This document shows positions 1-64,000 of a DNA stretch of 64,000 nucleotides, piece after piece. Position 1 is the stretch's first letter; each line of letters begins with the position of its first letter. The DNA is from Lama guanicoe (Eukaryota), in assembly GCA_013239625.1 (NCBI GenBank), contig MU055549.1, forward strand, positions 6,823,693 through 6,887,692, in the 5' to 3' direction. The translations under genes and the position numbers were made by a program. A model generated the notes under the pieces. The model ran no database searches and was not told the origin of the DNA. It worked only from the letters and a program-made list of their open reading frames with translations.

Positions 1-660
1 ACTCCCCCTTCCCTGTCCCCCAGCTACACCGCTCCTTCCCTCTCTGGAAGAACGCCTGTTGCCAATTGCTTGTTTATTCTCCTAGAGATAGTCCATTCAT
101 CTGCAAGCACATCTAAATATATGTAATTTGGTTAAAAAATTTATATTTTTTTGCAAAGGATTTTAAAATGTACACAGTTCTCACCTCTGTTTTTAGCCAC
201 CTGCTTCATCTCCCTGAAGACCATTGATGTTAAGTTTCTTTTATATCCTTCCAGAGACTTCTATAGTATTACTACATTTATTTAGTTTTACCCAATAGGA
301 GCTTACTGTGTCCACTGTCTGTCTTTGCTTTTTCCACTTAACAGTAGACTGGAAGATGGTATCGTTTTGGTACATACACTGGATAGTCTTTGGGAAAGCT
401 GCATTTTGTCCTTTGTATGGCTGTCTGGGCGTCTGTTGTCCTGTCCTTACTTAGGCACTAAAGTTGCTTTCCGTCTTAGCTGTGCCGAAGGTGCGCGTTT
501 TTTTGCACACGAGCAGGACTGTCTGTGGGGCAGATTCATTGGGCATTTGAAGTTCACACAGTTCGAGGGGAGAGCTGCCAGGGTGACAGTAGAATGGCAC
601 AGAGACGTTTGCGCCAGTTATTTTTTTGGCTTGCTCTCTGCAGAAGTTGACTTGTTCCTC
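1..660 (-). mobile_element. Ancient L1 (L1ME-like) 3' fragments
   Basis: Degenerate antisense L1M phrases (atatccttccagaga, tgctttttccacttaaca, gggcatttgaagtt). Boundaries approximate. Confidence 0.5.
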
Positions 661-3600
661 TTTGTGAAAGGCAAGCACCTTTTAAATTGGGTTCTGCTGA
701 GAGCTTTGGAGAGAAACTGTTTTGCTCTGTTGCTGCCCCCTGTCACTGACCCCTCTGCAAAAGGGGACCCACTGTGGGCTCGAGAAATGCCAGTCACCCA
801 GGGGCGTGGTCAGCATTGCTCAGAGGGACGCCCCTTGGGCACCTGTGCCAGGCCTCCTCCCACGCACGGCGGCCGGGCAAGGCCAGCGCAGGGGCCGAGA
901 AGCAGCCTGCCCCGTCTTCTGGGGCCTGGTGGACCTGGGTGCCACTTCCGGACACTTGCCAGGCTTTGTGCTTCATAAACATCATGGTTCTAGTAAATGT
1001 TTTGTTGGTTTATTAATGATTTGTGTGAACAAGAATCTGCTTAGGAAGAGAACCCTCCGAGAGGTGAGAGGGGGAGACCCTAGCAGAGCTTTGCACCCAC
1101 CCCACACAGGTTGTGATGCCTGTTGTGGAAGTGTCAAAGGCCCAGTTATGTTATCATGTTGTTTGTCTTTTAAAATGTACTCTGTCTTGTAGTGCACTTT
1201 ATTTTACTTTTTATTTTACTGATGCATTAGTTAATAATTCTTCCTTCCTTGGGCAGAGAGCCTGTGGCTTACATGTTTTTGTCTTCAGCGCCTGCCATCA
1301 TCCCTGCAGGCAGGAAGTAATCACTGGATGCTGGCTTGTTGAATGAATGAGCACAACTCTTGTCCCATCAGGCTTTTCAGGGATGCCAGCCTGCTGTTGA
1401 CCCTTCACGCAGAGCACCTCAAACTTGGCTTTGGTGTCCAAATACTGACCTTTGACCAGTACCTGTTACATTTCATCCATTCTGATCTTGTCCCCTTACT
1501 CTGCTTTTTTAATAAAACTTTATTATTGTTACTTATAACTCTGAGATGGTTGATGATTGGTGTCCCCTCCCCTGGGCTCACCCCTGGCTGAAGAGTCAAG
1601 TGCTACTCGTTTTTCGTGAGCCTTTCTGCTCTTGTACGTTTGACAGCTTCTCCAGATGAGCCTCTTGACCAGGTGAGTCCCCTTCGACAGGAGGCGAAGG
1701 CCAGCCCGCGGGTGGATTTGGGAGGTGCTCTGAGGCCTGGCTGTAGAGATGCTCTGCTGACTTAGTGAAATGAGCTTCCTGAGAGCAAGACAAGCCTGTA
1801 CCAAAACCCGGTTCTGACGGCTCCACGGGGGACTATGATAATAACAGGACAGCAGCGGCCGCCGCGGGCATGTTTAATGGTATTTCAGGGTCTTGGGTGT
1901 GTTGTGGACAAACGGTGGAGTGAACCTGTTTCTTCTGGGGCTTGGGCCATTTCTGATGAGGAAGATGCATTCTCACTTGTGAAAGTTGGGCTCCCTCTCT
2001 CTCAAGGCTCTTTGAGTCTTGCTTAGAGCTGTCAGGATACCCAGGGACGGCTCTGGAAGAGTTCAGCAGGGCTCTTACCTTTCCTTTAAGCTGGGTGAAT
2101 CTGGCTGGCCGTGTCATTTCCTCTTTAGCCCCCTCGAGGTCTTTGCTCTGAGCAGCAGGAGGCCCGGGGTTGTCATATCCAGAGTGCTTAGAAGGAAGTG
2201 GAGATGGTTTGCAAATGAGGCGCCCCTCCCTTCTCCCGCCTCCACGCCCTGCCAAAAAATAAAGCAGGCGCCCAAGACACAATAAGCAGCTGCTCCCCCA
2301 AGCTCCTTCTGTTCATCCCATGGCCAGTTCTAAGTAATTCAGAGCAGAATCCCTGGGCTTCACTTTGAATTAGGACCTCAGGGAAGCCCTGCTTACAGGA
2401 GCCTCTTTCTCTTCCTAAAGAATCAGCAGTCTGGGGCTGTTGTGGGCCTTCTGCAGACAGATGGCTGTTGTTACACATACAGTGGCTGCCTCGCCACGGC
2501 GCTGCCACTGATGGCCAGAGTCCTCTTTGTAGAGTGTCCTGCCCATTGGAAGCCCCCTGAGAAGTACCAGAGAGGTGGCTTTGCGAACTTGACTGAGGGG
2601 TGCCGTGGGGTTCGGGTGCGCCTGCTGTTATGACAGACCTGTCTGGTGGCAGAGTGCCTCTGAAGAGCTGTGTGTTGGCAGACGACCGCGTTCTTGAACG
2701 TGTGGCAGAGCTCGCAGTGGGAAGGGGGTGGGGTGGGGGGAGAAGCCTAATGTAGCTTGGTTAGCCTGTCTGGTGCACCTCTACACCAGACACTGTAAGA
2801 CAGGTTGGGAGAAACGACTCAGCTGGATCAGGAGGGTGAAGTCGTCCTGGTGTGTGAGCTGAGGTCAGCCAGGGTGTGACTTCTGAGTGAGTGGCAGATG
2901 GGAAACCTGGTTCTCCTGTCCCTAACCGTTCCTGCAGAGCTCTTGTCCCCTCCTGCGTCACCTCCAGTGTGCCAGTGTGATGCTGTTTGGGGCCACCAGC
3001 CTCCAGGCCCCTGAGATAAAGAGATGGCTGCCCTCCCAGCTGTGTCCCAGGTGCCAGCTGCCGAGAGATTATGTCCCCTCTGTGTGGCGGCCTGGGGGTT
3101 CGCTGAGATCAGCCCTGGTCTGGGGTCCGGGGAGGGGGGTTAGAACAGCAACGCTTCTCCTGCCCGAGGAGCTTCCGGATCCAGCTGGCGTGGTGGGCGT
3201 GTAGCCTGGGCTGGGGGTGGATCGTCTTGCAGGAGGAAGAGGAGGTCACTGTCTGTGGGCCCAAAAAGTCCATAAACATTTTGGAAAGGAAGAGGATATT
3301 CTTGTTTCAGGAGGGAGGAGGTGAAGGTGTGAAACCTGGCGAGTGACTAACTTGCCGGCCTTCCAAGAAACTCCTGAATTCAGAATGTTGTTTACGTCGC
3401 CGAAAGACACCAAGGTGCCCCTGTGTGCTTGAGGAATGAGCTGGGAAGATGCACTTGCACAAACACCCCCATATGCCTCCAGAGATATGTAAGGGGGGGC
3501 AACCCCACCTCCCCGACCCCGGAACCCAGGTGTTACCTGTCCCCAGAGAACAGCAGGGTGGCTTCCTGCTCCCCGCTCGGCTGTACAGAGGTCACAGCTA

Positions 3601-3825
3601 AGGCTCCCGGTGCAGCGACTGACAATTTAGCCTTTGCCGGCATCCGTTTCCTGGGACCTTGAACTCTGCAGGTCTGGCTGAGCAGGACCGGGAAGCCTGG
3701 CAGACACACGGCCACCAGAGCAGCTGCCCCAGGACGGGCGTCCTCAGCTCTCCTCATCCTCTCTGACCGCACACGTCGCCTTCAGGTCGTCTTCAGCTCT
3801 GTCACCGAGTCTCAGGCTCAGTCGA

Positions 3826-4050
3826 GTTCCCATTTGCAGGTCACAGGTGAGGACACTGAGGCTGGGAGAGGCAGCCCCACCTGGCCTGAGCCTGCAGCCG
3901 GTGTGTGGCTGCCCGTGGACGCTCAGGCAGAGCCCGTCTGGCCTGGCCTTCCACTTGTCAGGTGAGGGAACCGGGGCCCAGAGACGGGAAGTGACTTGTC
4001 AGACGGGCCAGAACTGCTCAGGGCAGAGCCAGGGCCACAACCCGTGTTTC
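3826..4050 (-). mobile_element. MIR SINE fragments (duplicated at ~10190-10390)
   Basis: cccatttgcag...aggtgaggacactgaggct and aggtgagggaaccggggcccagagacgggaagtgacttgtc resemble the antisense MIR core. Confidence 0.65.
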
Positions 4051-5079
4051 CTGAGTCCTCCTCTCTGCACACAGGCCACCCTGCCTCTTTTCATTTTTGT
4101 TTTTTCTTTAACCCCTCTTCTCTTTGGGGTTTGAATCATGTTTTGATTAAACTCACTGTGCTGTAAGTAGGTCTGACTGAAGGACACGTCATGGGCGTCT
4201 TAGGCTAAGTGGCTTAGCCTTTCAGTAGATTATCTCTGGGGCCCTGCCGTGTCTCCCGTCCTCTGTTCTCTGCCCTCCTCTCCCTCGCCCTGGTTTGGAG
4301 AAGGCGGCGTCTAGTCTGTGCTCAGTAAGTACCGGTCCTCCTCCCCTCCCTACCCCCGTCCTTCGTTTCCTTCCTTTTGCGTTGGCTCAGCAAGTTCTCG
4401 TCCGTGGTGCGCTCTTCTTTCGGAGTCTTTGGAGGGTGAAAACGACGGGGACGGTAGCGAGAATTGCGGGAGTGCTGATAGGAACCTCGCCTGTCAGTTA
4501 CTTCTCGTTGATAAATGAGCTCTTGACAAGTCTTGCGTGCAGTTGGCTTCAGTTTCAAGAAGCAACACAGGCTGTCTCGTTCCCATGTTCGGATTTGTTT
4601 TGGCTCTGGGTCTCAGCACTTCCATGTCCCTGAATAATGTCCTTCCTCCCTCTCCTCTTGAAATGTTATTTGCTTAAAGAAACAGAAGACCCCTCCGACA
4701 CTGTGAGAGTGACTGTGTGAAGTCCCAGGGCACAGAGTCCCAGTTGGGTTCAGCAGCTCATTTTACTGTTTTGTTTTGTTTCCCTCCATTAAGAACGTCT
4801 TATAAGGGAGCCTGGGCCACTTTGTTCAGCCCAGGGCACAGGGTGGGTCCCTTTCTAGCCAGGTAATGTGACTGCCAGTCCTTCCCTGAGTGTGGGCCTG
4901 ACCTGAAGGTCTAGTCCAGGGAACGTCTGTTTGTCCCAGTTACTGAAGAAAACACCGCCCAGGATGCACCTTACTCGGGGTGGGGGCCAGCGGGTGGGGT
5001 GAGCGCACCTCCTCTAAGCACAGCAGGGGCTTTATTCTTACAGCAAGAAGGTATTGCACCCTCCAGAGTCCGATGCAGC

Positions 5080-6400
5080 CACGCGTCAGCTGTGTGACTT
5101 TAACCAGGTCGTGTGCCTCTCTGAGCCTAGTTTCCTCACTTGTCACACACAAACGGGAACCCGAGCGAGCCTGAGGCTCAGTAATGGATTTGACTGTCCA
5201 GCAGCCACACCTGGTGCTTGGAGGATGACAGGCTCATTCCCTGCCCACTCCCAGCAGCTCTTGCTGGAGCTGTGGAGACATGATCTCTTAGCCAGTTTGC
5301 AAGCACTTAACAAGGGCCTGCTGTCTGCTGGAAACTGTGCTCACCTCAGGACTTAAGTACCTCTAGGCACCTCTTAAGGTGCCCCACCTTACTGTCTTGA
5401 CTCCCTTAACTTCCCTACTTAACTGTGAGTATTTGATTGCTCAGTTAAACTGACCAAACGCTGAAGCACAGATGCTAGATTTGCAACGCACCCCTTCTCT
5501 CCAAGCTGCCCCTGCGGCACCTCGGGCCACACCTCAACCTCCTGGACATAACACTGCACTTGGGGTTCCACAGGCGGGGAGTGGGGAGGCGAGACGGTGG
5601 GAGTGAAACATAACGTTGCTGCTTTCCGTCCCTAAGGGTGAGGGTGGGCAGCCAGGCACCATGTGAGAAGTGCCTTCCAGGAAAGCCAGGGTGCTCCCAG
5701 GCCCGGGGGAGAGGCACTGGCTTCTTACTACATCAGCCAGAATCTGCGTCCATCGGCCCCCGTCTCCCTGGGCCTAGGCCTCCCGCTGCCCCTCCACTGT
5801 GGCCCACCCTGCTCTTCTCTGCAAGTCCACTCCCAGGGCGTTCACGGGGAGCCCTCCACACGTGTAGTCTGGGTGTGGACCTGCCTCAGTCCTCTGGTCA
5901 CTGTCTGTTCCCTGAGTCAATGACAAAAACGGGGACGAGCACTGGACTCGAGGTCCAGAAGTCATGCTTCCATTCCCAGCTCGGCCCGGACGAGCTGCGG
6001 CACCCTGGATGAGCTGTTTAACTGTGCTCTGCGTCATGATAGGATAGCAGTTATCTTTGTTCTGCCCACCTCGAGTGGAAAGTTAAGGTTGGTAAGACGG
6101 GGCACTTTAAGAAGTGCCTGGAGGTACTGAAGTCCTCAGGTGAGCACAGTTCCCAGCAGAGCTTAGCCGCTTGCAAACTGGCTAACAGATCGTGTCTTCA
6201 CAGCTCCAGCAGGAGCTGCTGGGCGGGGGCAGGGAACGTGCTTGTGAATCCTACAAGCACCTCACTAGGGTGTGGCTGCTGGACAGTCAAGTCCATTACT
6301 GAGTCTCAGGCTCACTTGGGATCTCGTTTGTGTGTGACAGGTGAGGAAACTAGGCTCGCAGGGGAGAATGGCCTCGCTAAAGCCACACAGCTGATGTGTG
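5080..6400. repeat. Diverged long inverted repeat: arms ~5080-5415 and ~6075-6400, spacer ~660 bp
   Basis: The reverse complement of 6075-6400 aligns to 5080-5415, e.g. ctcagtaatggatttgactgtccagcagccacac versus gtgtggctgctggacagtcaagtccattactgag. Roughly 80% identity by eye, with a few indels. Confidence 0.92.
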
Positions 6401-6434
6401 TAAGATCCTTATGACGAAGTTTACAGATCCTGGA

Positions 6435-6620
6435 GTAGAAGCGTTAGTGGTTAAGACAGAGACTTTGGGACTCAGCAGATGTGGCCTGAGCCCTCGTTCT
6501 ACCCTTCACAGCTGGGTGACCTTGGGCCTGGGCCTCCGCTGCCCCCCTGTAAAGCGGAAAAACATTCACAGGGATGCTCTGAGGATACGGTCAGCACAGG
6601 GCCTGGCACTGTTGCTGTGA
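6435..6620 (+). mobile_element. MIR SINE (duplicated at ~12776-12961)
   Basis: tagtggttaagacagagactttggga...agctgggtgaccttggg...ctgtaaa...tgaggat...cacagggcctggcac follows the order of the MIR consensus. Confidence 0.7.
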
Positions 6621-7944
6621 CTGGTCTTTCATTCATGCTTGTTATAAGGTGGACTCCGTGTCACCTGTTACTTCTGCAAATAAGAAGAAGATACTAGGAA
6701 AATGGTGAACAAAAATGTATTATTTCTTTTTCTGGGTACTGCCTCTCTTCTGGAGTTTCCCTAAATCAGTAGGGTTTGGTACTGAGCATGTCCATGGTGT
6801 TCAACTACTGACTTCTAAGAGGTTTCATTTGTCTGTTTCTCTGTCGGTGTATTGAAGGTGGTGAAGGCAGAGCCGTCTTTTTTTGGTGAACTTTTAGTAG
6901 GACCTGAAGACTTGGGAACCTGGGCTGAGGGTGTTAGTTTAAATGTTCCACTGCAGTCTGGGAAACACATTCTCTGGGCATGTCCTCTTATTGAAACTCC
7001 AGACTCTCTTTCCAATATCAACTCGGTCTGGGAAAGTATGGGCTCTTGATAAAGTTCCTAGGCAGCGTTTAACTTTTATCCTTTAAACTCAGATGACTTA
7101 GCTGTACAAACAGCAAGCAAAAGGCGTCCCCAGGCAGATTAAATTGCCTTTTCTTGGCAGATAGGAACCTTGACTCCCGACCACAGGGTTCCTCTCTCCT
7201 CCCCTCCCTTCTCTGGGTTTGTCACAGGACCTGGCAGGACGCAGCATGACCCACCGAGAGATGCACTTCCCCAAATGTTCAGTCAGTTTGCTCCTAGATC
7301 CTGCCCACAGATTGCATCGGTCACACCAACAGCTGAAGTTATGAAAGTTTCAAAGTGCATACGGCCTTCCCGAAGACCTTGTAGGATTGCTGTTTCCCTC
7401 CCATTTCCTTTGCTTAATGGGAGGGGGAAATGGAAGCTCTGAAAGGAATGGCTTGCTCGCGCCATCAGGAAAATCACTGTCAGTGGCCAAGGTTATGTTT
7501 AGGTTTTGCTCTGGGTCCTGCGTTTGGGGTGATGAGATGTTCTTCTGCTATAAAACTAACTTGTACAAGTAGTAAACACAGGATAAGGATATTAAAAGGA
7601 GGAAACGTTTAATTGCCGGGGCAATTTCCAGTGTGGTCAGTTTCTTTTTAAGGGGTAGCTCTTCCAGATGCAATACAGAAGCGTTTGGTAAATTCCTATA
7701 ATCTTCTTAAGAGTTATATAGAATTTTAGACTTTACAACACTTTTCTGCATATATAAAGTCATTTAGCGTGCACCAGGCAGGTTTCCCATTTGCCAGAAA
7801 CTAAGAGTCTCGACCACAGTGATATCAGACAGCTGGGTTCAAGGGTAGCAGATGAATGAAGGCACATTGGAGATGGCAGAGCAAGAACAAGATAGGAAGG
7901 ACTCGTGTGAGAAAGTTGTCCCCTGTCCCTGCAGTGGTCTGAGG

Positions 7945-8130
7945 AAGCAGACCTGGGTTCAGATCTTGCCCTCACCCCTGCTAGCTGTAGGATCTTGGGC
8001 AAATGCTTGATTTATTTTCTTGGAGCCTCAGTCTTCTCATCTGGAAAATGGGAATACTACTGACGACAATGTGTGCTCGCAGGAATTGGAGAGATGAAAT
8101 GAGAAGAGCCCATAGTTGGTGCTCAGGGAG
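7945..8130 (+). mobile_element. MIR SINE (duplicated at ~14286-14471)
   Basis: agacctgggttcagatc...ctagctgtaggatcttgggcaa...gcctcagtcttctcatctggaaaatgggaata. Confidence 0.75.
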
Positions 8131-9169
8131 GTGGGAGGTGGAGGCTGGGAGTGCAGCTGGGTGGAGGCTCGAGGGGGCGGAGTGCCAGGGGGTGGATGGA
8201 GGCCTTTTGCTGACTGCGGGCAGTGTCACTTGGCACCCCTCAACCATCTGTCTGGGCCCTCCCACCCTGCAGGCCTGGCTCTGGGCACAGTGCTGAGACG
8301 CTCATGCTGTCATTGGGCAGACATACCCTTGGGGTAAGGACTGCGGCTGTGGACAGGGCCCTCTACCACCACGTCTGCACCCTGCACCCAGGGGCTGTGA
8401 AGGTGTCAGGGGGTTAGGGTCACTGGTCAGTAGAAAGTCTGACTTTGCCTTTTGCTCTTCCAGTGGAAGTCCTAGCGAGGATGAGCCACTGAGTGGAGGC
8501 TCCTGGGTCACAGCCGGGGAGCGTGTGTCCCCTGAATAGGCTGGACACCTGCTGAGGGGAGACCCTTGCCGAGCCCTCGTCCAGCAGACACCCGGCACCC
8601 AGATGTGTGTGGAGGCCTAGCGGGGACCCTCTGTCTGCCGTGAGCGCTGAGCAGGGAGTCTCAGTGGAGAGGTGGGAGGTAAATTCGAGGACCGGGAAGT
8701 GACAAGATTTAAACAGACGCCAGGGAGACTGCCGTTGTGGAGGGATGATGTTGGCAGGCAGAGATGCTGAGCACAGTGGCTACTTGTGTAAAGGGGAGTG
8801 GACGCTGGTGTCTGGGGCCTCCTGTGTGCTAAGCTCTTTGTACACATTTTCTTACTGACGTCTCCCAGCAGTCCCCAGAGCGAAGGTGTTCTCTCTGTCA
8901 TTTTAAAGATGAGGAAGCCAAAGTCAGGTGACTTTCAAAGTGACATTGAAGCTGCCCAATGCCTTCGGACGTGTCCTCGCCCCACCTTGCATATGGGCTT
9001 GTGGGTACAGACAGTGGCTTGAGGGCTTTTAAAAATAAATTGTATATGTGTGTGCGGTACAGTTCACTCTTCGGTGTTTAGTTCTGTTGAGTTTTGACAA
9101 ATGCGTAGATGGAGTGTGCTTCTTAAATTCAAAATTTTTACACAGAAATTTTTTTCTGTTTCTTTAATT

Positions 9170-9318
9170 TTGTATCTATATAAGATGACAGACTAAACTT
9201 ACTGTGGTCATCATTTCATGATGTATGTAAGTCAGATTGTTACGCTGTACACCTTGAACTGATACAGTAAACTTGAACTTATGTCTCAGTAAAACTGGAA
9301 GAAAAATTAAAAGAAAAT
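9170..9318 (+). mobile_element. L1MA-type 3' end (duplicated at ~15511-15659)
   Basis: taaacttactgtggtcatcatttcatgatgtatgtaagtcagattgttacgctgtacaccttgaact...tatgtctcagtaaaactggaagaaaaa, followed by an A-rich tail. Confidence 0.75.
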
Positions 9319-9319
9319 T

Positions 9320-9930
9320 TGAGGTTGTTATAAATTCACACAAACATAGTGGTTGTAAGAAATAATAGAAATCCTGTGTACCGTTTACTCAGGGTCCCTC
9401 AACAGTAACATGTTGCAAAACCGTAGTGCGAATGACAAGCAGGAAATTGACACTGATGCAGATACAGAACATTTCCATCTCCTCGCGGCTCCCTGCTGCT
9501 GCCTTTCCCTAACCACGCCCTCCTCCCTCCCACTCCCGTACCCCCATCCCAACCCCCCAGCCACTACTCGTCTCGTCTTCCTTTCTATAATTTTGTCACT
9601 TCAAAAACGCCATGTAAATGGAACAATGCAATAATTAACCTTTAGGGATTGGGATTTTTCGCTCAGCATAATTCCTTGGAGATGCATCCAAGTAGGTACC
9701 AACCGTTCATCCCTTTCTACTGCTGAGGAGTGTTCCATGGTGTGCTTGTTCCGCAATTTGTTTAGCCAGTCATCCGTTGAGGGACATCTGGGTTGTTTCC
9801 TGGTTTTGGCTGTTATGGATAAAGCTGTTATGAACATTCATGTGCAGGTTTTTGTGTGAACATAAGTTTGCGCTGCTCTGGGATGAATGCCAAGGCGTGC
9901 GCTTGCTGGGCTGTACGGTAGTTGCTTGTG
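9320..9930 (-). mobile_element. Ancient L1 (L1MB/MC-like) 3' region (duplicated at ~15661-16271)
   Basis: Antisense L1 motifs (catccgttgagggacatctgggttgtttcctggttttggctgttatggataaagctgttatgaacattc). The minus-strand ORF 9601..9837 (MFITALSITAKTRKQPRCPSTDDWLNKL) resembles the L1 ORF2 C-terminus. Confidence 0.85.
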
Positions 9931-10171
9931 GGGCTTTGAGGGATGTGTTTGGGATGGAGAAGCAGGGTTGGGGGTCTTGCTGCAGAGGGCCTGGGTGGGA
10001 CGTACAGGCCTGGGGGCTCCTCCCTGACATCCTGGGTGGGCTGCTTCACCTGCCTGTGAAATGGGGATAATTGAACCTGTCATGTAACTCATGCATATAA
10101 AGGTATACAGTAGGTGCTCAGTAGATGGAAACAGTTGTTAATATGAGTTACGAGAAGACCCACCAGGCCAA

Positions 10172-13100
10172 TCTCAGGCTCAGTCGAGTTCCCATTTGCA
10201 GGTCACAGGTGAGGACACTGAGGCTGGGAGAGGCAGCCCCACCTGGCCTGAGCCTGCAGCCGGTGTGTGGCTGCCCGTCTGGCCTGGCCTTCCACTTGTC
10301 AGGTGAGGGAACCGGGGCCCAGAGACGGGAAGTGACTTGTCAGACGGGCCAGAACTGCTCAGGGCAGAGCCAGGGCCACAACCCGTGTTTCCTGAGTCCT
10401 CCTCTCTGCACACAGGCCACCCTGCCTCTTTTCATTTTTGTTTTTTCTTTAACCCCTCTTCTCTTTGGGGTTTGAATCATGTTTTGATTAAACTCACTGT
10501 GCTGTAAGTAGGTCTGACTGAAGGACACGTCATGGGCGTCTTAGGCTAAGTGGCTTAGCCTTTCAGTAGATTATCTCTGGGGCCCTGCCGTGTCTCCCGT
10601 CCTCTGTTCTCTGCCCTCCTCTCCCTCGCCCTGGTTTGGAGAAGGCGGCGTCTAGTCTGTGCTCAGTAAGTACCGGTCCTCCTCCCCTCCCTACCCCCGT
10701 CCTTCGTTTCCTTCCTTTTGCGTTGGCTCAGCAAGTTCTCGTCCGTGGTGCGCTCTTCTTTCGGAGTCTTTGGAGGGTGAAAACGACGGGGACGGTAGCG
10801 AGAATTGCGGGAGTGCTGATAGGAACCTCGCCTGTCAGTTACTTCTCGTTGATAAATGAGCTCTTGACAAGTCTTGCGTGCAGTTGGCTTCAGTTTCAAG
10901 AAGCAACACAGGCTGTCTCGTTCCCATGTTCGGATTTGTTTTGGCTCTGGGTCTCAGCACTTCCATGTCCCTGAATAATGTCCTTCCTCCCTCTCCTCTT
11001 GAAATGTTATTTGCTTAAAGAAACAGAAGACCCCTCCGACACTGTGAGAGTGACTGTGTGAAGTCCCAGGGCACAGAGTCCCAGTTGGGTTCAGCAGCTC
11101 ATTTTACTGTTTTGTTTTGTTTCCCTCCATTAAGAACGTCTTATAAGGGAGCCCGGGCCACTTTGTTCAGCCCAGGGCACAGGGTGGGTCCCTTTCTAGC
11201 CAGGTAATGTGACTGCCAGTCCTTCCCTGAGTGTGGGCCTGACCTGAAGGTCTAGTCCAGGGAACGTCTGTTTGTCCCAGTTACTGAAGAAAACACCGCC
11301 CAGGATGCACCTTACTCGGGGTGGGGGCCAGCGGGTGGGGTGAGCGCACCTCCTCTAAGCACAGCAGGGGCTTTATTCTTACAGCAAGAAGGTATTGCAC
11401 CCTCCAGAGTCCGATGCAGCCACGCGTCAGCTGTGTGACTTTAACCAGGTCGTGTGCCTCTCTGAGCCTAGTTTCCTCACTTGTCACACACAAACGGGAA
11501 CCCGAGCGAGCCTGAGGCTCAGTAATGGATTTGACTGTCCAGCAGCCACACCTGGTGCTTGGAGGATGACAGGCTCATTCCCTGCCCACTCCCAGCAGCT
11601 CTTGCTGGAGCTGTGGAGACATGATCTCTTAGCCAGTTTGCAAGCACTTAACAAGGGCCTGCTGTCTGCTGGAAACTGTGCTCACCTCAGGACTTAAGTA
11701 CCTCTAGGCACCTCTTAAGGTGCCCCACCTTACTGTCTTGACTCCCTTAACTTCCCTACTTAACTGTGAGTATTTGATTGCTCAGTTAAACTGACCAAAC
11801 GCTGAAGCACAGATGCTAGATTTGCAACGCACCCCTTCTCTCCAAGCTGCCCCTGCGGCACCTCGGGCCACACCTCAACCTCCTGGACATAACACTGCAC
11901 TTGGGGTTCCACAGGCAGGGAGTGGGGAGGCGAGACGGTGGGAGTGAAACATAACGTTGCTGCTTTCCGTCCCTAAGGGTGAGGGTGGGCAGCCAGGCAC
12001 CATGTGAGAAGTGCCTTCCAGGAAAGCCAGGGTGCTCCCAGGCCCGGGGGAGAGGCACTGGCTTCTTACTACATCAGCCAGAATCTGCGTCCATCGGCCC
12101 CCGTCTCCCTGGGCCTAGGCCTCCCGCTGCCCCTCCACTGTGGCCCACCCTGCTCTTCTCTGCAAGTCCACTCCCAGGGCGTTCACGGGGAGTCCTCCAC
12201 ACGTGTAGTCTGGGTGTGGACCTGCCTCAGTCCTCTGGTCACTGTCTGTTCCCTGAGTCAATGACAAAAACGGGGACGAGCACTGGACTCGAGGTCCAGA
12301 AGTCATGCTTCCATTCCCAGCTCGGCCCGGACGAGCTGCGGCACCCTGGATGAGCTGTTTAACTGTGCTCTGCGTCATGATAGGATAGCAGTTATCCTTG
12401 TTCTGCCCACCTCGAGTGGAAAGTTAAGGTTGGTAAGACGGGGCACTTTAAGAAGTGCCTGGAGGTACTGAAGTCCTCAGGTGAGCACAGTTCCCAGCAG
12501 AGCTTAGCCGCTTGCAAACTGGCTAACAGATCGTGTCTTCACAGCTCCAGCAGGAGCTGCTGGGCGGGGGCAGGGAACGTGCTTGTGAATCCTACAAGCA
12601 CCTCACTAGGGTGTGGCTGCTGGACAGTCAAGTCCATTACTGAGTCTCAGGCTCACTTGGGATCTCGTTTGTGTGTGACAGGTGAGGAAACTAGGCTCGC
12701 AGGGGAGAATGGCCTCGCTAAAGCCACACAGCTGATGTGTGTAAGATCCTTATGACGAAGTTTACAGATCCTGGAGTAGAAGCGTTAGTGGTTAAGACAG
12801 AGACTTTGGGACTCAGCAGATGTGGCCTGAGCCCTCGTTCTACCCTTCACAGCTGGGTGACCTTGGGCCTGGGCCTCCGCTGCCCCCCTGTAAAGCGGAA
12901 AAACATTCACAGGGATGCTCTGAGGATACGGTCAGCACAGGGCCTGGCACTGTTGCTGTGACTGGTCTTTCATTCATGCTTGTTATAAGGTGGACTCCGT
13001 GTCACCTGTTACTTCTGCAAATAAGAAGAAGATACTAGGAAAATGGTGAACAAAAATGTATTATTTCTTTTTCTGGGTACTGCCTCTCTTCTGGAGTTTC

Positions 13101-16100
13101 CCTAAATCAGTAGGGTTTGGTACTGAGCATGTCCATGGTGTTCAACTATTGACTTCTAAGAGGTTTCATTTGTCTGTTTCTCTGTCGGTGTATTGAAGGT
13201 GGTGAAGGCAGAGCCGTCTTTTTTTGGTGAACTTTTAGTAGGACCTGAAGACTTGGGAACCTGGGCTGAGGGTGTTAGTTTAAATGTTCCACTGCAGTCT
13301 GGGAAACACATTCTCTGGGCATGTCCTCTTATTGAAACTCCAGACTCTCTTTCCAATATCAACTCGGTCTGGGAAAGTATGGGCTCTTGATAAAGTTCCT
13401 AGGCAGCGTTTAACTTTTATCCTTTAAACTCAGATGACTTAGCTGTACAAACAGCAAGCAAAAGGCGTCCCCAGGCAGATTAAATTGCCTTTTCTTGGCA
13501 GATAGGAACCTTGACTCCCGACCACAGGGTTCCTCTCTCCTCCCCTCCCTTCTCTGGGTTTGTCACAGGACCTGGCAGGACGCAGCATGACCCACCGAGA
13601 GATGCACTTCCCCAAATGTTCAGTCAGTTTGCTCCTAGATCCTGCCCACAGATTGCATCGGTCACACCAACAGCTGAAGTTATGAAAGTTTCAAAGTGCA
13701 TACGGCCTTCCCGAAGACCTTGTAGGATTGCTGTTTCCCTCCCATTTCCTTTGCTTAATGGGAGGGGGAAATGGAAGCTCTGAAAGGAATGGCTTGCTCG
13801 CGCCATCAGGAAAATCACTGTCAGTGGCCAAGGTTATGTTTAGGTTTTGCTCTGGGTCCTGCGTTTGGGGTGATGAGATGTTCTTCTGCTATAAAACTAA
13901 CTTGTACAAGTAGTAAACACAGGATAAGGATATTAAAAGGAGGAAACGTTTAATTGCCGGGGCAATTTCCAGTGTGGTCAGTTTCTTTTTAAGGGGTAGC
14001 TCTTCCAGATGCAATACAGAAGCGTTTGGTAAATTCCTATAATCTTCTTAAGAGTTATATAGAATTTTAGACTTTACAACACTTTTCTGCATATATAAAG
14101 TCATTTAGCGTGCACCAGGCAGGTTTCCCATTTGCCAGAAACTAAGAGTCTCGACCACAGTGATATCAGACAGCTGGGTTCAAGGGTAGCAGATGAATGA
14201 AGGCACATTGGAGATGGCAGAGCAAGAACAAGATAGGAAGGACTCGTGTGAGAAAGTTGTCCCCTGTCCCTGCAGTGGTCTGAGGAAGCAGACCTGGGTT
14301 CAGATCTTGCCCTCACCCCTGCTAGCTGTAGGATCTTGGGCAAATGCTTGATTTATTTTCTTGGAGCCTCAGTCTTCTCATCTGGAAAATGGGAATACTA
14401 CTGACGACAATGTGTGCTCGCAGGAATTGGAGAGATGAAATGAGAAGAGCCCATAGTTGGTGCTCAGGGAGGTGGGAGGTGGAGGCTGGGAGTGCAGCTG
14501 GGTGGAGGCTCGAGGGGGCGGAGTGCCAGGGGGTGGATGGAGGCCTTTTGCTGACTGCGGGCAGTGTCACTTGGCACCCCTCAACCATCTGTCTGGGCCC
14601 TCCCACCCTGCAGGCCTGGCTCTGGGCACAGTGCTGAGACGCTCATGCTGTCATTGGGCAGACATACCCTTGGGGTAAGGACTGCGGCTGTGGACAGGGC
14701 CCTCTACCACCACGTCTGCACCCTGCACCCAGGGGCTGTGAAGGTGTCAGGGGGTTAGGGTCACTGGTCAGTAGAAAGTCTGACTTTGCCTTTTGCTCTT
14801 CCAGTGGAAGTCCTAGCGAGGATGAGCCACTGAGTGGAGGCTCCTGGGTCACAGCCGGGGAGCGTGTGTCCCCTGAATAGGCTGGACACCTGCTGAGGGG
14901 AGACCCTTGCCGAGCCCTCGTCCAGCAGACACCCGGCACCCAGATGTGTGTGGAGGCCTAGCGGGGACCCTCTGTCTGCCGTGAGCGCTGAGCAGGGAGT
15001 CTCAGTGGAGAGGTGGGAGGTAAATTCGAGGACCGGGAAGTGACAAGATTTAAACAGACGCCAGGGAGACTGCCGTTGTGGAGGGATGATGTTGGCAGGC
15101 AGAGATGCTGAGCACAGTGGCTACTTGTGTAAAGGGGAGTGGACGCTGGTGTCTGGGGCCTCCTGTGTGCTAAGCTCTTTGTACACATTTTCTTACTGAC
15201 GTCTCCCAGCAGTCCCCAGAGCGAAGGTGTTCTCTCTGTCATTTTAAAGATGAGGAAGCCAAAGTCAGGTGACTTTCAAAGTGACATTGAAGCTGCCCAA
15301 TGCCTTCGGACGTGTCCTCGCCCCACCTTGCATATGGGCTTGTGGGTACAGACAGTGGCTTGAGGGCTTTTAAAAATAAATTGTATATGTGTGTGCGGTA
15401 CAGTTCACTCTTCGGTGTTTAGTTCTGTTGAGTTTTGACAAATGCGTAGATGGAGTGTGCTTCTTAAATTCAAAATTTTTACACAGAAATTTTTTTCTGT
15501 TTCTTTAATTTTGTATCTATATAAGATGACAGACTAAACTTACTGTGGTCATCATTTCATGATGTATGTAAGTCAGATTGTTACGCTGTACACCTTGAAC
15601 TGATACAGTAAACTTGAACTTATGTCTCAGTAAAACTGGAAGAAAAATTAAAAGAAAATTTGAGGTTGTTATAAATTCACACAAACATAGTGGTTGTAAG
15701 AAATAATAGAAATCCTGTGTACCGTTTACTCAGGGTCCCTCAACAGTAACATGTTGCAAAACCGTAGTGCGAATGACAAGCAGGAAATTGACACTGATGC
15801 AGATACAGAACATTTCCATCTCCTCGCGGCTCCCTGCTGCTGCCTTTCCCTAACCACGCCCTCCTCCCTCCCACTCCCGTACCCCCATCCCAACCCCCCA
15901 GCCACTACTCGTCTCGTCTTCCTTTCTATAATTTTGTCACTTCAAAAACGCCATGTAAATGGAACAATGCAATAATTAACCTTTAGGGATTGGGATTTTT
16001 CGCTCAGCATAATTCCTTGGAGATGCATCCAAGTAGGTACCAACCGTTCATCCCTTTCTACTGCTGAGGAGTGTTCCATGGTGTGCTTGTTCCGCAATTT

Positions 16101-16511
16101 GTTTAGCCAGTCATCCGTTGAGGGACATCTGGGTTGTTTCCTGGTTTTGGCTGTTATGGATAAAGCTGTTATGAACATTCATGTGCAGGTTTTTGTGTGA
16201 ACATAAGTTTGCGCTGCTCTGGGATGAATGCCAAGGCGTGCGCTTGCTGGGCTGTACGGTAGTTGCTTGTGGGGCTTTGAGGGATGTGTTTGGGATGGAG
16301 AAGCAGGGTTGGGGGTCTTGCTGCAGAGGGCCTGGGTGGGACGTACAGGCCTGGGGGCTCCTCCCTGACATCCTGGGTGGGCTGCTTCACCTGCCTGTGA
16401 AATGGGGATAATTGAACCTGTCATGTAACTCATGCATATAAAGGTATACAGTAGGTGCTCAGTAGATGGAAACAGTTGTTAATATGAGTTACGAGAAGAC
16501 CCACCAGGCCA
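10172..16511 (+). repeat. Tandem segmental duplication, copy 2 (6340 bp)
   Basis: Matches copy 1 apart from a 21-bp deletion at about 10273 and at least five substitutions (11154, 11917, 12193, 12397, 13149). Unique sequence resumes at 16512 (gggcagagtctg). Confidence 0.97.
11421..12741. repeat. Second copy of the long inverted repeat: arms ~11421-11756 and ~12416-12741
   Basis: Copied with the tandem duplication (offset 6341). Confidence 0.92.
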
Positions 16512-17214
16512 GGGCAGAGTCTGTGCCCCAGAGGTGGCCTCAGGAGGCCGTTACCTTGCTGCTGGTGGGCTCTGGGGCCTCCTTTTTCCCTTGGGCAGAG
16601 CTGTGCACCCAGCTGTCCCTCAAAGGCCGAGTTCCTGGCTTCTCCCTGAGAAGTCCCTGGCCCCGTTCTCAGACTGGGCTGTGAGTCTCTGGACGTGCAC
16701 TGGCATTCCCCAATGAGCCTGGCCAGGCCCATGCCACGGATCAAAGGAATCCCAGGGAATTCCAGATAGTGCCAGGTTCTGCTGGTCTGGATTTGCCTCA
16801 CAGGGTCTGGGAATGTGCCCAGATCATTTCAGATGTTGCTATGATTTAGCCTAATTCCAGAAACGTGTACAGCTCTTGCTGTAGTCAAGGCCCTGTGCTA
16901 GGTGTTGCAAAGGGTTCGGAAAAAATCAGTCTTTCAACGGATCGACACAGCCAACTCCAGCTCTTTGGGGAGCCTGCTGTGGCCTCATGGTCAAGTCTCC
17001 ATTCAGTCTGGCATTCAGAGCCTTTGGTCTGGTGGGAATCTGTCTTTTGAGCCCCTTGTCCGGCTGCTGCCCCCTTTCCACGTGCCCTGGGTGTCCGCCA
17101 CCAGTGTGGTAACTGCCCCCCCACGCCGTGTTCAGGCCGGGCCGCCATGCTTTGCTCACTCTTCCCGCTGCCTGGTGACTCTTCCTTTCCTGCTGCAATC
17201 TTGCCTAGTTTCTT

Positions 17215-17500
17215 TTTAATAAAAAGGTGTCGTAGGTACTGGTTGAAATATTCGCACAGCGTGTGCGGGCGTAAAGCTGTACCGTCAAGGTGCCTCGTCC
17301 CGCTGCAGGGGCACGTGGCTGTGGGGCCACGCGGTACTGCCTTCTTGCTGTTTTCATATACAGTGTATCTTGGAGAGTTTTGTGTCTGTACCATTAGAAT
17401 CCCCTCATTAAAACCGTGGTGCGGGTGGTGTGGTATTTGCATAGCTACGCCAGGGTTTCTGTAACCAGTACCCTCTTGATGGCCATCCAGGTTGCCGCCG
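17215..17500 (-). mobile_element. Ancient L1 (L1ME-like) fragment, GC-shifted
   Basis: cttgctgttttcatatacagtgtatcttggagagtt...taaccagtaccctcttgatggccatccaggttg resembles the antisense L1ME 3' region. Confidence 0.5.
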
Positions 17501-18099
17501 CTCCTGGGCCCTTATAGGCAGCGCTGCGCGTCGTTGGCCCTGTGAAAAGGGGTCTGTTTGCCACTCAGCTCCAGTGCCCTCCTCCTGTCTGCCTTTGGCA
17601 GCTGTGGTGCCTGCACTCACAGTGCTCTTTCCATGACTCCCGAGGACAGGAATTAGTGGCGGACCGTCTTCCTCCTTCCAGTGCCTGCCATGTTTGCCGA
17701 CCCCCAGTTCCCGGGAGCGCATGGTGCCCCAGTATTCACCGGCCTCTGCGCCCTGGCCTTTTCTAGCGGTAGGGCAGGGGCAGAGCTGTGAGAGCTGGGT
17801 CGCCTGCACCACTTCCTCTGTTTGGCTTCATGCTTGGTACGCAGCAGCTGCATCAGATGGGCTAACGTGTTTCCATGGTGATAGACTTCCATGGCACCAT
17901 TCTTACTGGTTCTTACTGGCTGCCTACTGTTTCACCAGAGGCTTGGGCTGTAATATAGCTAGTCCCTTCTTGATGGAATTTAGTTTTGAAAAGTTTTGAT
18001 GGAATTTTCCTTTTAAAAAATTTGAGAGGACAGATGCCTGGGTGTCCATTGCTGAGAAAAGATGGGGGCCCATGGGCTCCCCTGTGACACTAGTGACAG

Positions 18100-18340
18100 T
18101 CGCTACTGTTGCCTGAGCACTTCTTCAGATGAGCCGGGTTTCTCCCTGAGCCAAGGGCCAGAGCTTGGTTTCCATAGGGTACAGTCAACTGAGGCAGGCA
18201 CTGCGGTCCCTGTTCTGTGGAGAGGGAAGCCGAGGTTCAGAGAGTAACACGTAACTTGGCAAAGGTCACTCGGACAAGACATTTCAAGAGCTGGGATTCC
18301 AACTCAGGTGTGCTCGACTCAGGACCTGAGCTTGTAACCA
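18100..18340 (-). mobile_element. MIR SINE
   Basis: agggaagccgaggttcagagagtaacacgtaacttggcaaaggtcac...gagctgggattccaactcaggtgtg...cttgtaacca. Confidence 0.7.
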
Positions 18341-19704
18341 CGAACCCTCCTGCCTATTAGGGAAGAAGGGGGTGGGGGGAGGGCAGGTCACCCCCGGGCC
18401 TTGGGGCAATGGCTGGCCGCCCCAAAACTGAATCAAGGTTTCACCCAGAGGGAAGACGGCTGCCATCAGGCCTCGCCTCTGTCTCTGAGCGGCACAAAGG
18501 GTCCCTTTGAAGAGAGAGTCCCCAAGTGCCCCTCGGGGCACTGTCCCGCTCCCGAGCCAAACATCCAGGGGGCTGGCGAGCATTCCTGGCTCAGCTTTCT
18601 GGCCAGACTCGGAGGAGTGATCTGAAATTCTTTGCTAGGGCAGATCATACTTGGTCAGAACGTGTCACTTCTATATTGATGTGGCTTTGAAGCTCTGCAG
18701 GTCTCCCAGTGTGACCTGGGAGCCTGTTGTCTCCACCGGGCCTCCCCCCTGAACAGTCAATCCTTTGAAAATGTATTGATTTTCCTCCTCCCCTTCCCTG
18801 CTTTTGCACTTTGGATGAACCTTGTTTTCGAAGAACAGTAGAAGGTAATTTTCCTGGGCTTGCCAGCTGGCCCGTAATTGAGCAATTTCAATAACACCCA
18901 CTGTAAAGTCTAATCGAAGTACACAGGAAAATATGATTTACAATCTGGACAGCAAGTAAATACCAGGGCGCAATTAATTTTTACACAGAGTAGCAGATTC
19001 TAGAACATTTTCCTGCACTGACCGGTTTGTTTTTAATTACAGGTTGGGAACGGCCTTTTTATTTAGTTTTTACTCTTATTATCATTACTTTTTGCTTTCT
19101 AACACTTTTTAGGTTCCTTGGACCTGTCTGGCTTTCTCTGCAGGCGTGACCACAGATGAGTGGGAAGGAGACAGGATCAGAGATTAATTTATAAGGTGTG
19201 ACTTTCCCGCCCTGAACTGAACGGCCACACTCTTGGGGCGTCTGCTTGTGGGAGATGCCGGTAGATGAGGGAGATGCCCCGGCTGTGTAGAGTGATGGTA
19301 CCAGCCGCTCCTGGGAGCTCAGAGGGGTGTGCGCAGACCCTGCAAGGGCTGTGGCTTGGTTTGGCACATTCTGAGGAAGGGGACAGAGCTACAGAGGCCC
19401 CCAGTGTTGCAAATGTGTCATGGTGGAAACGTGGTGCTTCCAAGGATGGGAAGTACGTGCCTTTAAATGGACCCTCCTGGTTCTTCCAGAAGCTTCTGTT
19501 CAGACCTGGGTGGACAGGAGCCACCTTGCTGGCTGCCGAGCTCTGACCCCTTGGGATCTGACTGCAGGGTGAGCACATATCTGGCTTCAGCCAACCTTGG
19601 GTTGTCTGCAGAACCAGCTCAGTGTAAGAAGTCAGACAACTTGAGGACACTTTGGGGACAGCATACTGAGGAGCCCAGACCTGGAGATCTGTCATAAAGC
19701 TTCC

Positions 19705-19915
19705 ACGTGCAGTTACTAAGTACTACATATAAAAAAGATAAGCAGCAGGTTTCTACTGTACAGTGCAGGGAAATAGATTCAATGCCTTGTAATAACCTGT
19801 AATGAGAAATAATATGAAAAGGAATATTTATATACATATATAACTGAATCACCATGCTCTACACCAGAAATCAATGTAACATTGTAAACCCACTATACTT
19901 CAATAAAAAAATAAA
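19705..19915 (+). mobile_element. 5'-truncated cetartiodactyl (camelid-like) L1 3' end with A-rich tail
   Basis: actacatataaaaaagataagcagcagg...tataactgaatcaccatgctctacaccagaaatcaatgtaacattgtaaacccactatacttcaataaaaaaataaaa. Imperfect flanking repeat ataaagcttcca / ataaaagttcca as a possible target-site duplication. Confidence 0.85.
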
Positions 19916-20161
19916 AGTTCCATGAGGCTGAACTGAGATTCACTGTTGTGCACATCAGCACGTTGACTTTAGGTTGGTGTAGGGGATGGGGACTCAGAAA
20001 AGGTGACTCTGGCCTTGGTGGCCCTCCCAGGATGCTTCTCCTCCAGAGGGAAGGCAGTTCCATTCCCAGCGGGGTCCCAGCGTGGAGGGGAGTGGGCTGC
20101 TCTCTCTGGGCCCTGGTCTTCCCCAGTTCTGAATCTCTTTGCCTTTCTTTTGTCTTTGCAG

Positions 20162-20342
20162 GGAGCTGACGACACGTGGCTGTTTCCTGGAAGAGCCCCA
20201 CCCCGAGGGTGAGTGGCTGGGAAGGAGCTGCTTCTGCTGACAACGTCACCTGGAAGGCGCCCAGGAGGTCTGCCCAAGTCTGCTGACCTGAAGATGGCTC
20301 GTGCCCACCCTGAGCTGGCGCCCAGCGCCTGAGGTCCTTACC
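20162..20342 (+). other. FAM53B: FAM53B start-codon exon, 5' UTR portion
   Basis: A polypyrimidine tract and acceptor (ctctttgcctttcttttgtctttgcag) end at 20161. The exon runs 181 nt to the ATG at 20343. The boundary is inferred from the splice consensus only. Confidence 0.75.
20294..20332 (+). promoter_or_regulatory. Upstream ORF in the FAM53B 5' UTR (MARAHPELAPSA*)
   Basis: aagATGg has A at -3 and G at +4. Twelve codons follow, then TGA at 20330-20332, 10 nt before the main ATG. Whether it is translated is inferred. Confidence 0.6.
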
Positions 20343-20420
20343 ATGGTGATGATCCTGAGTCAGAGCCTCGACAAGCAGGGAGCTGACCCCGTAGCATGCA
20401 GGACCTTCAACCCTGAGCTG
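20343..20420 (+). CDS. FAM53B: FAM53B (Simplet) first coding exon, MVMILSQSLDKQGADPVACRTFNPEL
   Basis: Kozak accATGg; 78 nt; phase-0 donor CTG|gtaagg at 20421. The peptide resembles the FAM53B N-terminus as I recall it (human MVMVLSESLSTRGADSIACGTFSREL). Too short for the ORF track. Confidence 0.93.
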
Positions 20421-21399
20421 GTAAGGACCCAGTGGGCCTCATTTCTCTGATGACCCTTTTGAGGCCCATTGTCCAGGTGGGGCTGTGGACTGAGCAAGCA
20501 GATTAGCAGACCGAGTCCATAGGGCCTGCGAGCGGAGCTCTGTGAGACATGGCAGGTGGGGTGGTGGGGCTGGCGGGGCCAAGTCACCCAGGGCCTGGCT
20601 GTGTCCTCACAAGAAGGAAGTAGCCGGCAGAGAGTGGAGTCCTCTGGTGAGCGAGGAGGGAAGGCCAGCGCCCTGGTAAATAACACCAAGCCGCCCCTGC
20701 CGGGCTGAGGCGGACATTCCTCCTGGTCTCCACCCGGTAAGGGAGGTGATTTCTGGAAGCGGGGTGGTAACCGAGTTGGGGCTAAGATAAGGCCGTGCCT
20801 CCAGAGGGCGGTCAGAGTTAGAGCTGCCACCTCAGGAATGTCAAGAGTGGGAGATGATGGCGAAGAAGGTGCGGCCCGGTGGCCAGGGTGGTGATGGCCC
20901 CCACGGGTGAGCTGGGTGCAGGGGCAGCCAGTCTGTACTTCTGGGACTGAGAACAAAGCGGCCTCTTAGCCCTCCTTCCAGCCTTGATTCCTCAGGAGCT
21001 AGTGGGCTGCCCTCTGAAGAGGGAACAGGAAGAAGTCCCACTCGGGCATTTTGCACGTGGGCTTAGTCCCCAGGACTCTGCCGCTTCTGTGTCAGGGATT
21101 CATCGTCCAGGGTCACACTGCCTGGCGCCCCTCCTGGCTCCCCTCACAGCCCCTTATGGGAACCCACACAAACACCTCGTGGGCTTCCTCCCCCGATCTC
21201 ACACCAGCTTCCACACCAAGAGTGGGGTCTCAGGTCCCTGTAGGAGCTTGTGAAAGCCACCGAGACCTGTGTCCACCCTGTGGGCCTCACGGAGTGCCCT
21301 GGGTGTGTCAGGCCCTGGGCTGGAGGAACTCCAAAGATGAGCCAGGTCTCTGCCCATCGCTGCTTCCTTTCCAATTTGCATTGACTGTATATCTGTAAT

Positions 21400-22055
21400 T
21401 AGATTCCCTCTCACCATCCCCACTGCTGCCACTCTGGTGCCACCTGCATCCTCTCTTGCCTGGATACTAATGGGAACTGGTCCCCTGCCTCTGCTCCTTT
21501 AGCCTGTTCTCCACCCAGCAGCCAGAGGGAATGCAAGTCAGACTGTCCCTCCCCTGCTCAGAACCTGTCCACTGGCTTCCCATCTCTGGCCGAGCAGACA
21601 CCAGAGCCCTTACTTGGAGGTAAAGGCCCGGTATGCTCTGCCCCTGAGACCACTCTGTTTTCTCTCTGCTCTGCCACTCACTTGGCTCAAGCCAGGCCGG
21701 CCTCCTTGCTCAAACGTGCCTCAGGGCATTTGCACTTCTTCCATGGCCTGGAACACTCCACCTTAGCAGGGTCTCTCCCTCCCTCCCTTTCCTTGGCCAC
21801 CCGGCCTAAAATCTAATCCCACTACCACCCCCACCTCCATTCCTCGTGCACTCTGCGCTTTCCCATCTCCTTTTCCCTCCAAGGCACTTAACCACTTTTC
21901 TGACATTTTGATCTTGTTCCTTGAGTGACTCCTGCACTGGAAGGTGAGCTTCACAAGGCAAGGACTTTGTCTCGTTTGCTTCTTGCTGAACACCTTGTGC
22001 CTGACCCTTGGCCTTGCACGTGGTGGGCGCAGGGACATTTGTGCAGCGAATGAGG
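21400..22055 (+). mobile_element. L2 LINE 3' region
   Basis: ctccacccagcagccagaggga...ctgctcagaacc...tggcttccc...cctcagggcatttgcactt...gtgagcttcacaaggcaaggactttgtct...tgtgcctgac. Confidence 0.8.
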
Positions 22056-25000
22056 GTGGGTTCCTGTAGCCCAGCTTGTTGGCTTGTCCTCGTTTTAGTC
22101 CCTTCTCTGCTGCTCAAGTTCATGGCTGGGAGGTGCCAGGATGAGTTGCTCTGTTTTCTGCTGTCTTGGTGTTTCCCTGGTGAAATTAGAGCGTTCCTGT
22201 AGAGCAGCTCTGACCAGAGCAGAATGGCTCTCAGGGGCGGACCTCCTGGAGCTCCCAAGGGAGGGTCCCTGTCTGGGTCCAGCTGTACTGGTGCCTTAGT
22301 TGCCGCCACTGAACTTGGTTCCATCTTGGGGCGGGCCTGGCCGGGGCTGGCCGTGGAGCTGGTTCCAGGGCTCATGGGCCCGTGGTCATCTGAGACAGGG
22401 CCTGAGCTCCTGCCAGGAGGAGGGTGGCCTCCCAGCCCTCACGGGGAAGGAAAATCATCTGCTCAGAAAAGAAAAGGAGAGAAAGCCAGGGGAAGCAAAC
22501 TGCCCTTGAAGGGGGCTCTGGGGCTTCCCAGGCCAGGGTCTGCCTTTTCTTCCCACACGCCACCCCTTCCCTTCTTGGAAGGGCATTTTCTGTCTTCCTC
22601 CTCGTCTTCCTGTGCCTAGACTCCCAGATGGACAGGCCAGCTGTGGGACCAGCCACCTTTGGAGAGGAGCCTTCTTTGTCAGTCTGTGGGCGCGTTCAGG
22701 TTGGCAGCACATCACAGGCCTGACCTGGTTCTGCTCACGGTGCAGGTGGAAGCAGAGCGTGGGCCGGCGTTGTCTGGGTGGGGCCTGTAGAGGTCCCACC
22801 TCCCCACCTCTCCTGGAGCCTCCCCCACCTGCTGAGGGGCAGGGATGCGTCTTTCTCTACCTGCTGTATAGACAGGAAACAGAGAGCCCAGGGGGCGGAG
22901 GGCCCAGGTCACACAGCTGGCGAGCAGGGTGCCAGGTTGCAGGCCTCCAGTGCAGGCCCTTGTCCACTCCACTGTGGCCCTCACGCACGCCCCCGCCCGG
23001 CTCCTGAGGCTGCAGTCATCCCTGGACTCCGCTAGGCCTGGGGGAGAGGCATGGGCTGTAAACAACCAAAGAAAGACCCAAAATAAGATCAGTCTAGCGA
23101 TGACATCCACGAGTCAGAATGTAAGATGAACTGATTAGAGTTTGCTCCGAGCAGCCAACAAGGTTGAGAGGAAGATGGGGGTTTTGCTTCAGCTTCCTAA
23201 ACTGGTAACGGCATCCTCACATAAATACCATCAAGATAATAACAGGAAAGATGGAAAAGCTTTTCTCTTTTGTTTTCTAATCAGACTAAGAAGATAACAG
23301 AAGTGGGGGGTTCAGATTAAAAAAGAAGTCTTGAATCACCACAGGCCATTTTGAAATTATGGGAGCCGGCGGCCCCGCAGTGCAGACAGAGCCTCAAACT
23401 GCAGGTGAAGGTCACCTGGGGGCCCGGACGCACTGGGAGGGGAGAAACATGGATGCCCCCCGGGCCCTGGCCAGCCCTCCCACCCCCGCCTGCTGAGGGT
23501 CACTGTGATGGTTCTCTTGTTCTCCTTTTTCTAAAAACTAAGTGCCAGTGGCGACGTGACTGCCCCTACTCCCGAGAGAGAGGTGGGAGGACAGGAGAGG
23601 GGCCGTAGAGCTCGGTCTCGCCGTCCCCCAGGGTGGGGTGCCCGGCCCCAGCTCGGCTTGCACAGCACGCAGCGATGACTCTCGGTTCCCTTTCCCCCAC
23701 TCCGCCCGGTCGCCTTCCTTTCCTTTGCCGAGCGGCTCTTCCTTCGAGTGTTCTAACATTAGCTGCTGCCGCTGGAAGGCAGCCCAGACTTTTGACCTCG
23801 GGAGCAGCGTTCCTCCGGCTCCTTCCCACACACCCACGCTCAGGCCAAGAGCCCGTTCTCTCTCCCCACAGCGACTGCCTTCCCCGGCCAGGCCGACCTC
23901 CTCTGCCCCGAGGCTCCCGGCCCTCTCTACAGTCCAGAGACCAGCGGGAGTTGGGGGTGCTCTCCTCCAGGGCAGAGGGCAGGCTACCTCACTTTCCTCA
24001 GCCTTGAGGTATTTCCGGCAAAAACAGATACCGGTTTTTGGAACAGGTGCTTCCTTCCCCGCTTGTCAGATGAGGATGCCAAGGATAAGTGACTTGCCCC
24101 ACAGAAGAGTCAGTGACTGCATTAGGCTGGGCACCCGGGGTCTTCATCCTCCCGTTCACCCGGAGTTGGAGTTGGGCTCAGCAGCCCCAGCCAGGATCCC
24201 TGGCCGGAATCCAGAAATGCGCAGAGTCCAAGGCAGTCTGATGCCTTTCCTCCAGCTAACAGGGACACCATGGCCCGCCCTGCCGTGGCTAACCCTGCAG
24301 CCCGGGGAGCCAGGGCCCCCACCCTATCTCCATCAACATCTTTGAGAGCCTCCACCCAAAGGTGCTCCTCCCTTCTCAGCTTCTCTTCTTGGGCCTGGCT
24401 CTCCCTTCTGCTTTCCATGGCCAAGGTCTCTCCGTGTTCCCTTCCAGAGGCTGGGGAGCCCCACGTGTTCCCCTCAAGTGTGAGTGTGGCTTCATCTGCA
24501 TGGCGCTCTGGTTCCCCATAACATGCAGCAGGAGAAGGAAAGAGTGACACAATTGCTTTAGTCAGTAGTCTGCAGAAGAGCGTTATGAAGAAGCGTGATT
24601 ATGGCCAGAGATGAGCTCGGCCATTTTCTGTCTGAGCTAGTTCCTCATTAAATAATAACCTGAATTGTGTCTTTATTTAAGTCAGGGTTTCTTGTCTTAG
24701 TCAGACAGATGGTCCCTGAAACCTCAATTCGATTTCTAGCTCTTGCCTTTCCTATGGAAGATCTGATTCCAAAACCTTCTCCGGTGATCCAAGGAACCTG
24801 GGACACCAGGCTCTGCCATGGGGGAGGCTCAGGAAGCGAGCCTTCAGAGGGGGAGAAACGCCCAGGGGAGCTGTGCTCATTGTCTCGTCGCGCTGCAGAC
24901 ACCGCCAGGGCCTGGGCGTGCACTTGTGTGCGTACACTGCGTGTCTTGTGAAACCTCAGATGGTGAGAGTTTCCCTGGGGGCCTGTCAGGCCTCACCACA

Positions 25001-25737
25001 TCGTCCACATGGTGATTGGCTCATCCTTCCCACAGTGGGTGCAGAGGGCTCGAAGGGTCAAAGAGCTGGCTGCAGAATGGCACAAACCAGTGGGAGTGAA
25101 ACAGCTCTGGACAACCTGGAGCGGGAACCTCGGGGTTGGACCCAGGGAAACCTGCCAGCGGTCAGAATGTGCCAGGGGCCTGACACCCTGGGGTGCTGTC
25201 GGTTACATGGTATTCTGGCCTGCCCACCATCCACCCAGCCTCTTGGGTGGGGCTCTGTTGGGGCTCTGCAAGCAAGATAAAGGCTCTGTCCCATCGTTTT
25301 GGTTTTTTTTTCCCTTTAGCTACCCCAGCAGGAGGCAGAAAGCCCAGGGGAAGTAGTTAGCCCGCGATTATTTTAGGCCTTATGTTTGACCTGAAAAAGC
25401 TGCTGCTGTCTGATCAGTCATTTCTCCATAATTACTTTGATAGAATTTCTCTACACATTCAAATCATTTTTACTGAATTGAGCATCAGGAAGAGGACAAA
25501 GGAAAAGAAAGAGGAGAAAGCTGCATTTTGACTCCACTCTACTGTACATATCCTGGCAGTTTTTTTTTTTTTTTTAGTATTTTTTTTCTTAAGTAGGTTT
25601 AACTTACACATTATATTTCCTCTTGGTACTGGAAGCCTCTGCTGAAACATCACTTTGAGTGGTTGTATGGTGTTCCTTGGAGTAGCTGAGTCCTGGCCTT
25701 CACCATTAGCCTCTTGACATCCGGCATGAAATTGGCC

Positions 25738-25830
25738 AGGGTTCCTCAGTTGTAAGCAGCAGAGACCATTTCCAGCTGATTTACACCGAAAGAGAATTCA
25801 CTGGAGTGACAGAGAGAGCTATAGGCCTGG
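25738..25830. mobile_element. Probable MLT1-family (ERVL-MaLR) LTR fragment
   Basis: gggttcctcagttgtaagcagcagagaccatttccagctgatttacaccgaaagagaattcactgga resembles the MLT1 terminal motif. Confidence 0.45.
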
Positions 25831-26469
25831 GAGAGTTGGTGAATAAAGCCCCGGGGAGGGCAGGGACAGGGCAGCTCGGAGGATCGTGGAGGCAGGGGCT
25901 CATGGCAGGCTTGGGGCCTCCCTGCTGGGTGAGCCTGCCCAGCACCCCCTTGGTTCAGGAGTCAGAGCTCCGGAGCGAGGAGTGCCTGGTTGGCCACACC
26001 CTTGCCCGTGCCTACCTTGTGCCGGCAGGGATGGAGGCACAGTCCCACCAAGATATGATCTGGTGATGGAGGGGAGGAGTCCCAGTGCACAACTGGGTGC
26101 AGTTAGCAGAAGAAGGGTGTGCATCACCAGACTGCAGTTTCACACGCTCAACGAGGGGAGTGGGGCTCACCCAGGACAAGGGGCACGAGAAGGTGTTCCT
26201 TCAGGTCATGAGAACTTCGTGCGAGCGAGCGATCGCTGGTCTGTGCTCAGCCCTGGGTGCAGAGTCAGAGGCTGTGTGGGGAGCCCGGGCAGCCGGGGGT
26301 TCCATCTGGACTTTGGCTGGTGCTCTTCTCCCTTCTGCACCAAGCTTGGACTTGGCATATGCCCAGTGACAACAGGTTCTGTCCAGTGAAAATCTGTTTC
26401 CGTTGGCCCTACACCTGCCGGACGTGTGGCAGCAAGAGCAAGACAGGCTTGGGCTGTCAGGTGGTCATA

Positions 26470-26800
26470 GCAGTCGGTCAGCAGATAGTCACGGGGCACC
26501 TGCTCTGTGTGGGGATTACTGTGGACAGGACCACACCCTCAAGAAGCTTGGTTTTGAGGGTTGCAGAGAATGACCCTAAGAATGAATGAACTGATAGACA
26601 CGGGGCAAGTGTTGAGCAAGACCCTATAGAGAAAAGCATGGATGGGGAGGGTGCTTTTCAGCCAGGATGGTCAGGGAAGGTCGCAAGGAGGTCACATGAC
26701 AGGAATGAGCTGCAGAACAAAAGCCCTGAGGCAGCAGCGACCTGGGCTGGTCCCTGAACTGTGTGTGAGTGAGGACAGGATGGATGAAAACTTGGCTCAC
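26470..26800 (-). mobile_element. L2 fragment
   Basis: gcacctgctctgtgt...ccctcaagaagctt...ggtcagggaaggtc...gcagaacaaaagccctgaggcag. Confidence 0.5.
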
Positions 26801-29278
26801 GTGGGTCCAGTGGGCTGCGGGAAAGGGGCATAGCCCGATTCTTTCCTGGTTGCTGTGGGAAGCTGGACGGTTGTAGGCAGAGTAGCCACGTGGGCTGGTC
26901 TCCCTGGGTCTGTGTGGAGGATGGAGGACGGGCTGGAGTGCAGGCGGGAGACCAGGTGGAGGGCTCATTTGATCCCTCAGTGGAGGGTGATGGAGCTTGA
27001 GCTGGGCAGTGAGGGGAGTGAGAAGCACTCACGTTCCGAGCATGTGTTGTCCAACCCGGCGAGCGGGTCTATGCAGATGCAGATAAGTTCTTGCTGGGTG
27101 AATGAACGAGTGAATACATGAGTGACTGAGGCTCGCCTCCGTGGGCACAGACCCCAGCATCCCTGACGCCCACTCACAGGTCTGGATTCCTGGGGAGGCC
27201 CTGAGGTGCCCATCTGGGACCCGCTGGCTCTGTGGAAGCAAAGGCCAGTGAGCAGCGCTGTTGGCTGGCCAGTTTGGAGGCCCACTCCTTCCTCGGTGGC
27301 CCTGAGTGTCTGTGCAGCCGGCACGGGGCTCCTGCCTGCTCCAGCTCTCCTGTTTTCCCTGGCCCGGTCCTGGCTTGGTTTCTGTGGGCTTCCAGCCTGG
27401 GTAGCTTTCCTCTCCTCCGGGGTGGGCAGTGAGGGCTTTGGCTCCCAGTGGGTGTTTGCTCTGTGCCCTGTGCTCCTGCAGTGCTGGGGCCATCGCCCTC
27501 AGCCGGCCAGGCCCAACTTCTCTCTCTCTGAACCTTCCCCAGGCAGTGGGCCCTGCCTGGCTTCCACAGGTGGCACTGCCGGGTGGCAGAGCTCTGATTG
27601 TCACCCGCTTTCCATTCAGTGACTGTGGTGTGAGCTGGGAGGGTGACAGAGGCAGCCGTCTTTAACTCTTCCCTGATATTTCCCGGGGTGGCTGTAGATT
27701 GGATGGAATCCAGGTGGGAGACCTGTCCTAGAAACATAAGGATTGTTTTAAACCCAAGGAGGGTGGCAACTGGAGGAGGACTGCCCTTCCCCACTTCGCC
27801 CTCTGCTGTAAGTTCCTTCAAAACCAGCTCTGTTTCCCCCAGGAAGCCAGCCCTGACCTCCAGCACCCACGGCCTGGCTCATCACCCCCCTGGTCCCACT
27901 CTCTGTTGTGCAGTGGTTGGTCTGGGTACTGTGGCCTCTATGAAATGTGAGCTTCCTTAGGGCCAAGGTTGGGGTCTTTCCTTTCTGTGCTCCAGGCCGC
28001 TTAGTAAGGACCCTTAATAACCTGATTGAACACATAGCTGACTGAGGGCATAGATCCCCAGCTGGGGCAGCTGGGGATGGGGTGGGGGAGCCGGCGCCAG
28101 CGGCTTGCTACCCTCCTATCTGGGTGGGCCAGGTACTCCTAGTCAGCCCCACCCTTCTCCTTCCAGGCCTGAAAGAGCCAGGGCTTGGGTTCCTGCCCAG
28201 TTCTTGGACTAGAAGCCTTGTATGTCCCTGCCACTTGGGGCTCCTCTCAGAAGTTAGAGCCCTATGTGACCGGCTGACCCCCCTGGAGCTAAGAGCTTCT
28301 GTCACCATCCTGTGCTCAACTCTACCCCTGCCTGCACATGACTGCTCACCGGTACCTACTTGTTGGATGGATGAGTGAATGAGTGAGACCCTTCTCCCTG
28401 GGGCTCCGATGGGCAGAGTCTCCTCCTCACCAGAGCTCAGAACACTCCTGTTGACCTGGCTTCAGCTCACGCAGGGAACCCTCGGAATGTTCCACGCTCA
28501 GGTTACTGTGTTGCCGTGGAGCAAGTGCCTGGACTTGGGCTTCTTCTGGCCTCCCTGGCTTTTCACCCAGTGGCCACAGTGTTCAGCTGAGGTTAGGTGT
28601 GGGGTCAGAGGGAGATGTGCAGTGTTTACAGTGGAAAGGGAAACCACTGGGGAGATACGGTGCCAAGGAGTTCAACAGCCATAGCTGTGTGTTGAGACCA
28701 AACATAACCTTTGAGTTTCTGTTTCAGTTTGAGAGGATGCCTGGGGGGCCTCATAGCTGCACAGCAGCCTGCAGAGCGAGGGCCACCTTCTTGAGCTTTA
28801 CCTGATGCTTCTGCACCGAGAAGGAAGAGCTGTTCTCTCTGTGTCTTGAAGGGAGGGCTCTCGGGGTGGCAGGTGGGCCGCTGCCCTTCACTTGAGGCTC
28901 TTCCTGTCTCCATGGTCAGGGAGGGGTCCCCTCTCCTCCTGGCCCGGGCGGTGGGGAGGTGAACTGTTTACACCACATCTCCTCCTGCGCCCTCCTCCGC
29001 ATCACTCACATGGAAAAATCCCCTGGTGGCAGAAGTCATGGGGCTTTCTTGTCTGTTTTTAAAGTCCATTAACTTGATGGACTCCATAACTCACCGGAGA
29101 CTCCGGACAGAGAGTCCAGACCCAATTATGGGCAGATGTCTCTTTGAATACTGTGTTCTCCTTTCCCTAATCTGACGTTACCCCTTTAATTGTGACTTTA
29201 GCAAGGGATCAGTGCAGGGTCATGTGCAGACGTGCTTCTTATGACTTGAAGAGTGATAGCTTTTCTGGTTGTTTTCAG

Positions 29279-29333
29279 CACACGCCAAAGAAGATGAGTC
29301 AAGGAGCGACACTTTTCTCTTGTGGAATTATGG
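29279..29333 (+). CDS. FAM53B: FAM53B second coding exon, HTPKKMSQGATLFSCGIM(E)
   Basis: Acceptor ttttctggttgttttcag ends at 29278; 55 nt; donor G|gtgagt at 29334. It contains the FAM53-family TLFSCGIM motif, and its phase fits both neighbouring exons. Confidence 0.95.
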
Positions 29334-29579
29334 GTGAGTAACCGAGGTGGCTGTGAGCAGTCCTTTCCTAGTCCTTCCAGCAGGGCCTGAGTCCTCCAGG
29401 GGAGACGCTGAAAGCGCTCTCTGGACGCAGGCACAGAGCAGCTGTGGGGACGCTTCTGTGTGTTCAACTGCTTCGGTCCCAGTGGTGCTGGACTGGCGCA
29501 GGGGGCTGCTGGGGCTGAGTGAGCGGCTGGGCACTGGTGTGCAGTTTACAAATGTAATTTCCAATAATGACATTGAGAG

Positions 29580-30150
29580 TTTCTGTCTGATTATTAAAGT
29601 AATCATGTTCACTTTTTTTAATTCAGAAAATGCACCATAGTGGAAAGTATAAAATTGAAATCTCTCACAGCCCCAGTACCCAGTTACAACCACTGTTAAT
29701 GTCTTGGCGTGTTTTATGTTCTTTGTATTTTTTTACATAGCCCAGTTCATGGTGAACATATGATTATACAAAATTTTATATTGAATTTTTTTTTCACTTA
29801 GTAATAATTACCATCGTTTCCCCACAGCCTTTAAATTGCCTATTCCATGCATTTTAATGAGTCTGTGGCACTACACTATGTGGCTGATTGAGGATGTAGA
29901 TAACGATGTAACTGTTTCTTGGTTGTTGGGTAGAAGGGCTGTTTTGTTTGCTCTTGTGATTAACAGTGACTAAGTGTCTGAATCTTGCTCTGCCTTTCGG
30001 ATTATTCCTCAGGATAGTTCCCAGGAGTGGGATAGAGAGGCCGGAGGGCAGGAACGTTTTTAAGGCTCTTGCTTCATGTTTCTGATGTGCTGTCCAGAAA
30101 GATTGTCTTGGTCCCCTGCTCCCACGCAAGTGTGAATTACCATTTTTTAT
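29580..30150 (-). mobile_element. Ancient L1 (L1ME-like) fragment
   Basis: ttattaaagtaatcatgttcact...aaccactgttaatgtcttgg...ttcactta...attattcctcaggatagttcccaggagtggga...ttttaaggctcttg...tccagaaagattgt. Confidence 0.65.
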
Positions 30151-31169
30151 AAGGGGCCGAAAAGATGACTGTATTGATTGCATTGATTTCTCCGAGCGCC
30201 GGAGGGTCGGGCAGTTTCTCCTTGTGCTGTCTCTCCCCGACTCTTGCCTCCTACGGGGACGCCTCACCAGATGAGTTTCTGGAATGTCTTCACTGAGGCA
30301 GAAGCCAGGCTTCCATGATGGGTCACCTCTGCGGGCTTTCAGATTTCACATTTGTCTCTGCAGGACCGTGTAGTCTCGGTAGCCAGCTGGGTTGGCCCTT
30401 TCCCTCTGGGCAAGGTGTTTTCTTTTTCTTCTTTAGACCCAGTTCCAGGGGATGTGGTGATGGGGGTGGAGCCGGGGGTGTCGCAGGGGGCGTGGTGCTG
30501 TGCGGGGGCCCCATCCTGAAGGATCTCCTTGACTCTGCAGCTGCTTTGGGGGCCAGCAGGGGCTCTACTCACATGTGGGGAAACTGAGGCCCCAAGAGGT
30601 GAACACCCCCAAGTCCCCTTGGTGGGCAGAGTCGGGCCCAGGGCAGGTTAGAAGGACGGTTGTTTTCTTGTCACTCATAAACCACAGCTCCGTGGGAGAG
30701 CCTGGCGGCCCTCTTGGTGCCACCTCCCAAAGGAAATGGAAACAGGGTGATCACTAGCCTTGGTTCATTTGTGCGACACACTTCTGAGGCCTGTCCCCAC
30801 TCCAGGCTTGACTGAACACCTCGCTGGTGGTTAACGGCTTTCGACAAAACCCTCAGCGACTCACCTACGTGGCCCAGAAGCCAGCCTCGTCGTCTGCTTC
30901 CTGGGCCAGAAGCACAGCTGAGCTCTGGCTGGGCTGCCTTCCTTTGTCATGAGCAGGAAGGAGAGAGAGGCTCCGGGACAGCCTTTAGCTCTGAATCGGG
31001 CCAGACCAGCGACCCGGATGGTGGGGCTGCTGGTCTTTATTTCAAGGCTGTCCGTGCATCGGGCTTTCTTGGCCTTTGCACCAAGCGCATCATAATAAGT
31101 TGGAGCTCCTGTGGGTTTGTGATGGGCGGTGCTGGCACTCACACAGCCATTCTGAACTACATACCTTTA

Positions 31170-31290
31170 CTAATCCTCAGTTTCCTCATCTGTAAAATGG
31201 CTCTTCGATAGTACCTGCCTCGTAGGCTTGCCATGCGGACTCAGTGAGACGTTCGTACGGAGGTTGGCACAGCTTGAGCTCCATACATAA
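31170..31290 (+). mobile_element. MIR SINE core
   Basis: cctcagtttcctcatctgtaaaatgg...tagtacctgcctcgtagg. Confidence 0.75.
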
Positions 31291-33902
31291 TAGGTGGAGG
31301 AGAGGGCTGAGGCCTAAACTGAGAATCCTGCCCCTGTAAGAGGCCTCCGCGCCCAAACAAAGGGACCACCTTGGTTTCCCTGGGGCGGGGCTGTAGGTGA
31401 GAGGGTCCCTCTTGGGGGGCAGATCTTCAGGCCCAGGGACTAAGGCAGAGGCCCTGGATGGAGGTACGTGGGGAGAGGTCTCTCCCTAGATTCCCAGCAG
31501 AGTGGATCTGAACCCACATAGCCCAGCGGCCTGCTTTCTGCTGGGGGGGCCTCTCCCTGGCTCAAGGTTTCCAGGATGACCTGTGCTGTTCTCCTCCAGA
31601 CTCTTGTTGGCAGGGGGCTCTTCAGGAAGGGCTCTGGAGCCTCCCTTGCCCGCAGGCTCTTCCCTTCTCCAGGGTCCTGTCTCCCTCCTGCTTTGCGGGC
31701 TGGCACCAAGGCACTGCCAGGAGGCTCGGCGGGGCAGCTGCACTGTTGGGGCGCTCTGTGCACTTACCCCCGCCTTCTCCTCGGCTTCTCTCTCTCCTAC
31801 GTGCTTGTCTTTCTGTTCTCGACCCCTGCTTGATTCGGGAGACCCTGCCCCATCTGACAGCATGCCCTACCAAGGCTTTTAGAAAAGTTCATCACGGTTC
31901 GTTCAGTGGCTTGTTCCGGTAGGTATTTACTGAGTACCTACTATGTGTCAGGCACTTGGTGCAGGGACGGAGTGAATCAGCCCCTGCCCTCAAGAGGGTT
32001 TCTGTCTAGTGGAGGAGAAAGACCAGGGAGCGGTGGATGAGGCCAACTTCCACGCTCCGCGCCTGCAGCGGGGCCCTCAGAGCTGCGGCACTTCAGCCCA
32101 TCCTCCTGAACCTCAGTTTCCTCATCTGGCACAGTGCAGGTGTTTGTGCGATTTAAAGAGACAGCGGCACATGGGAGGTGCCAGGTCAGTCCCTCTCCCC
32201 TCCATTCCTTTCCTGCACTTGCTGAGGCAGGACTGTCAGTGGCCCGAGGCCTCCGCAGCCTGTGTGCTGGTGGAAGCTCCGGGGGCTGCTCCGTCCCAGT
32301 GAGCCCGTGAATCGAGGTGCAGCCTCTCCCTGCGTCATCCTGGGAGGGCATCTCAGCAGCGACATCTCGTCTTAGTCGTGCCTACCTGTCAGTACCAGGG
32401 AAGAGGACACCCAGTGGGTCCAGGCAGACTTTTCAAGAGGCCTTTTTGGGCCATTCCAGGGCTGCACGATGCTCAGTGAAGATAAAATGTCAAAGTATTT
32501 ATAGTCTCCAAAACCCCCTACCTGTCTCCTGAAGATAAAGGACTCTTTTCTGGCCCTGATCTGTGGAATTCTCCCGTGAGAGCTCGAGAGAGCTTGGCCC
32601 TGACTCGGTGCATTTCCCTCCTCAGCTCCCACGCGAGGGTCCTCAGTGGACGCTGGGCTTGAGTTGAAGTTTCGTAAATATTCTTTTGCTGTTGTTGCTG
32701 TTGTTTTATAATTTATTTGATTAGAATCTTACATATTGCCATTGGTGATAATGTCTTTCAAAACTGCACCCACTCACCCATTGTAAATATTCTTCAGAAA
32801 ATCTGGGCAAGTGGGTTAGGGTGGGGAGTGCAGCGGCCTGTTTGCTTCCTCTTCAAAGGCCACCCTTGCAAGTAGCTCAGCCTCTTCTGCACCCACTGAG
32901 ATAAAATGCTTTACAAGGTTCACAGCAATGTTCTGTTTTTAAGTACTTCATGCTCAGTTGTTGTGAGCTGGATTCCAGGCCCCTCCCCACTTTCGTCCCC
33001 ACACCACCCCACCAAGTTTAGGAACTTGATACAAAAAATGGTTTTGTTCTTTTCCAAAGTAGGGGGCAGAACAAAGGCAGCGGGAAGTGTGAATGGGAGA
33101 AGCAGGCCAGAGCCAAGCAGGGCTGCTGGCCTGCCTGCTCTGCACCAGGGCTGACTGCCCCGGCTAGACTGCCCACCCAGCCTGGGCACCACAGCGCTCC
33201 TTCTAGCAGAGACGATGCTGTGCCTCTTGGCTTCCTTTCTCACCTCCCAGACCATCCTCAGCACACCTTCTGTACTGAACCAGAATTTCCTCTGCAAGCA
33301 GCTTCTCTGGGGAAGAGCCTTCCACATGACCGGTAATTGTGTTCTTTACACAGGAAACCTTGGTCAGGTGTCAGCTTCATGGGTGTGGCCCGCCCATTGG
33401 TCAGCTGGTCCAACAGGCGAACCAGTTTCCATTCCTGGCAGTGATTTTTAGTGGGTGCAGACGATCCCAGCTGTGCCCGAGAACCATTCTGTGCTGGGGG
33501 AGGCAGGGGCTATACAAGAATCCCCAGCGCATGGCTCCCTCCAGGTCCTCCACCATTTGCTGTGGGAGATGCTTCTTCATGCTAACCCAGGGTCACACGT
33601 GTACTAGGGGAATGATTTTTGGTGAAACAGGGCAAGTGAGGTGAGAGTGGCCTCCATTCACCACTCTTAGCTGGGCTAGTCTCACCCCTTAACTGGGTTC
33701 TGTGTTGCAGGGACACTGGACACTACACACTCCATTTTCCTCACCGCTCAGGCTAAGAGAAGGCCTGGAAATCAGACAACATGTGAGAAAGTGCGTGCAA
33801 CGCTGGTTGTTTCCAAAAGGCCACTAGAAAAAGTCGTGTAAATACAAGTCGGTGGACAGAGAACAAAACAAATCATATGCTCAAAAAAAAAATTGGGTGG
33901 AA

Positions 33903-34050
33903 NNNNNNNNNNNNNNNNNNNNNNNNNNNNNNNNNNNNNNNNNNNNNNNNNNNNNNNNNNNNNNNNNNNNNNNNNNNNNNNNNNNNNNNNNNNNNNNNNN
34001 NNNNNNNNNNNNNNNNNNNNNNNNNNNNNNNNNNNNNNNNNNNNNNNNNN
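33903..34050. other. Assembly gap (148 N)
   Basis: Run of N. Confidence 1.
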
Positions 34051-36938
34051 GCCTCTCTGGTTCAGGTTTGTCAGCATTTTAATTATAAGCCTTTACCTTC
34101 TGTGTTTAATTACTTGTCTGTTAAAGTCGGCTCTGCACATTAAAGGGCTTTTCTTGAGGGGGGTATCATCTGTATTAATTTCTACAGGGTAAACCAGTTG
34201 GCTGGGTTGAGCTGGGCAGGACAAAAAGATTTCAGTCTTTTCACTCCACCACCGTTTGTCGCTGAAAGTGGGATGTGATCACACCGCGTACTGAAAAGCC
34301 TACATTCGGAGGCTGAGCATTTTAGGTTTCCAAGAACAAGCAAACACGGGACTGAAACAAAATGAACGGCAGTGATAGCAGCCAGGCTGCTCAGGCCGAA
34401 TTTCTGGCCTCGGCTGCTTTCTCCCGTCTCTCGGAGATGGCCGTCCTGCACATCATCATTGGGCCAGGGCCTCCTGTGAGAAACTGATTATTAACCAAAA
34501 TGGGCTAGAGTAAGACTTGCTTTCATTTTTTAACGTATACCCATATACAGATGTGCATAGGTGTGATTTTTTTTAACTTGCTTTTAATTACTTATTCATT
34601 TAGATTTATTGTGGTCATAGGTGTGACTTTTCCATGTCTAAAATAGGGCAAGATTTGTCCATACAGAGTGCTTCCCATTTTTCCTTGCACCGTTGATTGG
34701 TTTTAGACAGTGTTTCTGAAATAAAGTGCAGAATGGAGGTAGGTGCAAAGTGTCGTTGGCACATGATGGCTGTTTACGGTGACAAGTGAAAAGGAAGCCT
34801 TCTCACCCACGCTCGCCTGCCATGGGCTGGGGAGGGGGTCCTAGTGGTGCCAGAGGATAGGGAATGGCAGCTACCAGACTGGCCTTGGGCACCCCCGCTA
34901 TGCTGCATCGCCAGGTTGCCTTCCATGTGGAGAAATGGTCGTCAGGAGGCAGCCTGGCCCAACTGCAAGGGCACGGCCTTGAGACTGCAGGCTGCGTTTG
35001 CCCACTGTGTGTCCACAGGCGAGACATGGCACTGTTCTGAAGCTCGGCTTCCCCACCAGTCACTCGGGGAGTGCTGTGACGCCCCGTGAGCTGAGTACTG
35101 TGCTTGGGATATCTGCTCATGCTCTTTCCCAGCTTCAGCAAGGATCCCAGTGGGGTGTAAGTTAATTAACGGTTAATGCGAATTTATTGACAGTTTCCTG
35201 AATAGCTCTCCCAGCTGACAATTTTCTGATGTGTATAATGGCGCCCAGCTTTGCTGCGCGTGTTGGTTTAGAGGTGTATGGCAGGCAGCTGCATATTTCC
35301 CATGCTCCGTGCGTGCCCGCGGCCCGGGTAGGAAGCCGAAGGAGATGGATAAAACTGACCTTTCTGTCTCCTCGGAGTTTTTGTTGCCATTGTGAGTACT
35401 AGCTTTTTCCTGTATGTTTCTGAATGCCCCTGGAGGTCAGGGGTAGAGCAGGGAGTCTGTTCAGAGCTGAAAGGGCCTCCGTCTGTGCTTCCTCAGATTG
35501 GGAGACTGAGGTCTACACTGCCAGTGCCCAGTCTGGAGGGTTTGTTTTTTTATACCTCTGTGCTGTCTGTTTGGGGATCCCACTGTGGGCATCTTTTTAT
35601 AAGAGCAAAGACTTCGCAGAAGCATTGGTAGCTGCCATGGGCCACCCCCACCCGGCTGGTGACAGCAGGACCCTGGCAAGTACTCTGAACTCACCAGGCT
35701 CTCGGGCTTCTCCCAGAGCCCCTCGAGCCAGCCCTCCCTCAGTGGGGCCAGTGGAGTGTTCTCTCCAGCCATCCTAGACCCTTGTCCTCATGCCTTGGCT
35801 CAGGTGCTTGGTGTCCTGTGCTGCTGTCCCTGAACCCAAGATGCAGCTGACATTTTATGATTTATTGCAGGTGAGAGGGCACAACCAGAGGCTGAACCTT
35901 CAGCAGGCAAGGCCCGGGAACCTTGTCTTCCTGACACAGCTGTGAACTGAGTCCCCACCCTGGTGATCCAGGAAAAGAGACACCCCTGTGGGCCAGGGGC
36001 TGTACAGTTCGTTTCAAAGTAGATGATGCCATTGTGGGGCAGCTCACGTCATTGCCCTGTACGTTTTCCCACCTGTGTTCTTTTCGTAAGACCAGTGTGA
36101 TAAAGCTGCCTTCAAACAGCCACCTCAGCGCTCTTGAGTTTCCCATTGAAAGGGCTGGTGAGCTTCTACCCCGAAATCAAGCATGGAGTCCTTGCAGCCC
36201 TGAGGCCGAGCTAGCAGAACCCAGCCCACAGGGCAGGGGAGGCAGACTGACGTCAGCACAAGGAGACAGGTGTGAAATCCAGGAGTGAGTCAGCCAGCCT
36301 CGATCTGGCTGGAGGCCTGCTGCCCTGGCCTGGGCGGCTGCAGGAGCCTTGCGTCTCGGGTCTGTGCTTTAGGTGCTTAACCTCTTCTAGAAACCACATT
36401 CTGCTGTGGTTATGTCAGCATAAGGCAGCCTCGAAACACAGCATAGAGAGATCCGAGGCTGTAAATCTCCTCCATCTTTTGAGCGTAAGAAAGCTTGTAG
36501 TCCACTCAGAATCTGGGCCCCTGGGAATTTCCCTTCAAGTTTGAGGGCAAAAATGGAAATAAGAACATTTGAGGTCAAATGCTATTTGTGCTCCTCTGGG
36601 CGTTTTCTTTCTTTGAGCTCTAGATCTGTGCACCCAGCAGCCTTCTGTTCCCCTTTAACCAAGGAGTCGCAGGACCAAAGCCTGTGAGTGCAGTCGGGGG
36701 ATCTGAGTTCCTGTCCCCGCCTGTGTGGGTGTCGTCGGCTTCTCCTGTGTGCCCCAGGCCAGTAGAAGTCTTTCCAGAAACTTCAAGCTCAGACATGGAG
36801 CCTCAGCTTTGAGAGACCCCTTGGAGGTCATCTTGTCAGTCCATCTGTGAGAGACTAGATGGTGTGCATGTGATTTTTGTGTATTTTTGCCAGGTTTTCT
36901 CTCTCCTTTGTAGAAAAAGCCCCGGGTGTGTTTATACT

Positions 36939-36939
36939 A

Positions 36940-36970
<31 letters not shown>

Positions 36971-37008
36971 TCAGTCACTCACTCACTCTCTCTCTCTCTC
37001 TCTCTCTC
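36939..37008. repeat. Compound microsatellite (AC)n-(ACTC)n-(TC)n
   Basis: About 14 AC units grade through ACTC units into a TC run. Confidence 0.95.
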
Positions 37009-37524
37009 CTATGTATAATCTCAAACTTGTGAACTAGGCTCAGCAGGGAAGTGGAGAAACTCTGGTTGTTCCTGAAGGTTAAAGTAAGGGGGACTGCCTA
37101 GAACTTCAGGAGCTGATCCCAGTGTCCCTGGGCCATACCATGTCTGCCAGAGTCTTGGTGCTGGGAACCTCCCCGAGAAGCTGTAGGCCACAGCGTGTCT
37201 CACACTATCCCCTTCATGTAGACTCTTGGCTCTTCTCAGGCCTTTCCCACTGGCTCTCCATCCAGAACATACTGTGCAACCCACCACCTCCTGTGAAAAT
37301 GGACCTTGAGGTACCTGAAGGGCAGTTGTCCTTCTCCATAATTCTGCTTTGTGTTACTGGCCCCAAGCAAAACGAACACCACCTTTCAGTGGTGTTCTGA
37401 ATCCGGATTTGTAGAGACTGGGATCGTCAGCGCTGCAGAAGCTTCCTGGTGTGGCTGGACGGTCTGACGGGGCTGCCACAGAGCTGTCTGAGGGCCCAGG
37501 CCCCTGTGTGGCCTGCAGTCCAGA

Positions 37525-37697
37525 GCAGTGGTTCTCAGCAACTTTGTGTTAAGATAACCCGGGGAGTTTATTAAAATGCAGGTTCTTCCCACTAGAGATT
37601 CTATTCATTAGGTCAGGGACTGGGCCTGGGACTCTGCATTTAGCTCCCCAGAGGCTACTCCTGCAGTTAGTCCCCAGACTGCACTTTTAGAAGCCCT
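37525..37697. mobile_element. MER5-family hAT-Charlie DNA transposon
   Basis: cagtggttctcag...ggggagtttattaaaatgcaggttc...agagattct...ggcctggga.tctgcattt...gactgcacttttagaa. Confidence 0.8.
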
Positions 37698-37789
37698 CGT
37701 GCAGAACACACAGCCAGATTGGTACCAGCTTGTAGAAGGGCCGAGGCGCACCTACCCAGGCCTTCTCCAGTGTTGTCACACCGTGGCTA

Positions 37790-37950
37790 CCGTCACTGAG
37801 AGCTCGTTGTGTGTCCCCTCAGGCCCTGTGCCAGGCAGCCGCTGCGTCCTCAGAGTAGCTCTGCAAGCTGATAGATGAAGAAACTGAGGCTCTGAGAGAG
37901 TCAGTAACTTTCAGAGCTGAGGCTCGAACCCAGGTCCGCACCCTTCCCAC
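37790..37950 (-). mobile_element. MIR SINE
   Basis: tagatgaagaaactgaggctctgagagagtcagtaactt...gagctgaggctcgaacccaggtc. Confidence 0.75.
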
Positions 37951-38629
37951 ACCAGTGAGCCCTGCTCAGCGGACTCCCTGGGTCCACGGCCATTGTCACT
38001 TCTGAAAGAGTTATAGTTGTTTGTACAGAAGTGATGTTGAATGGAGGGGCGGGGGCGTCCGGTATCCTCTCCTTGGAGCCTTACCGGGGCCTTTCGTGCA
38101 GCGTGACGTTGGGCCGAACGCTCAGGGCTGTTTGCCACTGAAAATGAGCTTCTATTCCTGTTTCTTTTGTCTGCTGACCTGACCCAACAAATCGCCTTCT
38201 GTTCCCTGAGTGAAGGGGGAAAACACAAGGGCTAAACATAGCCTCGATTGTTTTTACTTTTCATATATTGTACTTCTTGAAGCGATAAAGATAGAAACAA
38301 TTAAAATATTCTCTGCCCCACAGACAGACCAAGTGGCCACCTGGCTGGTGTTGACACACAACAGCAGTGCTCAGTGTCGGGCAGTGCTTTGTGTTTTCAA
38401 AGGGTCTTAGACGTTGCTGTGCCAGCCAGTGTCCTGGCTAGTTCACACACAGCCATCCATGGCTCCGGTGGGGCGGGGAGTTGAAGACACAGCCCAGGTT
38501 GGACCTGCCTGGCCAAGGAGCGATTACCTGCGCCAGGGGCAAGAGACAGGCAAGACCAAGTGAACCCCCACCATCTGCTCTGTTGTTCTTCTCCGCACTC
38601 GTCATCCCCTCCTTCCTCCCCCCATCCCC

Positions 38630-38960
38630 GCCTGAGGTCGGCTGTGTGCCAGGCTCGGTACTGGGTGCTGGAGAGTCATGTCGGGACCGTGTACTAGAAC
38701 TTGTAGCTCAGTAGAAGAAGGAGACAAATAAACAGATAATTAGGATTCAGTTAACACGAACCATATGATTGGAAGTCTAGGCAAAGGCTGGGGCTGCCCA
38801 AGGGCCTGTATGTGAAGACATGTCTGCAGGGGAGGTGATGTTTGAGTTGGGTCTCAAATGGTGAGTGAGAGACTGGTAGAAGGATAAAGCAGGAGAATTA
38901 TATTCCAGGCCTCTGCAAAGGGGTGAAGGCGAGAAAGCACTGATGTTTGAGGGGAAGCTG
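38630..38960 (-). mobile_element. L2 fragment
   Basis: ctgtgtgccaggctcggtactgggtgctggaga...agacaaataaacagataatta...ggaggtgatgtttgagttgggtct...attccaggc...tgcaaagg. Confidence 0.65.
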
Positions 38961-40079
38961 CAGAGCCACTGCCGTGCTCACGTTTAACCCGTGGACTGAG
39001 TTGAGAACTGACTGTTTTAGTCCCCCCTACGACAGAGACATCTTACATACTAAGGTCATAGAGGCTTACTCTTTAAAACAGAGTGGAGTAGTTCCTGTAG
39101 GCAAGTAGGAACACGATAGAATTAGCCCTCCGACACCAGTCCCACTGGGATTTGATAGTTAACCTAAAAGCACGTTGAATACACAGCCCTCTGCACGCAG
39201 GCAGCACCTGTGCTCGTTCCTCCAATCGATTTGTTAAACTTCAGTTTCACAAAGAATTGCTGGTGCAGAAGAGTCACTCTTCAGGACTGTGTACACAAAA
39301 CCAGGAGGAGTGGCTTTATGGCCTCAGGCATTTTTAGGGATGATCTTGGCTCTGTCTGATTCTGGGCTGACTCTTGATGTCACGGCAGGTTGGGTGTGCC
39401 TGGAGTGTAGGGCCTGTAGGGGGACCATGAGTAGGTGGGGATCTGGATGCCAGGATGAAATGTCTGCATTTTTTTGAGGGGGCAATGAGAAGCTGCGGGA
39501 GGGGATGGACCATGACCTCAGAAAGTTCTCTGGCGGCAGAAAGGAGTTGGGACTGGAGTAGGGAGGCCCAAGGGGTCTAGTCAAGAAGCACCGAGATCAC
39601 AAGATGGCCGCTAGAGAGCGATGGCACTGCCGAATGATGGAGACAGAACGTCCGTGCTTGTTAACTGGCTCCCAGTTCCCCCTTTGTTCTCCCCTGGAGA
39701 TGGGGAAGCTTCCAGGGCAGTGAAGTAAAAATGGAACAGAAAGTGGTACCTTCTGAGGGTGGGATCAATCTCTTAATTCCCCGGGTTTCCCAGGGCCTGG
39801 AGCGAGACCTTCTCTAGTGGACTCTAGTTGGAAGTTGGGGCCCTCACTGCCCTTGGTTGGGTCCCCTAGTTCCTTCCTCAGTCGGCCACATTTGTGGCCC
39901 ATCTGGCGCCTCAGTGCCTTGTCCAGAAGGAGAAGTTGGTGGCCAGCGTAGTTTGATGGGAACTTCCTGAAAGACCAAAGGAACAAGCCCAGAGAAGGAT
40001 GGTTGTGAGCCTGGCCCTGAGCCTGGCACAGCACCTGTGGGCTTGGTGGTCAGGTTCTCCACATAATTGTCCTTATAGA

Positions 40080-40450
40080 AAACACAGAAGCTCTCGGGAA
40101 CCAAAAAGAAAAATCAACCAGCTCTCTGCCGATTGGCCATGAACATTTAGGTTTATTCCTTTCTGTCTTCCCACACAGCATATGTGTTCTACTAAATAAG
40201 AATCATGCTGTCTATACAGTTTTATATCCTGTTTCTTTATGCTTAGTATTACATCATTAACATTTCCTCACATCATTAATATTCTTTGAAGCTGCTTTTT
40301 TCATGCTCCATGTTATTCCTTGATACTTCATCTAACCAGCCCCCTACTGTGGGACATTTTAGTTGTGTTTACCATTTTGCTATCGCTTATATCATTTTGA
40401 AGAACATCATTAAACATAAATCTCCACTTTTTTCTGAGGATAACTTTTCT
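40080..40450 (-). mobile_element. Ancient L1 (L1ME-like) fragment
   Basis: atcatgctgtctatacagttttatatcctg...catttcc...taaccagccccctactgtgggacattttagttgt. Confidence 0.6.
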
Positions 40451-41294
40451 TCTAAATCAGATAACAGAGTTGGTCGCAACTCAGTCGATGTGGGTTTATA
40501 TTTTTAAAATTTTTACTTTAGTATTACTTCAGTGTTTTAATTTAGTATTGTGTTAGTTTGCTGAACTTTCAACTGCTGGCAAGATACTCTTTTAGAAAAG
40601 AATGGCGAATATTTGAGGAGTAGTGGATAGTGAAGGCCTGTTTTGAACAACATAAATGCTATTTGCAAGAAGGTAACTTCTGGTAATGATTTGTCAAATT
40701 CAGTTGAAGGAGCACGTCTGGAGACTTGCCGTGCGCCAGGGCCTGGGAAGATTTCAGGGATGAGATGAATTGGACGTTTAGTGACAGACCTGCTTTGTTC
40801 CCAGCTGGCCTGCTGGGCTTGAGGCAAATCTCTCTCCTGCATCTCCAGCTTCTAAGGCCCTCCCGTGGGAACAGCCTCTGGACCACTCTTCCCATGTCCC
40901 CGGCCCAGGGTCCCGGCCCCCTCAGGCTCTGCGCGTCTCATGACTGCAGACGACACAGGGCGCCCTGGAGGAAGGCGGTCACATTTAGCCCTGATTTGGC
41001 AATTCCTTGGGCTTGTGAATCTCCTTTTGGGCCTCATCGGTCACTCCCTTTGAACCTGTCATGTAGCTGCTGCTTGTGACACTCAGCCTGGGGTCGGTCC
41101 CTTGGGTGTGTCTCTCAGTGCCCTTGGAAAAGTGGCCACCGGTAGGGGAGCTGGTTCTGCAGTCCCAGCTGCCTGGAGCACTTGTGTGGGTGACGTCACA
41201 GTTTCCTGAGGCATGGCTTGTCTTGCACGACTGGTCCTTGCCCTGAGGACAGGGCCAGTGTCAGGCTCCCCTGTGGCTCCCTCAGTGCTGCAGT

Positions 41295-41480
41295 GAAGTG
41301 AGAACAGCTTGGACTTCGGGTTGGGCCAGTCCCTCATCGTTTGTTAGCTGTGTGGCTCGGGGCCGCTTACTCAACCTCTCCGAGCCTCATTCTCCCCGTC
41401 TGGCAGTGATGGCAACCACCCAGGGCGCCCGTGGTGGACGCGTGGTAATTGTGCTGAGAATCAGTGTGCGTGACATACCT
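41295..41480 (+). mobile_element. MIR SINE
   Basis: ttagctgtgtggctcggggccgcttactcaacctctccgagcctcattctccccgtctgg. Confidence 0.65.
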
Positions 41481-42299
41481 TCTGAATGTCATTTCAGGTT
41501 TCACTGCTCTCCTTCTACTGAGACTGACTCAAGTCATATTTCTCTCTGTATTCACATTTGCACCGTTTATAAATATGTATAGAATAGAAAAAAATCGAAA
41601 CATGCTAATACGTCGATCTCTGGGAGCATGGCGTATTTCTTAACTTCGCTTTCGTATCGTGATCTTGAATACAAGAACCATGTCAAATTTATCTTTGCTC
41701 GCCCAGAATGCTCCGCGTAGGAGAAAAACAATAAATAGTTATTGAATACTTCACTAAAATAAAGGTTCAAAGTGCCAAGTCAGCTTTTCATAGCAGGGTG
41801 AGCTTATTTATTCCTGTGTTCAAGTCGAGACCCAGATAACGTAAGTTTAAATTGTTCCCTTAAGTCTTTGCAGCCCAAGGCTTGTCCCTATAGATTTTAG
41901 CTGCTTTTTTCTCTATTTTGGCAAGAAAGCAAGTGAATGCAAGGAAAGTCCTCAGTGATTGGCAGCTCTTGTTGGTTGCTGATGTTGTGGAGCATTTTGG
42001 TGGAGGGGACTTAAATCAAGGAAATATTCAGTTTCTGTTGTCAGCAAGTGTTTTCAAGATGGGCTTCAGATGAACTAACCTGGCAGCACCTCCAGCCCCT
42101 AAAGTACGGCAGAGTCGTCTTTGGTCATGGCCTTCTGCCAGGGCACTGAGTCCCAGCCCCAGAGCCCTGACACGGGATGTCACCGACATGTCACCCGACT
42201 CTGCTGCCGGCCGGGTGGGGGGGGTGGGACAAGTCAGTTTCCCTTCTAGAAAATGAGAAGCATTTTGTGTGAAAAATAGTGATGTGGACTTTCCTGGGA

Positions 42300-42480
42300 G
42301 GCAGGACGGTGCGTTGGAGAGAAAGCCGTGCCAGGCATCCTGGGCAGTGCTTGGATCCTAGGCCTTGCTCTGCGTCTAACTCAGCACCCGGGAACTCACA
42401 TCCCCTCTCTGGGCCTCAGTTTCTCATCTGTAAATCGAGGTCGCCCTGGATGGCTTTTAAGGGCCTTTCTAGCTCTAAAT
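42300..42480 (+). mobile_element. MIR/MIR3 SINE just upstream of the large exon
   Basis: ccctctctgggcctcagttttctcatctgtaaa...ctggatggcttttaagggcctttctagctctaaa. Confidence 0.7.
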
Positions 42481-42570
42481 TCCTGCTTAAGACGGGTTCT
42501 TGGTGAGGAGATAGAGGACTGGCATGAAGGCCTTCTCAAATCCTGTTTCTCTTTGTCATTTATGAACCAG

Positions 42571-43349
42571 AAAATGACAGATGGCGAGACCTGGACAGGA
42601 AGTGCTCTCTTCAGATTGACCAGCCGAGCGCCAGCATCTGGGAGTGCCTGCCTGAGAAGTGTCAGGACAGCGCTCTGTGGCACCGGGAGGCCGCCACCGC
42701 CTGCGCGGTCACCAACCTGATCAAAGACCTCAGCCTCAGTGACCACAACGGGAACCCCTCCGCGCCCCCCAGCAAGCGCCAGTGCCGGTCACTGTCCTTC
42801 TCCGACGAGATGTCCAGCTGCCGAACATCATGGAGGCCCTTGGGGTCCAAAGTCTGGACGCCTGTGGAAAAGAGGCGCTGTTACAGCGGGGGCAGCGTCC
42901 AGCGCTATTCCAATGGCTTCAGCACCATGCAGCGGAGCTCCAGCTTCAGCCTCCCTTCCCGGGCCAACGTGCTCTCCTCGCCCTGTGACCAGGCGGCCTT
43001 TCACCACCAATTCGGTGGTCAGCCCTGCCAAGGGGTGCCCGGCTTCGCCATCTGTGGACAGGCGAGAGACATCTGGGGCCCCAACCCGAGCCTGGTGGGT
43101 GGGGGCCGGCTTGACATGCAACGGTCCCTCTCCTGCTCGCACGAGCAGTTCTCGTTCGCGGAGTACTGTCCACCCTCAGCCAACAGCACACCTGCCTCAA
43201 CGCCAGAGCTGGGGAGACGCTCTAGCGGGCTCTCCCGCAGCCGCTCCCAGCCGTGTGTCCTTAACGATAAGAAGGTCGGCGTTAAGCGGCGGCGCCCTGA
43301 AGAGGTGCAGGAGCCGAGGCCTTCCCTGGACCTTGCCAAGATGGCACAG
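42571..43349 (+). CDS. FAM53B: FAM53B large coding exon, (E)NDRWRDLDRKCSLQIDQPSASIWECLPEK...SAPPSKRQCRSLSFSDEMSSCRTSWRPLGSKVWTPVEKRRCYSGGS...RSRSQPCVLNDKKVGVKRRRPEEVQEPRPSLDLAKMAQ
   Basis: Acceptor tttatgaaccag ends at 42570; 779 nt; donor CAG|gtaaga at 43350. In frame with ORF 42810..43676. Contains the FAM53 conserved blocks (APPSKRQCRSLS, WRPxxSKVWTPVEKRRCYSGGS, RSRSQPCVL, basic KRRRP, RPSLDLxKM). 78+55+779 = 912 nt = 304 codons. No terminal exon was found in the window. Confidence 0.97.
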
Positions 43350-46300
43350 GTAAGAGCCCCAGAAGGTGCTGAGAGGTGCTGCAGGTGCCTTTCGGAGCCT
43401 CTGCTGCTCCTGGCCCATCCCAGGCAAGTGCAGGGGGTCAGTTTCAGACACCCCCAGGAATGGGTTAATTTCCTGCTTTTTAAAATCCTTTTCCGAGAAG
43501 GAGAAAATCAAGCCCCACTTTGTAAAGGGTCTTTTTCTTTCCATTTAAAATCAGAACTGTTCTTTCCCTGTGAACCCAGTGCTAGTGGTGTAAGAGCGGA
43601 CAGATGGGGACGGACAGGGCCTTGGGCAGACCAGCATCACCACACACTGGTTACCCCCTTCCTGGCAGTTCTCTGAAGCCTCTCTCCCAGGAACCCATCC
43701 CTGCAGCCGCCCCAAGAAGTGCTCGCACAGGCCGGGATGCAGTGTCACTTGGATTACGCTGATCCTGAGGTCAGGGCCCTGGGTGATGGTTTTAGAAAGC
43801 GAGAAATGGTGGGAAGCACTTATTCTTTTGGTTAAACTGCTGAAAATGTGAGACCATCAAGAAGTTGTGATCACTTGTCAGTGTCACCTGTGTAATCGTC
43901 CTTGCTGTTCACTATAGGTGAGGCCTCTGGCCACATGCCTCTGTCACATGCACTTTATCCTCAGTCTCGGATCCCTGCCTCCTGCTAACTCTGATCTCAG
44001 GTACTGATTTGAATGAGGAACTTGGAGTTAATGCGCCACGATCAGGACAGTCTCCATGCCTGAGCGTTGCCTGCGTTTGTTTCTTTACTGGGGAATCCCA
44101 AGGATGAGAGCGTGTGATGGTGAGGCCCAGGGAGCAGGGCTGGCCCTTGTGGCTGTCCACCCGAGGACAGGTGGATATGGTGGGCAGAAGGTGGCGCGCC
44201 GGGTTCTGTGTCCAGGAGGCCCTTAGGTGCTCAGGGCCACGGTTTGATTATCGTCCTTTCTAGTCTTGTTACATGAGCATCAGTCACGGCTGGGCTGGAG
44301 GGTCACAGAGGCCGGTTTGGTGAGAGGTTGGCCTTGCTCACGAGCATGTGCGCACATCTGGGCAAACAGGCTTGTCACGTCCACTCCTTTTCAGGCGGGC
44401 TCCACCACCTTCCTTCAGTGGCCAGTGCTTTTTTTCAGTCAGGCCTCCTTTTAGAATGAAAATATGGCTTCTGTCTATGGAGTTTCCTTCTCTTTCCTCT
44501 TGGTTTTCCTCCCAGCCTTGAGGTCTCCCCAGAAGAAGAGGTGCAGGTATCTCCAGTCTTGAGCACACCTGGCCCCTGAGTCCAGGCTTTCTGGCCACTT
44601 TGCTTAAGAGCCTAGGCCCTGGTCTGGGGCAGTCGGAGGACCAGCTGGTGGTGCTCCCGCCTCCCCGGGCCGGTGGGGCTCGCCTGGGGAAGAGCCTGCG
44701 GGAGGACTGGGCAGACTCCACCCTCTGCCCTCATCTCCAGTTTCCCTTCCTTCTATCACATGGCTGCCCCAGGTGTATCCCTTGCTTTCCCCTGAGTGCT
44801 TTCCTAGCTAGGCGGCGATTGAACACATTTCCTGGACATTGGACAGGCGAGTGGAATTTTCCTTCTTGGAGAAATTTAAATAGGTAAGAATGCTGGAGAG
44901 GTGACAGATTTGTTGACTTCTGAAAGGAAACCCAGAGTCTTGAGTTCTGGGTGCACGAGAAAGGGCTTCAGTTAAATTTTTAATGCTGAGCTTATTTTAT
45001 TAGCTAATAAGCTAGATAGGTAATAAAAACAACTTACACGTGTTATTATATTTTACTAGCCGCAAGTTGGAATAACACCCCTGGCATCACTGGAGACATT
45101 TCCCGTCCTCACTTGGGTAGAAACCATTTAAAGATATATTGCTCGGTGGGGCTGTGCCCAGATGTATGGATTGCTCCATCAGCTCCAGGCAGGCCTCCAA
45201 GAGCCTGAGGAGGCTGCCCTGGTTCTGCCTGCCTTTCCCTGGCTGAGGCCTGGGGAGGGCAGAGTCTAGGGAGAGCGGAGAAGGGGCCCCTGGGAAGCCT
45301 GTGGGCCGAAGGGCTGCGGGCAGCGCCCTGGGGATGGGTGGACCCTGAGCCGCCCCCCCTGCCAAGCCTCCAGACCCAGCCAGCCGTTTCCCATGGGCTC
45401 TGCTTGCTTTGGCTCTCCCCCCTCAGATGACTTATGGCCTCAGGAGATGGGCCTTGCTTCTCTAGGAGCCTTGAAAGCCAAGCCCAGGGCAACCTCTATG
45501 CATTTGAAAGGAGCCCTGGATGTAGCCTGGAACATGCAGGGCCCTGTGCCTGGGCACCCCGTGAGCCAGTGTCACTGGTTTGTAGGGACCTGCTCGCGGC
45601 CAGATGGCGGCTGGTGTGAGACTAACTGTCCCCAGACCCTAGCCTCCACGTGGCTTTACCTGCATTTGCAGCTGCTGGGAAACGAGTGGGTCTGCAAGTC
45701 TGTGGAAAGGTTGGTTTGTGTCGAGAGTTGGCACTGCTCCGTGTGTCCTCCAGCTGGGTGGTGGACTCTCTGTCTTACGGGTCTTTTGATCTTGGTTTAT
45801 ATAGTCTCCTACCTGGGAGGAGGGCTTTCCACATGAGCATCGTCGGCAGGGTGCCCCTGTGTGCGTGGGCTCTGGGCTCAGGTGCATGAGAGACTTGGGC
45901 TGAAGGTGCAGAGTGAGTGCTATCTCAGTCAGCCCTTTGGGATGACAGGGGTTCTGATAAACCCTGGCTTCCAGAGGCACCGACCGGGGCTGGGACCCCC
46001 CGGGGTCGGTGTGAGCCCCAGCAGCACCCTGAGAGTGGCTGGTAGTCAGAGTCTCCCCAAACTTCCAGCAGAAAAGAGACCAGGGGAAGACCCCTGAGTC
46101 AGACTGGCAGAGGAGGCCAGCCCCTCTGAGGTCCCGGGCCCTGCCTCCTGCACACAGGGGGCAAGGGTGCTGGGGTGGGCCCTGCTCTGAGGCTGCCTCT
46201 CACCCCTCCCTGGACCCTCTCCTCTGGGTGCCGTGTCACCTTCTTGAGCAAGCAGCCCCCGGAGGGTACAGGCCAGGCCTGTAAAAAGGGTCTTTATCGC

Positions 46301-46659
46301 CTCAAGCAGCCATTCCCCACCTTTTGACTTGAAGACTTTTTTATTAAATTAGTAGTTGATATTCATTGCAAAGCATTAAAACTTACAAAAAAAAAAAAAG
46401 CTAGAAGCAGAGGGTGGGAGAGGTACACGTGACCTCAGGCTGTGTCCATCCTGGCCCCTCCTGAGGAAATAGGCCCTTCTGGAACATGGTCTTCACCTTT
46501 AGATCTGCATCTGGGGGTATATTGACCAATCAGAAGGCCTCAGAAATGGTGCAGGAGGCTGACAGCCCTGTGCAAACTGCTTAACATCTCTGTGCAGCAG
46601 ATAATACTACCACTGCCACCACCATCATCAACGTAGGGCTGTTGGGAGGAATAGGGGAA

Positions 46660-46830
46660 ATGTGTGCATGCGTGTGCATATGTTGTGCAAATGCGTTCAC
46701 GTGTCCGTGTGTGTGCATGTATGTGTACGTGTATATCTATATATGGATGTGCGTGTATAAATGTGTGTGTCCGTAATATCTGTTGATATGTGTATGTATC
46801 TTTATCTACACACACACTCACATGTGCACA
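46660..46830. repeat. Degenerate purine-pyrimidine alternating (TG/TA/CA) low-complexity tract
   Basis: tgtgtgcatgcgtgtgcatatg...gtatatctatatatggatgtgcgtgtat...acacacacactcacatgtgcacac. Confidence 0.8.
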
Positions 46831-49279
46831 CTTCACCTAGTGCACAGACTGGCCCGGCGAGAGCTGACAGTTACTGGCTGTTGTGACAACTACAGGAATT
46901 GGGAGGGATGGCGTGGGCTCATTCTGGGCGACTCCAGAGGCAGAACTGGGCCTTGAGGGTGACATTCTGAAGACTCCCCTATTCTTTATTTGTCCATCTT
47001 TTCCTTCTGTATTTAGCCCCCCTTTTCTGTCCTTGCCATTTACTTCTTCTTGTTGGTTCCTCTTCTTGCCTCATCCTTTTCTTTTGAAAATGGAAAGGAG
47101 GCCTGCCCTGTGGCTCTGCTCAGCCTGCGGTGAACTCGGGCTTGAAACAGGGGATTGCGAAATGGTGACAGAATCAGAATCGCCACCTGCCAGAGGAGGC
47201 CGGGTGAGCGTTCTTGTCTCATGTCTGTCCCCCTTGGAACCAGGGTGGAAGTGGCCCCAGGAGCCCACCAGACGCCCCTCCAGATGTCCTGACCTCCCCA
47301 GCCTGGTCTCCGGGGCACCGGTGTCTAGCTGGTGGCCAAGTGGCTCTTGTCTCTCGCAGCAGTGAGGCCACCAGCACACAGTGCCGGGAAGGGGTTAGAA
47401 ATTGCTTTTTGGTCTCCTTAAAACCCGAGTGCCTAGCTCACGGTTAGGGAGCTGGGTCCTGAGTGAGGGAGAGTGATTGCACGGAGGAGAGCCCTGTGGG
47501 GAGGGATGACGCAAGGACCTGGCTCAGAAAGGCCCTCCCTCCCTGTAGCTGCATCTGCGAGCTCTGGGTCCGCAGAGCAAGATGCTTGAAGGCGGCCCGG
47601 GGTCAGCCTTGCCCCATGCAGCCGGTTCTGACCCTGCTGACCTCCCGGCAGCTTTCCTCGCATGGTCTGTCGAGGCTCCTCCGGCCTGGTGTTTTATGTT
47701 AAGCCACAGCCGCCTCCCTTTTGCAAAATGACAGCATGTGTCCTCGAGGGCAGGGCCCAGCCTGAGGGTACGAGTAGTTTATGAGCGGGACTTTCGCTGA
47801 CATTATTAGTTACTGCTTTTTCGAGACCTGGTTCAACCACCAAGCATCGGTTGACTCCCGGCGAGATCTGGGCTGTGCGTGGCCATTTAGACATGGATCA
47901 CATGCGTGGGGGCCAAGATTTCAGAAGAAGCAACAATTAAAGATTACCATGAATGGCATGCCCCTGGGTGTCACAGTCCTTGCTGTATTTTTAACTCCAA
48001 GCCGGTCAGTTTGAAAGAGCAACAAATTGTATTTCTCAGCAGTGCTTCAGACAGAAGGGAGACATTTGTGAGGAGGGGTCGGGATGCTGAAACAGAGGTT
48101 TGATTGATTGCAGCTGCCCACACACTGAGTCCCTGAACCTCCCAGAGCAGGCCTCAGAACAGGCAGCAACTGTTGTGTTAGCAGATGTTGGAGGGGCCCA
48201 CGAAAGCTGGCCGGGTGCAGTTTGGGGTAGGAAAGAAGCATGAGGTAGAAACTACACAGAGAGCTGTGGTCCAGCGGATGTGTCCAGGAGAGGGGGCTGG
48301 CCAGGGCGGTGGGGGCTCCAGTGGGTGAGGGGGGTCGATGCAGGAAGTCATCAGAAGGCTTGTCACTGATGCTCGTCAATAACTCGTGCCTCTCTGCCGG
48401 CAAGGTCGTCCCTGGGTGAGGCTCCCTCTGGTCAGCCTCCTGCTCTGTGTGCCAGGGGTAGGGGGTGGGGGACTGGCTTTAATGAGGGGTGGGCCCCCCA
48501 GCCGCCGTGGGGTGACCCTCACTGGCTGCACTCCCTTCTCAGGCAGCCCTGGCCGCTGCAGGCCAGCTGTGCTTTTTCTGGGCTGGGTCCCTGGGCTCAG
48601 GCCCGGCGTACCCAAACCTTTTGACCTTCTGTGCCCTCTGCCAGCAGCCGGCCACCTCACTTGCTCCGGTTCCTGCCGCCCTGCACCCTGAGCACCCTTC
48701 CTGCTGGCCTAGGGAACTGTGTTGACAGCTAGCAGAGGAATTCAGAGGTGCATCGCCGTTTGCCGCACAGAACGCAGACGGGTGTGAGGATCTCTGCCGG
48801 GTAGTCGTGGAAAGCCCTGGAATTCCAACCGGGGTGAAGTGAATGCTAAATAAAAGTAAAGGCAAAAACCACGATGGGCTCATGCGGATCGTTGCTTCTG
48901 ATGAGGAAGCAGGATGGGCTTGAGAAAGGAAGACGCCTCTAAGACCTGGCCCCTCAGCCTGTGGGCGCCGAGCAGGGCGGCTCTTCCCAGGCTCGTGACG
49001 GACACTGCTGGTCAGTCGTGGCGCTCTCTCTGGTTGCACCCAGAGGAAGTCGTAGAACCCTCCCCTCGGCAACTAGAGCCTGCGAGTTGACCTGCCATCT
49101 CTGCTCCTGTTCCCCCCCTCATTTGAGGGGAGAGTCCAGGGAGTTGGTGACTTGCCCAAAGCCACGTGGCTGCCGAGGAGGCTGGGAAGGCCGGAACCCG
49201 GGCCTCCTGACTCCGGGTTCACTGCCCCTCCTGCTGCCGTGATCCACCCCAGGCGCCCTTTCCAGGCGGCTGACAGAGG

Positions 49280-49435
49280 GTGTAGAGGTGAAAGTGTGAG
49301 CTCTGGAGTCGGAGGGGCTCAGGTCCCCATTCTGCCACTTTTGAGCTGTGGGCCCTCGGGCCAGTCACCCTCTGTAAGCCTCCATTTTCTTGTCTGTGAA
49401 ATGGGAATGACGGTTCCAGTTTCTCACGGGTGAGG
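49280..49435 (+). mobile_element. MIR SINE
   Basis: gctctggagtcgg...tctgccacttttgagctgtgggccctcgggccagtcaccctctgtaagcctccattttcttgtctgtgaaatgggaatga. Confidence 0.75.
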
Positions 49436-50289
49436 GGAGGAGTCGCGCAGTGTGGGTCTTCCCAGGGTGGATACTTTTACAACAGAGCCGCACCCTGTGG
49501 CCCATCTCCTGGGCTCCAGCGGTCAGCTGGGCTCGCCACCCCCGGGACAGGCGGTGTCACTGCAAGGCACGGATCCTGCAGCAGTGGAACAGGTGGGGCC
49601 GGGGCTGGGAGACTAGTTTCAGCCGTCTCCAGTCTTTCCCTTCTCTCAGAAAGAGGTGTGTCACTAGCACCGTGGAACCACCTGATGGGGGTTCTCATAA
49701 TCTGAGGAACACCTGCATCACTCCTTGCTGTCGCCAGGCACAGCCACCAGGTTGCATAAGCTATCTGCTTAAGGTTGCTCGGATCAGGGCCGAGTGTTGA
49801 CACAATAGCTTTGATCTCCCAGGGAAAAGAAAAATAGAAGGAGTTCAACTAGGGACATGCCAGGGAGGCAGCTTTTAATGCCACTTGGTGATTTTCCATG
49901 CTTTAATTGGGAGCCTTTCTGAGCTGAAGGGTGTTTGAGAAGATGTGAGGCCATGAAGCTCTGGGGATACACAAGGTTTTCTGGAGCAGGGGCCTCTGCT
50001 TCGTGCATAAGCCAGTTGCTCAGATGGGAGCCCTCCAGCTCCCTGTAGCAGCTCAGAGCATCTTGGCCCAAGTCTTGCACTGGGTGGTAGAGTGAATGAC
50101 CAGGAACCTGGTGTGGCTGTCAGTGCCCTGCCTAGATGCTGTGTGTGCTGGGCGTCTCTGGTCCCTGATACCATTTAAAAGAGGCCAGGTTTCCAGAATG
50201 TTCTCACAGCACATTGGAATCGTGTGACCAGAGAAATAAGCCATTTGAGCTAATTATTAGAGTGTGGGTGGGGTGGGTGTGGGGGACGG

Positions 50290-50655
50290 CAAAGGTCAGA
50301 GTCAGGAAGGGGCTGGGAAGAGCCCCAGCGTGGCTGGAGCAGGGTGGGTGAGGGCGCCAGGGGGCCTGAGCACAGTGGGCCTTCTTGGTAGGTCCTCTGA
50401 AGAGGCTTATCTTTTATCCGCAGTGCAGAGGGGCAGCAGTAGAGAGTTTTAAGCAGGGGAATGACAGCACCCCCTTCCCCCAGAGCTCCTTCAGGCTTCA
50501 GGGAGCAGCATGGACTGAGGGGTCTGGGGGAGGCGGGAGGCTGTTGGCAGACATGACGGTGAGCTAGACCAGGGCCGGGGCAGTGGACACATTGATTTCC
50601 TGTTAGGGGCTCAGACGTTCTTGAGGTGCGACCAATAGGCCCAGCCAATGAGTTG
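50290..50655 (-). mobile_element. L2 fragment
   Basis: cttttatcc...gagagttttaagcaggggaatgaca...gggaggctgttg...gaccagggccggggcagtgg. Confidence 0.6.
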
Positions 50656-53600
50656 ATCTTGTCAATTAGCTTCCAAGTCACCCCAGCCACAGACCTCCCT
50701 GGGCTGAGAATCCATCACCCTAACTTCCAAAGGTTACTTTCTTTAAGCTACCCTGTTTTTAGAGTTTGCTGATTGTAAGTCCCTCTTGTTTTCTTGCCTG
50801 CAGCCCTCACTTTACCTGTATTTCTTCCTGATCTCCTTCTCAGTAGAAGTGAAGTGTAGCTCGTCACCATGACTGACTTGTTTTCACAAGTGTCCTTGAA
50901 ACCGCCCCACCTCCAAACCCTTATTATACACGAGTGCTTTGCCAGCCCCGGCTGCCCTTTCCCACCCCGTGGAAACTCCATTCCTACCTTCCTCGTCACC
51001 CCCGTCTCCATGTGTCCGACTCCTTTGCTGAAGCTTCTCTGTCCTTCTGCACTTGACCCTGGGCCCCCATTCTGGACTCGGCTGGAGAAGGCCGGGGCGG
51101 GCTGGGGCCGCAGGAGGATTTTCTGACAGCTTTGAAGGCTTGTCATGCTGGATCTGATCTCAGCTGTCCTGCGTCTGGTCTGTTTACAACGGCTGAGGCA
51201 GCATCTCCAGAAAATGAGGGGCCTGCAGTGGCCTCTGTGAATCTCCTAACAGAGCCCAGTGACCCCAGCCCAGCTTGGAAGGCTGCAGGGGAAGGGGCGG
51301 GGAGGATGTCAGCGTTCCCTATCTTACTCCTGCTTCCTTATTGGGGATGTCGGGCTGATGCCTCCGGGAAGGAGCTCCAGGCCCTTGGTGAGCCTGTGGG
51401 TCTGAGAGAGCCTCAGGGGGATTGGAGACAGGGAAGCACGGAGTGGGGTCACTGAGATGGACGTGTGATTAATTACGAGCCAGGCCCTGAGCCGACATGC
51501 CGGGCACCTGCCTGTGCCTTTATCCCGTGCAGACTGCTGGCTTTCCTGGGCACCCACACAGGGTGAAATTAAGCTCGTTTTGCCTTTTACAAAAAGTCTC
51601 CGTTGTCCTAAGTGTGGCATCACATAGAGTCCGCTGTTGACAGGAGCCATTTATCTATAACATTTTTGCGGAATCAGCCATCCCGAGTTACCGCCCTTTC
51701 TTGCAGCTTCAGGCCACAGTCGAGAACTAGAGAAAGCAAACGCCACGCAGGAGGGCAAGCCCTTTGCTGCCTCCCCAGGCCAGCAGGAGCTTGGTTCGAC
51801 TGGACTCGGGTGGGTGTTAGTTGCCTGTTTACGGCGAGAAGGCTAACAGTGCCTCCTTTGAAAGTCTGGCATAGTAGGGCCCTTGGGTAATTCCTTCTGG
51901 GGACAGGGAGGGGTAGCCTTTTCTTTTCTGTCTTGGAAAAGAAATAGTTGGTTCCAAAATATAATGCAACCGCCAGAAGCTTCATTTGTGGGCACAGCAG
52001 TGAGCTCACAGCAGTAATATGTCACTAAAGGCCACCAGGCCCTGCCCCTCCCCTGACACAGTGCAGGTCCTGTAATGCGTTTAATCTTTATGGAGTGGGT
52101 GGTGGTCATGGGGGGCTGCAGCTGTTCCCTTGCCAGAGCTCTGTGCGTGGAGAGTGGGGCAGGCCCCCTGGATCAGCTGGGGCCCTGCAGGGGACAGAAA
52201 CCACCCCATAGGTCCAGAGAGTTCAGTGTGGACAGTTGCTAACCAGGTTTCTGAAGAACCAAGAAGCCGAGATGTGAACACCAGGTATCACGGAGGCAGC
52301 TGCTGCTGGAAGCTGCCTCCGCCTGGCTGAGGGCAGCAGTGGGAATCGGGGTCCTAACCCCTAACTGTTCTGGCCTGTGCTTGTGGCAGGGGCGGGGGTT
52401 GCTTGTTCAGGGGCCCTCCCTCAGGTGTGTGGTCCCTCAGCCACCTGGGGGGAACCCTCTCCCTCCTCTTCAAGGAAGAAAATTGAGTGTTAGCTGCCTC
52501 TCACTTGCCCAGGGGCAGAGCGGTGCCAGGAGCCCTGGCCACTCTTCAGCGCCCACAGCCCGTGGGCCACCGCCTCTCCGAAGGGCCCCTTTGGGGTGAG
52601 TTCGCCACCGCTGGTGAACCACGGGCCCAGGCGGGTCTGGGACCGGCTCTAGGCGTCAGGCTCCCTGGAGGTGAGGCGGGGACGGTGGCCTTCTCACCAC
52701 GGGCCGCTTTGACCAGAATGGCCTCAGGAAGCATAGATGTTATTTATTGTACCCACTGGGCCCAAACCCTGCCCTGATGAAGTAGCCTTGAAGTTCTAAC
52801 ATCAGACTGCCTGAACAGGCTCATCCTTCTAGCCCTTGGACAGACTTCGCATTTCTTGAGCTGTGAGTTTTCTGGTTCGTAAACCAGGGCACCGGGGGCT
52901 TACAGGAGCCCCGTGGTTTGGCACCAGGGCCTCCCTGGAGATTGCTTCAGCTCTGCCCGAGCAGTGCGGCCGGCTGTCCTGTCCCAGGTCCTTCCATCAT
53001 ACACGGCTGGAGCACAAGGCGGAGCAGCCCTGCAGTTTGCTCTGCTGTGCCGTGGGGCTGTGCCCGGGAAGTATCAGTCACATTCTGCAGATGGACATGT
53101 CCACAATCTGGAGTAATCCTCTTAGTGCCCAACCCAGAGCCTTTGATGCCCATTTTTGTGATTTACTGGAAGATCTCTAAACCCCTGGCCCCTGCCACCC
53201 CCCCTCATCGTGAGTGGCTCGTCTTGGCAGGTGGGAGAGGGGGTCACAGCCAGTCCTGCACTTGCCCAAGCCCAGGGCTTGGCCGCACCCCCCTAACCCC
53301 GAGCCAGACTGTTCTGGATGCAGCCCCTGGGCCCTCGTCTCCTTCCCCTCCTGGAGTCCTGCTCTCCCTCCAAAATGATGGGCACGCCTGGGTGTCGGGG
53401 GAGGAGGCATGAGGAGTGGGCCTGTGTGTCCCGGCAGGAAGATCCCTAGCAAAGCCCTCACTGGGCTGACTTGACAAATAAGGGGCAAGTTGGCGTTGAG
53501 GGTCTGCTGTGCAGGCGGCCCGGCCAGACCAGGGCTGTACTCATGCTCACATGAGGCGCTCTCCTCGCCCTATCACCCCAGACTTCTTGTCTGCCTCTTT

Positions 53601-54289
53601 CTCATGTGGGAACCCCTGGGAGATAATGAGACTGGGGAGGGCCCTCGTGGGCCGTCTGGCTCGTCTTCTCTTGTCCTCCCATTCTGTCTTGGAGCATCAT
53701 GTGTCCCCTGTGGAAGGATGGATCTTGCCCGGGACTCAGTGCTGTGGTACAGTCATCCAGATGCTTCTAACTGCTTCCAACTCTGGGCAAGCACAGCCTC
53801 CCCATAGCCCCTTGATAGCTGGGACCAGCTTTAAGCAGGCCTAATCCACCTAGAGAAGTTCCGTCTCACTGTAATCTGGAACAGTGTTGCACAGTGGAAT
53901 TTTCCGAGAATAGATGGCAAATACAAATGGGAACGAGTATGCAGGCGGGGAGCCAGTGGATGAAAAGACCCTTTTCTGTGGGGACAAAGCCACCTGGGCA
54001 GAAGCGGCCCAGCGCAGCGTGTTTGGGGCAGGCGTTTTAGCAGATGTGGGCTGATTGTGCAGCTTTCCTCATTTGGCAAGAGAAAGGAGATGGCACCTGA
54101 AATGGTGTGAGGTTGTCACTCAGCAGAGACGCCAGAACTTCAGCATGATGCAGCTGGGGAAGCTGTGGGCAAATACGTGCGCCCGCGTCTGCCCCAAAGC
54201 TAGGACGGCAGGAAGTGGAGAGGCGGGCCTGGCCTGGGTCTCTCCTGGGAGGGCTCTGGGCTCCAGGGCCAGATGGGCCTGGCATGGAG

Positions 54290-54430
54290 TGTTGGTGTAC
54301 CACTCACCAGCTGGGTGGCACTGGGCAAGTCACTGTCCCTCTCTGGGCCTCTGTGTCCTCTTCTGCATGATGTGAGTATTGAACTTGTGAGAGCACCAGG
54401 GTCAGGCCTGGCGCACGGTGTGCCCTCGGG
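54290..54430 (+). mobile_element. MIR SINE
   Basis: ccactcaccagctgggtggcactgggcaagtcactgtccctctctgggcctctgtgtcctcttctg. Confidence 0.65.
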
Positions 54431-54839
54431 GAACCTTGGCCCTGGGATGGATGTTGTCACCATTATCGTCATTATGATTTTTTTGATTTATTGTTATTTG
54501 TGACCTTGAAGTCATTGTTCTTAGCGTGATGGAGAGCCCAGTGAAGGAAGCAGCACTCTGCCTGGAGGCCTGAGGAAGGGCTGGGAGGCTGGAGCAGAGG
54601 GTGGGGAGTGCCGGGCGCTCCCCTACTCCACCCTCAGGTGGCCCTGCCCAGCCCTGGGGACCCAGGGGGCTCAGGGGGTGGCCTCTGACCACACAGGTGG
54701 CATGAGAGGCAGCAGCTGTGGGGCTGCTGACTGTTGGCAAGTGAGGTGGCAGCACATTTGCAGAAGGAACTCATCTGAACGTTCTCCTCAAAACAGCCCT
54801 GTGCGTGCATCGTATCCATTTTAGAGGAGGTGACTGAGT

Positions 54840-55126
54840 CATGCAGTGGAAACAGATGTGAACTACAGAAATTTAAATTTTCTAGCAGCCACATTAAAAA
54901 GAAAAAAGGAACGGGTGAAATTAATTTAATAATATCTTTTATTTAACACTGTCATTTCAACATGCAATCAAAAGAAATCAATCATTAATGAGATACGTGC
55001 TTTTTTATACGAAGTTTCCAAGGTCGGGGCATGTGTTACATTTGTAGCACATCTCAGTTTAGACTGGCCTCATTTCCAGTGCTTAGTGGCTTCACGTGGC
55101 TGGTGGCTCCTGTAGTGGACAGTGTG
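54840..55126 (+). mobile_element. MER33-like hAT-Charlie DNA transposon
   Basis: aatttaaattttctagcagccacattaaaaagaaaaaaggaacgggtgaaattaatttaataatat...agcacatctcagtttagactggcctcatttccagtgctt...gtggctggtggctcctgtagtggacag. Confidence 0.85.
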
Positions 55127-57371
55127 TTTGCCCAAGGTCACATTGCATTAAGTGGCTGAGCTGTCAGCCCCTGGAGCTCACAGCACAGGCAGGCAGGCAG
55201 GTAGGGAGGCTCTGGGGTGTGGATATGAGGGCTGGGACCAGGACTCAGCCGTGGTTTGAGTGGCTCGGCTCTGCCACTTACTCAGACCCTGTCCTGCGCG
55301 AGGCCCTAGTGCCGGCCAGTAAAGGAGGAGCTGGCGAGAGGCCTTGCTCTGACGTGCGGGTTCCGCAGGGCTTGCTCTCTCTACCCGAGGACCAGCGTCA
55401 GGGAAGAGCAAGCCTGGGAGGCCTGAGTGATGGACTGTTTGGAAGCTCTCTCACGGAACCTGGACATCCTGGTCACCTGCTGTGACCCCTGTGGTCGGGG
55501 AGGGGAAGGGGTCGCCCTTATTCTGAGAGCCCACTTTCTTCTCTAGGGTGTTCTTTTCCTACTAAAGTTACTGGACATCTTCAGCCCCACTTTGCTTGCT
55601 GTTCCTGGTGTGTGGCCAGGGCAGGGCTGGGGGAGAGGGGTGGCAGTAGCTGGGGTGTAACGAGGAAGCAAGGCTGGCTCTTCTCGCGGTGTCTGGGTGG
55701 GGGTGCCGAGATAGGCTTTGTGGTGCCACAAGCCCTGGGCCACTTCTGCACTCGATGACTGGGTGGTGCACTTGTACCCATACGCTCCCCGAGCAAGCAC
55801 GTGAGCCAGGCCCTGCACAGCTGACCCGTTCTAGGCCCTGCCCTTGGTGGTGGGCCACGCGTCACCCAGAACTCGAGCAATGAGCTTGATCCCAGAGCAG
55901 TGCCAGGGCAGGTGTGGAACAGCCGAGGCAGAATGTTGTTCCAGAGCTGTCCTGTCCTTGGGGCATGGCAGCCTCCTAGCCACAGTTTTTCTGGAAAGTT
56001 CTATTTGTGGTTCTAGTTTGTGCCCCCTGCCAGGAGAGGCTTACAGGAAGGTGGGGCCTACAGCTGCAACAGCCTGGGAACTTCAAACATAACCCCGCCC
56101 ACCACGGGAAACTTCTAGGCCCTCAGACTCCAGGCAGCAACGACGCTGTGAGCTGGTTCAAATCAGCACGTATTGACTGAGTACCAGCTGTGTACAGCTG
56201 CCTGAACCGGGGCCGCGGGGGAGACCAGCGTGCGTGAGACCCTGTGCTTACCTTTAAGGAGCTTGCAGGTGACAGAGGGGTCAGGTGGGAGCACCGCGTC
56301 AATGCTGCCAGCTCCAAGCCAATGGAGTGGTCATGTCCTCCGAGGATCTGGACTCGTCCCTCCATTCGGCCACCGCTTACCAAGCACCAGCTGTGTGTCA
56401 GCCCCTGTGGGCTCCCAGGCTGCAGCAGTAGACAGGACCATCAGCTCTGGCCTTCTGGAGGCCACAACATGGACACATCGTCACACGGAAACCTGGGCAG
56501 TGTGACCAGCACTTGCAGCTCTGCCCTCTGAGCCTCGTTCTCCTTACCTGTTAGGTAGGATCCACGGTGGCCGTTGCTGGGGTTCAGTAAGAAGATGAAG
56601 GCGGGACAGACACGCACTGACACTTGGTGCCCTCGCCCGAGCGTTCCAGGAGTCTGGCCGTAGGAACCGTGGGCACGTGGTGGGTTCTCCCTGACGTGTG
56701 CAGGGCTCGGCCCCTTTGCGGGGGTGCAGAGAAGCTCTCTGGTGGGCCTGGGCATGGTGCGCCAGCCACAGCTCAGGCTGCGCCTCAGCTGGAGTGGAGA
56801 GGAGAGACATGGCAGAAAGATGATCCCAGGACAAGAAGCTAAGCTGTTTGGCTGGATCGTGGCTGGGATGGAGCGTGACAGGCCTGAGAGCCAGCTGGAG
56901 AGCTGGGGCCTTATTCTGTGCAGTGGGGAGCCAAGGACAGGATGAACAGGATGGTGGGGTTTGGAACCTGAGTCTGGCTAGGGGCAGGGGTGCAGGGAGC
57001 ACCCCAGGGCAGGGAGAGAAGGCTGTGTTCCTATATCTGGTGGCCCTTGGTGGAGAAGGCGGAGCTGGGAGCCCTGCAGGCTGAACCGCTTGGGCCCAGA
57101 GACTTCAGGGAATTCCTTGCCTGGTTCCTACAGACCTGTGAGTCTATGGCTTGGTGCAGACTGGGCGGGGGTGCCTGCTGGCTGACTTGACCCCTGTGAG
57201 GCCCCTCAGGTGAGCGGTCCCTCTCCCTCAGCAGACAGCGAAGTTAATCAGGAAAAAAGAGGATGACCAAGTTTGCCTTTAAGGAAGTGAACTGAGTCAG
57301 AAATGGCTTCTTTTTTCCCTCTTAAGAGCCAAGAAAGCCAGAGGCCACACTCCTGAGCAGTGAGACCATGG

Positions 57372-57410
57372 GGTTTGGGTCACCTGCCTGGTTTGGGTCA
57401 CCTGCCTGGT
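57372..57410 (+). repeat. Perfect 18-bp tandem duplication (ggtttgggtcacctgcct x2)
   Basis: Directly visible. Confidence 0.9.
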
Positions 57411-57639
57411 CATCCTGCTGCCCACACTGTCCCTTCTATTCAGAAATGAGGACAGCTTGGTTCATGTTGAGAACCCTTCACCAGAGCCCTCCACCTCATG
57501 TGGCCTGGGTCCCACTCCTTGAAACTTTGGTCAACATGTAAATGATAACATTGATGACTCTTGCCACGTGTGGCAGTGCACTTACACTGGGCCTGCGTGT
57601 CCCCATGCTCCCTTGCACTCTGGACCAGGGATAAGGCTT

Positions 57640-57790
57640 GTGTTTGTGTAGTTACATGTTGTCTTTATTACAATCCTGGAAAGTGAGGATTGCTGTTCCC
57701 ATTTTGCAGAAGAAGAAACTGAGGTTCAGAGTGGCAGCCAAGCTCATGTGGCTGGGTGTGGCAGGGCTCTGAGGTCCAGGCTTGTTCTAC
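57640..57790 (-). mobile_element. MIR SINE
   Basis: acaatcctggaaagtgaggattgctgttcccattttgcagaagaagaaactgaggttcagag. Confidence 0.75.
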
Positions 57791-58855
57791 TCCTTGTCAG
57801 GGGGCCAAGGCAGGCCTTGGGGTGCCAGGCCCATGCCATCATCTCAGGCGTCCACACAGGGGTCAGGGGCAGTGGAGGCAGGGGTCATGGAGCTGAGGAT
57901 TGGCTAGGAGCGAGTCTTCCCTCCTTGGCTATGGTGGGTCCTTGGTGGGATAGATCGGACCTGGACACGTAAGGCTCTGAGGACAGAGAAGTGGCTAGGC
58001 TCAGGGGTCAGTACCCAGTCTTGGGGTGGCAGCTGGGATCTCATGTAACATCACCAGGAAGGCCCGATCTGGTCCCTGCTCTGCCAGCTGTTGGAGCTGT
58101 CTAGACTGTCTGAAGTGACAGTTGTCACCATTCTGGATGAAGTAGGCTAAAATTGGATTATTACCGAAATCTGAAACTTCAGATCGAAGTCATGGCACTG
58201 AGCAAGTGCCTAAGTGGGGGCACTAATGGTGGCCTTGATGAAGCCCAGGGACCTGCATGAGGAGCCCCAGGCTTTTGAAGCAGTGCCTGAGGCTCAGCAC
58301 GAGGGGCCGGAGTGGAGGAAATGAAGGGCACCTCCCTTCACGGACCTTCCCGACTGCCCGGGCCCTAGAGAGACCCTGCCGTGTAGGCTTGGCCCAGAGC
58401 TGGCCAGCAGGGAAAAGGAAAACGCAGGCCCAGCGTGGGCCTCACCCCAGGTTGCGGAATTCTTGTTGGGCCTCTTTGGAGGCTGGACGTCCAGGGCAGC
58501 TGGACTTGCCTTCGTTCTAGTCCGCTGGTCCCCTCTCTCCTTCCTCTGTGGTTTTAGGTGGGACAGAGAGGAGCCACAAGCCCCTCTCTGCCTGGGCCTC
58601 CCCTGACCCTCAGCCCTGTGCCTGTGCTGGGAGGGGCAGGAGAGGCCACCCTTGTCACAGAGCAGGACCTTGGGGGATCCAAGGCCCAGCGTCTGTTGAA
58701 TTCTATATAGGATGTTACTTACCGTTTTATAATGATAGATTCAATATTCTAACTAGATCTCTGCTGAGGAGGCCCCTGGGGGTTCAGTGGAACTCTGCAG
58801 TTATGGCCAGTGTCTTCCAGGAGTGGTGACAGCCATCACCTCAAACCATGTATAT

Positions 58856-59030
58856 CAGAGTCGGGAAACCACTGTTAGCCTTTTTTGCAAATAAAGCTTG
58901 AGTGGCACACAGCCTTGCCTGTTTGTGTACTGTTCCCTGCGGCTGCTTTCGTGCTACCAGAGAGACACGTGGTTCTCAAAGCTGAGAATGTTTACTGTCG
59001 GGCCTTTTAAGAGAATTTTACCAGCCCCTA
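58856..59030. mobile_element. MER58A-like hAT-Charlie DNA transposon
   Basis: Degenerate terminal repeats cagagtcgggaaac / tttaccagccccta. Internal ttttgcaaataaagcttgagtggcacacagcc...ggctgctttcgtgctac...aaagctgagaatgtttactgtcgggcctttt. Confidence 0.8.
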
Positions 59031-60439
59031 ATATAGATGGCCCCGTGCCTCAGTTTCTCCATTTGGAAAGCAACTTGAATTTGGCGATTTCTCAGAGAGC
59101 AAGTCCTAGAAAGGGCTGGGCACCGTGATCCTGGCGGTCAGGAATGTGGGGGTGATGTCATGTGGCCTGCCTGATTGTCTCAGGCTCTGCCGAGCCCAGC
59201 CTGGGCCCCTTTGCGGCTCTCCTGCGCTCCTCAATTGGCAAATGAGGAGGAGGTGCTGGCGGGAGCTGCCGGAGCCTGAGTTCTGGCTCACCGGGGCCCT
59301 GGTGCCAGGAGTTGCTCCGCGTATCTCAGGGCACAAAGGCACGATGCCTTTTTAAAATGAAACCGTGTTCTCCCAGCGGCCTTGCTCTGGAAGCGTTTGC
59401 TGGATTGCGTGTCCAGTCCCAGCATAGCCATCCTTGGAGAATGTGGGCTAAAGCGAGGAGTGTTCCTTTCCTTCTGATTTCACTTCCTCCCTTAATTTTC
59501 TCCTGTGCCTCGAAGAATTTTGGTAGGGCTGTTCCACCCAGGACAGTAGAACAAAACTCAGACCCAAACTGCAGGGGCGGCCCCGGGGGTTCTCATCATT
59601 CAAGACCAACCCCTAGAGAGTTCACCCTGGCCGGGGATCCGGAGGTCTCTCTGCTGGCCAGATGCGTTCCAGCCCCCGCGGCGGACAACCAACTCGGAAG
59701 TTGCTAGAGGATATTAACTTTGTGGTAACAGAACTTGGCCCGACGAGGTGGTTTTGGAACAGCATTGTGAAAATAAGGGTGGGATGGTTGGCTCTGACGT
59801 TTAAAAGCCTCAGATGGCCGTGGTTTTTATCCTGCTCTCCACCTCGGACTCAGTCAACAGAGGCCGGCCTGTCCCAGGCCTGAGGCCACCCCACGCCTGA
59901 GAAATCCGCAGGCACCAGAGCCAGGAGGCCGCGGCCCGCGGCCCAGGAATGTGGTCGGAAAGTTCTTAGTACAACCAAGAGCCACTTCCACCAGTGCTGT
60001 CGGCGTGGGCCCTGCTCAGAAGCTGGCAATGGGAGACAGGAGTGAGGGGTGAGGGGAGAGCGAGCCGCCCCGCTGAGGGTCCTCTCCTTCCCACCTCGTC
60101 CGCGGGGGCAGCCGTACCCCGGGCACCCCTGCGCAGACATGAAGGATATCTGCGGCCGAGGAGCAGGAAGACTTTTTGCTGCTTGGGGGTTGAAAGGTGG
60201 GTCACAATTTTCCAAAGGAGAATTTTAGCTTCACCGGCTGTACATATTGTCTAAGTCCTGGCAACTTAAGCTGAGCTCCAATTGGATGCATGATCCTGGG
60301 GGTTAGGGGGTGTGCATCAGCCCCAGTCCTGGCCTGGGAGAGACAGACGTGTAAGTTGTTAGCCGGGATGAGGCACATGCTAAACTGAGGTCCCAGGAGA
60401 ATTCTGGGGTCTCTGGGAGGGACCGGGCGACAATAATGA

Positions 60440-60665
60440 AATTGCAGGCGTTTCTCCAACACTTGCTGTGCGCTGGGCGCCACTCTAAATGCCTCCCGTG
60501 TCTGAGCTCACTTAATGCTCATGTCACCCCCATGAGACAGATAGTTATCGTCACGCCATGTTACTGCAGAGATGCAGGGACTTGATTAATAACTTGCCCC
60601 AGGCCACAGAGCCAGACCCGGCAGGTATGGGATTTGAACCCAGGCGGTTTGGCTAGGAGTGTGGT
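60440..60665 (-). mobile_element. MIR SINE
   Basis: acacttgctgtgcgctgggcgccactctaaatgc...ctcacttaatgctca...taacttgccccaggccacagagc...gggatttgaacccaggc. Confidence 0.75.
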
Positions 60666-61574
60666 CTGAGCCAGGGCACCGCAAAGACTCGGGAGGTACA
60701 GGGAGCAGGGGCTGAAGGCTGGAGGTTTTCTAGGCAGAGACGGAGAGCGTGGGTGGAGGTGAAGAATGCAGCCTGGAGTCCTGCCTGTGCCCTTTACCTC
60801 CCTGCCCCGCAGCCCTGCCTCTGGCCCACTCCCACGAACTCCTTCATGCCTGTCTCCTGAGGTGGGCTGTGTAGACTCTGATTCTGCTGGGCTTGTGCAG
60901 AAGATTTCCAAAGCTCCAAGACAGTTGAACAGGCCTCATTAAGGGGAGCTTCTTGGAGCCTGAACACACTTGCGTCTCCCAGAGTGGGTGGAGGAGAATG
61001 CAGCATTTCACAGGCTTGCGCGGGGGCTGACCCCCTGTAAAGCAGCCTTTGAGAAGCACAGTTAGCATATTATAGGGCTGGGGTTGCGGCAGTGGGCAGG
61101 AGGGGACCGGCTGACATCTGTTCTGGGCTCTATGGCCTGGGACCCTTGCAGAGGTGACCCTGGGCTTCTGGTGCTGATACGTCCCGGGGTGGCACAGTGT
61201 GGGGCAGCATGGAAGACGGCCAGACCTCCGCATTTGCCCAGTAGGATACCCATCTACAAACACACACACCAGTGTTTTCTGCAGTTTGATGTCTAGCAAA
61301 GCCCCGTCCCCGGGCTCCTGCTAGCCTGCGCCTTTTCCCTGCACTGGACAGTCTGCTGGGTGAGGCCAGGGACTGACCTTCCTCTTTGCCTGTGGGAGGT
61401 TAAGTCACCAGTCATGACCCAGACATGTGCAGATTGTCCACCCAGTCCTGTGTTCTCCGAATCATTTATGGTTAGTGTGGCCCCTGCTTTCAGTGGCCAG
61501 ATTAAAAAGGAGCAGATGGAAAGGAGACCTCAAGTCTGTCAGGAGGCTGAGGAGCAGGCTGGCTGAGAGCAAGG

Positions 61575-61740
61575 CCTTTGGAAGAAGACAGAACTTGGTG
61601 CAGACCTGGCTGTAGACCCTGAGCCTCAGTTTCTTCATCTGTAAAGTGGGTTGATAATAGAGAGTTAAATGAGATGACATCTGTCTCACAATCAGGTTAT
61701 AATTGCATATTAGCTCTCAATTCATGGCACATAGCAGTGT
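61575..61740 (+). mobile_element. MIR SINE
   Basis: ctgagcctcagtttcttcatctgtaaagtgggttgataata...ttaaatgagatga...tggcacatag. Confidence 0.75.
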
Positions 61741-61794
61741 TTTTGTTGAAACTGGGCAAACACTTGTATATCAACTTAAGTAATTTCCAAATTC

Positions 61795-61990
61795 ATTATT
61801 TATTGTTTCTTCTGGTTACAAAATCAATGCATACATGTGAAAAATTTAAAGTTCAGAAGGTAAAAAAATTACAGTTCAGAAATGTAAAAACACGGAAAGC
61901 GAAGTTCCTCTGACATCCACCACCAGAGATACCATCATTGAGTGTTTAGTGTAGATCCTTGCAGTCCTTTTTCTAAACAACTATATCACT
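61795..61990 (-). mobile_element. Ancient L1 (L1ME-like) 3' fragment
   Basis: ttacaaaatcaatgcatacatgtgaaaaattt...ccaccagagataccatcattgagtgtttagtgtagatccttgcagtcctttttcta. Confidence 0.55.
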
Positions 61991-64000
61991 GAATGGAGAC
62001 TCTTGACACCCGTTCCAGGCCAGGAGTCCATTGATTCTGTAGGTTCAGATACCCTATGTGTGGAATGAACAAGAAATAAGAATTCATGCCTTTAAAAGAG
62101 GGAAATGAAAGAACTACTACTCATTAAAATGAAAAAAAAATGAACTTAGCACTGGTTTTTCACTCTATCCAATAAGAAAAGCAGACATAGTTTAAAAAAA
62201 AAAAGTTACCACAAAATTCTTGGCCCTATGCAAAATAGAATTGAATTCTTTTAGGCTGTTTGGTCCAAACTCTATGGTGAATGGGTTGATTCTCTTGTAT
62301 CATGAGTTTGTAATAATGCTGTTCTCCCTTCACCATCACAGAACACAATCCATCAGCTTGGACACCACGCCTCACATGATTAAATCAGCCCCACATCCGT
62401 TCAAGGGGCTTGTTGGCCTGGGTGCAGGAGCTGAGTTGGCCTGGCTGCACCGAGCACAACTTGGCCAGATGTTTGCAGCCAGTCCAAGCAAGAGAGTCAT
62501 TTCCAATATCAGCCCTGTACCACGGACTTGGAGCAGGATTGCTGGTGGGCAGGGCCCTGCCTTTGTTTTGGTTTTGTTCTTTATGAATAGTTTGCACATG
62601 AGTCCAGGGAGCTGGTCCAGCTACATCATTTTCTGTACATGAACCATTCCATTTTAAGGCCCAGGAACGCATGCACACCCACCATGGCCCCCGTGCTCAC
62701 GCAGGACACACTGATTTCTGGGGCCTGTTGTGCTCCCGCGCCGGCCCTGCACAGCCAGGGTGTGCATTTGATGTCAGAAAACCCGAAAGCGCCGCCTCCA
62801 GTGTCGGCGTCCCCGATTCTCAGGCCTCGCCCTGCGCCAAGGCAGAGGCTGGCTTCCTCCCTAATTTGTTCTGTTCCCGTGTAGGGCCCGTGTCCGGGGG
62901 GCTCTCTGTCACCTCTTGTTCAATCCAGCAACCTTCTTTGAGGACCTACTAAGTGCTGGTGCTGTAGAGTAGGAAAAACAGATGCAAGACCCCATTCCCT
63001 TCATCCAGATGGATCCTATTCATTCTGGGGCCACTGCTGTTCAGTGTGTACCTACTGTGTGCAGGCACTGCTCTCAGCACTGAGGATATGTGTGGGGCAG
63101 GATGGCCACAGGCCCTGCTCTCCGGAAGCTTCCCTTTGTGTGGGCAGACACATAGTCAGCAGGAGCAGGGAGACCAGGTCAGAGTCATGCTCGGAAGACC
63201 AGAAGTTTGGGCAACAGGGGAGAGAGGACAAAAAGACCTCCCATGGGGAGGGGGCTTGAGAGACCCCAGAGGCTGGCTGTGTTGGCTGGGGCTGGGGACG
63301 GGGTCAGGCACTTGCACTGCTAAGTGGTACCCTGGGTGGCGGTCATCACCTAGAGTGGCCAGGTGCCTCCAAGGAGGGGCCGTCTCCCAGAGTCCCTGCT
63401 CCCTCTCCTCACCAGCTGGTGTCCTGCAATACTGTCCTCAAAGTCTATGGGAGGGAACATCTTGGTGGGGAGAAGGTGTCAAGTTCAAGGAGCCCATCGT
63501 TTTCCTATTGACATCCTAGTGACTTTTGGGCCCCTCACCAGCCCAGAGGGTCTTGGTACAAACCCTGGACTCATATGGAGACTCCCAGCCTCAGACTGGG
63601 CTATCTGTCGGGGCAGGGGGCGGGGGTGTCGCCATGGGATGGTCCTGGGGTGTGGGCACGAGATGGGGGCTGACTGTCCTTGAGTTTCTCAGCAGCCCTG
63701 TCACGTAAACACGACAGGTCATGGTGGGCAGCCCACCCTGTCTGTCTGGGAGCACTCAGGGGGCAGTGCAGTTAGGAGTGGGTGGCTGGACTGAGGGCCT
63801 GGCGGAGTAGTCCCAGGCCCTGCAGCTCGTATTCCGTGCCACCATCAGCAAGCACGTGGTTTCCCAGAAGCCTGTGACCTCTGTGCGCCTTGGGCCCAGG
63901 TAACCTGGGCTCTGTTTGGGGCCTTTGGCTCATGTCAGTCTTGACTGTTGGCAGAGTGATCGCTGTGCCCTTCCTGTGTGTCTTCCTTTTAAAAGAAGCC

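Follow-up and report, generated by a model that had tools for sequence, protein, structure and literature searches.

The window considered here, a 64-kb stretch of the Lama guanicoe assembly, carries coding exons of a gene of the FAM53 family, two of which orient the locus:

20162..20420, + strand: first coding exon of the FAM53-family gene, with an ATG at 20343, 78 coding nt, a GT donor at 20421 and a putative acceptor
42558..43349 (ends approximate), + strand: large coding exon with the Pfam FAM53 domain (PF15242)

The exon near 42.5-43.4 kb matched the Pfam FAM53 model with an E-value of 2.7e-107 (359.5 bits), which confirms the family of the host gene named in the first-pass annotation. 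The N-terminus, the exon layout and the 78-nt first coding exon suggest the B paralog, and on that footing the gene is putatively FAM53B. A polypyrimidine tract and an AG precede position 20162, where the exon with the start codon likely begins. Far upstream, at window position about -20,370, a CpG-rich edge with terminal GCC repeats adjoins an 855-N gap. This edge is likely the promoter and, if so, the doubled unit described below would lie within a first intron about 40 kb long. The nuclear entry of beta-catenin, a role that had been quoted for the host gene, is in print: a review citing Kizil 2014 names FAM53B/Simplet as a mediator of it (PMC4495933). The gene at this locus belongs to the same family according to Pfam, whereas the sequence that is doubled is non-coding intron.

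Self-BLAST of the whole window returned one long direct repeat, with 5 mismatches and 1 gap, and global alignment resolved it into the following features:

3810..10170, + strand: copy A of the intronic unit, 6361 bp (self-BLAST and global alignment)
10172..16511, + strand: copy B, 6340 bp (self-BLAST and global alignment)
3911..3937, + strand: 21-bp segment with GCCCGT microhomology flanks in copy A, missing from copy B near 10273-10279

The near-identical tandem repeat that had been noticed earlier is thus real in the sequence. The copies lie head to tail with a discrete join, and the unit ends 3.65 kb before the putative exon start at 20162, close to the earlier estimate of about 3.6 kb. All of the substitutions between copy A and copy B are transitions (T4813/C11154, G5576/A11917, C5852/T12193, T6056/C12397 and C6808/T13149; 5/6340, or 0.079%), and they fall at offsets 1004, 1767, 2043, 2247 and 2999 within the unit. 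The gap corresponds to 21 bp missing from copy B near offset 102-122, where two GCCCGT words flank the deletion; the first-pass annotation had not named it. The first 3.0 kb of the unit hold all six differences and the remaining 3.36 kb are identical; six of six within the first 47% would be expected with P of about 0.02 (two-sided) if mutations fell uniformly. Copy A is likely one allele, the first 3 kb of copy B are likely the other allele, and the 21-bp difference is likely a heterozygous indel. The unit was not found away from the locus with the two probes used, since the two matches of probe 6600-7900 and the three pieces matched by probe 9960-10400 all lie at the locus. A hidden coding exon inside the unit was also considered and is unsupported, the longest stop-free frames being 134 and 119 aa, although short exons may be present.

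The unit had also been credited with a long inverted repeat and with transcription factor motifs that might double the cis-regulatory dose for FAM53B. Two features are relevant:

5080..6400, no strand: old local inverted repeat, with arms at about 5080-5392 and 6092-6400 that are 81% identical
6620..7900, no strand: AT-richer stretch that holds a FOX-type word and a TEAD-type word, one of each (word count)

The inverted repeat is present as described, and copy B carries it too, at about 11421-12735. The probed part of its arm had no other copies in 1.9 Mb. The FOX-type word GTAAACA and the TEAD-type word GGAATG each occur once in 6620-7900. The same counts were equalled by 19% and 51%, respectively, of 1473 tiles of the same size, and 9.6% of these tiles hold both words. 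The motifs are therefore present at chance level and are not enriched above background, so a motif cluster of the kind expected of a duplicated enhancer was not found. As nothing marks the unit as an enhancer, the proposal of a doubled regulatory dose is unsupported.

The two copies are separated by a single base:

10171..10171, + strand: lone A between the copies, untemplated (alignment)

The junction had been called gapless, and indeed there is no N at 10171. G is the base that naturally follows the unit on its right side and also the one that precedes it on its left side, and the A is templated by neither. It is likely a one-N placeholder that was converted, as judged from the comparison of joins given below. 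Public data bear little on the join. Of the words sampled from 9200-11200, twenty of the 24 runs listed (stored as contigs; 7 studies and 4 organisms) contained a share of 0.86-0.94. Words of the join and those specific to copy B make up only 86 of 1971 (4.4%), and those of the join alone 31 (1.6%), so such shares are compatible with runs that lack the join and cannot demonstrate its presence. The unit end had no exact match in metagenome contigs, as expected for host DNA.

The surrounding scaffold contains further doubles of this kind. We surveyed one scaffold region, consisting of the window and its flanks (1,904,000 bases; G000:C5617:5803693-7707692), for near-tandem BLAST rows of at least 80 bp and at least 93% identity with a spacing below 5 kb. 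Six of the 13 rows were at least 1 kb long and at least 99% identical, five of them apart from the double in the FAM53B intron, and their periods were 2325, 5092, 6362 (the FAM53B intron), 2388, 2414 and 1882. The other seven rows were short or simple repeats, or a piece of the period-2414 case. Leaving out the FAM53B-intron case, the rate of kb-scale doubles in the 1.904 Mb is 2.6 per Mb (95% CI 0.85-6.1), which extrapolates to about 5,400 genome-wide (1,700-12,600) if the region is typical. For a rough comparison only, since the human figures count polymorphisms against a reference, the long-read count for 1,019 human genomes is 15,295 tandem duplications of any size (PMC12350158), and the median human genome has 7,439 structural variants of all classes (PMC7334194). 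Pooled SNP divergence between copies was 42/18,158 (0.23%), with a range of 0 to 0.76% for individual doubles. N runs number 11 in the region and measure 52 to 1763 bases; one of them is inside the window and may be a mask. The runs mostly border poly-G/C, poly-A/T or GC-rich sequence, an edge pattern that would be that of a short-read assembly.

One type of join recurs among these doubles. A lone untemplated A forms the join of the doubles with periods 5092, 6362 and 2388, the naturally following and preceding bases being T/C, G/G and T/C, respectively; the two doubles that share this join with the FAM53B intron are unrelated to it, kb-scale and within 0.8 Mb, with joins near G000:C5617:6098388 and 7597970. 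Among the five gapless joins, including that in the FAM53B intron, three thus have a single untemplated A, two have 1-bp overlaps and none is blunt. The overlaps, at periods 1882 and 2414, have an A directly ahead and are readable as X-A-X, which is undiagnostic. The copies of period 2325 flank a gap of 914 N. The double of period 2414 has the layout P-X followed by P-Q-X, which suggests that an allele lacking a 1.26-kb segment was stacked with one carrying it. One of seven further loci reached through two Pfam families, about 22 kb in all, contained a perfect double of 358 bp on another scaffold, joined by a 1-bp overlap at an A, again showing that doubles are common. Short doubles behaved differently: the lone A was absent from all four with periods of 43, 102, 108 and 160, whose joins varied, and X-A-X occurred at none of 11 short exact doubles in the 1.904 Mb.

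When a fixed A was placed between random ends in a simulation, 55% of the joins appeared as one-base inserts, 29% as blunt and 11% as 1-bp overlaps, while a blunt join gives no inserts. The observed numbers (3, 0 and 2 of 5) fit this placeholder model loosely, with an excess of overlaps, and some of the doubles may differ in origin. The chance that all three single-base inserts are A is about 0.09 (hand arithmetic from base frequencies). Small insertions are also found at natural joins (PMC6258378; PMC3439969), and an insertion of 1 bp is an ordinary end-joining scar in the account of PMC6258378. Thus, the lone A by itself proves nothing.

Taken together, the doubled 6.36-kb unit is very probably a false tandem duplication produced by scaffolding and gap filling, with both alleles set down serially. 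The first-pass annotation had left the choice between an intronic copy number variant and an assembly artefact, and the latter is favoured here. Four observations support this reading. The one-A join repeats at two unrelated doubles within 0.8 Mb. Doubles are dense, with five others in 1.904 Mb, one of which flanks an N gap while another looks like two stacked alleles. The divergence between copies (0.23%) matches the divergence between alleles, intron heterozygosity being 0.22-0.32% in the Old World camel data of PMC7468183. The N gaps appear to be of the short-read type, and none of the 11 is shorter than 52 bases. On the other side, no N stands at the join, and the inserted base could be a normal end-joining scar (PMC6258378). 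The placeholder step in particular is weakened by the finding that poly-G/C tracts show no excess of A as a trace of N-to-A conversion, and by the missing X-A-X at the short exact doubles.

A possible course of events can be outlined. A segment of intron present once would have been set down a second time as a short-read assembly placed the overlapping ends of two contigs head to tail. The contigs might have broken near a heterozygous site, for which the 21-bp indel about 100 bp past the unit start is a candidate; similarly, a large indel lies 110 bp from the unit start at period 2414, and a cluster of SNPs begins at 119 at period 2388. The scaffolder would then have put the gap size too high, and the gap filler would have overrun into sequence already present, taking the other allele at heterozygous sites. 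Some short-read pipelines leave an overfilled gap as a single N; such an N may have been kept here and turned into A after the scaffolds were oriented. The periods of about 1.9-2.4 and 5.1-6.4 kb may be tied to mate-pair jump sizes; their clustering hints at this, but it is a weaker part of the scheme, and the 358-bp double weakens it further.

False duplications of this general type have been described. Ko et al. (2022) reported adjacent allele-stacked false duplications that are separated by gaps or joined by wrongly filled sequence (PMC9516828). In the terms of that description, the FAM53B-intron double resembles heterotype false duplications in having adjacent copies on one scaffold, none elsewhere with two probes, and what looks like a divergence at the level of alleles. 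Its differences are confined to one part and the rest is identical, as at the boundary between heterozygous and homozygous sequence, and its sibling doubles are likewise gap-separated or gapless. The likeness is drawn from the assembly sequence, while the defining tests of the class are half depth and discordant pairs (PMC9516828). Unlike those cases as described in PMC9516828, the joins here have a lone recurring A and no N, and our literature search found no printed description of a single-N or single-A join signature. Sahlin et al. (bioRxiv 10.1101/025650) indicated that mate-pair contamination inflates scaffolds through wrong gap sizes, which might be how gaps came to be sized too large, so that a filler could run past them. 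However, their account concerns inflated N gaps and not filled doubles, and the link to our case is ours.

A real tandem duplication in intron 1 of FAM53B, young or polymorphic, is unlikely but has points in its favour. End joining, or else template switching, would have produced it and inserted 1 bp, and a later crossover with a single-copy haplotype would have confined the differences to the first 3 kb, a distribution (P about 0.02) that a crossover and an allele block explain equally well. The join is gapless while the assembly retains N gaps elsewhere. Germline tandem duplications formed by NHEJ, MMEJ or MMBIR are similar to this double in their head-to-tail arrangement, non-repetitive breakpoints and 1-bp insertion, small insertions being typical of NHEJ (PMC6258378; PMC12350158), and among the cases of Ko et al. 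there is also a tandem duplication that is genuine, specific to one allele and of haploid depth (PMC9516828). However, one join base common to three of five sites and a density of about 2.6 per Mb would be unexpected for such variants. Both the join type (a lone A at 3/5) and the density (five others in 1.904 Mb) are atypical of independent repair events, with human data and general background as the yardstick for natural duplications. A real duplication leaves the lone A at two unrelated doubles, the density of doubles and the sibling flanking a gap unexplained. Moreover, a real double with an identical stretch of 3.4 kb would usually come out of a short-read assembler in collapsed form, which also argues against it. 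No FAM53B variant is named in the first part of a camelid CNV preprint (bioRxiv 2025.08.28.672513).

An artefact of the library is less probable still. An end-to-start join plus an added A is a possible product of mate-pair circularisation ligation, and such circularisation junctions (fragment end to start, with an A overhang) might have been assembled as loops whose period is the fragment length. Consistent with this, the periods fall into two groups, 1.9-2.4 and 5.1-6.4 kb, and the range 200-1800 is empty in the 1.9 Mb (P about 0.016 for a log-uniform null, excluding the FAM53B-intron case). However, the argument from period clusters and size modes is weakened by the 358-bp double elsewhere, and the double around the gap of 914 N is unexplained. 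Ligation is also strand-symmetric and predicts both A and T on the + strand, whereas three of three were A (weak evidence, 1 in 8). Finally, a natural germline process of camelids that yields thousands of kb-scale doubles sealed by a single untemplated A, about 2-3 per Mb, with FAM53B intron 1 as one case, has in its favour that the shared join and the density are truly present in the sequence, but it is very improbable given the A-only strand bias in scaffold orientation, a divergence equal to heterozygosity, one sibling that flanks a gap and one that looks allele-stacked.

As a false duplication, the double in the FAM53B intron is likely absent from the animal. Its biological weight would be small, since nothing marks the unit as an enhancer and the double is likely an artefact. 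False tandem doubles of kb scale, without a visible gap and often marked by a lone A, seem to be numerous in the Lama guanicoe assembly. If the joins were true after all, their density and common A would indicate an unusual mutational process. For quality control, near-identical tandem duplications and doubled exons or enhancers in the Lama guanicoe assembly call for a look at the join, where a lone A would be a warning, before they are given a biological reading.

Several near-identical doubles and three N gaps were found on G000:C5617, the scaffold bearing the window, and are listed here with the flanking scaffold pieces (L-numbers) that contain them.

G000:C5617:6093294-6103479 (L155-L156), 5.09-kb tandem double, copies differing by 7 SNPs
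G000:C5617:7595583-7600363 (L135-L136), 2.39-kb tandem double, copies differing by 16 SNPs
G000:C5617:7655870-7659637 (L141-L142), 1.88-kb double, 0 SNP differences between copies
G000:C5617:6033311-6037046 (L149-L150), 1.41-kb double with copies on both sides of a 914-N gap, 6 SNPs
G000:C5617:7631915-7635489 (L139), segments P-X, then P-Q-X, with a 413-N gap nearby
G000:C5617:6803320 (L004), 855-N gap with GCC repeats and poly-G at its edges

The 5.09-kb and 2.39-kb doubles are each joined by one untemplated A, a base matching neither natural flank, and the 1.88-kb double is joined through a 1-bp overlap. The 1.41-kb double is a classic false duplicate of the gap-flanking type, and the P-X/P-Q-X arrangement likely represents both alleles of a 1.26-kb indel (segment Q), set down in succession.

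Two shorter, perfect doubles were also observed. The 358-bp tandem double at L188:76-792, on another scaffold (G000:C1724) and close to DUF4709 exons, starts inside an A run and is joined by a 1-bp A overlap. The 150-bp double at G000:C5617:7489728-7490037 (in L085) has an untemplated 10-bp insert at its join; its unit size also coincides with a widely used read length.

The window additionally contains an old inverted duplication (5080-5392 and 6092-6400), with arms of ~310 bp, 81% identity and a spacing of 1 kb. Its start presumably falls in a MIR-like piece, and no further copy of the probed part of the arm was found within 1.9 Mb. A short way upstream of the start-codon exon, window 19680-19915 holds a short element with an A-rich tail, which we take to be an L1-like 3' end. 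Further toward the 5' end of the FAM53-family gene, the 855-N gap likely hides its promoter and first exon.
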